A stretch of DNA of 64,000 bases from Callorhinchus milii (GCF_018977255.1 NW_024704742.1:93994001-94058000), one strand, 5' to 3'. Positions 1 to 64,000 are shown, counted from the first letter of the stretch. Notes: generated by a model from the sequence alone, not told the origin. Made by a program: numbers and translations.

Positions 1-525
1 TTACCTAGGAGTAAGTAGGAACCCGGTTGTTAGTCGATTAGCGGATCGCTTTTCCGGGTGTAATAATTTTTTTAAAAATTGATAATTTTAATCCACGACT
101 GGTTGTGGGACACTGCTGTGCGCAATTGACTTCCGCATTTTTCCCACAAAATACACAAGTCAATTCACTTTACTTTTAGATGTCTCGAAGACGTGATAAG
201 GTGCTATTTAGGAGACCTGTAGCTCAGTGGTTAGAGATGGGTTTGATTCCCGGCAAGTCAAAACTTTGGGCAAGTTTCCTTACTCCACACGTCTGATAAT
301 AATCTCTCAAGAAAAAAAAATAATAATTTAGTCACTCAATCCACAACTGTTTGTGGGACACTACTGTGCATAATTGGCTGCCACGTTTCCACCACAAAAT
401 ATACAGTCAATTCACTTTACAGTATATTCTGTGAAGCTCTTTGAGACGTCTCGAACACATGAAAAGCGCTATATCAAACGCAAGGATTATTTATATTATA
501 TATCAAATGCAAGGGTTATTATTAT
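1..525 (+). mobile_element. Two tandem copies of the young tRNA-derived SINE (1-209 partial; 211-525)
   Basis: Shared body tgtgggacactgctgtgcgcaattggctg and tail ...aaatgcaagg(att)n; A-box tagctcagtgg in the second copy. Confidence 0.85.
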
Positions 526-1880
526 TTCACACACTATATTACCTGAGCCTTCCCTTGTAGCCGGCTGTGAAGACTCATGTTTGCTTTTGGATTTTCTCAG
601 AGTCCAAGCAGTATAACAAAAATCATGTAACATGTGAAACTTTTTTATTTGGAGGCAGCAACATCTCATTTAAAGGCTCGATGATTTCCGTATGACTGAT
701 GAACAGGATAAGGGAGTACAGTCTTATTGTCTATGCTGGCAAGAAACCTGCAATTTAGGGATGAATAAGTAGGGACTATTTTTATTCTTAAAAGGAATTC
801 TAAGAAACAATCAAAACCATTGAAATGTATGACAGGAAAAAGTAATCACACTTATAAAAAACCCTTTTTTTTAAAAAAAAAGCTGAATCCAGGAGGAAAA
901 GTTTTTACAAAAAGACTTTCCTGTTCCCCAAATGTCAAAAAACTGACGGGTGTTGTGTGAGGAGACAGGAAGAAAATTCCCATGATCTCAATCAAATTTT
1001 ACACAACTGGGAAACAAAATATAAGCTTCTGGTTCAGAATGACAATCTATTGTGGGGCTGGGGGTGTGCTGCATGGTCTGAGTGCCGTTCCTCGATTAGA
1101 CGTTAAATCGAGGTCCTTCAAGTAGATGTTAAACATCCCAGGACACTATTTAAAAAGAGAAGGACATTGCTCCTGATGTCCTGGTTACCAGTTCACCAGA
1201 TAAAATTAGTCATTCACTTCATCGCTGATTTTATAACAGGAGGTCAGAGCCAGGCAAGCGGAGGCAGCGGGTAGTGGAGTGGTGAGAAAGCATGTCAGAA
1301 AGGTAAGGAGGTGCCAGGGAGTGAAGCGTCTTTTAGAGGAAAGTAGAGGAAGGTAGAGGAAAGTCTTTTTCTCCTGGGTTCAGCTTTTAATTTTTTTTAA
1401 AAAGTGGCGTTTGTAAGTGTGATCATGTTTGCCTGAATTCAGATCCTGAAGTCCAATCTAAGTGCAGTGTGTGATAGATTTTAATTGGAAACAGAAAGTG
1501 GCTGAAGAGGTTTGGGCACCACAAGTAAAACTCTCCTTTTTGTTCTGTTGAACATGGGTCAAATAAATGTGTTTTGAAGGGTTGCGTAACCTAAGATAAG
1601 GCAGCCCCCCACCCCCAGTGTGTGATGGTACCACATCATTTGATTCACCTTAACATGGACTACTCATGAGACTTTCGTGTTTATATAGAAACCTTATAAA
1701 GCCCCTTAGTTTGTAAAATCCTCCCTCTTGATGACACACTTTCTGTACGACTCCCAGAAGCCAGTTGTAATAAAGAGTGTAATAAAATATGAACATAAGA
1801 ATATTTTATTGCGAACTATGAACAAACCAGCTGCATACAGACCTCATTAAAAGGACCAAATGGCATTGAATTTACATTTA

Positions 1881-2180
1881 TAATAATAATCCTTGCATTT
1901 GATATAGCGCTTTTCATGTCGGGAGGACGTCCCAAAGCGCTTCACACAACACACTGTAAAGTGAATTGACTGTATATTTGTGGGCGAACGCGGCAGCCAA
2001 TGTCCCACAAACAGTTGTAGATTGAAAATGACCAATTTATTATTGTTTTTGGTTTTGGAAGGATTATTATTAGGTGTGTGGAGTAAGGAAACTTGCCCAA
2101 GGTTTCGCCCTCTGCCTGGAATTGAACTCAGGTCTCTCACTTGCAAAGTGAGTGCTCTAACCATTGAGCTACAGGACTCC
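1881..2180 (-). mobile_element. Young tRNA(Ala)-headed SINE, short variant, full length
   Basis: Reverse complement has the GGAGTCCTGTAGCTC head, A/B boxes, Deu-like 3' body, L2-type tail and (TTA)n end. Confidence 0.9.
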
Positions 2181-3169
2181 ACATGATACATCAAGCAAAG
2201 CGTTATGTAACCTCATTTAAATTTGATGGGGAAAATGACTTAAGAAAATAGACAACAGAAGAAAGAGATTCAGTTAGACTTCATAAAATATAGTCATCTG
2301 ACATTATGCAGCATCTATAAACCCATGTGGATACTGCAATTCTGGTTTCCAGAACAGTCCAACTGTAGGTTCGAAAGTGAAGTGCTAACATAGATATTTT
2401 GACCAATCGACAGGTATTCCAAATAGTGAAAGTTTAAAAAGCATTTTTTAGTTGTTTGTTTCATATCAGTAATGATTAATAATAATCAATCCTTGCATTT
2501 GATAAAGCACTTTTCACATCGGGAGGATGTCTCAAAAAACTTCAAGTGCTTTACAGGAAAGTATAATGACTGTATATTTTGTATTACACAGTCCCTAATA
2601 CAGCTTCTTGTTGTCTATTTTTTATTTTAAAATGCACAGAAAAAGTTTGCAGTAACTGCACTAATCAATCTATCAAGACTTCTGATCAGTCTCTCTCCTC
2701 TGTACAAGAGACCTAACTAGTCAGGTTCAATTACCAAAAAGCAATGTCTTTGACTCAGTTTAAAGGCCGATGAATTGAATTATCGTTGTTTAAAACACGC
2801 ATGGCTTTTTAATCATGATTTGGTAAAACTCGTTTTTCAATACATTTTCTCCAAGGTTTGCATTCAAAGTAAGTTTAGCGTCATTGTGATAACAAGGAAA
2901 TCAGCTGTGTTAATTCCTCGCTGGAATTATTGAGGAAGACTGAGTCTTATTTTTTTGTAGTTATAGGAAGGAAAATAGATTAAGAAGGAGAAATATTTAG
3001 ATTTTGACTTCTCAGTTGCACTTCAGACTCTATTTTTAAACTTCTCCCATGTAGCTTGTTTTGATTTACTTTAGTTCTCCTCACTTTAAATATCTGGATC
3101 GTATTTTCCCAGCCTATCTTTTATTTTCCTCAATGAGAGCATGTTCAGCTCTATGAGCCTCTCTTCAGC

Positions 3170-3423
3170 CCCAGGCTCTGGAACTCTATCCCCCAGTGCC
3201 TTCGCCGCCTCCTCCCTTTCCTCCTTCAAGGCCGGTCTCAAGACCTTTCTCTTTGACTGTGCCTTCAGCTCCTCTCTAGAATCTCTACCCCCTCCTCGCT
3301 CCCTCCCTTCCCTCCCCTCACCCTGACCATTTCCCCCCAATGCTCGGGTCCTGACCTAACTGTACAGCGCCTTGGGACGTCCTCCCGACGTGAAGGCGCT
3401 CTATAAATGCAATCTTGTTGTTC
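3170..3423 (+). mobile_element. L2 LINE 3' end (5'-truncated)
   Basis: Nearly identical to 48475-48734; tail gcgccttgggacgtcctcccgacgtgaaggcgc then (ttg)n. Confidence 0.88.
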
Positions 3424-3479
3424 ATTACAGAGCTCTAATTCCCCAAATCAGCTTTGCTATTCTACTTGAAACACTTCAT

Positions 3480-3680
3480 CAACAACAACAACAATAATCC
3501 TTGCATTTAATATAGTGCTTTTCACGTCTTCTTGACGTCTCAAAGCGCTTCACAGAATAGACTATAAAGTGAATTGACTGTATATTTGTGGCAAAATGCG
3601 GCAGCCAATTGCGCACAGCAATGTCCCACAAACACTCATGCATTGAAGTTACCAATTTATTATTGTTTTTTTTCTTGAGG
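3480..3680 (-). mobile_element. Young SINE, 3' half
   Basis: Same body and tail as the other copies. Confidence 0.85.
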
Positions 3681-6600
3681 GTTTCATATTCCAGTGAATT
3701 CATCCTGCCGATGCATTTACTTCAATACATCTTTGAAGATATGTTGCCCTAAACTGGATACAATATTTCAAATATGGTCTCTCCAGCGATCCATATAAAG
3801 ATAGAATAATTTATTTTGACTTGTAGGCAAATGCCCTCAAAGTTCAATCCAATTGATTTGTTTTGCTAATATCTTAACGTTGCCTGGCAACCTTCAGCAT
3901 ACGATCAATAATCACCTTCAATCATTTGTCTTTTGAACCTTTACCAAATGAAACCTTCATTTTTTTCTATCTGTTTATTGACTGTTTTTCAAATTTGTAC
4001 TACCTTTCATTTATTATATTAAAATCTATTCAGATCATCTTGTATGCTATGTGTCCTTCTGATATATATATATATATTATGTATATGTATGCTAGCATGG
4101 CTTGTTATCATCATAACATTTCTAATGTTGTAATGGTCCATAAATCAAGTGTATTTATGAGAGTGTGATTAGCTGGGGACCCAGATCCCTCTGCTACTTT
4201 GTTAGTGACTGTCCAAGTTCAATGAATTTCCACCTATTGTCACCGTTTGTGTCCTATTGCTGATCTAATTTTCAGTACAATCAGTTAATTTGCCTTTAGT
4301 TTCAACTTTAGTTATTGGTCATTCACTTCAAGGCAATGTCCGTGACATTCATGTGTGTAAATTAGCTTTGGGCCACAAAATATAATCACTACACTTTACA
4401 GTGTATCCTGTGAAGGACTTTGAGATGTGCTCCCAGTATGAAAGGCACTATAACAAATGCAAGGTTTCTAATTATTATTTATCTTCAAATCACAGCTGAA
4501 GATTCCTCTTTGACTGTGCCTTTTCTCCCCAAATCGGCATCAAACTCTGCCATTGTTCTTTGCTCCGAGACGCTACCCCACTACCTCCAAACATTAGTGT
4601 TTTGAGTTTCTTTTAAAATAACAGCAACCTTGATGATATGTACTAAGTGCAGTATCTTGTGTTTCACTTTACGAACATATTGTTTCAACATTGGAAAAAT
4701 TAATAATGTAGTTAATGGACCTATTCTCTCTACAGCGACTCCATTTGCTTCCCAATGCTGTCTTTGTTCTTCTTTGATGGATCAATTTCATTTGTTCAGG
4801 TTTTCCATGTTCATAGGCTTTCAACTGTATTGATGTATTGTACTTAGTGATATTGCTAAGAAGAACAGCAAAGCAATGATGGTTATAATCAATACCAAAT
4901 GTTTGATGCACATGAAAAAAATGAAATTGAAACCATATTAAATCGTGCAGTGTGGTGCAATGTTGTGTCTTTTGTTTGGTACTATAAATATCATCGGTGG
5001 TGATGAATGGGTCCTGAATTTTATAATTCACAAGAATATCCTCTTCCCCTCGCCCCATTCTTGTGACTGATCTTTGTAAGTTGCACCTTATTAAACTCAC
5101 CCTCTCGATCTTTTGCCTTTGGGCTGAAATTTGCAGTGATGATAGGGTTTGTCCAGTGGTATAATCTGACAGTGTTATATTACCATTCCAGCAAATTCAA
5201 AAGCTATATTTGCTTATGCATTTCTAGGCCACTAAATTCTTCCTTTTTTCTTGAACTTGAGCGATGTATTGTCAGAGGAGCTCTTCGTCAGGTGAATGTT
5301 TAACTGATGTTGAAGATCCAGTGACAGTATTTGAAAAGTGAAGGGAGCTTCTCTGGGTGTCAGAACCAACAGTTGTGTAGATTAATTGATCATTGAGCTA
5401 ATGACTGTTTGTAGGTAACTTCCTTGTGCAATGGCTGTTGTATTTGCCTGGGTCGTTTCACTTGACAGTATTTACATGACAAAATCCCGTGGCATTATTT
5501 CAAAAAGACAAGAGAGTTTCTCCCAGTGTCCTGACCCAACAATCCTCCAGATAAAATGTGATAATATGATAAGGTGCTACATCACGTTTCACCTACAACC
5601 ATACAGTCAATTCACTTTACAATATATTCTGTGAAGCGTTTTAATAATATAATAATAATAATAATAATAGATGTCTAGATCTTTGAGATGTCTAGAAGAT
5701 GTGAAAAGTGCTATATCAAATGCAAGGACCCAACAGGCAGCAGTTACCTGTGTGTGCACAGGTGAGGCATTTTTAGATGTAGATAGGAAGGTAATGTATT
5801 GCATGGTAAATTTGCAAACTAACGTGATGCACAAGGAAGATGACTTGACAAAATCCCGTGGCATTGTCTAAAAAGAGAAGAGTTTCTCTCAGTATCCTGA
5901 CCCAACAATCCTCCAGATAAAATTGGTCATTCAAGGAGAAGCGGTTTGTGGGTCATTGCTGCGCTCAAATTGGCTGCTAGGTTTGCCTATAAGTACACAA
6001 ATATACATTACAATAAGTTCTGTGAAGCTCTTTGAGACGTCTAGAAGACGAGAAAAGCGCTATATCAAATGCAAGGATTATTATTGTATGAGTGTTCAAA
6101 AGTAAGCATTCTGTTAATTTTTATTACTATTAGCAGCTGTTTAAGGAAAGGGGTTTGTGGAGTTTTGTCAAAGATCGTATAAAATTCTAAGTTCTTTCTT
6201 TCTAATGAATCTTATGAATGCATATTAAATATTTAGTTGTGTAAGCTATAATGTGTCAAGTATTGTACTTCATCTTCAGGTATTATCGTAATCTTTTCTG
6301 CAATGGTTTGTCCCTGCATTTATGTATCTTTTGCGATCACCATAAACAGTTCAAATCTTAGCTACACAGTAATCTGCAAATCTGGATTAACAAGTGCAGT
6401 CAGTTACAGCTCAATTTCAAAGACTGTCTTAATTTAACACAACTGAACGGAGGAGACTGTTTGAGACTTGGCCCTTTACAAAATCTTCTCTTGCTGCATC
6501 AGAAAGCAGCTTTTAAATCAATTGGAGTTTTATGTTCTTTCTGTGAATACTCAGGGTATACCAGATGTTTCCAGGACCCACCCGAGCAGTCTTGGCTCCA

Positions 6601-6974
6601 AGTCAGACAGCCAAGGGTGTCTAATTTGATTTTTTTGTGTGTTTCTTCCTTTCCTATGACCCTCCCCTCTAACATATTTTCCAGATATTATCTAGGAGTA
6701 GTTTGAAAGGCTCCCCTATTAATTCTTTTGAACCAAAATGCTAGGAGTGGGCATTCAGTTGGACACACCAATGCCTGTTTTTGCTCTTGTGCAGGTTCCA
6801 GGAACAGCTAATAAACCTGTTTTTCACTGAGTCCAATGCTTTGGAGGCCCCCAAGTTCCTCTCCAGTCAAAGGCATAGCCCTGAACCCTTCAGTTTCTCG
6901 GTAGAGGTAAAGGATATACGAAGTGTACTGAACACTTTGCTAGCATAGGAGTATTTTTGTAGAAGGAAAATGTC

Positions 6975-7184
6975 TGCTCTGGAACACTTTCCCTCAATCC
7001 CTCCGCCTTGCCCCTTCTCTCCCCTATTTCAAGTCCCACCTGAAAACCTTCCTTTTCGACCGTGCTTATGGTCACCTCCACCCTCCCCCACCCCAGCTCG
7101 GAGTCAGGCTCTGCCACTGTTGAGCGCTCTTGAGATTCTGCTCTGCATGGAGGGTGCTATATAAGTGCAAGTTGTTGTTGTTGA
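6975..7184 (+). mobile_element. L2 LINE 3' end (second subfamily)
   Basis: ctctggaac...ctgaaaaccttccttttcgaccgtgc...aagttgttgttg; similar to 18868-19073 and 58770-59040. Confidence 0.8.
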
Positions 7185-7692
7185 CTGAGAAATGAACTTG
7201 GGAATTATAGACCTACTAGCTTAACATGTGTAATGACTACATATTGGAGCCTAATATAAGGGAAGCAAGTAAGACTCTTAAGGTGAAAATGTCTGTTACT
7301 GCTGCTCGGAAAGCAGTAGTAAAGGGCTTGTGCGTACATTACAGTGAAGATTTAGCATCTAGCATGACTTAGTGAGTGGAGTGGAACTCTGCCCACACAC
7401 AGTGGATGCTCTTCACTGTAGGAGTTACTGGTAAAATAGAAGCTAATCGTAAAGTACCTCAATTATGGGTCTCCATTAACTGAACTGAACCATCATTGAC
7501 TGTATCCTAGCAGATGAAAAATGCAACATACTGTAAAACTTGACATGCAACAAATTAGTGTGATTCATTTCTATATTCTGTGCATTTTAGGTGGCTTTTA
7601 TATTTTTGCGAACTTGTTTTTCATACACAAGTAGAACATGTTTGTTTTTAAACTTTGTTTCTGTAACTTTTCTTTTTCAAATTTAAAAAAAG

Positions 7693-7797
7693 ATCTTACT
7701 GCGGAGCCTGACTGACGTTGATGATGATGGAGTGAGAAGCTTTATCCAGACCTTACATTACCCTGAGAAGGAATACCATTCTAAACTGCTGAGAAAT
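7693..7797 (+). CDS. FANCC: FANCC exon (human exon 5 equivalent), ILLRSLTDVDDDGVRSFIQTLHYPEKEYHSKLLRN
   Basis: AG at 7691-7692 and GTAAGT at 7798; 105 nt, phase 0/0. Resembles human ...[23 protein letters not shown] (recalled). The acceptor is atypically A-rich. Confidence 0.88.
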
Positions 7798-8479
7798 GTA
7801 AGTAACTTGATGGAATGTGCCTGTTTACTGCTAATGTGAGCTTTCAAATTGGAGTCAAATGCGATATTCAGAAACCAGATTTATTAAATTCCAACAGGCA
7901 GCAGTTACCTCTGTCTGCACAGGTGAGGAGTTTTTCGTTGTAGATAGGACAGGGTTGAAGGTAATGCATTGCATGGTAAATTTTGCAAATTAACGTGATC
8001 GACAAGGAACATCTGCGTGACGGCTGTCCCTTCAAGACATTTATTTGGCTGTGATCTTCTCCTTCCCAGTTAGTGTTGCCATCTGAACTCCTTATTTAAT
8101 GCTGACAGTTGCTTGCATGTCTCTCCCACGAACAATCAAGATAGCATTGATAACACTGGATCACAGATGTTATACTTTTGCACATTGGTTTGTAAATCTA
8201 AAGAGTTCGACACAGATATCTAACTAATGGGTGAGAATGCCATTGATAGTAGTTCCTGTTGAGCACCTTATCCTGATCCAGCAATGAGCTCTGCTATCAA
8301 ATGTAATTGTTCTTGTAATAATTCTGTTTTAATAAAATAATAAATAATTTCTGCATTTGATATACGGCTTATAAAACCAAAATGTGTCAAAGGGCTTCAC
8401 AGGATATTGCTGTAAAGTGTAGTGACTCTATATATGTGGCAGCCAATTTGCGCACAGTAATGATTTGCGCACAGTAATG

Positions 8480-8880
8480 TCCTACGAAGAGCCATAATAA
8501 TAATAATCCTTGCATTTGGTATAGCACTTCTTATGTTGGGAAGTCCCAAAGTGTTTCACAGGTTTATTATGAAGTGAATTGATTGACTGGGTTTTTGTGG
8601 GCGAACGCAGCAGCCAATTTATGCACAGCAATATCCCACAAACAGCCATCAAATGAATGACCACTTTTATTTGGGGGGTTTGTTGGCCAGAAACTCTCTC
8701 CTCTTTTCAAATAGTGCCATGGGATCTTTAAAGTCCACCTGAAAAGGCAGATGGGACCTCGGTTTTAACGTCATATCCGAAGGATGGCAACTCCGACCAT
8801 GCAGCACAGCACCAGCGTGGGGCTTGAACCTACAACCTTCTCACTCAGAAGCGAGAATGCTACCATTGAACCAGGGTGAC
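8480..8880 (-). mobile_element. Older Deu-domain SINE (SacSINE1/AmnSINE1-like)
   Basis: Reverse complement has the aaagatcccatggcactatttgaaaagag core, a tRNA-like head and an L2-type tail. Confidence 0.75.
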
Positions 8881-8943
8881 ACAAGAGGGTCAGAAGTGAA
8901 GGGTTCGAATAGTGTTTAACTGGCTTACGGGACCTCGGGATGG

Positions 8944-9250
8944 TAATAATAATAATAATCCTTGCATTTGATATAGCGCTTTTTACGTCTTCTAGATGTC
9001 TCAAAGCGCTTCACAGAATATTCTGTAAAGTGAATTGACTGTATATTTGTGGGCGAAACACAGCAGCCAATTGCGCACAGCAGTGTCCCACGAACAGTCG
9101 TGGGTTGAAAATGACCAATTTATTTTTGTTGTTGTTTTAGAGGGATTATTATTAGGCGTGTGGAGTGAGGAAACTTGCCCAAGGTTTCGCCCTGCCTGGA
9201 ATTGAACTCGGGTGTTTCGCTTGTAAGGCGAGTGCTCTAACCACTCAGCT
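8944..9250 (-). mobile_element. Young tRNA-derived SINE, short variant
   Basis: Near full-length match to the family. Confidence 0.9.
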
Positions 9251-9897
9251 GGTGATGAAAGAGTGCTACCAACTGAGCAAGGCTGACAATAATAATAAAA
9301 GTATTGAGTACTAAGGAAAGCTATTGCCTTCAATGTAACTTTCCTTAACTGAGGTGGTCGGGGAGAGGAAGAGGGTGGGGGAGATTGTAGGACATTGTGG
9401 CAGACGATACCACATATAGTTGATGCTTTAAATATCCAAGTAACACATCACAGGACTCCTTGTCACCTCAGGAAAATAGAATTGAGATGTGACACTCATT
9501 GAGCAGTCTAATTTACCCACTCATCAGTTCATCATTTCATCTTAAGTTTCAAAGTTGCTAAATTACTACTTGGCTCAGGTCACAGTCCCTTCATTCTGCC
9601 CAGCACCTCGTGGGCTAATACAAGTTCATTTTTAAACGGTGTGCATTTCAAAAAGGACCTTTTGTATTGCTTTTGACAGGACAAGGGATTTCAGAAAATA
9701 GCTCAAATAATCCCCTCTCATGGAGCTTCAATTTCTGGAATTCAGACTGCAGTTAGCATATTGGAGAGCTAACTGCATCACCCTGTACTATCAGCTTGCA
9801 GAGGATGGTCTCTTTAGGAAGGTCAGGATCAGTTTACAAGGACAGTAGACACTACAAACAGATGTCCTTGAGCAAGATTTAAATGGATACCATAGTG

Positions 9898-10028
9898 CAG
9901 CGTGGTCCAACTAGCGGCCATGGGCCACATCCGCCCCCCAGCCCCACAAAAATATTGTTCATGCGGCCCACGGACGTTTCTCAAATAGGGTATCCGGCTT
10001 TCAGCAGCCAAAAGGTTGGACCACCCTT
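9898..10028. mobile_element. hAT-like MITE
   Basis: Terminal inverted repeats CAGCGTGGTCCAAC / GTTGGACCACCCTT and internal GCGGCC motifs; TSD not clearly preserved. Confidence 0.55.
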
Positions 10029-10424
10029 CTTAGCAGAGCAGCCACTTGGAGTAATTTTGGGCTTTAACTCTGAGCACTGCTGCTGATCCTTCTGGTGAGA
10101 AAGATGAACAGTTTGGCAAAGCCTATCTTGAGCTTAGGGTGGACTGTTGTGGGAGCTGAAATGCCGAGTTTAATGAAGAGCAAAGTTAGATTACACAGTC
10201 TTTGAAGTAAAGCGGTCCTAATGCTTTGAAGGACCCATTTTATGTGACAAGTATATGTTATGGTTGGAGGGTAGGGTGGGGGGGTGGTTGAGAGGATGAG
10301 TGAGAGGATTTCTATCCAACTGTTTCCTACTGTTATTTTCAGTTGATCTTACAATTGCTGATAGTTTGAATTGATCATACAGATCAATTGAATCTATCGG
10401 CAAATAGTTCTGTGGTTGTCCCTC

Positions 10425-10680
10425 GTCCCCTGCACTCCACCATTGGCGTCCGTGCTTTCAGCCACTGCAGCCCGAACCTTTGGAACTCTCTCCCCCCAAC
10501 TCCTCCATCTTGCCTCCTCCTTCCCCTCTTTTAGATCATGACTGAAGACCTTCCTCCTCAACTGTGCTTAGAGCCACATCCTTTCACCCCCGGCTCGGCA
10601 TCAGGCTCCACCCTGTTAAACACTCCGAGACGCCGCACCGTACAAAGTACACTATATAAATGCAGGTCGTTGTAGTTGCA
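10425..10680 (+). mobile_element. L2 LINE 3' end, diverged
   Basis: ccaccattggcg.ccgtgctttcagcc...tggaactc...ctgaagaccttcctc...tataaatgcagg. Confidence 0.75.
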
Positions 10681-11268
10681 GTTCTGCCAGGTGATGACAA
10701 ATCCAATGTATTCATTATGTAAGTCTTGTTGTAAAAAGCCTGGACCCAGGAGGATCATTTTGGGGGCAAAGGGGGAAAAAATTTATAAATGATATTAATT
10801 ATCCAGTTTCTTCTCTTTATCACCGTTTCTGCCCTTTCTCTCCACAACACCTTGAAGTCAAGCTTATTCAAGCTTTTGTTCCCTTTTGCAGGTCTCTTTT
10901 GGACACAGAGCCAAATAAATGTATATTTGGCTCAACTAGCAGCAACCACTGTGTTCAGAATGAAATAACAATTTTTTTTGAACATAAGAGTCATGCCTTT
11001 GGGATCAGCCAGATAGCCTTTTCCTGTGCTGTATGTTCCTATTCCCAGGCAAAATTCTTTTGAGTGTCTATAAATTTACTGACCTGGGCGGGAGCTAATA
11101 ATATAATTTTTGCCATTATAAGCTGACACCTTTTGAGGTTGGTGAATTCACTGACAATTGAAGAATTGGTCCCTATATGCCTGGAAGCTGATAACCACTT
11201 TGTGAAATTGGATAGTTCAGGTCATGCTCAGTTTTAGTACAAAACGATTCTTCCTGTTGTATTCCCAG

Positions 11269-11333
11269 ATTGTCTCGTCTTTAGTGAAGGAACTTCAACA
11301 CTATCAAAGTGACAGAAACTCCACTTATTTAAG
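11269..11333 (+). CDS. FANCC: FANCC exon (human exon 6 equivalent), IVSSLVKELQHYQSDRNSTYLR
   Basis: ttcccag acceptor and AG|GTAAGT donor; 65 nt, same length and phase 0/2 as human MVLSLASELRENHL... Confidence 0.92.
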
Positions 11334-11899
11334 GTAAGTGACAGGTTTAAGCCTACAGCACATAATGATTTAATTTGCACACTCAAAACAGTGCACATTT
11401 TTTATTCACTCAAGGTAGAAGCATTTTTCTTGAGCACTGTAGTGTTCAGCGCCAGTTGCAGATCTTAAACATAGGAACCTATCTTCAAAGACAAGTTGAT
11501 TAAAAAAAAAAGCTTTTAGCCATCAAAACAAGTATTGGATAGCATTATATGAATGGAAATGTATGATATATTTTGGTTGGAAAAAGTGGTGTCATTTTAT
11601 TCCAATAAAATTAAGTATTTCATTACTAAAAAAAAGATACATTCTCCATTTTATTTTCCTTTCAGTTACATTGCCAAGTATCATTCCCCAGATAAGTGGT
11701 AGGATATATGCCTCCTACCCGAGGCTTCTGGTAATGTAGTTAAGTAACTGGATGTAATGAGATAGATGCATTGAAGCAGCTGAACTTAAAATCGTATTGT
11801 AAAACTTGCTTTATCATCTGGTACAATTTACAACAAGTGTAAAAAGAAATTAATATCTTGGGGGAATTTATTTTTGCCTGGTAAAACTAATTTGAATCA

Positions 11900-12230
11900 C
11901 TTAACATAAGGCCATAAGAAATGCTAGACGAAAAAAGACCAAGATCCATTGAGTTTGCCTTCCACCTTCCTGGCAATCGCATGCACAGATGTCCCAAACT
12001 GCATATGTACTATATCCCACAATGTTACTTTCTAAAAGAAAACTATCTAATAATCTGTGTTTGAAAGAATCAACACTTCCTCCTTCAACCATCTCCCAGG
12101 GAGCCTATTCCACAGGTTCACTATTCACTCACTGAAATAGTGTTTGCGTAGATTTGTTCTGAAATTACCCCCCTTCAATTGCAGGCCACGTCCCCTGGTT
12201 TTACTATTCTGGACAAGTTGAAACATTTTT
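11900..12230 (-). mobile_element. CR1-like LINE 3' end
   Basis: Minus frame VNLWNRL..MVEGGSVDSFKHRLLDSFL is a typical CR1 ORF2 C-terminus; related copy at 47165-47360. Confidence 0.7.
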
Positions 12231-12345
12231 TGCTCCTTGAACATTTAGTGGGTGAAACATCACTTTTGATACACTTACTCTCACATAGCATGCTAGAAAT
12301 TTAATTCAAGGTACTTTTTATTTGACTCATCTTTGAAAATATAGT

Positions 12346-12575
12346 AAAGAAAAACAGAAGTCGCTGGGAACACTCAGCAGGTCAGGCAGCAACTATAGAG
12401 AAAGGAAAGTGAGTCAACGTTTTGGGTTCATGACACTTCATCAGAACTGGGGCGGGGAGAGGGAGAGGCTTTTAAGGACTAACAGAGAGAGGGAAGGCTG
12501 CCTGACCTGCTGAGTGTTCCCAGCGACTTCTGTTTTTGTTTCAGAATTTCAGCATCAGCAATATTTTGTGTTTTG
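12346..12575. mobile_element. Palindromic Penelope-like terminal-repeat element with decayed hammerhead core
   Basis: Perfect 41-bp inverted repeat 12350-12390/12497-12537; 14-bp flanking duplication tttgaa(a/g)atatagt at 12332-12345 and 12576-12589. Confidence 0.7.
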
Positions 12576-13265
12576 TTTGAAGATATAGTGTTTCGTTCAG
12601 AGAACTGGGGAGATTGAGGTGGAATACTGGTGGTGTTTCACCCACCCACTATATTTTCAAAGAGCAAAACTGTCTTACACAGAATAATAGTGGATTGATG
12701 CTGATGCATTGTTTGTGTATTGTGGGTATTTGCATTTGGAATTTCACTTCCCTGCTCCAAGTTGTGTTTAAAACTCCACCTTTCTTTTTTAGCAGCTTAT
12801 TCAGTAGAGCAAAGCATTTAAAATTTTTGTTTCCAAATGTATTCAAATAGCAATGGTAGCTCAGTGACCTCTTCTATTGCAGAGAATTGAACACAATATC
12901 CACTGTTCCCAACAAAGTTCAGTAAGCTGTCCATTATAGATCAGAAGAGCAGTTTGGATGAAGAAGGCCCTTTGTTCCTTTTTTACACTAGCTGCCTGCT
13001 AATCAGAACCCTCCTTTCTTTGAACAGCATTATTTTATCTCTCTCCTTCAGAGTGAAATACATAATTCAGACAATCAATGTTGATATAATGAAAGCAATT
13101 ATGATGGCTTCTATGCATCTCAGAACTGTATTCATAAATCAGACATAGGAGACTTAAACAACTACTTTAATGTTTGTGTCAGAACCTTTAAACTCATAGG
13201 AACATAACCTTTATGAAATTAAACATTTAAATAAGTTTTATTGATTTCTCACTTAAATTTCACAG

Positions 13266-13448
13266 GACATTGACTTGCACCACAGTGCCACCAAGAAGGC
13301 TGAGGGACATTTCTACTATTTGTTTACCCATCGTGACTCTGCCAGATGTAGCTCCATTGGTCGATGCTCTTCTCACTTGTCAGGAAGGTGGTCTGGATGA
13401 AACTCTTAGCACAGACTTTCTAGATTGTGTCAGCAATGCTCTTCAACA
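13266..13448 (+). CDS. FANCC: FANCC exon (human exon 7 equivalent), TLTCTTVPPRRLRDISTICLPIVTLPDVAPLVDALLTCQEGGLDETLSTDFLDCVSNALQQ
   Basis: tttcacag acceptor and CA|GTAAGT donor; 183 nt, phase 2/2. Matches human [21 protein letters not shown]...EFFEAVNEAIL. Confidence 0.95.
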
Positions 13449-13861
13449 GTAAGTAGACTTCCAATGAAACATTATTGTGAAAATATCCTTGAGTAACAAA
13501 GCAAGGTACAGGGGAAACCAGCTGTAATGTTTCTCCTCCTCCCTCCTCGTATAGCACAGCCTCGCTTAGAATGCTAATATCACTTTCTGTGCTCTGCAGA
13601 TACATGTTCTGAGTAGAAATTGCATGTTCTGAGTAGAAATCAGTATTGCTGATGTCATTTTGCAAGGAAAGTGTTGTCAGCAGCACTTCCTGCTCACTCG
13701 TGCAACTCCCAGGAACTGATATTATAGGATATCAGATGTAAAGGGTAAAGAGCAGGAGAACCCTTTACCTTTTAAAATGTTTTTTTTTAAAAATGTTAGA
13801 TTCTTAAATGGTTCTTCCAACCTGCCCTTTGCTGTGTAAAATTGCTATTCTCTTCATTTAC

Positions 13862-14030
13862 TTCATCCACGACTGTTTGTTTGTGGGACACTGCTGTGCG
13901 CAATTGGCTGCGCGTTTCGCCCACAAAATATATAGTCAATTCACTTTACAGCCTGTGAAGCGCTTTGAGACGTCGAGAAGATGTGAAGATGTGAAAAGCG
14001 CTAGATCAAATGCAAGGATTATTATTATTA
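13862..14030 (+). mobile_element. Young SINE, 3' half
   Basis: Family body and tail. Confidence 0.85.
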
Positions 14031-14249
14031 CTTCCCATTAACCTTCAAGCCAAAGCCTTAACAAGTAGAGTGATCCTGGCTTGAGAAACAGCAGAAAGCT
14101 TGTCAGACAGTGTTTGCAGTGACAACCTGACCAGTTTTATTTCAATAAACTCCCAACAGTCCTCTCAACACACACTCCGAGAGTCTTCAAGACGTGGATC
14201 AGATGAGCAAAGTGTGTCTCTTCAGGGACAGTGCACACTCTGTTCACAG

Positions 14250-14640
14250 GAACATAGGCACAGGAGTAGACCAATTAGTCCCGCGAGCCTGTTCTGCCAT
14301 TCTATTAAATCATGGCTGATCTGTACCTCAACTCCAATTACCCGTTTTTGCCCCATATCCCTTGAAACCCTTACCTAACAAAAATCTATCCACCTCAGTC
14401 TTGCAAATATGAATAGATCCACAGCCTTTTAGATGAGAGAGTTCCAGATTTCCACTACCATTTGGGTGAAAAGCTGCCTCCTAATTTTATTCCTAAATGG
14501 CCTACATACAGTTTGTCTGTAGCTACCCTATCAAATCTGTTTATCATTTTAAATACCTTAATCAGATCATCCCTCAACCTCCTAAACTCAAGAGAATACA
14601 GACCAAGTTTATGCAACATACTTTATTCCTTGAAGCCCTG
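14250..14640 (-). mobile_element. CR1/HER1-like LINE 3' end
   Basis: aacataggcacaggagtag...ccattc...atcatggctgatct...gagagttccagatt pattern; related fragments at 33250-33445 and 37660-37815 (+). Confidence 0.65.
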
Positions 14641-14839
14641 GTATCATTCTGGTATCATCAGCCCTGCTATTATTCCAGACAAAGGGAAATTTCCCTGCAA
14701 TGGAGAAGGCGCTATATCAAATGCAAGGATTATTATCTCTCAGTAGTCTGGTTTTGATATGCGTAAGCATAGCAATGAGCCTCAGGTTTGACCCCTAGTT
14801 GTTCTGATTTCCCCATATCTAATCCCTGATCAGGATCTG

Positions 14840-15330
14840 ATCCTCCACCTCTGCCACATCACCACACCTGCCTTGAGTTTTCCAATACCTTCCTCTGCCG
14901 GTCTCCCCGGCTCCGCCAATCATAAAATCCAATCAATTCAAAACTCCACTGTCTGTGTCCCCACCTGCATCAAAGTCTGCAACCCCATCACCCCAGTCCT
15001 CGCTAGGCTCCACTGGGTCCCTGCCGCCGAATGGATCATTTCAAGGTTCTCACACACATACAAATCATTTAATTCCCAGGCACCTCCCTACTTCTCCAAT
15101 CTGCTTACGCCCTAATCCTCTATCTGCCAATACACCTTGAAACTATGGAACTCTCTGCCTCTGCCTTTCTTGCCCATCGTTTGATCTCACCTGAAGACCT
15201 TCCCCATCACTGTACCTACAGTCACCTTCCATCTCTTGTTGACTCAGTGTCAAGTTACCCCACTGTTGAGCACTCTGAAATGCAAACCCTCTGAATGTAC
15301 TACATAAATGCAAGTTGCTGCTGTTGCTTG
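14840..15330 (+). mobile_element. L2 LINE 3' fragment
   Basis: Translates to HKIQSIQNS...PITPVLARLHWVP; ends in the L2 tail. Confidence 0.8.
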
Positions 15331-15633
15331 CACAAGTATTTTTAAAAAAATATATTTCCATCCCTTTACACAAACATATCTAATAAACCAGTTTGGTCAT
15401 GATCAGGTGTGGGATAATCATAAGATTCTTAAAGGAAAAGATAAGACATTGGATTAAACCAAGCCCCTATCAAAATGTAAATGCTTTCAATATTTTACAA
15501 CTCATTAAACTTTCATTTAACTTTGGCTTCTAATTAAGATTTAAGTTGTAAAATATTAATATAGATGTGAATTGTTGAATCAATGCCAAAGGGACATAGA
15601 AACTGTGTTAATATTAGACATTATTGTGCAAAG

Positions 15634-16440
15634 AACAACAGGAACGTGCATTTATGTAGCACCATTCAGATGGGATAGCACTGCTCAACAGTGGGGGAGC
15701 TTGATTCTGAGTCAGCAAGAGGGGGAGGTGACTGTAGGAACAGTTGAACGGGAAGGTCTTCATTTTGTCTCCACAAATGACTTCTCTTTCAGCTCCCGCA
15801 TTGTCTCGTGCAGCGTTCCTCAGGGCTCTGTCCTCTGTCCTCTCCTCTTCAACTTGTACATGCTCCCTCTTGGTGACAACATCTGCAGGCATGAGGGTCA
15901 ACTTCCACATGTATGCAGATATGTGGATATATCTCTTTCTCCACCCTCGACTCCAAGACCACTGCTGTCCTGACAGAATGTCTGTCAGATATCAATTCCT
16001 GGATGAGAGCTAACTTGTCTCTCGCATATTCGTACAAGCATTTGGCACATCAAGGCTCGACTACAGAAACTCCCTCCTTGTCGGCCTCCCCAATTCTTCC
16101 CTCCACAAGCTGCACATCATCCAGAACTCTGCAGCTCGCGTCCTCTCCCGCATCAGGCTCTGTGACCCCATCACCCCCACCCTCGCCCAGCTCCACTCGC
16201 TACCCATCCCCCAGAAGATAGAATTCAAAATCCTGGTCCTCACTTTCAAGGCCCTCCACAGCCTTGCCCCCTCCTCCATCGCTGACCTGCTGACCGCCTA
16301 TCAACCTGTCCACTCCCTCTGTTCAGCAGGCTCTGGCCTGGAGCCTTGGCATCCTGTTTGACCGTCAACTGTCCTTTCTAACCTACATCCATGCTATGAC
16401 CCGCTCTGCCTTCCCCCACCTCCGCAACATCGCCCATTTC
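15634..16440. mobile_element. Rearranged L2: 3' tail on - (15634-15762) fused to RT segment on + (15761-16440)
   Basis: [23 protein letters not shown] motif on +; inverted 3' end on the left. Confidence 0.8.
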
Positions 16441-16879
16441 GCGGAGATGGCAGAAAGAATATTGTCACCAAAATATGCTTGCATGGATAATTTCAGACTT
16501 CAGTGTTGCGTTCAACTTTCCATCGAGTGGATAATTGGGTTAAAATTTTCCCAAGGCTGTGAGTGTTGCCTCCCCCCTACTTCCACTACTTTTTATCGAT
16601 TTTAAATTGCCTGAGTGCTGACTCCTAATTTATATTGCAATAACATGTTGTAGTTCTTGCTCCTTTGCCCCAGTCAAAACCATTTTGAAAAGACACAATC
16701 CATATCGAGCAGGAAGTTTTGGTTTCTACTAATGATCATAATCATTAATGTTGTGGCACCAACCAGTTCAAGTGCATTACTTGCAGCTGGATAATGTGCT
16801 GTGTAGACTATTCTGTACTTCCTCGCTGTTCATGTACTTTCCATTCATTATTGATAATTCACTACTTGGTATAAACGGT

Positions 16880-17212
16880 GGAGTCCTTAGCTCAGTGGTT
16901 AGAGAACTCGTCTCGCAAGCGAGAGACTTGGGTTTGATTCCCGGCAGAGCTAAACCTTGGGCAAGTTTCCTTACTCCACACGCCTGATGATAATCCCTCA
17001 AGAAACAAAATAATAATAATAATTTGGTCACTCAATCCACGATTGTTTGTGGGACAGTTGTGCGCAATTGGCTGCCGTGATTCTCCCACAAAATATACAG
17101 TCAATTCACTTTACAGCATATTCTGTGAAGCGCTTTGAGATGTCTAGAAGACCTGAAAAGCGCTATATCAAATGCAAGGATTATTTATATTATCAAATGC
17201 AAGTATTATTAT
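16880..17212 (+). mobile_element. Young tRNA-derived SINE, short variant
   Basis: Full head to (att)n tail. Confidence 0.9.
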
Positions 17213-17429
17213 AAAACCATCCTTTAATAGTATTTATTGCGCTTTCTTGCTGTGCGAGTCTAAAGAAAAATTCCTATTTTCTGAAAACCTCCCAATTATT
17301 TTGTAAACTGTAGCCTCCTATTCCAGTCTTGTCCTAAGACTTTGGTTGACTGGGGAGTTGTGAGACCTCAGTGCAGTCAGCAATGTTCTGTAGCTCCTGC
17401 GTCTTGTCACCCACCACCACGCCCTCTCT

Positions 17430-19073
17430 GTTCCCCTCACTCTCACCATCATCTGCTCCTACCACGATCCCCATCCTACATTCCTTTCTCCCACCTCCCT
17501 CTCACCCACCATCACCTCAATGAAACCCATCACCTGCTGCCTCAGTCCCTGCCCCCCCTCAAAACTGCTGTCATCACCTCCCTCCTCAAAAAACCTTCCC
17601 TAGATCCCTCAAACTCCAGCCACTACTGCCCTATTCCTAACCTGCCCTTCCTCACAAAAGTCCTAGAATGATTTGTTGCTGCTCAACTTTGGGCACACCT
17701 TTCCTCCCACTCCCTCTTCGAACCCCTCCAGTCTGGCTTCCGCCCTGCCCACAGTACAGAGACTGCACTTGTGAAAGTCACAAACGACATCCTCTCTATC
17801 TGTGACCAGGGCTCCCTCTGCCTCCTTGTCCTCCTGGACTTCTCCGCTGCGTTCAACACAGTCGATCACGCCATCCTCCTCCACCGCCTTTCGTCCGTCA
17901 TCCACCTCAGTGGGACTGCACCCGCCTGGTTCGAGTCCTACCTCACAAACCGCCAGCAGTACATCTGCACAAACGGCTTCTCCTTCCGTTTTCACCCGGT
18001 TACCTGTGGGGTACCCCAAGGATTTATCCTTGGCTCCCTACTCTTTCTGATCTACATGCTCCCTCTTGGGGATGTCATCCCCAGACATGGGGTACATTTC
18101 CACATGTATACGGACGACACCGAACTCTATTTTTCCACCTCACTTTGTGACCCCCAGTCCTCTGATGTCTGTCAGCCTGCCTGTCAGACCTCAGGAGCTG
18201 GATGAACGCAAATTTCCTTCAGCTGAACATTAACAAGCCGGAAGCCATACTCTTTGGGTCTCGTAAACGTCTAAAATCTCACGGTTCTCACCTCCTCCAC
18301 CTACCCGACCTCCCCCTAAAACTCTCCGAACCCGTACGCAACCTAGGCGTAAGATTGGACCTCCAATTATCCTTCCTCCCCCACATCCGGTCCCTCACCA
18401 GCACCACTTTCTTCCACCTCCGACGCATCGTTCGTCTCCGCCAATACCTCTCTCCAAAAGCCGCTGAAACCCTGGTCGATGCCTTTGTCACCTCTCGGCT
18501 GGACTACTCTAACACCCTCCTCGCCGGTCTCCCATCCGCTACCATCCATAAAATCCAGATCATTCAAAACTCTGCCGCCCCCGTTCTCACCCACACCAAA
18601 CTCCACTCCCCGATCACCCCAGTCCTTGCCAAACTGCACTGGCTGCCTATCCCAGAGAGGATCGACTTCAAGATCCTCACACTTGTTTTCATCCTCACCC
18701 TTGTTTTCAAATTCCTCCACTTCTCTGCACCCCCCTACCTCTCTGATCTCCTCGTTCCTCAAAACAGTGCCCATTGCCTTCGTTCCTCCGGGTCTGGCTT
18801 TCTCCTTGTCCCCCGAGACCTCTGCTCCACCCTCTGCGGCCGTGCCTTCAGCCACTATGCCCCGAGGCTCTGGAACTCCCTTCCTCACTCCCTTCGCCTC
18901 GCTCCCTCCCTTCCCATTTTCAGGTCTCTGCTGAAAACCTTTCTTCACGACCGTACCTTTGGTCACCTTCCTCCCCCTCCCCCTGGCTCGGCCCTGGGAT
19001 CCGTTACTGTGAAGCGCTCTGAGACGCCGTCCGGTACGGAGGGCGCTATATAAATCCAAGTTGTTGTTGTTGT
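17430..19073 (+). mobile_element. L2 LINE, 3' ~1.6 kb, ORF2 reverse transcriptase pseudogene
   Basis: LDFSAAFNTVDH, GVPQGFILGSLLFLIYM, YTDDT, SRLDYSN and PRLWNSLP motifs; stop codon, frameshift and an 18-nt tandem duplication (ILTLVF x2); (ttg)n tail. Confidence 0.95.
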
Positions 19074-19110
19074 GTAAATGAATGGTAATCTTTGCATTCC
19101 ACATATTGTC

Positions 19111-19484
19111 AAGTCCTGTAGCTCAGTTTAGAGCACTCGCCTCGCAAACGAGAGACCCGGGTTCGATTCCCAGCAGGGCAGAACGTTGGGCAGGTTTCCT
19201 TACACCGTATGCTTCTGTTCACCTAGCAGTAAGTAGGAACTCAGTTGTTAGTCGATTGGCGAATCACGTTTCCAGGGATAATAATTCCTTCAAAAAAAAC
19301 ATTGGTCACTCAGTCCACAACTGTTTGTGGGACTCTGCTGTGCCCAATTGGCTGCCGTGTTTCGCCCATAAAATATATAGTAAATTCACCTTTCAGTATA
19401 TTCTGTGAAGCGGTTTGAGACGTCTCGAAGACGTGATAAGGCACTATATCAAATGCAAGGGTTATTATTAATTATTATTATTAA
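19111..19484 (+). mobile_element. Young tRNA-derived SINE, long variant
   Basis: Contains the extra ~60-nt central block (ctgttcacctagcagtaagtaggaac...). Confidence 0.9.
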
Positions 19485-20961
19485 TGTTGAAACATTTTCA
19501 ATTGTTTCACAGGTAATTGCTGCCAAATATAGTGACTGTGTATTTGTGGGCAAATTAAACATTTAAATTGAATTAAATATGTGAACAATAAGGTGTATGG
19601 ATAGGATAGTGGTCCTGATAGTGCACAGGAATGCGGTATAAGATCGAGCTTTCTTGTTTATATAAATTGGAGCTAAAACAGGAGTTATTTGAGAGAACGC
19701 ATCAATCAACAGAAAAAATGTTCTTTATTAGAATGCAGGAATAAAAACTCACTAGACTAATGGTTGTTATCATGCTTGCCAGTATGAATTATTGATAAAT
19801 AATGCTGATAGTAATGCATGAAATTGAATTTAACTCATTGTACAAATGGTATGGTTGAAGTAAGTTTATTTGCTTTACAATATAAATGTTTGTAAATTCT
19901 CAGTGTGGAATAATATTTTAATTTCTTTGACCGAGAAATCTGTTGTATGCTTTTTTTTATTCCTAAAAAGGTGCTGCAAATACAATAGATTGTATTGTGT
20001 AAAACATGAGAATTGTGTGTAATAAATTATGGAGAAACAGAATAAATGTATTGGTACAATATTATGTTGGTTCATTCTGTCTCTAGCACGCTAATTGACA
20101 GCACTTTCTTTCTTCCAACCATTAGGCAGCAGCGAGTTAATTTTCCACAAGATACACTCTCTTTTTAACTAAGTTTGTTTAATTGTTGCTCAAAAGATTG
20201 CTTCCTAAAGTTTGCTTTTTGTATTAATTGCAGATATATTTTGCACGTGTGTGCATTATCCCACAGAGTCTTCTGAAAATGAAGTTAAAAAATTAAATTT
20301 TTATGATTTTTAGAAAAAAAAGCATACATACACTGTAGGAACAGTTAGTTTGTGAATTTGTGCAAAAAAAATTGGCTTGTTTTATGAAACGGCTGGTTCC
20401 CGACATGAACTCTCTGTATCCAGGAAATAGGAGAAAATTGAACTTCACCAAATGTTTAGTTTTGAAAATGAGTGAGCACATCTGGAAACGTCAGAGATTG
20501 CCAACATGAGATCTCAATGTTATTTTAAAGAAATGTATAAATCACGGCTGATGAAGACTGAATCCTGGGGTTACCTTTGACATCAGCCATGTGCTGAATG
20601 CTGTACGCTTGTACAGCCAAACTCGTCCATCAATAAATTGTAAACCTTTTAATCCGACTTGATAAATCCCATCCTGTCGTGATGCCAGATCATCATGTCG
20701 TGGCTTCTTTCTCATAAATTGATGCGCTGAAAACTGCCCTTGTGTCCAATGTTCAAATATATACACCTGGACGTCTATAATTAGAAGATATAGGATTAGA
20801 TAAGGATTGAACAAATGCTTCATGGCCACAATACTTTCTGTTCTACTTGGAGGGAATGAGAGAGTGAGGAAGGCTGGGTTTGAATAGTGCAGATGCGGGT
20901 ATTCTGTTTGGAACCATGCAGCCATAGAAATTTTACAGGATAGTAAAAAGGCAATCAGACC

Positions 20962-21351
20962 ATAATAATATAATAATAATAATTCTTGCATTTTGATGTA
21001 GCGCATTATCACGTCTTTGAGACATCTCAAAACGCTTCAAGGAATATACTGTTAAGTGAATTGATTGTATATTTTGTGGGTGAAACATGGCAGCACAGCA
21101 GTGTTCCACAAATAGTTGTGACCAAAGTGACCATTTGAGTGACCAAATTATTATTATTTATTTTTTTGAAGGGATTATTACTCCTGGAAAGCAATCTGCC
21201 AATCGACTAGCAATCGAGTTCCTATTTACTGCTAGGTAAACAGAGGCGTGTGGAGTAAGGAAACTTGCCCAAAGTTTCGCCCTGCCCGGGAATCGAACCC
21301 AGCTCCCTCGCTTGCGAGGCGAGTGCTCTAACACTAAGCTACAGGACTTCC
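20962..21351 (-). mobile_element. Young tRNA-derived SINE, long variant
   Basis: Full-length reverse copy. Confidence 0.9.
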
Positions 21352-22411
21352 ATCATATCTGTGTTGGGTGTCTTTGGTTATAATAATATAATAATCTTTG
21401 ATTTGATATAGTGCTTTATCACATTGTTGAGAGATTTCAAAGTGCTTCACAGGGTATACTGTAAAGTAGATTGACTGTATTTTTTGTGTCGGGGTGAAGC
21501 AGGATTTGACCTAGTGGTCCAGTGTAGGTGATGTGATGTCCACAACGGGTTAGGTCTGTATGATGTGTGGAAGGAACTATTTTGCTCTTTGTTATGCTCT
21601 TCTAAAGAGCTATTAATTCTAAACACTTGAACTATGAGGCTTTGGGCTCAAAAGATCATTAAACCTTTTAATGGTTAACACTTATAGATTTTACTTTTAC
21701 AATCTATGCTAAACATTGAGGCTTTTTTCAAACTTAGTTGTTTTATGCTGCATTATTCTTCTCCAGTCACGTAAGGTCTTTTATAGCATGCTTGTAGTTA
21801 CCAAAGGATGGGTGCAAACAGGCTTTATTTTCATTAACATCAGAACAAGTGATATTGTGACGTTTGCTTCAACACAGGATCACTCGCAATGCCATCAAGC
21901 AAAATCAGAAAAGTGTATGGTTGATGTATTTTAAATAGGATATTTCAAATATTCTCNTTTTTTCTGAACTTGGCTATTGTAGAGAGAACTTTTTGTTTTG
22001 CATATATTTACATTGTATTCATCAAGTTTGCCTACAAAAATACACAGTCACTGTGCTTTACAATGAATCCTGCAAAGCACTTTGAGACACCCTCCTGACA
22101 TGCGGAGAGGATCATTAATATTATTTGGCATAGGATAAATCCTACTCAATCTTCTGTTATCCCACTAAAAGTGCTGCAGGTTCTTGTATAAGATGTAAGC
22201 GAAGCACCGTATAAGTTGGAAAGAAAGATTTGATGATGTTCTTGTGTATTTACATCATGGTTTAAAATCATCCTTGTGGATCATACAAACATAGAAACGT
22301 AGAAATCTACAGTGCAGAAAGGAGATCATTCAGCCCATCGAGTCTGCACTGGCTCACAGACCAAGGAAAGAATTTCAAAGCATTCAGTGCCTTGGGACTG
22401 AAATGCTCAGT

Positions 22412-22722
22412 GGAGTCCTGTAGCTAAGTGGTTAGAGCACTCGCTTTGCAAGTGAGAGACCTGAGTTCAATTCCAGGCAGAGCGAAACCTTGGGCAAGTT
22501 TCCTTACTCCACACGCCTAATAATAATCCCTCCAAAACAAAACAATAAATTGGTCATTTTCAATCTACGACTGTTTGTGGGACATTGCTGTGCGCAATTG
22601 GCTTCTGCGTTCGCCTACAAATATACAGTCAATTCACTTTACAGTATATTCTGTGAAGCGCTTTGAGACGTCTAGAAGACGTGAAAAGCGCTATATCAAA
22701 TGCAAGGATTATTATTATTATT
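22412..22722 (+). mobile_element. Young tRNA-derived SINE, short variant
   Basis: GGAGTCCTGTAGCT head with TGC anticodon-like loop, B box and intact tail hairpin. Confidence 0.92.
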
Positions 22723-23750
22723 GCCATACCCCTTCAAGCTCCTTTCAAATGCCTGTCTACTTCCCTCTTGAAAGCTGCAGTGGACTCCGTCATCCTACTT
22801 GGCATCTCAAAATCCTCCTCTTCAACCGTTCCTTTGGCCACCCTCCTACCCTCCCCGATCCCGACCCCCAGCTCAAGTCTAAATCCCTGACTGTCCAGTG
22901 CCTTGGGACATCCTCCTGATGTGATAGGCGCTATAAAAATATAATTTTGTATTGTATTTCACATGCCAACAACACAAGGAGTGAAAAAAAATCCTAAATT
23001 TTCCTCTCGCTGTTCTTGGGGCTACCTTGTAACTTCCTCAGGGGAATAAATTCAAAACAGCAGACTGGGAACCAATCTACATTTTCCTTTTAGTAATTGT
23101 AGAAAGAGATTATACTTGGCTGATTCCTCCAGTTCTTGCAGCTGTAACTTTTAACAGCAATGTTGAGGGTTTTATGTTTGAAGTGCTGAAAATTCCTGAC
23201 AGAATTGCACATTTGAACTTTGGTGGGAGGTAACCTCCAATTCCTCATTCTTGTGTCTTCAGTGATCTGTAAAGCTTTCCAGGTTTGTCTGAATACTGTC
23301 AATTTGTTATTGCATGGGCCCTAAACCTGTGAAAGGGAAAGGCTGGAGTAAAAGTCTTGTTTCCTCAAATGGTGTAAAATGTCCAGAGAGACGATGGTTT
23401 GTAAGTTAGAGAAACTTGCGGAATGAAAGGCAGTTGTTTGTGAAAGTGCGGGATAGTGAGACTGAGTTATAATAATAATAATCCTTGCATTTGATATAGT
23501 GTCTTATCTCGTCTTTAAGAGGTGATGCAAGTGGAGACGAGATCATTTATTGAGTCCGGTTTCCAGGACAGATTTCTGGAAATCATGTCACTGGGTCAGA
23601 TGCCAAGTTCAGGTTAAGAGTTTGAACAGCCATTTGAAACCATGCTAAACTTAGATGACAAGAATATTTTAAATAAAAATGAATGCTCTGAACTTGTTTT
23701 TATTTTTCTCTACCTTTTCCTCCTTCCCCCTTCTACCCGCATCCAAATAG

Positions 23751-23907
23751 GAAAAAGATCGTCCTGTCTGAGTCTGCAGTTGTGAACCTGTGGTTACGCT
23801 ACCTTCCTAGTCTTGAACAGACTGCGATCCATCTTATTGAAAGTTTGGTTTCAAATCCTTACAAGTCATTACAGGAAATTGAAGATATTATCAAAGATTC
23901 ATTACTG
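23751..23907 (+). CDS. FANCC: FANCC exon (human exon 8 equivalent), KKIVLSESAVVNLWLRYLPSLEQTAIHLIESLVSNPYKSLQEIEDIIKDSLL
   Basis: Long pyrimidine tract plus tag; CTG|GTAGGT donor; 157 nt as in human. Carries the SAVVxLWLRxLPSLE motif. Confidence 0.97.
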
Positions 23908-24174
23908 GTAGGTTATTTGCTTTGAATGAACCTGTTTACTGCTTGCTTCACTTATTGCCAAATGAATTCACATCAAGTGATTTAAGGACTTTTAAGAAGG
24001 CACCACATTAGCAGTGCTTTATGTAACCTTACAATTTGTAATCTAAGATTCAGTCCTGTAAGAATGGAACATAGAAATGCTGAGGCAAGCATGTGTATTA
24101 CAGTACTTATCTTACTCCTAGCCACCCCAGTGTCAGAACCTATTCCCAGACTCCAGTGAGGTACTTTACTCCCA

Positions 24175-24206
24175 ACACACACACACACACACACACAGAC
24201 AGACAG
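24175..24206. repeat. (CA)n / (GACA)n microsatellite
   Basis: acacacacacacacacacacacagacagacag. Confidence 0.9.
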
Positions 24207-25620
24207 AGTGAGGGAACCCATTCTCAGCTCTCCAGTATGTTTGTTGGTTCTGGCTGCTGGGCAGTGGAGGAGGACAGTACAAATTACTTTGATTTGAAAT
24301 TGAGAAATCCAGATGAATGGCTTAGGCTCACTGGAGAGGACAACCCCCAGTGTTGAAAAAGGAGAAAAGACTAGATAAATTGAAAAGTAAGCAATGTTTG
24401 GGTCACATCAAGCTCATTGTTTAAAAGGCAGAGAAGGCAGGGAAGAATGAGGGACTTCAGAAGTTACCTTTCCATCTCTTCCTCTCCCACCTAACCTGAT
24501 GCCGAATCTTACTCAACAAACGGTGGAGCTCCTTGTGTGAACCTAATACCAAATTACTCTGTCGGAGTCTTGAGTTAATTATGGAGCGATAGATGTGTGA
24601 GAGGCATATCCATACTTTGAACATACATAGGAAAAGAGACATTGTGGGATATGAGGGTGACCAAGACGATTTATTCAAAAAATACAGCAGCATGTAGCCC
24701 CCTGAATAACCTTGTGGTTTAATGACCTCTGATTCACTCTGATGCAGCACAGATTATTTGCGGCTCCCTCGCTTTGTGCACTTTGTCCAGTGTGCGAGCA
24801 TGGCCAATGTAGTCCCTGGAGACAGCTGGAATCGGAACGGAAACATTAGTTGTTTGTCTTGACTTTAAAGAACATGCTTGATGACCAGTATAATCAAAAT
24901 GTGATGGTCCAGTAACTGATGTATATGTGGTTGGAGAGCAGTGGGGAGGAGAGGAAAGTAAAAAAAAAATGTTATTAGCTTGTTGAGGCTATTACAAAAG
25001 ACGTGTTTGCACTTCTGTTCATTTTCTGATTGCAGTTATCAAGTGTAGCCCTGACATATTGATATACTTGATCTCAGTGTTTTTTAGTATTCTCTTTCCA
25101 AAGGAAATCCTAGTCTAAATTTAATATTTCAGAGAGTAGAAAATGGTAACAATATTAATAATAATCTTCGCATTTGATACAGCCCTTCATTAAGTCATCA
25201 AAAAATCTCTAGACTACTTCACAAGATTTTACTGTAAAGTGTAGTAACTGTATTTGTGTGTAATAGTTTTGACTCGGACTCAGGTGGGTGGGGGAATGGG
25301 AGATACTGTAGGGGATTCATTCGATGTTTTTGCTGCCAGTGCTTTTGCCAGCAGGGACACATAGATAGAGTGCCTTTTTCAATGCTGTTGTCACCATATA
25401 GCTATTCTACAAATGAGATGATCAATGTGGTAATTTCTTTCAGCCTGAAATATTGCTTTTGCCAACTGGGAAGAAAGCTATTACAATATAGTTACAAAAA
25501 TTCTAAATCACTGACCAAAAGAGAAAACCTGAAAGACAGATATTATTGTGAAACAATACCTTTCCCCAAGACTACAGTTCTTAACCTCCACCGCATTAGA
25601 GGTGTGCACCACTGCACTGT

Positions 25621-25934
25621 GGAGTCCCGTAGCTCAGTGGTTAGAGCACTCACCTCACAAGCGAGATACCTGGGTTTGATTCCTGGGAGGGGGAAACCTT
25701 GGGCAAGTTTCCTCACTCCAACATGCCTGATAATAATCCCTCAAGAAAAAACCCGATAACAAATTGGTCACTTCAATCCACGACTGTTTGTGGGACACTG
25801 CTGTGCACAATTGGCTGCCAAATTTCACCCACAAATATACAGTCAATTCACTTTACAGTCTATTCTGTGAAACACTTTGAGACGTCTAGAAGACTTGAAA
25901 AGCGCTATATCAAATGCAAGGATTATTATTATTA
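25621..25934 (+). mobile_element. Young tRNA-derived SINE, short variant
   Basis: Full-length copy. Confidence 0.9.
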
Positions 25935-26035
25935 CCTGCTTCTGCTCCTATCTCACACCAAATGCCACCGAAACCTTTGTTAACGCATTTGTTACCTTTA
26001 GCCTAGACTTTCAGTTCCACTCATTGCTTGCCTCC

Positions 26036-26250
26036 TCTTCTAGACGTCTCAAAGGCTTCACAGAATATACTGTAAAGTGAATTGACTGTATATTTGTGGG
26101 CAAAACGCGGCAACCAATTGTCCCACAAACAGTTGTGGATTGAAGTGACCAAATTATTATTTTATTTATATTTTTGAAGGATTATTATCAGGCATGTGAA
26201 GTAAGGAAACTTGCCCAAGATTTCCCCTGCCAGGAATCAAACCCAGGTCT
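26036..26250 (-). mobile_element. Young SINE, truncated, inverted relative to the 25621 copy
   Basis: Reverse match to the family, from the B box to the tail hairpin. Confidence 0.85.
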
Positions 26251-27021
26251 TGTAATTATGATTGAATCAGTCAGTGGTTTTCCTCTGGATTTTAACATCT
26301 CCACAAAAATCTTATCCCATCAAGAGATTCTTGACAGGTATTTTTTTTTGTCCAGACTTCTTCAGTCTTGAACTCTGATTGTTTTAAGAGAAGAGTAAAA
26401 CAAACCACAAGTTAGAAAAAACCACCGGCTATGAGATGCTTTTAACGTTCGAGTGAGTGTGCAAGTTCTGTGGAATAATAACTGCGTATGAACACTAGAT
26501 GGCCTATTTGTTTTACTCTGAGAAGGACCCTGGATTCTGATTGTGAGTTCCTTTCATATGGTGCTAATTTAGTCCCTTTTCAGATGTCAGTTTCCAGCTC
26601 CAATTATCTGTGCTAAGACAATTTAATACAGTTTGAGAAATTAATTTAACATGACGTTCGATTGGCTTTTTGTAACCTCCTCTTTGTCACAACGACAAAA
26701 GAAAAGTGTGCAATTCATCAAAGGGGCTCAACTAGTCACCCCAGTTTTGTCACTCTTTTACTTTACTGTGGGTTTGAAACAGCTCTCGAATGGGAGACGG
26801 ATGCAAATGTGGCGTCTTGCACTGGGAAGAAAATAGCTCAGCATGTAAAGTGTGTTTCCTCCCAAGAATCCATTGTACATCATGTCAAACCGCTGAGAGG
26901 CGATCTCTGTGTTGGACCTGACTTATCATGAGTGTGTTTGACATATGTGAAGTTCTCAGCAGGGTATGCACTTTACATGCTGAGGTACTTTTTCCTACTT
27001 GCTCCATTTAAGTTGAGGTTT

Positions 27022-27517
27022 TAATAATAATAATAAGCCTTGCATTTGATACAGCACCTTATCACATCATTGAGATGTCTCAAAGCGCTTCACACTATAT
27101 ATTGTACAGTGAATTGACTGTATCTTGTGGGTGAAACGCAGCAGCCATTGCACACAGCAATGTCCCACAAACAGTCGTGAATTGAGTGACCACATTTTTT
27201 ATTATAGATTATTACCCCCGGAAAGCGATCACACCAATCAACTAACAACTGGGTTCCTACTTACTACTAGGTAAAAAGAGGCTTGTAGAAAAAGGAAACT
27301 TGTCTACAAGTTCACCCTGCCCGGGAATCGAACCCTGGTCCTCTTACTTGCAAGGCGAGTGCTCTAATCACTGTGGAACACTGCTGTGTGCAATTGACTG
27401 CCGCGTTGCGCCCACAATATATACAGTCAATTCACTTTACAGTATATTCTGTGAAGTGCTTTGAGACGTCTTGAAGACGTGATAAAGAGCTATAATCAAA
27501 TGCAAGGATTATTATTA
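27022..27517. mobile_element. Head-to-head SINE fusion (- long variant 27022-27373; + 3' half ~27371-27517)
   Basis: (taa)n at the left end and (att)n at the right end; junction at ...ctaatcactg|tggaacactgctgtg. Confidence 0.85.
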
Positions 27518-28089
27518 CAGGAATCCACATCCTGTTTTCTCGTTTGAGCGCTTTTTGAACCCCATTGTTGTTAAGGTGTAGGTTTCTCTTTTTTTAAGTT
27601 TGATGATTTGGGAACTTATTTTGGGAACTTTACACGTTGATAGACCATCTGGCACTATGCTGTAAAAACTAACAGCTAGAACCAAAAAAAAAGCCATAAA
27701 GGATATACGTAGGTGGGAGAATTTGCTGCATTTTTTCTGTGGATTTATGGTTGGTAGTTAAATTTACTTTTTCTACTCTATTCCATCTTGATCAGACATG
27801 CACCGTTCTCTGACAGAGTAGACAGGAAATTCCTTCCCACTAGGGGGGCCCCAAAGTATCTCCAGGTATTTTTTTCCTTCCCTCCTTGAGGAAGGTCCTT
27901 GACCCATGCTTGGTGGCTTCCTCTGACTGCTCGGTTGAGCTCAGGAATTGTTTGTGATTAAGAAATGCTGGTTACAGCGTATCAATACATTAACTATAGC
28001 CACACCACTGTTTGTGGATTTTTTTGTATGTTTGCATTGGTTAAATGTACTAAAAAATAACAGTAATCAACTAACTAATTAAGCTCCTG

Positions 28090-28775
28090 TGCAGATATCT
28101 GGGGATTCCGATCCACAAATCTCTGAAAGTAGCTACACAGCTGGATAAGGCTATAAAAAAAGTCCAGTGAATGTTGGGCTTCATAGCCAGAGCGATGGAA
28201 TCTGAAAATGAGGAGGTGATGTTGAATGTATACAAAACCTTGGTTAGATCACATTTGGAATTTTGTGTCCAATTCTGTTGTCTATACTATAAGAAGGTTA
28301 TAGCAGCAGTGAAACAAATACAGCATTAGTTTACTAGAATGAATAAAGGACTGGCAGGTTACTGTTATCAGGATAGAATGGATAGTTTAGGCCTTTTTTT
28401 CACTAGAAAAAGACATTTAAGAAGAGACTCAATAAAAATGTTTTAAAATTCCAAAAGAGTTCGATAAGGTTAGCATAGATAGGCCGTTTTCACTGGTTGC
28501 AACCAAAGAATACAATTATATAAGATAGCGACTAGGGGAGACAAAAGAGAACTCAGGAGAAACAGCTTCACCCAGAGGGTATGAGATTGTGGAACTTGTT
28601 GTCTGAAGCAGTGGTTGAATCAGATAGTATAAATTGCATTCAAGAGGAAGCTAGACCTTTATACGAGGAAGAGGAGAAGACCAGGAGTAAAGGATGGGTG
28701 AAGACTCACGTGGAGTATAAAAACCAGCACGGACCTTTTGGGCTAAGTGGCCTGTTTCCGTGATGTACATTCTTT
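28090..28775 (+). mobile_element. CR1 LINE 3' fragment
   Basis: Degenerate YKTLVRSHLEFCVQF and MRLWNLLSEAVVESDSINC motifs of CR1 ORF2. Confidence 0.85.
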
Positions 28776-29669
28776 GTAAATTTGTTTTTGATGGAAAATG
28801 TTTCCCAACAGAGGTACAAACGTATCCTTTTGGCCCTGAGTTAAACATGATTTTTTTTAAAAAAAGTTAATCTAATGGCAGTTTATGGGACGTGATGGCG
28901 CATAATGGCTGCCGTGTTTGCCTGCAAAAAACAGAGAGGTCACTACACTTGGTAGAAATGACCTTTAAAGCAATTTGGGACATTTTGATGTGTTGCGGCG
29001 CTATAAAAATTCAAGTCCTTTCTTCCTTTGTGTAGCAACTGAATAAGCACCATGAATAACCACAGAGTCAGCTTACATCAGTGACTGGGACACTGAGATT
29101 GTAAACTGTAACCAACCATAACTACCACTCACCCATGCATGAAGCAATAAAAAGTCTAGCAGTGTTATACACAGAACCTATATTCTGCTCAGTGTCAACT
29201 CCAAATCCCAATAAAAGCAGTTTACCACACACCTTGATGCTGAAATTAAAACCACTGTGAGAGTAATAAAACTACTCCAATGTCAGGAGCGATCTTGTTA
29301 GAATAATATAGTACTACCTTTGTAGAACAAATGCTTCAAATGAAACTATTATTACAAAAAAATAATTTTACGCACCCGTCATCCTTTATTTCCCCCCTTT
29401 CTTTCTTCTATTCAATGGTGGGGGCGGGGACAGTCGTCAGCCTCGATGTGTTGGTAGCACTTTTGCCTCCAAGTCAAAAGGTTGTGCTCATCGGCAGGAC
29501 ATGGAAGGCAATCATCCCACTCAGCTTCTGATAACCATGCAAGCTGAAGCCCTAAGGGTAGGGTGTCCCTAGCTGGACAAGCAGCAGGAAAGCTTGTCAG
29601 ACAACGATTGGGTTTCACACCCTTTGGACCCTGAGCTTATACTCTGGGCTGAAATTCCAAGACCCGTGC

Positions 29670-29878
29670 TGATAGTGATCTGCATTGTCAGGGTGGCATC
29701 CTTCAGATAAAACAATAAACCAAAGCTCTGTTTACCTGTTCAGTGGACTTTAAAGATCCCATGGCATCATTTGAAAAGGGAAGGGAGTTTCTCCCGGGGT
29801 CCTGGCTAACAATTCCCCAGATAAAAATTGGTCATTTACTTCATAGCTAGTTGTGGGACATCGTTGTGCACAAATTGC
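29670..29878 (+). mobile_element. Older Deu-domain SINE fragment
   Basis: taaagatcccatggcatcatttgaaaagggaagggagtttctcc core. Confidence 0.7.
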
Positions 29879-31135
29879 GGGATGGAGTTCCAGCGGGTGG
29901 ATGCAGAGAGGCGGAAGGCTCGCCCGCCAATAGTGGGGCAAGCAAGGCGGGGGATGTGAAGCAGGCCAGAGCCCGCTGAGCGGTGGGAGTGAACAGGTTG
30001 GTAGGGGGTTAGGAGGTCAGAGAGGAGGGGGGAGCAAGACCATGGAGGGCTTTGAAGGTGAGGACCAGGATCTTGAATTGTATCCTCTGTGTAATGGGAA
30101 ACCAGTGGAGTTGGGCAAGGATGTGGGTGATAGGGTCACAGAGCCTAGTGCACGAGAGGACACGGGGAGGAGTTGGGGAGGCCGACAAGCAGTGAGTTTG
30201 CATAGTTGAGCCTTGATGTAATGAAGGCGTATATGAGAGTTTCGGCAGCCTGTGGTGTGAGACAGTGTCGGAGCTGGGCGATGTTGTGAAGGTGGGGGAA
30301 GACAGAGCGGGTCATGGCATGTATGTTGGGTAGAAAGGATAGTTGAGGGTCAAACAGGATCCCCAAAGTTCTGGACTGGTTTAGCAAGGTGGAGTGTGCA
30401 ACCATGGATGTTGACGCTGTCAGCGCCTGAGGTGAGGAGGCGCTGACAGGAGCCAATCACGAGAGCCTTGGTCTTGTTGACGTTCAACTGAAGAAAGTTA
30501 GCTCTCATCCAGGATTTGATGTCTGACAGACATTCTGTCAGGATAGCAGTGGTCCTAGAGTCAAAGGTGGAGGCAGAGAGGTAGAGTTGGGTGTCATCCG
30601 CATTCATGTCACCAAGAGGGAGCATATAGATGATGAAGAGGAGGGGACCAAGGACAGAGCCCTGAGGAACACTGCACAAGACGGTCCGGGGGCTAGATGA
30701 GAAGCCGTTTGAGGAGATGAAGTGCAGGTGGTGTGAAAGGTACAATCTGAACCAATCAAAGACAGCGCCATGGAGGTTGCGATGAGAGGAGAGGCGATGG
30801 ATGAGGATAGAGTGGTCGATGGTATTGAAAACAGCAGAGAGGTCAAGGAGGCAGAGGGAAGCCTGGTCACAGAGGGACAGAATGTCATTTGTCACTTTGA
30901 CCAGGGCTGTTTCTGTGCTGTGGGCGGCACGGAAACCTGATTGGAGGGGTTCGAGAAGGGAGTGGAGGGAGAGGAAGGGGTCGAGGGAGCAGGTGGTGGG
31001 TTTCATACGGGTTATGGTGGTGATGAGAGAGGAGGGGGAGATGGGTTCCAAGGTGTGAAGGGAGGGGTGGATAGGGGCTGGGTAGGTTGGGGGGTGGGAA
31101 GAGGAGATGGGAAGGGGGTAGCAGTTGCAGTGGCA
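29876..31135 (-). mobile_element. L2 LINE ORF2 (RT) fragment with internal deletions
   Basis: QSGFRAAHSTETALVKVTND, LDLSAVFNTIDH, VPQGSVLGPLLFIIYM, ADDTQLY. Confidence 0.95.
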
Positions 31136-31917
31136 GAGGGGAAATATTCCATCTTTTTCTGACCTCCCCCAAATAAAATTGGTTATTCACTTCATGGCCA
31201 TTTGTAAACATCGCACTTGTCTACAAAATACACAGTCACTTTAATATACAGTTTTTTTTAGAATTATAAAATGTTACAACACTGAAACTAGTCTGTCCCA
31301 GTGTGTATACTCAACATTAGCCTGCCTTTTCCTCTGGTGGACGATAAAGGATTTAAAAGATTCCATAACACTATTCGAAAAGACAAAGGAGTTTCTTCCA
31401 GTGTTTAGTGTTATAAGTACAAGCTCAAATTTGTGTTGGTTTTAAGTAGACTGAATAATCTCATTTTAGAGACGCAATCTCATTCTTTATAAACTTTTAT
31501 CTTACGCTTTGAGATCTCCTCCTAGTGTGAGAAACGCTGTGGAGCTCTCTAATTTCTTTTTCTCTATGGCTCCTAATTTTATTTTGTTCTCCATTTACTC
31601 ATTGTTACACATTGATACACGTATGCCAACATACAGATACAGTCACTACACTTATTAGCAAATCCTGTGAATCACTTTGAGACATCCTCCCGATGTGAAA
31701 AACACTTTAACAAATGCAAGGATTATTATTTTTATTATTATAATAAAAGATACCTTCTGAATGAGTACCTGGTAGCTTTAGAGACTGATGGCGCTCAGAT
31801 GGGAAACTTGCCCTTGGTGTTCAAACAGCACAACTAGCACAAAATAATAAACCTAACATTTGATATATCACGCCGTTGAGACTTCTCAAAGCGCTTCACA
31901 GAATGTATTGTAAAGTG

Positions 31918-32113
31918 GGTCAGGCAGCATCTATGGAGAAAGGAAAGTGAGTCAACGTTTCAGGTCCACGACCCTTTGTCAGAACCCGAAACGTGGAACC
32001 AAAACGTTGACTCACTTTCCTTTCTCCATAGATACTGCCTGACCTGCTGAGTATTCCCAGCGACTTTTGTTTTTGTTTTCAGATTTCCAGCATCTGCAGT
32101 ATTTTGTGTTTTG
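31918..32113. mobile_element. Second palindromic Penelope-like terminal-repeat element with decayed hammerhead core
   Basis: 53-bp inverted arms 31918-31970/31992-32044 (4 mismatches); same sequence family as 12346-12575. Confidence 0.7.
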
Positions 32114-34254
32114 TATATCTTACAGTAATTGTCTGTGGCAAAACACAACAGCCCATTGCACACATCAGTTTCCTGCAAACAGTTGTGGAATGAGAGACCA
32201 AATTTTTTTTGCAAGTTATTATTAACCCAGAATGCAATCCCCCAATCGACTAACTGCTGGGGTCCTACTTGCTGCTCGGCAAACAGATGCGTGTGGAGGA
32301 AGGTTCTGCATAGTACTCTGATTCTGCATAGAATCGCAACGAACAGTAATATTTTACAAATAAAATTCCGTGGTAACTTCGTGTTTGAACTCAATGACCT
32401 ATTCCAAAGCAATATTACTGACAACAAAGTTGCTGACAGCAATGAATGAGGTCATCTTAATGCAAGAGACTCCAGGAAATGACAGGCTTAGAGGAATTTC
32501 AAAACCATAGGAGTGACTTGGGACAGAACCAAGCTACATTGCCACTCTGGCAGCAAAGCAAGATGTGACCACAGTAAAGCAGGTTTTCAATGGGCTAACG
32601 TTTACAAGTGAGAATCAGGCAGGTGGTTCAGAGTTGCAAGAGCACAAACACTGAATGTGACCTGCGACATGTAAAACAGTTGTACTGTAACTTCTGACAA
32701 TGGGAATGAATGCATGTCTATATGAAATGCAAGCTGATCATTAGCACCAGCTTGCCTGAAGCCCACCCTGTGAAAGAAACCCAACATAACTTCAACTGGG
32801 GGTTAAGGTATCCCCACCCGCACATGAGTTTCCATTCTTGACTGCCTTGTCCAGGGAGGAAAGAGAGGAAACCATAGAACCAGATTCACCTCATCTCACA
32901 GTGATGGTTAAATCAGAACATGAAGACTCTTCACATTCTTGTCCTTGGAGAGGCAAGAAGGGGAAAGAGCTTCATTTATTTTGTGAGGTGCATTGGGGGG
33001 ACGGGGTGGGGGGTGCAAGAGTGGAGAGAACATGTCAGGGAACCAGTATCAGAACCCAATTCTGTTGAAATTGTTTAATTGGTGCATTTGAATGCAGTCA
33101 AGCAAAGTACAGTATAAACCCAATGGTAATAACAGTAACCCATAAAACAATTTGCAAAGCAATCAACTAAACTGGGTCAGTAAATGAATGTAGCCTAATG
33201 CAGCAGATACATTTAATGATGTGTTTGAAATATAGTACATTATGTTTAGTTTTACCAGTGTGTTCAGCCATTTGACTTGTGCAGTTATTGAAATATTTAA
33301 AAGGGAGATGAATACTTGATACGTAAGGTTGTTAAAAGATCTGGAGAAATGATGGGGAAATGAAATTAAAAGATCTGCTATTATGCAATAGACAGTTAGA
33401 ACAGGCTCAATGGGCTGAATGGCCTCCTCCTGTTCCTATGTTCTGGTGACATGTTCTGAGTATTGACATGATGGAAAATAGAGAATGTCAGGCATAAAAG
33501 ATAGTATAATAGATTATTATAATAAAAGAATGGTGGCTTGACAGCATCTCAGTTTAGAAGATAACAAATTTTTTGAAACTCTACCCAAAATTCTGTAATA
33601 ATAATTGGCCCGGTTCTTCCAATAGTCAGTTATTATGTTGCTTAGGGAAGAAAGGGGATTAGATTTGGGGATTAGCAGTCATTGCTTGTCACTGGGCGGA
33701 GGTTGGGGGGAGAAAACTTCACAAGAATATTCCTTGCAGTTTAAATCTTTTGAGAAGTTCAGATATTTCAGAAATATCTGCTCGTCTCAGAGTTACACAA
33801 CACAATTTACGCTTATAGAGCACCTTTCACATCAGGAGATGTCCCAAAGCACCTGACAATTTTGGCTGGGCACCCGAATATGGGGTGGGAGATGAGGAGA
33901 AAAATTAGAAAAAGCGCAGTCAAAGAGGTATGTTGTGAGATGTACTTTGAAAGAGGGGAGAGAGGGAGCAATTCAGAGGGACCTGAGGATGGAGTTCCAG
34001 AGTGTGGGCGCCAAGTGGCTGAAAGTTCTCATGCTTATGGTGGGCTGATAGAGCGGGGGAGTGGCGTAGGCCAGGGTTGGCCGAGTAGAAGGTTGGTAAG
34101 GATAAAGGAGGTTGGGGGATGTGGAGTTCAGATTATTAGAAATCGTTTCTATTCCAGTTTTCTCACTTGCACTTGTGAAGGGTTGGGTATATGCTGCTGT
34201 TTAGTGTCTCAGCCAAGTGGTTGTTCTCATGTGTGAGCTTGACAGCAAGTGGCA

Positions 34255-34522
34255 GCCAGCTATTCAGCTGTGGGGTGATCACAGCCAAACCCCATCCTGT
34301 TTTGTCCAGAGATATCCACACTAGCAGCTTGGGTCTTTCCCTGGATAGAGATCAGGAGCAGGAACCCTGGCCTGATTATTCTCTCCATAGACATGGGCAC
34401 AAAGGTTAGTTGTAGTTCCCAAACTAATTTCCCAGCTGAGATTAACACAGAATGGGGATCAAACCTGTGACTTTCCTGATCTGTGTAATTCAGTTTTATA
34501 CCAGTCAGTGGATTTACCAAAT
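34255..34522 (-). mobile_element. Old SINE-like repeat of a different family
   Basis: B-box-like ggtttgatcccc on -; partial similarity to 53640-53760. Confidence 0.4.
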
Positions 34523-34919
34523 GTAAAAGCCTAAACTCTTTAAATTTTAAGGTATAGATTTGTATGACTTTTTGGTGAAATTCAACACGTGAAGCTTACG
34601 TGAAGGGAGGCTCTGCCTGTGTGGGTTTGTTGGGTTCATTTAGAAAGAAATAACTTGCATGTTTAGAACCTCTTATCACATCTCAGTAATTCAAAGCACT
34701 TCACAAGTAATTACTGTCAAGCATAGTTCTGTTGGCAATTTTTGTTTATAAGCATAAAATGTTTTAAGTGGTAACTCAATGCATTTTTTTTACATGCAAA
34801 AAATGTGACTCAAAATACACATCTGTTTAGGTAACTGAATGAAGGCTGTAATCTTGAATGATTTGCAGGATCATCGTGAGTGACACACCGCATAATCTCT
34901 GTATTTGTTTTTTTTGTAG

Positions 34920-34975
34920 CTTAAAGCTTCAGCTTGTCACCCTTCATTATATAGAATACTTGATGGCATCTTCAG
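34920..34975 (+). CDS. FANCC: FANCC exon (human exon 9 equivalent), LKASACHPSLYRILDGIFR
   Basis: tttttgtag acceptor and AG|GTAAGA donor; 56 nt, phase 0/2. Matches human PQAACHPAIFRVVDEMFR. Confidence 0.94.
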
Positions 34976-35954
34976 GTAAGAATAACTTGCCAATGTGTTA
35001 AAGCACCAATATACAAATTGAAATAATTACAAACAATATTGTCCTAAAACTTGTTTATTATCCACATTGATTGTTGTACATCTTAACCAGATATATAAGT
35101 ACTCTCGAAAAATGTGATTTGACTAGGCATATCTTTATGATAAAGTATGTTACTATTTAGTTAAAGAAAAAATAAAAGGCCACAAATGTATCCTAAAAGA
35201 CCATTTGGTCTTAAAATGTAATTATGGAAAATTCATAAATCCAGCCTTCATTTAGCTGGTTGTTTTTAAGAATTATGTAAAAAATAAGATGCTAATTAAA
35301 ACTAATTCTGCTCATGTCTTAAATTTTAAGGTAAATTGTCTTGCAGGCTATGATTTGGAATTTTAGGCACAAAGTTCATTTTCTTTAACAACAGATTAAA
35401 AATAACATTAAAGTGAGTGTTGCAAGCACCAATTTTCTGTGAAGGTTTCTGCATCATAGTCTTTTCAATGATTGATTTAGAATTGGAGTTCTTACTGCGC
35501 AGCAGTATAGCAACAATCATTCTCAGTGCAGATTTGGTTTCAGTTTTCAAACAGGATTCAAATTGTCCAGGGAGTGGACATTTTAATGGGACACTAATTC
35601 CTAACATTTAAGACGATTTTGGCAGATGCATTTGTAAGTGAGCCAGCTGATGTTTTACCAGCATTTTTTTTAAATATTGCTTTTAAATGACCAGCAAACC
35701 TATTTATAATCATCCTTACATTTGATATGTTTGCTCACGAATACACAGTCACTACACTTCACAGTAAAATCACAGTAAAATCCCATGAAGAGCTTTGAGC
35801 CATCTCAATGACATGAAAGGAGCTATGGTTATTAAGGTTTCTTATTATTTAGTGCCTTAACATGTCCTTGAGATCTATCAAAGTATTTCACAGGATTTTA
35901 CTGTGAAGTGGAGTGACTGTATACTATATTTGTAGGCAAATGCAGCAGCTAATT

Positions 35955-36267
35955 TAATAATAATAATCCTTGCATTTGATATAGCGCTTTTCACGTCGGG
36001 AGGACGTCCCAAAGCGCTTCACAGAACATTCTGTATAGTGAATTGACTGTATATTTGTGGGCGAACGCAGCAGCCAATTGCGCACAGCAGTGTCCCACAA
36101 ACAGTCGTAGATTGAAAATGACCAATTTATTATTGTTTTGGGTTTTGGAGGGATTATTATTAGGTGTCTGGAGTAAGGAAACTTGCCCAAGGTTTCGCCC
36201 GGCCTGGAATTGAACTCAGGTCTCTCACTTGCAAAGCGAGTGCTCTAACCACTGAGCTACAGGACTC
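35955..36267 (-). mobile_element. Young tRNA-derived SINE, short variant with LINE-type tail loop
   Basis: Full length; tail reads GGGACGTCCTCCCGACGTG on -. Confidence 0.92.
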
Positions 36268-36289
36268 TAAAGTTCATTGTGGTGGTGTC

Positions 36290-36560
36290 CCACAACCAGT
36301 GAATGACTAATTTCATTTGGGGAATTATTGGTCAGGACACCGGGAGAAACTATTTTTAAAAAGTGCCACAGGATTTGTCTACCTGAACAGAGATTTCTGT
36401 TTAAAATCTCATCTGAAAGACTGCACCTCTGACGATGCATCACACCCTAGCACTGCATTGGAGTGTCATCTTACACAGTGAGTTCAAAGTCTTGACTTGA
36501 GGTTTAAACTCACAACCTTCTGACTCAGAGGCGAGAGTGATACCAACTGAGCAGGCTGAC
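36290..36560 (-). mobile_element. Older Deu-domain SINE
   Basis: Head ...ctctcgcctctgagtcagaaggttgtgag plus Deu core on -. Confidence 0.7.
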
Positions 36561-37249
36561 AGCGGAATTTGGCAGCATATAAAACAAAATTAATCACTGC
36601 ACTGACCAAGACATGACTAGCTGACATCAACTGAATGAAAACTGTTTTCTCTCATTTTAAATGAAAGGATTTGTACTTTGAGAGTTAGCTTGTAGCTTAA
36701 CAGAATAACGCTGCATTAAGTCACAAGACTGTAGGCTTCAATAGAGTGTTCTATCAAAGGTGTAATGTACCTAAATACAAAAAAGCTTTCGTTTATAAAT
36801 CATGTTCAGATAAAATAGGTGGTGCAACTTTGAATCAGATTGAATTCTAACTTTTATATTTTTGTGCTAGCTATTGATTTGTAGAATCAATAATCCCGCC
36901 AGTAAGGTCTTATTCAAAATGGAGCATATATTGATTTGGTGTAATACAAAGCTTTTCATGCCTGCAAAATGTGATTATATTATTTAATGTGTTGGCCAAT
37001 TTTAATTATAAATCAGCTTTGCTGATGAATTCTGACAAATGTTAGCACTTTGCAGAATCTGCTATCTGTTCGATGGCCCTTAAGGACTGCTGCATTCTAG
37101 GCTGTTAAATCTGCAGCAATGCATTGTAAAGGATTGTATCCAAATTTGCTTGTTCCCCATTGAGCACAATTTCAAATATATAAGGTTTTCAATATTCAGC
37201 ACTTGGAGAACCCGTTATTGTTGCTTTGGGGCATTCTTAAAAGAACTTA

Positions 37250-37630
37250 CAGTTGATAGTGCTCTCGTTTTGGAGTCAGAAGGTTGCAGGTTCGAGCCTC
37301 TTGTCGGGACTTGGAACTCATATAGTCTATGTGACATTCCAGTGCAGTGCTGCATTATTGGAGGTGCCATCCTCGGATGAAACTTTAAATCAAGGTCTCG
37401 TTTGTTTGTTTATGTAAACATTAAAGATCCCATGGCACTATTTGAAAAGAGAAGAGAGTTTCTAGCTGTGTCCTGGCCAACAAGAATCTAGTCTAAATGG
37501 GCTGCCGTGTTCACTCACAAAATAAACACGGTCACATCACTACAGTACATTGAAGTGAAGCGCATTGAGATGTATCGATAACGTGATGAGGTACAATATC
37601 AAATGCAAGGATTATTATTAAGGATTATTA
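37250..37630 (+). mobile_element. Older Deu-domain SINE, near full length
   Basis: gagtcagaaggttgcaggttcgagcc head, Deu core aaagatcccatggcactatttgaaaagag, tail aaatgcaaggattatta. Confidence 0.8.
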
Positions 37631-38666
37631 CAAAAAACTGGCTTCAACATTAGACTGAATCCAGACTGAGGCGGATAGATTTTTATTAGGTAAGGGTATC
37701 AAGGGATGTGGGGCAAAGGCAGAAATATGGAGTTGAGATAAAGATCATCCGTGATCTAATAGAATGGCAGAACAGGCTTGAAGGGTTGAATGGCCTACTC
37801 TTGTTCCTATGTTCCTAAGATTTTTGCCAAATTTTGGACGCTCTGAAATGCTACATAAATGGAGTAAATCTAGATCCAAGTGGAATTTCTCCCCATGTAT
37901 TGCTAACCATTTGACAGTGGGGGGCAAAAATCGCCGTTTTCACTGTGTAATACCATTTTGTACTACAGTACACACTTTGTCCTTTGCGATTGAAATGAAA
38001 GTGTTCTGAAAGCCACTTTTCTATGGAGGGTATTGTGTATTCACATAATATTAGAAAGATGAATGGTCTAATCAAATAGCCAGGAAATGATAGAGATAGA
38101 ACAGATGTCGAGATAAGTATGAATCTAAGCCGCACGTTATGCTTAACCATGATGTACTGGGCACTGTATTATTTAATGGGAACAATACCAGCTTCCATTT
38201 GCACAGCTGTTTGCTACTTTCATGTACCATAGGAAATAGCAGCACCCCTTGATTCTGCAAAAAAAGATTGTTTGCATTTTGTTTTTAAAACAAACTGAGA
38301 AATCTTTTGTCCAAAATTTTATTTTCTATGGTTTCATTAGCAACCCGTTCAAATTCCACCTATTGATAACCCATTTAAACTTGATCCCATTGAATGATCT
38401 GTGACCTTAGCTTAATAAACCTAAAGCATGATGTGTGTTGAGAGGAAACCTTCTTTTCTCTAAATTTAAAATGTTCGTATTTGAAGGCTAGACAGCTGTA
38501 TGATCTACTGCAAAATATTATTACTTCTGTCCTACTGTGTACTATGCACCAAAACCAGATAAAACAGAGCACAGGCAGAATTGTTGTTTGACATCAACAT
38601 GCTGTTAAACTCCAGATGGCTTCCCTTTGCATTCTCTTTGTGTGTGTTTTTTTTCTTGTGGTTAAG

Positions 38667-38766
38667 GAGCATTTTACTGGAAACTGATGGACATCCCAGG
38701 GCCATTGCCATTCTACAAGCATTTACACGCTGTTTTGTTCAAACTCTACAACAAATGCAGATTCAG
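38667..38766 (+). CDS. FANCC: FANCC exon (human exon 10 equivalent), SILLETDGHPRAIAILQAFTRCFVQTLQQMQIQ
   Basis: Pyrimidine tract plus aag; CAG|GTTAGT donor; 100 nt as in human. LLETDG and FTxCFV are conserved. Confidence 0.96.
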
Positions 38767-39846
38767 GTTAGTTTTGTTTTCTAAATCAGCAAGGTCTATT
38801 TCTGAATNAAAAAACATTTTAGGAACTTTTCTGATTGATTGTAGTTTCTATCCTTCACGATATATGTATTTAAGATAGTTTTCACTATACATTTGTTTAT
38901 TAGCTTAAAATGAAGCAGTAGATTAAGGTAAAATATGTAGCCAGCGATGTACATAATGCCTGCCACTTTGTGAGATAATTAGATAACACCCTCTTCCTTT
39001 GGTATAAATGGGGAGTGTTCACATGGCTGTTTGTAACTCAGTGGGTATATCACAACTAGTCACCTGATCCTGCCCTCTCCAAAGGCTTCATGTTATTTCT
39101 AGCGGAGGTCACTGGATATCAATCAGAGATGGGAACATGGTGGATTCTGTTCCCTCTTTCTCCCCACTCCATGTAACACACATTTAAACTGAAAGGGCAG
39201 CACAGTCAAACCCAATTCTGCACTTGCCTCATGTCTATATATGTATTCCAAAGGATTGTCCAGTCCAACATGTATAGTTGGGTGCTGGAGCATTATGTAG
39301 GATCTGAAACCCATTATATCTACTCTGTATGTAGGATTACTCTAAATCTATAATCTGCAGCAGTGTTCACCATGGATTCAGAATCATCAGGTCATTTGTC
39401 ACACAAATCTATGAGAATCTTTTGAAAAGTAACTAAACAGTGATGTAAATTACTTGGATGTCCCAAAGCCATTTGAAAAGATTCCTTGGTTAAAGAGGAT
39501 TAAGGCCATTTGAATTAATGGCTGGATTGAAAATTGGCTTTTCAATAGAAAGTGATGGCAAAAGAGGGAGCGGGAAGCATAATCATGTAAGAAGGGACAG
39601 TGATTAGTAGAGTTCTGCAGGGGTCTGATCTTTGGCCCACTATTTGTAAATGATACAGAGAGGATTATTTCCAGTAATAATCTTAAAAACGTTAGTAGCA
39701 CCATGTAATGAAATGTAAGGTAGGTTGATGGAATTTATAGATTATTTAGGTGGTGGGTTTTAATATGAAAAAATCTAAGAACGTACTTTGGTACAAAAAG
39801 CACATGACTTGGACACAATAAATGGACTGTTAAAAATTTGCTGAGT

Positions 39847-40352
39847 ACAACAACAACAAAATTACATTTACAGAGCTCCTTTCACGTTGGGAGGACATCT
39901 CAAAACGCTGACTAGTCAGGTGTCGGGGCCCGAGCATGGGGGAGGGGTGGTGTAGGGGTGAGGGAAGGCAGAGAGGTTGGGAGGGAGACCAAAGGCACAG
40001 TCGAAGAGAAGTCTTGAGACCGACCTTGAAGGAGGCAAGGGAGGAAGCGAGGCGAACGGACCGGAGGATGGAGTTCCAGAGTGTGGGGGCAGAGAGGCTG
40101 AAAGTCTGGACACCGATGGTAGGGCGGTGGGGTGGGAGACATGGAGTAGGCCGGAGCCTGATGAACGGAGGGAGCGGGCAGGTTGGTAGGGAGTCAGCAG
40201 GTCAGAGAGGTAGGAGGGGGCAAGGCCATGGATGGCCTTAAAGGTGAGGACGAGAATCTTGAACTCGATCCTCTGGGGGATGGGGAGCAGTGGAGTCGGG
40301 CGAGGGTGGGAGTGATGGGGTCACGGAGCCTAGTGTGTGAGAGTACATGAGC
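39847..40352 (-). mobile_element. L2 LINE 3' end (~500 bp)
   Basis: Reverse match to 48225-48734 including the (caa)n tail. Confidence 0.9.
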
Positions 40353-40579
40353 ATTCACTTAAAGTATAGATCAATATGAAACACTTATCTGAAACCCATT
40401 ATATCTACTCTGTATTAATCATTGTTCACATTGATATCTGGATCTTCTGATCATGCTATTTTGGGGAAGGTTGGGAGAAAAGCAATGAGGATGATTTTGT
40501 GATTAAACTTAAATTGTGAAGATTTTTTTTAAAAAACTTGCTTTAATCGGATTATGATCTGGGTCTTTAAAATGGGAAA

Positions 40580-40920
40580 GCTTGGCTCAATTGGTGGCAC
40601 TCTCACCTCTGGGTCAGAACATTGAGGGTTAAAACCTTATGTCAGGACTTTGAGCTCATTGACAATGTCCAGTGAGGCTGATGATATATTGTCAGAGGTA
40701 CAGTCCATGAGTCCAGGCTGCCTTTTCAAGTAAATACTAAAAGGTTCCCTGATATGTAATTTTATTGTTGTACTATTTGAAACAAAAAGGGAGTTTATCC
40801 TATTGTCCTGGCCAACAATCCTCTAGATAGAATCAGTCACTCACTTTGTGGCTGTGTGGGGCATCGCTGTGCATCAATTTGTTGACTTGCCTTCAAATAC
40901 AGTCACTAGGTTTTACACAC
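40580..40920 (+). mobile_element. Older Deu-domain SINE, diverged
   Basis: ttggctcaattggtggcactctcacctctgggtcagaa head and degenerate core. Confidence 0.65.
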
Positions 40921-41131
40921 TATTTGATTTAACCTACAGAAAGTGATGGCAGATTTTTCTGTGTGTTAATTGATAGTCCTCTGGTCATCAATGGAAATTG
41001 TAACCAACCAAACAAAACTATACTCTAAGTCTATTACTTATGTAATCACTTCTGCCATCTAACTAATTGTGAACCATATGGTACTCATTCTCCTCTTGTT
41101 TCAATCCAATTTCTTTTATTTTCTGATTAAG

Positions 41132-41201
41132 ATGCCGCTAAAAGTCTACTTTCCACATAATCACCAGTCCCTTGTGATGGCACTTTCGAGACATCCTTCA
41201 G
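41132..41201 (+). CDS. FANCC: FANCC exon (human exon 11 equivalent), MPLKVYFPHNHQSLVMALSRHPS
   Basis: AG at 41130-41131 and G|GTAAAT donor; 70 nt, phase 0/1. Matches human [20 protein letters not shown]. The start may instead be 41126 (see findings). Confidence 0.92.
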
Positions 41202-43974
41202 GTAAATTATTGTTTTTTTTATATATAAATGCCTCCACTTATTCATCTACTGCACACATTTTGCAATCTGATTTTTTTTCCCACTCCAAATAATTAGCGT
41301 TAACTGTATCAAGTTTATTGCTTCTTTTTTAGCATTTATGATAGGTGAATTATTCTTGTGCTCACAATTACTTTTATATAATATACAATTTACATTTATA
41401 TAGCACCTTTCATGTCAGGAGGACATATCAAACTGCTTCTAATGGTTGGCTGAGTACTTGGGAGAATGCTGGGGGGAGTGGGGTGGGGGAAAGGTGATCA
41501 AAAGTGGGGTCGAAGAGTTAAATCTTAAGACTGGTTTTAAAGTTTAGAGGGATAACAAACTATGTCTGTTTTATTTGAGGAGCAAATAGAAAAGCAGGAG
41601 GTGAGTTTTTGAACCATTTTACTGAGATTTTATGGGCCTATATGGAATGTAAAATGCAAAAGTAGGCCAATTGAAACCTTTCAAAGTTATTGAGATTACA
41701 CAGCTAGGTACAGGACAACATAATTATATGGTTAGAAAAAGGACGAGAGAACAAATAAAACATAGGCATTTTTATCCTGAAATATTTTTGCTTCGCTCTC
41801 CAGTTATTGTTTTATTTATTCCATTCTTAGGTTCTTACTTCTCTTTTTCTCTCTCTCTCTCTCCCCGCATAGCGTTCTTGGAATGGGAGATGATTTTCCC
41901 TTAGACATTTGCCAGGTCTAACCGGAATGGCTAAAGGAGGTGGAGGTGATGCTTTCAGTTTGATCCTCACTCTCCATGTGGAGAAGTAATTCCCCTTGGC
42001 ATCTAGACAAGACTGAGTGGCACAATACAGCCATTCGGCCCTTCAAGTCTGAGCTGGTGTTTCACGGCACATCACCCAATCTAATCTCGGTCTCCTATTT
42101 GCTGCCATGGCCATTTCACATTCTTTTTCTTGTCAAATACCTTATTTATTTCCTTTTTAAAATAATTGATGGACTTTGCCTCAACAATAGTTTGTAACAG
42201 AGAAACTCACATTCCAACCTCTCTTGTGTAAATAAAGATTTCCAGGGGTTGTAGAGGGAGGTGAGGGGGGGAAGAGAAACCATGAAAAGCAGAAGAACTG
42301 TTTCACTATTTTAGGTAACGAGAAACAACTAAATAAATTTGTTTTTACGTAAAAAAAATGACAATCGCTAAAACCCCACAGATTACTTGCATCAGTGAAA
42401 TCCCACATTTACGATTACGTTGTGAAGTGCAAAATGTGTTCAGAATGGTATCATGGTTACACAGACTCATGATGCATATGATGCAAGTAGGGAGGTGGTT
42501 GAGGCATAAGGGTGTGCTGGTATTGAGTTTAAGGTGTATTGGGGCAAAATGGGAGAGCTCTGTTCTCAATCTTTGGTTTAATTACCCCATACTACACTAT
42601 ACCTAGAAATGTTAACCCATGTCATTCTCTTAGCCGGGCCACTGAATACTATACACTGGGCGCAGTACAGAGAAATGTTCCATTACCCAGCACCATTTAA
42701 TGAGTGAAATTGCTCGAAAGGAGAACGGTGTATCTTTCTCACCGCTAGAAATGCAGAGCTCATGGCAGGAATAGTGGATCACCTCTCGCGTTGTGAGTTC
42801 ATAAACATAGATCTGCTACACGGTGTAGTTTTTTTTGTAAAAAAGATGAAGATGATTCTTCTGCATTTTGTAGTTTGTCTGAAAAATCTGAGGTTGCTAA
42901 ATTGTAATCAGTCTGCAAATAGAGTTTCAGTCAACCAGGACAGCGAGTATGCTGGTAAGAGTACAGCATACCAATTGCAAATGCTTGCACATTCGCTGTA
43001 AAGTGACCATTACTCTTCTCTCCCATATATACTAATAATAATCCTTACATTTGATATAGTGCCTTATCACATCATTGAGATGACTCAGAGCGCTTCACGA
43101 ATATATTGTAAAGTGAATTGACTGTATTTTGTGGGCGAAATAATATTGTAGTAAGATCCAGGTTTATATTATTAAGACATCCGCAGTCTATCTCTTCATT
43201 CAATGCATGGGGCACATTAAAAGAAAGTTGTTTAAAATTTATATTTAGCTGGGATTTCATCAATGCCATTTATGAGGATAGTGTAATAATTTCCTTTATT
43301 TCGTTGTATGACTGTATTTTAAATGTGACGGATGACGGGTATTCCTTATTTAGATGTGACATATTTGAGCAGTAATGCATCGAATGATTGGTATTACTTT
43401 ATTCTCAGTGTTTGCTTTGTATGTTTATATATCAGAAAATAGTTTTCCTTTCTTCCACGTCATGCTCCTCCTAACATTCAGATGTCCCTCAACATAATAA
43501 CATGTCTAACAAGCCCTGTTGCTATAAGTACACTCTTAAAATATGATTCATGGGTATTTGCATCGACACTGATACCCTTTCCTTATAAGGTTACGTTTTG
43601 TGAGATGGCATTGAAATGACTGTGATTGTGATTCAGTACGCAATCTCAAAAGGATTGAGAATGTATTGCATGCATTCAGAATATTATTCAGGTGTGGGTC
43701 CAGAAATCTGTGAAGGTGGAAGTTCTGTGAACTGTCTAAGTGTACGTATATAACACATGAGTGCACATTCCTGCAGTTACTAGATGGTTCTTGGAATTAT
43801 GTTGCTGTACTTTTCGGATACTTGGAATTTATCTATGTGCTAAGAACGGATCCGGCAATGGCACCCTTGGTTTTGTGATCAGGTCCCAGGGTTCATAGCC
43901 AACAAATTGTACTTTATCTCCATGTTTTTCTTTGATTCACAGTTGTTACTTCCACCATCCAAACATTCCAGCTG

Positions 43975-44830
43975 TTACAACACTCCTCCATACTCTGCCC
44001 ACAAGTTCACCCATATCAAACTCCACATGCGCGTCAGGCTAGTCCTCTTCAGGCTCCACTGCCTCCCTGTCTCCCAGCGGATTAATTTCAAGGTCCTCAC
44101 CTTCACCTATAAATCCCTTTGTGTCCTTATTCCAGTTGGGACTTGGAATTTATGTAGTCTAAGCTGATACTCCGATGCTTTGGGGTGTATTGCTTTGTTG
44201 GAGATGCCATCTTTCAAATGAGACTTTAAACTGAGATCCTGTCTGTCTGTTTCAGGTAGATGTTAAAAATCCCTTGGCACTGTTTGAAAAGAGAAGGGAT
44301 TTTCTCCTGATGTCCTGACAAACAATCCTCTCCCAGTGAAATTGGTCACTCACTTCATTGCTGTCATTGCTATGTGCAAATTGGCTGCTGTGTTCGCCCC
44401 ACAAATGACACAGTCACAGGCTCCCCATCCCCCAGAGAACTGAGTTCAAGATTCTCATCATCATTTCAAAATCCTCCACCATCTTGCCCCACCCTACCTC
44501 TGCACCCTTCTTTAACCCTACCAACCCGGACGCCTGTTCCATCTGCTCGATTGGCACTGGCCTGCTTCATGACCCCGGCCCTGCCTGCATCACCACTGGC
44601 AATTGGACTCAAACTCCTTCCCAGAGTGCCTTCATCTCCATCTCAAGGTCCATCTCAAGATCTTTCTCTTTGACTGTATCTTCGGTCATCCTCCCCCCTT
44701 GGCCCCCACCCCTTCCAAATTCCAAATTCAAATTCCAAATTCAGCCGCCACCTCAGTTGAAACGCTCGACGTCCAGCACTTGGGACGCCTTCCCCATGTG
44801 AAAGGCACTATCTAAGGCAATGTGTTGTCG
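43975..44830 (+). mobile_element. L2 fragments (43975-44120, 44417-44830) flanking a Deu-domain SINE (44130-44417)
   Basis: LHCLPVSQRINFKVLTFTYKSL on the left, Deu core in the middle, L2 3' tail on the right. Confidence 0.75.
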
Positions 44831-47800
44831 AAAGCAGACAACTATATAAAAGATAACGGTTGAAGGAGTATGGGGGTAGGGCAGAGTAGTGTGATTTCTC
44901 CGTGCGCTGATGCAGACCTGAGGACCAAATGGACTCTTTCTGTGCTATACATTTCTATGATTCTAAGTGTGTGTTGGTTTTACACGCTGAGTCCCAATCC
45001 TGTCCTGGAATCCCCTACAGGCAGAAAAGGCTTTTCGTAATTCTTTCAAACCCTTTCATTACCCTAAACACCTCTATTATCTTAAATTTCTCCTATCAAA
45101 TCACTAATCACCTCTATTATATGATATTCTTTGTGCAAAGTCATCAAAATTATCCATCTTTTCCTGACTTTTTCTGGCAGTGCTTGGCCCATTCTTATAT
45201 TGGAGCATACACTCAGGGAATTCCTCTAGATAAAATTGATTTGGGTTCCTTTGAAACTTCGTACTTTAGTATGAAGCCTCTCAATATTGGCTCGCAGTAA
45301 ATTTTTAACAATGCTGATTCCTGTTCCGAATGCTTTTATTGCCATTCAGGAGTTGGGATGTAGATTGCCCTGCCAAGTAAGGTGGTAGACGTAGAGTCCA
45401 TTGTGAATTTGAAGAGGGAAGTAGACAGGTATATGAAAGAAAAGCACTTGGAGGGGTACAAGGATAGAACAGCACAGTGGGATTGAAAGGACAGCTTTCT
45501 GAGAGCCAGTGTGGGCCCGATGGGCTGAATGGTCTTCTTCTCCACTTAAATTTTTATTATCTACTTTTCTGATCTGATCCCAATCTCATAAATTAATTGC
45601 ATTATGATTGCAGCAGAATTCCTGCTCCTTAGCTGGGCCTTTGTCACGCTATAATCCTGCATTGTTTGTGGGCTGGGCTGATTAACTTACCTTTTTAATA
45701 TTGTTCCATGTGTCGTCACAGTGTTCTATGGAGAACAATTCCATGTGCTCTGATTTTAGATGCATCTGATATCAAGGAACAAATGCACATTAAATGTAAA
45801 GGCTATTGCATATAGTTTATACTCTCCTATAACGTATATCTGCATTTCAGTCCCAGTTCATCGTGTAAAATGGGTGCAAAACATACGCAAAGATCATAGA
45901 ACCTAAAGTCTCATTTCCAAATGACACAAGTAACTGTCTTAGAAACTAAAATAGGAAAAAAACAGGAGGAGGCCATTTAGCTCAACAAGTCTATTCCACT
46001 AGTTTGCTAGATTTTGGAAAATCTTTTAATCAAGAGCAACAGTAGATTTGTATAGCACCCGTTACATAGGGTAGCATCTCGGAGTGCTGTACAAGGATAG
46101 GGTGGACATCGAGCAAGGAGGAGGGGGAAGTGTTCATAGGTAGTTTGAAGAAGTCGGATTTGAAGCAGGATTTAAGAAAGAAAGACATTGGGAGAGATGG
46201 AATGGCAGAGGAAGGGAGTTTCAAAGATTAGGGGCATAGGAACAAGGGTTGGCCACCGATTGTAGCACAAAGATGCACATCCATCCCTATTGATTCTGCT
46301 TCTTTGTCTTTCTGGGGCAGAGCACTCCAGATCTTCACAACTCTGTGAAGACATGTTACCTGACCTCAGTTCTAACTGCGTAGATTGGCAAATAGAAAGC
46401 TAGTACTGTCTGCACATCAGCCAAACAATACTTCCTTTCAATGCAAGATGCGTGAGGTGACAGATAAATCATGGCGTCATGATTTCCTGAGACAAGTGAA
46501 GCTCAGATAGCGTTTATGTGAAGAAAACTGGATAGACCTAAAAACTGCCTGTGTGCAAGCAAGACAAATTATATCTTCCTCTGCCTCCCTCCTCTCACTC
46601 CAGCTCCATGTTAAATTTATTTCTGTAAGGCTCAGTGAAACAATTGCTCTGCTATATCTATCTGTGTTAATTTGTGGCTAAATTACTTTCTTCACTGTCT
46701 ATTCCTCTGAAGTGTCCCAAATCGATAGTAATCAAGCTAAACAAAAGGAGGGCATTTAAACGAAAATAAAGGAAACGATTATAGTACATTGAAACGGAGA
46801 CAGTGATCTATGGTTTGATGGTACATTTAGCTGAATGGTTGATTTTATTTATTGCTATCAGATAAATTACACTATTCAGAACTTGTTCTTATAATCCCTT
46901 TGTCTTGGCTTCAGGCTGTATTTCCTTCAGTGTGTAAATCATCAGAGTCTGTCCTAGTCCTAGTTTTTTTTGTTTGAAACTCTACAGCAATTTGTACATT
47001 GCACAGGCATACTACAATTCTTGCACTGTGCAAACTATTTTATCACTCCCTCCTTCCAGCATATGCATATTGTGCAAACACTTTAAATTACATGTGAAAA
47101 AAAAGTCGGGTTTTTTTTCAAAAAGGTTCCAATTAAAATTAGTTTTTTTAAAAAATTAAATTAAATGTATGGAACAGACTCCCAAGGAGATGGTGGAAGC
47201 AGAAAGTGCTGATTCTTTCAAAAGCAAATTAGATAGATTTATTTTCAGAAATAATATCGTGGGATACAGAAAATAGTTTGGGACATGACATGTGCATGCG
47301 ACTGCCAGGATGGAAGGCAAACTGAAGGCAAATATGGGCCTTGGTCTTCTTATGTTCTTATGTACNAAAAATGCAAATTAAAAAAATAAATTGGCATTCG
47401 AGGCTGCAGCAAAAGTCAACCAAATTGATAACTGATTAGGCACACCAGTTATAGTGAGGAACTACACTACAGAAGGGAGAGCTGTTGGGAGGTTTCATTT
47501 ACATATTGAGGATCCTGAATGTCACAGATAAACTGGTGCTGCAGAATATGTTTAACATAGTCACAAACGCTGCTGCAATAGGAGTAATGGTTCAAGCTCA
47601 CAAGAGCGAAGGTGAACAGTTTTGATTGAACTACTTTACCCAGAGAATATGTGGAATAGAGTGTACTGGGATGTAAGTTGGTACATCAGGTCAGCATATT
47701 CAAGAGGAATAACTATTTGGCAAACAAATTAATTGAAGGCACACGAGAGAGAAGTGTAGTATTTTTTTAAATTATGTTTTCTGACCCTGCACATCCCTAT

Positions 47801-47849
47801 ATAATACCCGGTATCAGCTCCAGTGCTTAGATCGAGTCCTGAACGAGAG

Positions 47850-48734
47850 AAAACTTTCTTCAGCTCAATGTGCGCAAAACTGAGGCCCTCCTGATTGGCT
47901 CATGTCAGCGCCTCCGCACCTCAGGCGCTGACAGCATCAACATCCAAGGCTGCACTCTCCACCTCTCAAAACCAGTCAGGAACCTCGGCGTTCTGTTCGA
48001 CCCTGAGCTGTCCTTTCTTCCCCACGTCCGCGCCACAACTGGCACCACCTTCCACCACCTCCGGAACATCGGCAGACGACGGCACTACCTCACCCCACAC
48101 GCTGCTGAAACCCTGGTTCACGCCTTTATCACCTCAAGGCTGGACTATGGGAACTCTCTCCTCGCCGGCCTTCCCACCACCTCCCTCCACAAGCTGCAGG
48201 TCATTCAGAACTCTGCAGCTCGTGTACTGTCCCGCACCAGGACCACATCACTCCCACCCTCGCTCACCTCCACTGGCTCCCCATCCCCCAGAGGTTCGAA
48301 TTCAAGATCCTCATCCTCACCTACAAGGCCATTCACGGCCTTGCTCCCTCCTACCTCTCCAACCTACTATCCCCCTACCTACCTGCCCGTACCCTCTGTT
48401 CCTCTGGCTCCAGTCTGCTCCACATCCCCCGCCCCAACCGCCCTACCATCGGTGGTCGGGCCTTCAGCCTCTCAGCCCCCAGGCTCTGGAACTCCATCCC
48501 CCAGTGCCTTCGCCGCTTCCTCCCTTTCCTCTTTCAAGGCTGGTCTCAAGACCTTTCTCTTCAACCGTGCCTTCAGCTCCCCTCTCAACTCTCTACCCCC
48601 TCCTCGCTCCCTCCCTTCCCTCACCCTGACCATTTCCCCCCAATGCTCGGGTCCCGACCCAACTGTCCAGCGCCTTGGGACGTCCTCCCGATGTGAAAGG
48701 TGCTCTATAAATGCAATCTTGTTGTTGTTGTTGT
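47850..48734 (+). mobile_element. Young L2 LINE 3' ~880 bp (ORF2 C-terminus, frameshifted)
   Basis: [46 protein letters not shown]; intact tail plus (ttg)n. Confidence 0.95.
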
Positions 48735-49709
48735 AGATCACTTTGATGATAGCGAATTATCACAGGTTGGGAGACGGGAAAAGTTCAGCATCATCTGGGT
48801 ATTGTTGTATTGAACCAAAAATAATGTTCTGTTAATGAAAATATCCACTATTTTGATGCATTTAATCTCCAGTTATTGCAAAATAAGTTAATAAGTTATT
48901 GCAAAGATAACAATTTGCAAAAAAAAGTCTTTATAGAGGATCAGATTCACTGATTGAAGGGCAATTGAAGGGCTGACCTTTGAACAGCCATACGCCAAAT
49001 GAAAACTTTTGATTTGTTTGCATGAGAAATGCTTTTGGAAGTCTCAGTGTCTGTGCTGTCAGGGAAGGTGGGAGGGGGTGGACGTGTGAGGGATTAAATA
49101 CACTTAAGTGCTAGACTGGTGGCTTGGACAAGAAACATTGAACAGGGTCAGAGAGGAGACCAGACCGACATACAATAAAATTGGGCGACAGTGTTTTAAT
49201 ACATGTGCAGTTTGGCATATTGTATTGTATATGTTCTCCTTTTAAAGTTGCGCTCCCCATATTGGCTGACAGGCATGCCATGAAAAGCGACATTGCACAA
49301 TGAGTTGAGAGTCTTCGGCACAGTATGAAAAGCTTTTCAACATGTAAGGCTTTTTTGGATCGATGAGGTGGTTGTCTTAGAAATGTGTAGGTTAATCTAT
49401 GTTTGCATTTGACCATGGGAGGCAGCAATTGGAGATCGAATATTTTGCCTCATGGGGTAAATGAAAGAATTGAGTAATTCCTTGTTGCAGTTATACAAGC
49501 CCAATATTTTTGTGGAAGTGCATTGTGTGAAGATTAGTTACCTCCCTTAGCCAGAGAATACACAAGAGGACAAGAGAGAGGGGAGATCAGGGGATATAAA
49601 TTATAGAATTAAGAATTAATATTTAAGTATAATTGAATAAGAAAATGCTTTGTTGAATTGTTTTCTAAATATGTCTCTGTTTTGTCCATTTTTAAAATAC
49701 TTTCTGCAG

Positions 49710-49794
49710 ACATCCCATCTGCTGTTTGGTCCAAGCACCTTAGCAATATAGTTCAGATTTTGAAGAGAAATGTGCAAGAGGCAGAGGTGACAAG
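49710..49794 (+). CDS. FANCC: FANCC exon (human exon 12 equivalent), DIPSAVWSKHLSNIVQILKRNVQEAEVTR
   Basis: tttctgcag acceptor and AG|GTGAGT donor; 85 nt, phase 1/2. Matches human [23 protein letters not shown]. Confidence 0.93.
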
Positions 49795-51787
49795 GTGAGT
49801 GTTCACCCTTTGCTAGAAACTATGGCTGAGTGAGGGTTCTCAGAGATATCTAATAATGGATCTTATTTCCACTTGTTTATATTAGGCACAATGTGAACCT
49901 TTGTTCCCTAAGAACATTTGTCATGTTTCAGCAGTTATCTGTAATGTAATAAGAACTTGCTAATACACTGATGGTTACAGGCTGTGTTTATTTCATTTAA
50001 AAAATCAATTTCCTAATGATCACATCTCATGTGACATGTGAACTACACCAGGCTGTGATTTGAAACCTTAATGTAAACATTTTGGATTTTTCTGAAAGAA
50101 AAAGTAAATTACTTTAACTTGGAAAACTGCTGTGAAATTTCATCACATCCTATAATTTGACCCTTTTAACCTGTACTTATTGAGTCTACATTATTGTGGA
50201 TGTGATAATCGACAAATGGCCTGTTGGGAGGTTCAGCAGCCATTATATCCTGTATATTGTACACCAAAACAAGATAACTAAGCTCAGAACATTCGGTAAA
50301 TTTTAAGAAGTATGTTGAGTTTTAAAATAAGAAATGTAACATTTAAAGGCTACATCTATCTTATTACATTTGGCAAACATCAATAATTTGCTCAAAAACA
50401 TATTTTGTGACTTTTATGCTATAAGGTTATTGTATTAACAAATGATTTCACTAGCAGAGAATGTGATGCTTCCCCTCAAATCCTTTTATGGTCTTGCCCC
50501 TCCCTGTCTATACCATATTTTTCAGTCCTATTTTCCCTCCCAATTCTTCCAATGTCTTCCAATTCAGGTCTCCTGCTCATTCCTCACTCCCTTTGTCCTA
50601 CGAACGGTGGTCAGGCCTCGAACACTATGCTCTCTGCTCTCACCTTGCTCTTGTCTCCGTGCATTCAAACCTTTCTCTTTCATTCATATACATTGATTTT
50701 AACATGGACTTCAACTTTAGTCAATAAAATTGAGTTGTTTGTAGTTATATTTTGTTTAAAAATGTAAAGGCTGCTCTCAATACCCTTACATTCTCCTTCC
50801 TATCCTCCATGCTTTGTGCACCTTATCATCTTTGAAATGTTTAGAGACATTCCTTCTGAGTGAAAGGTGCTATAGAGTGCAGGTTGTTATTGTATCTCGT
50901 CAGCCGAATTGCCTCCTCAAACATTCTGGGCATGCATGCAGAGACAGCTATTTGAATGAGATGCTGCTCCGTGGAGCTGCACTTCAGAAAGAATGAAAGT
51001 TTTCAGGAGATAATCGGAGAAAAATGGTGTGTAAAAAGAAAAAAAGGGGTAGTTACTATTAAGTTAATCTAAGATATCACCAACCGTTTTTTCAGAGGGT
51101 GGGGTTTAGTTGGTGAATACAATATGTGCTCTTTGTACCACAGTGTGACAGATCAGTCCTTTTTGCACCAGGTTATTTTCAGGTAAAAATATTTTAATGC
51201 TTTAAATCTTCAAAGCTGATGGCACAAAGGAAGGTTTGTTTTAATGTGTCACAAAGTGTTGTCTCATTGAAACAGTTATTTAGTCAGGTGTTTGCAACAA
51301 AAATGATTAGTTAAGGCTAGAGAAGCCAGGAATCTGTTTGGTGTGAGGAGCAAAGTTCACACAAGCATGTGAGTTCCTGCAAAAATGCAGTTACATGTCA
51401 GTCCATCTTTTGGAATGCTTGTAATTCTTAACCCTTTACCGTGCCAAGGAAAACTTTCATTCAGGCATATTTATTTTAACTTTGACTTCAGCTTTAGTCA
51501 TAAAAATGTAGTTATATTTTGTTTGTAGTTATATTTTGTTTAAAAATAGAAAAACACTTTATATTCTTCACTTTCATCGTATTCTATTCTGCTCTATTCT
51601 AAACGTATTTTTAAATTTTCTTTCACATTAATTGTACCTGAAATACTCCATTTAACTTTCATTTATATAAATACGTTTCTCACATTTCTTTGTGCCTGAT
51701 TCATCCTACTTTACATGGTGGGGGGGCGGGGGGGAGAGATTGGACACGCACAATATCAGCTTGGACACAGTGAGCTTGGGTTAAACC

Positions 51788-51857
51788 TGCTCCAGCGCCT
51801 TGGGATGTCCTCCTGACGTGAAAGGCGCTATACAAATGTAATTTGTTGTTGTTGTTG
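51788..51857 (+). mobile_element. Solo L2 3' tail (~65 nt)
   Basis: cagcgccttgggatgtcctcctgacgtgaaaggcgctatacaaatgtaattt(gtt)n flanked by tgctc on both sides. Confidence 0.85.
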
Positions 51858-52437
51858 CTCATTGTCATTGGAGGTTGAACTACAATGCCAACACTGGCCA
51901 GCTTTTGACAGTAAGAATGCAGGGACTGAACACTGCTGAAATGAATTGGCTTCCTGGGTTGGCAACACTCACAGCATTAAATCTTTCACATATTTGTGGA
52001 ATGAATGTTTTTCGTGCGGGCCCTATTGAGACTCTCAGTGCGTGATAGCAATTATTTACAGACTTGACTAGGTGCACCAATTCAGTTTTTACAAGCATTT
52101 TCTTGTGGGAACAGACTGTAATAACAGATTAAACCATCCGCTGACTGTTATGAGCACATTTGCTCACACAAACAGCTGCATAAGGCTTCGCTCGATACTA
52201 GAGAATTAATGATGAGCTGCAGGATTCCTGGACGATGATGATAGCAGCAACACCAGACAAGAACAGCTGTCCAGTGAACTTCATACTTGCCCGAGGCTGG
52301 TAACAGTCAAACGAAAAAAACACCAAAAGCTATATTTGGAGTCACGGATGTAAAAGGTTGTTTTTGACCTCATGTCAAGAAGAAGAAATAATATTTTTTT
52401 CTTTATTTTTATGTTAACGTTTCATTTTTTTTAACAG

Positions 52438-52612
52438 AAAAGCCGAAAATCTGTTCCAGAATTGGTTTCTGCTGGCCCATTTTGGAGACTGGGTGAATAT
52501 TGCAGGACAGGAGCTGATGAGAAGAGAGGATGAAATCACTGAGATGCTGCTCTGGCTTTTGATGTTTTACTATAAACCATCCAACCAAAGTCAACAAGAA
52601 GATCATTTACTG
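52438..52612 (+). CDS. FANCC: FANCC exon (human exon 13 equivalent), KAENLFQNWFLLAHFGDWVNIAGQELMRREDEITEMLLWLLMFYYKPSNQSQQEDHLL
   Basis: ttaacag acceptor and CTG|GTGGGG donor; 175 nt as in human. WFLxxHFGxW and LLWLLxFYYxP motifs are present. Confidence 0.96.
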
Positions 52613-53754
52613 GTGGGGATCCCGCAACACACATTTTATAGAACAAATAGATTGTCATTTTCTCTTTCTCATTTGTACACGGCCACTAACAAGAGGGGAC
52701 ACGGTTAAGATCGCAATAAAGGGAATTGAAGGGAAGTTAAACATCTTTGCACAGAAGGTGGTTGGAATGTGGCTGTCTGCCACATGTTGTCAAAAAATTT
52801 TTTTATAGGGAATTTAGATAAATGCTTAATACAAAGTAATATGGGGAGCGAGCAGGAGAGTGGGGTTGGATTAGGAAGTTCACATAGAGAAAAGCACCAG
52901 CACAGACTTGATGTTTGTGCTGTATACCTCCCAAGTTCAAAGGATGGGCTGCTATCCTGCTCTTAAGCAATATGCTACAGGTTCAGTGATCAGAAGTGTA
53001 TAGCTCTCCCCTGGGAAAGAGATTAGCCTGTGATCAGTGACTGAGTGCCTGAGATTGCCTAATTCCTGGGTGTGAGGTTGTTCCCTTTGATTTAATTTTA
53101 AAAAAATGGTATTTCACTAACAGGGCAATCCAAGGCCATGAGCTTTGATATAGGGCCTTATCGCGTCAGTCAGATATCTCAGAGTACGCCACAAGATTTT
53201 ACAGTATTTTGTAGTTAAACGTGGCAGCTGATTTGCGTGCAGCAATGTCCCACAAAGTGTAAAGATCAGATCAGATCAGGCTGTGATATTGTTTTCCATC
53301 CCACCCCCATCACCACCAGTCAAATAGCTGACACTTAATTTCACACGGCATGAATGCCAGAGGGAGTGAAACGCCTTGAGGACAGGAGAAAGGGGAAGAA
53401 AATTGGCAAGGGATAAAAAAAGCACAGCACAAGTCTAAACCTCTGCTGTTCACTCATTCTAGCTTTTGGCTTTAATGTTATAATGAATTTCCAGCATATG
53501 AAATGACTGAGCTTCAAGCTGTGCCTGCTCACTCTGACCAATTTTCCAGCATAGATGACACAGGGATTTTCTACTCATTTGTGGCTGACAAAATCTAAAC
53601 AGTTGATTGATTGGTAACTGATTCGGTTTTATGAAACATTTGGGTTCAGTGTGTAACCATAAAGGTTCCAGGTCTCTGGTCTGTGTGAATTAGCTGATCG
53701 CAGCCAAGGTTATTGAAGACATGTTACAAAGGGATAAGGAAGGGAAAATTTAGC

Positions 53755-54182
53755 CTGCTGTATTGGTAGCACTCTCTTGCTTCTGAATCAGAAGTTTCAA
53801 GCCCCACATCGAGACTGAGTTCATAGTCTAAGATGACACTATAATCCATTGCTGGGTAATGCAGTATTGCCAAAGTCGCAACCCTTTGGATGAGTTGTTA
53901 AACTGAGATCCTGCATGTCTGGTCAGGTCGACGTTAGAGATCCCATGGCACTATTCAAAAATAGAAGGGAGTTTCTCCTGGTGTCCTGGCCCAAAATCCC
54001 CCAAGTAATATTGATAAATCATTTCATGGCTTGTTGTTCCACATTGCTGTGCGCAATTGTCTGCCGCCTTTGCCCACAAAATGCAATCACTGTACTCTAC
54101 ATTAAAACAAAATCCTGTGAAACACTTTGAGGCATTTCAACAACATGATAAGGCACTATGTGAAATACAAGCATTATTATTA
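53755..54182 (+). mobile_element. Older Deu-domain SINE
   Basis: ggtagcactctcttgcttctgaatcagaag head, gatcccatggcactattcaaaaatagaagggagtttctcc core, (att)n end. Confidence 0.78.
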
Positions 54183-55299
54183 AGATTCTAACCCCCATTT
54201 CCCACTGCTCCATTTTCCTCTCTTCCCTTCACTCAAGTAGCCTGACAGCACTCACTGTCCAAATGTATGCCTGAAAAATGCGCCCTTGAGTAATATTGGA
54301 GACTAGCTAGGTTTCCCCTGCAGAAGTATGCCCCAGTGAGGGCCAGTGGGAGAGAAGTGTTTGGTATTGAGGAGCCATTTCTAAATCATAGCACGCAACA
54401 TTCCCAAAGATAAATTCCAAAAAGACGCAGAACAAAAATACAAAATGTGCTTGAGTATAAACTCGAAAGCCTGAAATTCTTTAAGAATAAGAACTCAGGA
54501 TGGGAGTGGGGTGTAGGAGAGAGACCAAATGTAAAATTTTAGCAAATGTATTTGATGCTAGCAATCTCGGATCGAGTAAGCGTCTAGTAATGGCTAAAAG
54601 CAATCTGTCAGAACTTTGTGCTGAATAGGATGCCTCAGACTAGCATCAGTATTAGAGTTGTTTCAGTTGTCTCTATAACCTATTTCACTGTAAAATCTGC
54701 TGAATCCCTTGTTGCATGCAGCTTAGTGCTATAATATGTTATATATTATTATAATCTGAACAGTGATATGGGCAATTTTATATTCTGATTTGTTCCACTG
54801 GCCAGAAATTCAACTCTGTCAGAGCGAATGCTTAATGCCCCCCTTGCCTAGAAATAAACCTTAAACTTAATAGAAAAGTTGCCCTGAAATGTTAACTGAG
54901 ATCAGAACATCTCACAGGTTCAGGTCAAATTGCATTATGATGGGATTTCATTGATCCTTGTCAGCGTGATTTCTAATTGAACTGCTGGAGGAGTTTTCCA
55001 TTGCTTTCCCACACCCAAAATGTTGATCGCATCTGTTAAGAGACTCTCTTTGCTTCCTTACATTATGAAAAAAGCAGACGCTGGCCAAGTGCCCTATAAA
55101 TTAATCTGGCAGTGGAGAGCAGAGTGGATCAGAATTTTCCACTTTGCCTGGATTCTGTTTGTTCTATCTCACTGGCCACTGAGACATTCATGTGTGTATG
55201 TACTCTATCTAGTTAATAATCCACACAATGATTTGCGCACATACTGATTTATCAGAGGTATAGATACTGAAAGTGAATCTAACTACTCGGGTACAGATC

Positions 55300-55373
55300 C
55301 CTGACTGTCCAGCGCCTTGGGACGTCCTCCTGACATGAAAGACACTATACAAATGTAATTTGTTGTTATTGTT
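55300..55373 (+). mobile_element. Solo L2 3' tail
   Basis: ctgactgtccagcgccttgggacgtcctcctgacatgaaagacactatacaaatgtaatttgttgtt. Confidence 0.85.
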
Positions 55374-55455
55374 CTTTTCCAAAAGTATTGATCATTATAG
55401 TCTACTGTCATGTCCTCCCAACCCCCCCCACCCCCACCGCCCCATCCTCCCTCAG

Positions 55456-55659
55456 GCAGATGTGAAGCTGCTGTATGACCATCTAAAGGTGCTTGTCAAT
55501 GCGACCCACTTGAATCTCGAGGACCTGCAAACTGCTTTAACTGCGAGGCACCTCAGCACAGAGCAAAGTCCTCTGAAAGACATGACCAATCACCTTATTA
55601 TGAGCTTTCTGCTGTGTTCTGCTGGCGGCCATGGAATAGCTAAGGAATCTGTGCAACTT
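55456..55659 (+). CDS. FANCC: FANCC exon (human exon 14 equivalent), ADVKLLYDHLKVL...EDLQTA...NHLIMSFLLCSAGGHGIAKESVQL
   Basis: C-rich tract plus ctcag; CTT|GTAAGT donor; 204 nt as in human. DLQT and HLxxxFLLxxxGGHxIA are conserved. Confidence 0.96.
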
Positions 55660-57617
55660 GTAAGTACTCGGAAATGTGATCCGCTGTGATTTGTGAACGA
55701 CAATAAGTTATCATTGTCCTTTGTTGATTGCCATAATCTGGTCTCTTCATTTCACTGCCTTATGTTCTTGTTGGTAGGTTTTTACTAAAACAGCACCGAT
55801 GACTTTGATTGAAGGTTCTGGGTTTACTGAGAGTGGCATTGCAGGTGCCAGATGTACAAATCCAGGGAGAATAAAGCGTAAAATGGACATTAATTTAGCT
55901 CCGTTTCATCAGCGATCGAATGACCAGCAATTGAATAACCATTTCAAATCCAGTGCCCTAGGACTGCATTCAGCACTCGATATTCAGATGACAACATTTG
56001 AAGTGACTGAATGGGTAGAATTTAACACCCATTGTGTAGCTTCACTGGCCAGTGATCATGTGTAGAAAATATTGTTAACATTCTGGAGTGTTTTGCTGAT
56101 ATATGATCTATTATGGCTGCGTACTGTGTACATGAAGAAGTACGCAAGTCCACATTATACCCAAGCTAGTGTAATATTGAGGAGCACTATAAAAGGTATG
56201 GTATACCTGTGTACATTAAGTACCTGTTTGGACCAGTGTAATGTGACAAAGTGCTTTGAAACTGAGGTGTCCGTTGGATAGCAGATCTAGAAGCTTACCA
56301 GGACTATGTCTTACAGAATGCAAGAGGGCCTCCACACCTCGTAACTTCCTGGAGCACTCCAGAGGAACAGTAGATGAATGATGTTCTCATCACCTATCAT
56401 TGTTGGTTTACAAAGGTCCTGATCACCAGTAGGAAAAACTGCGAGCTTCAGTTGCTCAAGCTTTTAAAGTTGTAGAAATGTCAAGGAATTCAATTTCCCA
56501 CCTTTTAGCTGGGTTACTATTCAGAACATGTTGAGGTTCTGTTGGAGGCAAATAAAATATTTAGCAGAGCAGGTTTAGAATGAAATAGTTGAGTGACTGC
56601 AAATCAGAATGACTACACTTGATCCTTGTTACAAGTTCTGAAAAAACAAGTGCTTTGCAGTTTTCCTTTGCAATAAACAGCAAATCCACACAGCATAAGG
56701 AATATGCTGTACATGGAGCATTTATGCAGGTAATCCATCATTGAGAGAAACGCGCTTTACTGCCTTGTTTTCTGGATTTTAAATAATCCTTTGTTGTTTT
56801 AGAGTTTCAAGCTTCAAAAACATTCCACAACTTGCATCGGCATTTTTCTTGTCATGTTTGATTCAAAGAACACAGAGAATTTCAAAAACTATGTCAGAGC
56901 TGGCAACTCTGAAATTAACCGTTTGAAGCACCTTCAGGTAAAACTAATAGTCCCTGAGGGCAGTATGTAGTGTCTTTGAGGTCACTAACAAACCTAGAAG
57001 TGATGCTAGATGGGACCAAAAGCCACTGATCCACAGCAGTAGTTGGGTAGGCCAATGGTATATATACCTGCCTGGTTCTGTTACTGCCTGGATCTTACAT
57101 TAATCGCAGGGATAAACACTACACATTACAATCTTGGATTTTTGCTTCTAAATATGGAGCTGCCTGGAAGATCTACAAATGTACATAAGGATGGAAAAGT
57201 CACACCTGAAACATTTGAGTTCAGGATGTGACTCGCTGGCTGGTAGTCTCAGAGAGCTAGTGCAGAATTAGGTCTAACATGGTCTTGTGTGTGTGCAATA
57301 TTTTTCCCTTCCTCACCTATCTCAAAATAATAATATGTTTACATTTTTAAATGGCTGTAGAGTGAATATTAACATTTGCTTCAGTTAAGACTTTTTTGTG
57401 GAGTCTATTAATGGTACAAAGTTGTGTCTTATTGGGGTTATAATAGTTGTAAGCAAATAAAAATGCACAATACTTTTTAAATTATATTTTCAATAATTCT
57501 TTTTATATTAAGTTCTGTAAGTTAAGGAACTCTCATATTGCTAAAGCATTTAAATAGGGGTGATGTGTTTTTGTCTCTCTTCAAATATCCACATTTCTGT
57601 GCCCTCTTTGTTGCAGT

Positions 57618-57671
57618 CTTTGGGACGTCCTCCTGACGTGAAAGGCGCTATACAAATGTGATTTGTTGTTG
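57618..57671 (+). mobile_element. Solo L2 3' tail inserted in the FANCC last-exon acceptor
   Basis: ttgggacgtcctcctgacgtgaaaggcgctatacaaatg...(ttg)n between 10-bp direct repeats TTGTTGCAGT. Confidence 0.9.
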
Positions 57672-57680
57672 TTGTTGCAG

Positions 57681-57890
57681 TTGACTCTAACTGGAGATGC
57701 TGCTGATGGAGTTTTTGAGCTACTGGGTAGTATTGCCCACAGACAAAACAAGCAACGGCACAAAGATTCCACAGATTATCAGTCTCAGATGACCATCAAA
57801 CTTCTGCAAGAAGTTCTGTCAGAAACCCAACCCAGGACAGTGCAACCAACACACACCCCACTGAAAGGTGTATTTCACTCATTCCAGTAA
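57681..57890 (+). CDS. FANCC: FANCC terminal coding exon (human exon 15 equivalent), LTLTGDAADGVFELLGSIAHRQNK...MTIKLLQEVLSETQPRTVQPTHTPLKGVFHSFQ*
   Basis: gttgcag acceptor, phase 0, open to TAA at 57888-57890. Aligns with human [21 protein letters not shown]...LARELLKEL. Confidence 0.88.
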   Translation: MTLTGDAADGVFELLGSIAHRQNKQRHKDSTDYQSQMTIKLLQEVLSETQPRTVQPTHTPLKGVFHSFQ

Positions 57891-58174
57891 TTATGTCTAG
57901 TTGATTGAAAGTTGTATTTGTTTATATAATAGATCGATAGTTTAAACAATTGTTTTTTCACATTTATTTTTCTAATATTTTGACTGCAAACATTGTGTTG
58001 TAAAAACCCTGTTAATGGATCCGTTTTTTTTAAAAATCAGGAAATTATAAGCAGCAAAACTCTGTATAACACCAGGCACAGGATTCTCTGCCTTATTCTG
58101 TATGTTAGTTGGTGATAAGTGTATTGCAGTCTTTAAATGTCTTAGTTCTGAACTTGTAGCAGAGTGAGCAGTTA

Positions 58175-58180
58175 AATAAA
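58175..58180 (+). promoter_or_regulatory. Candidate FANCC polyadenylation signal AATAAA
   Basis: First AATAAA after the stop (about 285 nt downstream), followed by a GT-rich element (gattgtgttgtcactgtcttt). Confidence 0.55.
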
Positions 58181-58311
58181 AATAATAATGCTGCAGATTG
58201 TGTTGTCACTGTCTTTATCTTACTATTAGAGCAACTGGAGAATGATGCTTGCCCACAATTAACCAGGTGTATAGGGAATGTGATATGGAAGTGCGAGATT
58301 CATGTGTTGCA

Positions 58312-58689
58312 ATAATAATAATAATAATCCTTGCATTTGATACAGAGCTTTTCACGTCTTCTAGACGTCTCAAAGAGCTTCACGGAATATGCTGTAAAGT
58401 GAATTGACTGTATATTTGTGGGCGAAACTCGGCAACCAATTGCGCACAACAACAAGATTCCATTTATAGAGCGCCTTTCACGTCGGGAGGACGTCCCAAT
58501 TGTGCACAGCAGTGTCCCACAAACAGTCGTGGATTGAAAATTACCAATTTATTATTATTTTGTTTTTTGGAGGGAATATTATTAGGTGTTTGGAGTAAAG
58601 AAACTTGCCCAAGGTTTCCCCTGCCTGGAATTGAACCCAGGTGCCTCGCTTGCAAGGCGAGTGCTCTAACTACTGAGCTACAGGACTCC
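58312..58689 (-). mobile_element. Young SINE with a nested 47-nt L2 tail (58449-58495)
   Basis: SINE interrupted between 13-bp repeats ccaattg(c/t)gcaca. Confidence 0.9.
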
Positions 58690-58769
58690 ACATAATGTAT
58701 AATAATAATAATGTATAATAGTAATAATAATGTGTTATAATAATAATCCTTGTATTTGATAGAGCACCT

Positions 58770-59040
58770 TATAAAGTCTCCAGCCTCCTGCTCATCCCTC
58801 GCACCCTCCCCACCATTGGAGGTTGCGCTTTCAGCTACTACGCCTCAAAACTCTGGAACACTCGCTCTCAATTCCTCTACCTTCCCTCTTCCCTCTTTCA
58901 AGTCCCACCTGAAAACTTTCCTCTTCGACCGTGCTTACACCCACCTCCCCCCGGCTCGGAGTCAGGCTCCACCACAGTTAAGACCTCTGAGACGCTACCC
59001 TGCGTGGAGGGCACTATATAAGTGCAAGCTGTTGTTGTTA
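58770..59040 (+). mobile_element. L2 LINE 3' end (second subfamily)
   Basis: Similar to 6975-7184 (ggctcggagtcaggctc). Confidence 0.8.
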
Positions 59041-61727
59041 TAACCTTTATGCTGCAGGAGTCCATGATAGGCACTGGTAATTAATAATATAATAATCCTA
59101 GCATTTGATGTAGCGCCTTATCCAATTGTTAAAATGCCACAAGTTTCAAACAATTTTACTGTAAAGTGTAGTGACTGTGTATTTGTAGGCAAATTAACGT
59201 AGGAACTCCAAGTCTATTCTGTTTTGAGCCTGGGCCCAACCTTCGTTTTAAACATAGTACAAATTAGTTCAGTGACAAACCTCTTGCCTGCAAGAACAGA
59301 GTATGAAGGATAAATGAGCAGGGTTTTTTTCTGGTTTTATGATGCAGTTATGCCAAAGAGATCCATTGAAACTCTGTGCTTCTTTAAAAGGAGACATCTG
59401 CTTTCACATTCCTAGTGTCTGACGCAGGCTGACCTGAATAAACTGTAGATATTTTTACTGCCTATTCACACTGCTTGACATTTACCTTGTGCTGTGGAAG
59501 GCAACTTGGGGTATCCACCAATGTTTTTATCCAAGCTTAGATACACTGCCTTAATTTAGGTGGTCATGTGGCACTGATGAATGGTTAGGTATTTGAGTGA
59601 TGTCTTGAATTTCAAAAATGTGAAACGTATATTTTTCTTAATCCTGGGCTTGCATTGTCACTAGAGGTCAGTGTGTGGACTGCAACCCTAAGTTAAAAAG
59701 CACAGAAAACATGGCTAGAGAATGCTACAACTGAATTTCAGGGATCTAACTGGAGACTACAGGAATATAATGAATCTAACACTAGGTGGTACAACAGAGA
59801 ACATTTTGTTTCACACTTTAAAACCACACCAAAGAATGCTGGTCCCTGCATTAATCTGATAAGATCCATAAACGCTGACTGGTTCTTTGAAGAACATTAC
59901 CAAATAAAAGTGCTTTAAAAGTCCCCAGTTCCAATCTCTTGCATCCAGTGCTTCCTTCTCCTAAAGGAAAAAAAACTTGCTGTGTGAAAATCAGCTGTCT
60001 TGTTCCACTAAAAAAAGTGCATTTTCCAATAAATTACACACTTTTTAGATGTCCTCCTGACATGAAGAGAGCTATATAAATTGCAAGAGAAATGAGGCAA
60101 AAATGGTGTGGATGTGGGAATTGTGGGAAATAGGAGAAATGACACCATAGTTTTGATTTTTTAAACATCTGCTGTCTGCTAAACTATATGCTCAGCAGTT
60201 ACCATTTGCCAAAAATGCATTTAGTAATTACCTGCCCCCAAGCTACCTGCTGTTTACTCCAACGCACCATGTGTCTTTTTCTGAAGTCATTGTACAAGAA
60301 AAAAATTGTTGTAAACTCCAGAACTTATTCCCCTTCCATCGCAATTGGTTTCATATGAGATTCAGGTCTCCAGCTCGTTTCCTCATTGTGAGTCAGAAAT
60401 TAATTTGAGTGAAATAAAACAAAATATCCCATATATTTCAGGTCTCCTTGCCCTCACCACCTCCCAACATTAAACTGTGCAAAAGGGATATGCATATATA
60501 AGTAATTGCTACAAAATGAATTCATTAATGAATTCACTATTTGGATCTTGGTTATACACACTTTGTATAATGTTTGGACGTAACTATGGGTAAGGTAAAA
60601 TTTGTTGTGTGGTGCTTGACAACACATGTATTCATAGCAGTTACTTAAAGGTTAAGCTTAATCTGCCTGCATACACAAAAACAAATGTGATACAGGAGAC
60701 TGAAGCAAGATGGATATTTGTATACATTTCAAGTCTGTCAGGCATATTGTTGCAGGATCCAAGTAAGATGAATTGCTTCAAAGTACTCAAACTTCAACTT
60801 TAATTACAAATGAATGTCATAAACTTCTTCATGTCGGGAAGCTCACAGATGCTGCTTTCTCTGGGCTCTTTATTGCATGCTCACTTGCATTCTTTACCCC
60901 CAGAAGATTAATTTTGAATGACTTTTTGTGTCTTGATTATTTTAGCAGTTGTATAAACCCTTGTTTTTTGACTGTTCAACAAATTCTGTTCCACAAGGGT
61001 TGGCTCCCTGCTCGAACACTCATCTCTGTCATCTTTATTACAAAGAAACAACAGTAGCATATAAAAAAAAACTGAAGATCTTTGCACATGCATTGTTCTA
61101 AAGCCAAGGTTTTTTTCCCCCACGCACCAAGGATCATTTTATCGATGTTTAAGGGTAAAAAAAATCCTCTATCCAGCAGAATAAAAACTAAATTAAGCCT
61201 TGTTGGATCACAGCATTGGAGTGTCTGTTAGCAGGATATATGCTCAAGCACTTGCAGCTGAGTAGGTGGGGGTGAGAGAGTGGGGGCTACTCTCTTACAC
61301 AGGCCAGGCAACTTCTTTAGATATTAACAGGTTGGAGTTAAACAAATTTCACCTTTATTATGTCTGTAACCAAAAGATAAGCTATATAATAATCATCTTT
61401 GCATTTGATAAGCGGTTTATCACAATGCAGCTTCATAGAGTATTTTTTTGTGAAGTGTTATGACTGAAGGTGAACGTGGCAGCTAATTTTGCACATAATG
61501 TTCCACAATCAATCATAAAGTGATTTGCCCCTAGGAGATTGTTGGCTGAGTCACCAGGAGAAACTCCCTTCTCTTTTTGAATCGTGCCGATGGGTTTTGG
61601 TTCAGCAACTGATCCGAAGAATGTCACTTCTGACAATGTATCATTTCCCCAGTATTGTTATGGAATCGTCAGGCATGGATATTCCTTGAGCTGTGACTGA
61701 GCTCAGGTCCCAACATGGGATCTGACT

Positions 61728-63880
61728 CAACAACAACAAAACTACATTTGTATAGCCCCTCTCACATCAGGAAGACGTCCCAAGGTGCTGGACAGTCAAT
61801 GTTTCGGACCCGAGCTGGGGAGTCGGGATTGAGGAGGGTGGAGGGCAGCGGGGAAGCAGGATGATCGAAAGCAAGGTCGAAGAGGATGGTCTTGAGATGG
61901 TTCTTGAAGAAGGCAAGGGAGTGGGCGAGGCAGAGGGACTGCGGAATGGAGTTCCAGAGGGTGGGGGCAGAGTGCCAGAAGGCCCGCTTGCCAATGGTAG
62001 GGTGGGCAAGGCGGGGAACGTAAAGCAGGCTGGAGCCCACTCAGCAGCGGGAGTGAGCAGGATGGTAGGGGGTTAGGAGGTCGCAGAGGTAGGGAGAGCA
62101 AGATCATGAAGGGCTTTGAGAGTGAAGACCAGGATCTTGAACTGTATCCTCTGTGGGATGGGAAGTCAGTGGAGTCAGGCGACGATGGGGGTGATAGGGT
62201 CACGGAGCCTGGTGCTGGAGAGGACACGGGCTGCAGAGTTCTGAATGATCTGCGGCCTATGGAGGGAGGAGTTGGGGAGGCTAACAAGCAAGGAGTTTGC
62301 ATAGTCAAGGCTGGATGTAATGAATGAGGGTGGATGTATGAGGGTTTTGGCGGCCTGTGGTGTGAGACAGTAGCAGAGCCGGGCAACGTTGCGGAGGTGG
62401 GGGAAGGCAGAACGGGTCATGGCGCAGATGAGGGGTAGAAAGGATAGTTGAGGGTCAAACAAGACCCCAAGGTTCCAGACTGGCTTAGAAAAGTGGAGTG
62501 TGTATCCATGGATGGTGATGCTGTCAGCGCCTGAGGTGAGGAGGCACTGACAGGAGCCAATCAGGAGAGCCTCGGTCTTGTTGACATTCAACTGAAGAAA
62601 GTTAGCTCTCACCCAGGACTTGATGTCTGACAGACGTTTTGCCAGGACAGCAGTGATCCTGGAGTCAAGAGTGGAGGCAGAAAGGTACAGTTGGGTCTCA
62701 TCCACATACATGTGGAAGTTGACCCCATGTCTGCGGATGATGTCACCAAGAGGGAGCACATAGATATTGAAGAGGAGCGGACTAAGGATAGAGCCCTGAG
62801 GAACACCGTACAAGGCTAGAGGAGAAACCCTTTGTGGAGATGAAGTACAGGTGATGTGAGAGTTACATCTCAACCATTCAAGGATACACTGTGGAGGTTA
62901 AGGTGTGAGACGCGATGGATGAGGATAGAGTGGTCAACAGTGTCGAAGGCAGCAGAGAGGTCAAGGAGGACAAGGAGGCAGAGGGAGCCCTGATCGCAGA
63001 TGGACAGAATGTAATTTGTCAATTTGACCAGGGCTGTTTGATTGGAAGGGTTTATGAAGGGAGTAGCGATAGAGGAAGGAGCGAAACTGGGAAACAACGA
63101 CTTGTTCCAGGACCTTGGAGAGGAAAGGGAGGTTGGAGATGGGGCAGTAGTTTGAGAGCAGGATTGGGTCCATGGAGGGTTTTTTTAAGGATAGGAGTGA
63201 TGACTGTTTTTAAAGGGGTGGGAATGGTACCAGTGGACAGAGAGGTAAATGATGTCTGTGAGTGGAGGGGCAAGGAGGTGGAGCTAGGAGGTAAGGCGAG
63301 GGGTAGGGATGGGGTCGAGGGAGCAGGTGGTCGGTTTCATGAGGGTTATAGTGGTGGTGAGGGAGGAGTGGGAGACAGGTTTGAAGGTGTGGAGGGAAGG
63401 ATTGGTAGGGGCTGGGATGTGAGGGGGAGGGGGTAATAGACGGAAGGGCAGAGGCAGCTGAGCGGACTCCCTTGACTTTGGATTTGAGGAAGTCCAGAAT
63501 TGTCTCGTAGTTGGCATTGGAGGTGAGGATGGGTTAGGCATGACAGGGTGAGTGGAGGAGCTGGTTGATGATGAAGAGGATCCTGGGGTTGTCCTTGGCT
63601 TCCACGTTTGTCTTGGAATAGAACAATGATTTAGTGGAGGCGAGGGCGAAGCAGTAAGATTTGATAAGGTCCAGTCAAACTCCAGATGGACTGTTAAGTT
63701 CAATTTAAGCCAGGTGCGTTCAGCAGCACACACCTGTACTTTAAGGGAGCGGAGGTGGCTGATGTACAATGGAGACTTTCATGAGTAGGGGATGATTCGG
63801 GAAGTGAGGGGAGCAAGGGATTTGAGAGTGGTGGAGAGAGAGCTGGATAAGAGTGACCAAGGAAGATAGGTCATTGTGGG
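61728..63880 (-). mobile_element. L2 LINE, 3' ~2.1 kb, ORF2 RT pseudogene
   Basis: [68 protein letters not shown]; multiple frameshifts; (caa)n tail at 61728. Confidence 0.95.
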
Positions 63881-64000
63881 AGGGAAGAGTGCTACCAAAT
63901 GAACAAAGCTGACACCTATATGTAAAATTCCAAACTAAGTAAACATTGTGAATTTCTATTTGACAGACAGACATGAACATCTTGGACATTTTCTCATATT

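Follow-up and report, generated by a model that had tools for sequence, protein, structure and literature searches.

The window, as we call the whole stretch of 64,000 nt analyzed here (Callorhinchus milii, GCF_018977255.1 NW_024704742.1:93994001-94058000), carries the FANCC gene, which was identified by a profile match and a colinear C-terminus. Three N letters occur in the window. The penultimate coding exon (55456..55659, + strand) encodes residues 440-507 of the public protein model P0001, is followed by a GT donor after 55659, and matches the Pfam family Fanconi_C with an E value of 4.2e-08 (profile positions 449-515 of 560). This exon was also located by tblastn of P0001, and RNA-like contigs end at or join from 55659. 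The last intron (55660..57680, +) spans 2021 nt with GT..AG borders, and the joint 55659->57681, which skips 2021 nt, is found in two RNA-like runs, X5 and X8. In the last exon (57681..58195, +), positions 57681-57887 encode residues 508-576 and are followed by the stop codon TAA at 57888-90 and an AATAAA signal at 58175-80. The RNA-like contigs end 15 nt past this signal, at 58194 (X5 record 19) and 58195 (X8 record 22).

The last exon by itself gave no Pfam match at E ≤ 1; residues 508-576 of the 576-aa C. milii FANCC align with it at 99-100% identity. Splicing from 55659 to 57681 continues the reading frame as LTLTGDAADGVFELLGSIAHRQNK... until TAA 57888-90. The FANCC protein cluster has two members, the second being a 584-aa NCBI/UniRef entry, and both public protein models read ...KESVQL|LTLTGDAADG..., which corresponds to the junction 55659->57681. 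Human FANCC from solved structures (7kzp_C) aligned with an E value of 2.5e-116 through query residue 533, spanning the junction. A word search with residues 400-576 recovered the protein itself and no relatives. In a MAFFT alignment with 10 FANCC relatives, picked out of 137 found, the junction is gap-free and the conserved K/ELLQE-type end is included, so that the C. milii FANCC end MTIKLLQEVL pairs with the conserved C-terminal helix-like motif. The preliminary description had stated that, of two candidate acceptors at this intron end, only the downstream one yields a FANCC-like C-terminus, and both alignments agree with this.

The human mutations R548X and L554P, located in the last coding exon of FANCC, have been linked with an early onset of haematological disease and with malformations that are severe (Dong et al., 2015, PMC4657327). 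These mutations point to the importance of the part encoded after the junction, but they are point mutations and not a splice choice. No truncated form was seen in C. milii among the 15 of 260 joints listed.

Two further observations concern the FANCC coding sequence. The public models P0001 (residue 112) and P0139 (residues 112-120) show an 8-residue difference (EWIQILLRS) at an exon boundary near window position 7708, suggesting alternative or mis-called upstream splice sites. At position 57803, the window has T while both RNA-like runs have C (129.4/129.4 in X5 and 27.5/27.5 in X8). At the third codon position, CTT becomes CTC; Leu is retained, making this a synonymous variant between individuals.

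The end of the last intron reads ...catttctgtgccctctTTGTTGCAGTct-TTGGGACGTCCTCCTGACGTGAAAGGCGCTATACAAATGTGA-TTTGTTGTTG-TTGTTGCAGT-tgactcta.... The 10-nt sequence TTGTTGCAGT occurs at 57608-57617 and again at 57672-57681, as had been described, and the two copies are separated by 54 nt (57618-57671) ending in TTG repeats. TTGTTGCAGT is found three times in the window versus 0.30 expected, a count reached in 1 of 100 shuffles; the third copy, at 49482, is without repeat context. The upstream copy (57608..57617, +) contains an AG at 57615-16 and represents either the left target-site duplication or the old acceptor; its use was not seen among the 15 of 260 joints listed. The downstream copy (57672..57681, +) contains the AG at 57679-80, which is the acceptor in use. 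The description of two CAG acceptors lying 64 nt apart around a 5′-truncated LINE 3′ tail thus holds. The upstream AG has the better pyrimidine tract: pyrimidines occupy 16 of the 20 nt before the upstream AG versus 13 of 20 before the downstream one (12 T, 1 C, 6 G, 1 A). Translation likewise confirmed that a splice 55659->57617 would read SLGRPPDVKGAIQM and end at a TGA (57659..57661, +), the stop codon of the hypothetical upstream-AG isoform. Sampled words of 57560-58060 are present at 0.93-1.00 in the DNA-sized contig sets of four samples, and therefore the insert is not an assembly artefact. RNA folding at 57590-57690 was no better than that of shuffled sequences (z 0.39).

We next consider the identity of the insert. 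It corresponds to the 3′ tail of a 5′-truncated, putatively L2-type LINE (57618..57677, +), consisting of a 42-nt core followed by TTTG(TTG)4, as judged by nhmmer, by other genome copies, and by the continuity of the same tail with a reverse transcriptase (RT) ORF in the genome copy L037. The terminal TTTG(TTG)4 (57662..57677, +) is the LINE tail repeat, found in the same form in other copies, and at the same time the U-rich tract of the used acceptor. An nhmmer profile built from 23 long copies matched only 57618-57677 at this site (profile positions 141-201 of 203, E 1.3e-23). A 24-nt core was matched six times in the window at up to 3 mismatches, versus 0 expected. Whole-genome searches of the 991-Mb genome returned 1657 and 920 first-look candidates, and the 40 scored in each search all had E ≤ 1.2e-16. 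With its many copies and a terminus made of short repeats instead of poly(A), the tails taking the form TTTG(TTG)n, the family has the traits of a LINE 3′ tail of the kind that partners SINEs in stringent-type pairs, and is estimated from these matches to comprise many hundreds of copies or more.

Among 50 distinct copies compared, 23 have the upstream flank ...CCCTGACTGTCCAGCGCC and sequence beyond it, and the letters CCCTGACTGTCCAGCGCC form the loose-end consensus before 57620 in all four runs. In L037, positions 77-1189 constitute a 371-aa open frame that matches Pfam RVT_1 (E 1.4e-15) and runs directly into ...ACTGACTGTCCAGCGCTTTGGGATGTCC... and then the (TTG)n end. Since the RT frame is continuous with the tail in this copy, the stretch in the FANCC intron is the 3′ end of an RT-encoding LINE that has been 5′-truncated. 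For the same reason, we rejected the possibility that the long tail copies are SINEs, because the open RVT_1 frame of L037 runs straight into flank and tail. Upstream frames of 277 aa and 240 aa also precede the window copies at 48675 and 61783. The end of the frame, FK..LKT.LF..AF, presumably resembles L2 proteins, and an L2-type LINE is plausible, if on indirect grounds. Abundant C. milii SINEs (CmiSINEs and SacSINE1-CM) share their tail with the LINE L2-2_CM at a 78.6% match, and the waves of CmiSINE activity were dated by the authors to ~100-220 Ma (Luchetti et al., 2017, PMC5499810).

Other candidate assignments were discarded. An element reaching 5′ to ~57596, which would make the 'native' pyrimidine tract TE-derived, was rejected because the profile alignment stops at 57618 and the 140 nt upstream of the insert show no likeness to the long copies, even though some genome matches reached query positions 7-19. 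L056 was rejected as the LINE partner, as its endonuclease and RT pieces lie on the other strand and do not end in the tail of the FANCC insert. The FANCC copy keeps all three core CpGs and, over the 42 positions of the core, departs three times from the majority letter of 19 bystander copies, a comparison to be read in light of the fact that the bystander set mixes subfamilies, while the 40 targeted copies were chosen by likeness to the FANCC copy.

The searches also revealed relatives of the insert within the window and elsewhere. Two 5′-truncated LINE copies with the same tail and long open RT frames (277 and 240 aa) are located in FANCC introns at ~47800-48730 (+) and 61744-62600 (-). A second repeat family with a related core (...GTGAAGCGCTTTGGGACGTCC...AAAAGCGCTATATCAAATGCAAGGA) and an (ATT)n tail occurs at 1935 (-), 36012 (-), 22663 (+) and 58336-58440 of the window and at L037:1240-1300, and is very abundant in all four runs. 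In L010, L026 and L027 (at ~position 360 each), the tail is followed directly by CAG; the query included CAG, and these cases therefore give no frequency estimate. In L041 (~2551-2600, -), letters coding for an RT motif of the HMYADDTQL type lie only ~20 nt before the tail core, which suggests an internally deleted LINE copy.

To see which acceptor is used, we turned to the contigs of four runs aligned to 55400-58440 at 80% likeness. At this likeness, thousands of repeat copies align to the insert, and 15 of 260 joints were listed. The RNA nature of runs X5-X12 is a guess made by software and not on record, and the contigs drop rare variants. The joint 55659->57681 is represented by one contig of depth 236 in X5 and one contig of depth 27.5 in X8, the latter with 205 letters on its shorter side; these two RNA-like runs come from two studies. 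X8 record 22 is a single unbroken contig of 1175 letters spanning 55455-55659 together with 57681-58195. The X5 junction contig has a depth of 236 versus 225 for the upstream exon contig of that run, in which the intron is covered at a depth of 3-6. The joint 55659->57617 was found in neither X5 nor X8 among the 15 of 260 joints listed, in contigs that drop rare forms; of the two junctions, only 55659->57681 was present there. Its use in X5, in X8 and in both protein models confirms the earlier proposal that full-length FANCC depends on retroposon-supplied sequence.

The same proposal held that the upstream AG competes and produces, at a biologically meaningful level, a stable truncated FANCC with the TE-encoded tail SLGRPPDVKGAIQM. 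This idea draws on the better tract at the upstream AG (16/20 vs 13/20), on the frame and stop codon, which are as stated, and on the rule that a stop codon in the last exon should escape nonsense-mediated decay. The X5 contigs, moreover, break at both 55659 and 57681. We attribute these breaks to unspliced RNA, given the intron depth of 3-6, although a second form would also fit. Against such an isoform, no corresponding joint was found in X5 or X8 among the 15 of 260 listed, the normal junction is crossed by one unbroken contig in X8, and the depth of the X5 junction contig (236) equals that of the upstream exon (225), leaving the claim unsupported. The word counts point the same way: by arithmetic, the last exon starting at 57681 accounts for 0.74 of the sampled words, and seven of the eight RNA-like runs hold 0.47-0.70 and thus do not exceed this value, whereas X5, the run with intron cover, is the sole one at 0.81. 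In addition, both protein models use 57681, and no YTNAY motif occurs within 80 nt upstream of the upstream AG. We therefore consider a truncated isoform of biological consequence very unlikely. The upstream AG appears to be silent, and a rare or tissue-limited form spliced at 57617 may exist.

The position of branch-point motifs offers an explanation for the choice of the downstream AG. A YTNAY scan of 57500-57681 found three motifs, of which only CTGAC (57633..57637, +) is located within 80 nt upstream of either AG. This candidate branch point lies inside the insert, with its A at 57636, 20 nt past the upstream AG and 44 nt short of G57680. The remaining two motifs precede the upstream AG by 81 and 111 nt and are separated from it by other AGs. 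The sole AG between A57636 and the used AG is at 57643-44, only 7 nt past the A, and an AG 7 nt after the branch-point A is too close to be chosen. TE sequence, delimited by the profile as 57618-57677, precedes the used AG of junction 57681 across the range of both tract and branch point. Since the only consensus branch-point motif near either AG is inside the insert, branch point and U-rich tract probably both come from the inserted sequence.

Alternatively, the used acceptor might still draw on the intron's original branch point, far away and 5′ of 57600, with the insert acting as a passive spacer that gives the U-rich tract only. Vertebrate branch points are often non-consensus, and a TTCAA near 57583 could serve; but its distance to the used AG would be ~97 nt, and two AGs (57615 and 57643) would intervene, contrary to the AG-free zone that usually separates a branch point from the used AG and to the first-AG rule. 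We regard this arrangement as quite improbable compared with a branch point carried by the insert.

How the element arrived may be read from its flanks. The element is flanked by direct repeats, namely the exact 10-nt TTGTTGCAGT. When the 5′ flank was compared with the flank after the tail in 33 truncated copies, a gapped local score of at least 14 was reached by 9 of 33 (3.7 expected) and a score of at least 18 by 4 of 33 (0.56 expected); flank similarity differed from that of mismatched pairings with a Mann-Whitney p of 0.017, or 0.033 without the FANCC copy. Exact-match duplications of 5 nt or more were absent from 22 of the 33 truncated copies. By these comparisons, the truncated copies of the family carry what look like decayed target-site duplications. 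Flank repeats starting with TTG-like letters were found in L013, L021, L028 and L009, the last of which lies inside the tail of another copy. Repeats that start with TTG are to be expected if the nicked target is primed on a (UUG)n tail, a mechanism described for LINEs.

For the FANCC copy, we infer the duplication from the repeat, and some of its letters are ambiguous. The downstream TTGTTG is indistinguishable from the tail, and 3-6 TTG units are common among the copies. The upstream CAGTCT resembles the element's CAG(C/T)GC(C/T) minus one base and may be element sequence or 5′ microhomology. The preliminary description had cautioned that the upstream 'cagt' could partly be such microhomology, and the caution was justified, as the consensus just upstream of 57620 is ...CCAGCGCC or ...CAGTGCT. 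It is accordingly conceivable that no target site was duplicated: the element would be a 64-nt unit CAGTCT...(TTG)5 (57614-57677), the upstream CAG would belong to the LINE, and the 10-nt repeat would be a coincidence of element, tail and native acceptor. The family consensus before TTGGG, ...CCAGCGCC, the variants CAGTGCT and CAGCTCT in L014, L017 and L002 together with the loose ends in all four runs, and the five TTG units, a common tail length, are in its favor. However, the profile alignment stops at 57618 and excludes CAGT, one would have to assume both a deletion of 1 nt and a TTGTTG arising by chance immediately ahead of CAG, and the LINE family does leave flank repeats. We judge a coincidental repeat unlikely and prefer a target-site duplication. 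The 64-nt unit to be removed is identical under both readings, as are the empty site and the pair of acceptors that they predict; the biological conclusion is independent of the choice between them. Under either, the empty site is predicted to read ...CTCTTTGTTGCAG|TTGACT, with ...TTGTTGCAG|T present once. The one relative aligned across the site, organism C (X18 record 10), is filled, and an empty site was not encountered.

This relative also bears on the age of the insertion. Record 10 of organism C (run X18) is a contig of 1855 letters that is colinear with window positions 56326-56896, 57528-57776 and 57849-57955. Across 57528-57776, 247 of its letters align with the 249 nt of the window, with 28 mismatches and 4 gap letters. 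As 247 letters correspond to 249 across this interval, the 64-nt unit is present in organism C. The listed pieces of organism B (X17) cover 55452-55714, 56800-56894 and 57849-57951, none of them over the insert. All 23 differences listed for the 204-nt penultimate exon (11%) are common to organisms B and C, which on this sequence evidence are clearly different species from that of the window. A filled site in a species diverged by ~11% indicates that the insertion predates the split and is old and fixed, which renders unlikely the insertion polymorphism that the preliminary description had envisaged. Because a k-mer contig crosses an element only if its words are unique, the organism C copy has probably diverged from the common words of the family.

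Downstream of the insert, the organism C contig has 68 letters in place of the 72 at window positions 57777-57848, and these did not align at 80% likeness. This part of the exon encodes the C-terminal helix-like motif, and the extreme C-terminus of FANCC may differ in length or frame between species.

Taken together, the explanation that we favor, and hold to be probable, is a LINE insertion into the acceptor followed by use of the downstream CAG. In an ancestor that C. milii shared with one or more other species, target-primed reverse transcription would have placed the 5′-truncated 3′ end of an RT-encoding, L2-type LINE in the acceptor of the last FANCC intron, where the start of the target, TTGTTG, matches the (TTG)n tail of the element. 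The insertion would have duplicated TTGTTGCAGT or, equivalently, added a 64-nt unit with microhomology at both ends. Read 5′ to 3′, the resulting intron end would begin with the former pyrimidine tract and an orphaned CAG; the LINE tail would follow, and a second CAG would adjoin the exon. The second CAG would be spliced because the insert brings the sole consensus branch point (CTGAC, A57636) at a workable 44 nt, and then the U-rich (UUG)5. The orphaned CAG, upstream of A57636 and with no consensus branch point of its own, would be bypassed.

Contributions of TEs to 3′ splice sites are known from other systems. Sela et al., 2007 (PMC2394776) describe a class of TE that 'transforms an existing exon to an alternative 3'ss exon', as well as constitutively spliced TE-derived exons. 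As in these classes, a retroposon beside an exon here gives an AG with its tract (PMC2394776). Unlike them, the FANCC case leaves no TE sequence in the mRNA, and exon boundary and protein are unchanged. FANCC differs from the classes quoted also in that the TE appears to stand in for the intron's own splice signals at a last coding exon that is spliced constitutively, and in that the 15 of 260 joints listed include none at the alternative site.

The insert can be likened to the L2-2_CM tail of the CmiSINEs and SacSINE1-CM, with which it shares the species, a high-copy 3′ tail, a presumed tie to an L2 LINE and a microsatellite-type end (PMC5499810). The CmiSINE waves of ~100-220 Ma would also fit an insert shared between species (PMC5499810). 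In contrast to the CmiSINEs, many of the long copies in the present set carry an open RT frame and represent the 3′ ends of LINEs.

A parallel can further be drawn between FANCC and the exonization of Alu elements: in both, a 3′ splice site takes its tract from the tail repeat of a retroposon, and there are two candidate AGs. In antisense Alu exonization, the poly-U derived from the Alu tail serves as the pyrimidine tract, and two nearby AGs compete. The FANCC element differs in being sense-oriented, in having a UUG-repeat tract and in adding a consensus branch-point motif, and its outcome is not the birth of a cassette exon but a conserved exon that is spliced constitutively. A TE that changes a 3′ splice site or supplies constitutive splice signals is thus a known class, of which FANCC is a further instance with no new mechanism.

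One could go further and imagine the L2-type tail as a portable 3′ splice-site module (CTGAC plus (UUG)n) that homes to TTG-rich pyrimidine tracts via pairing between tail and target during reverse transcription. Acceptor takeover would then be recurrent in holocephalan introns, and the orphaned upstream AGs would form a reservoir of conditional truncated isoforms. This is a speculation to which we give little credence.

At FANCC itself, the signals that the intron once provided for the conserved last coding exon appear to have been taken over by the element long ago. The branch-point motif and U-rich tail that the element brought along would explain how a presumably harmful insertion could be tolerated. 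The locus thus offers a clean, datable case in which a retroposon fragment in the splice acceptor of an essential DNA-repair gene left the protein unchanged and apparently became the signal set of that acceptor, and the insert provides a shared-insertion marker for chimaera phylogeny.
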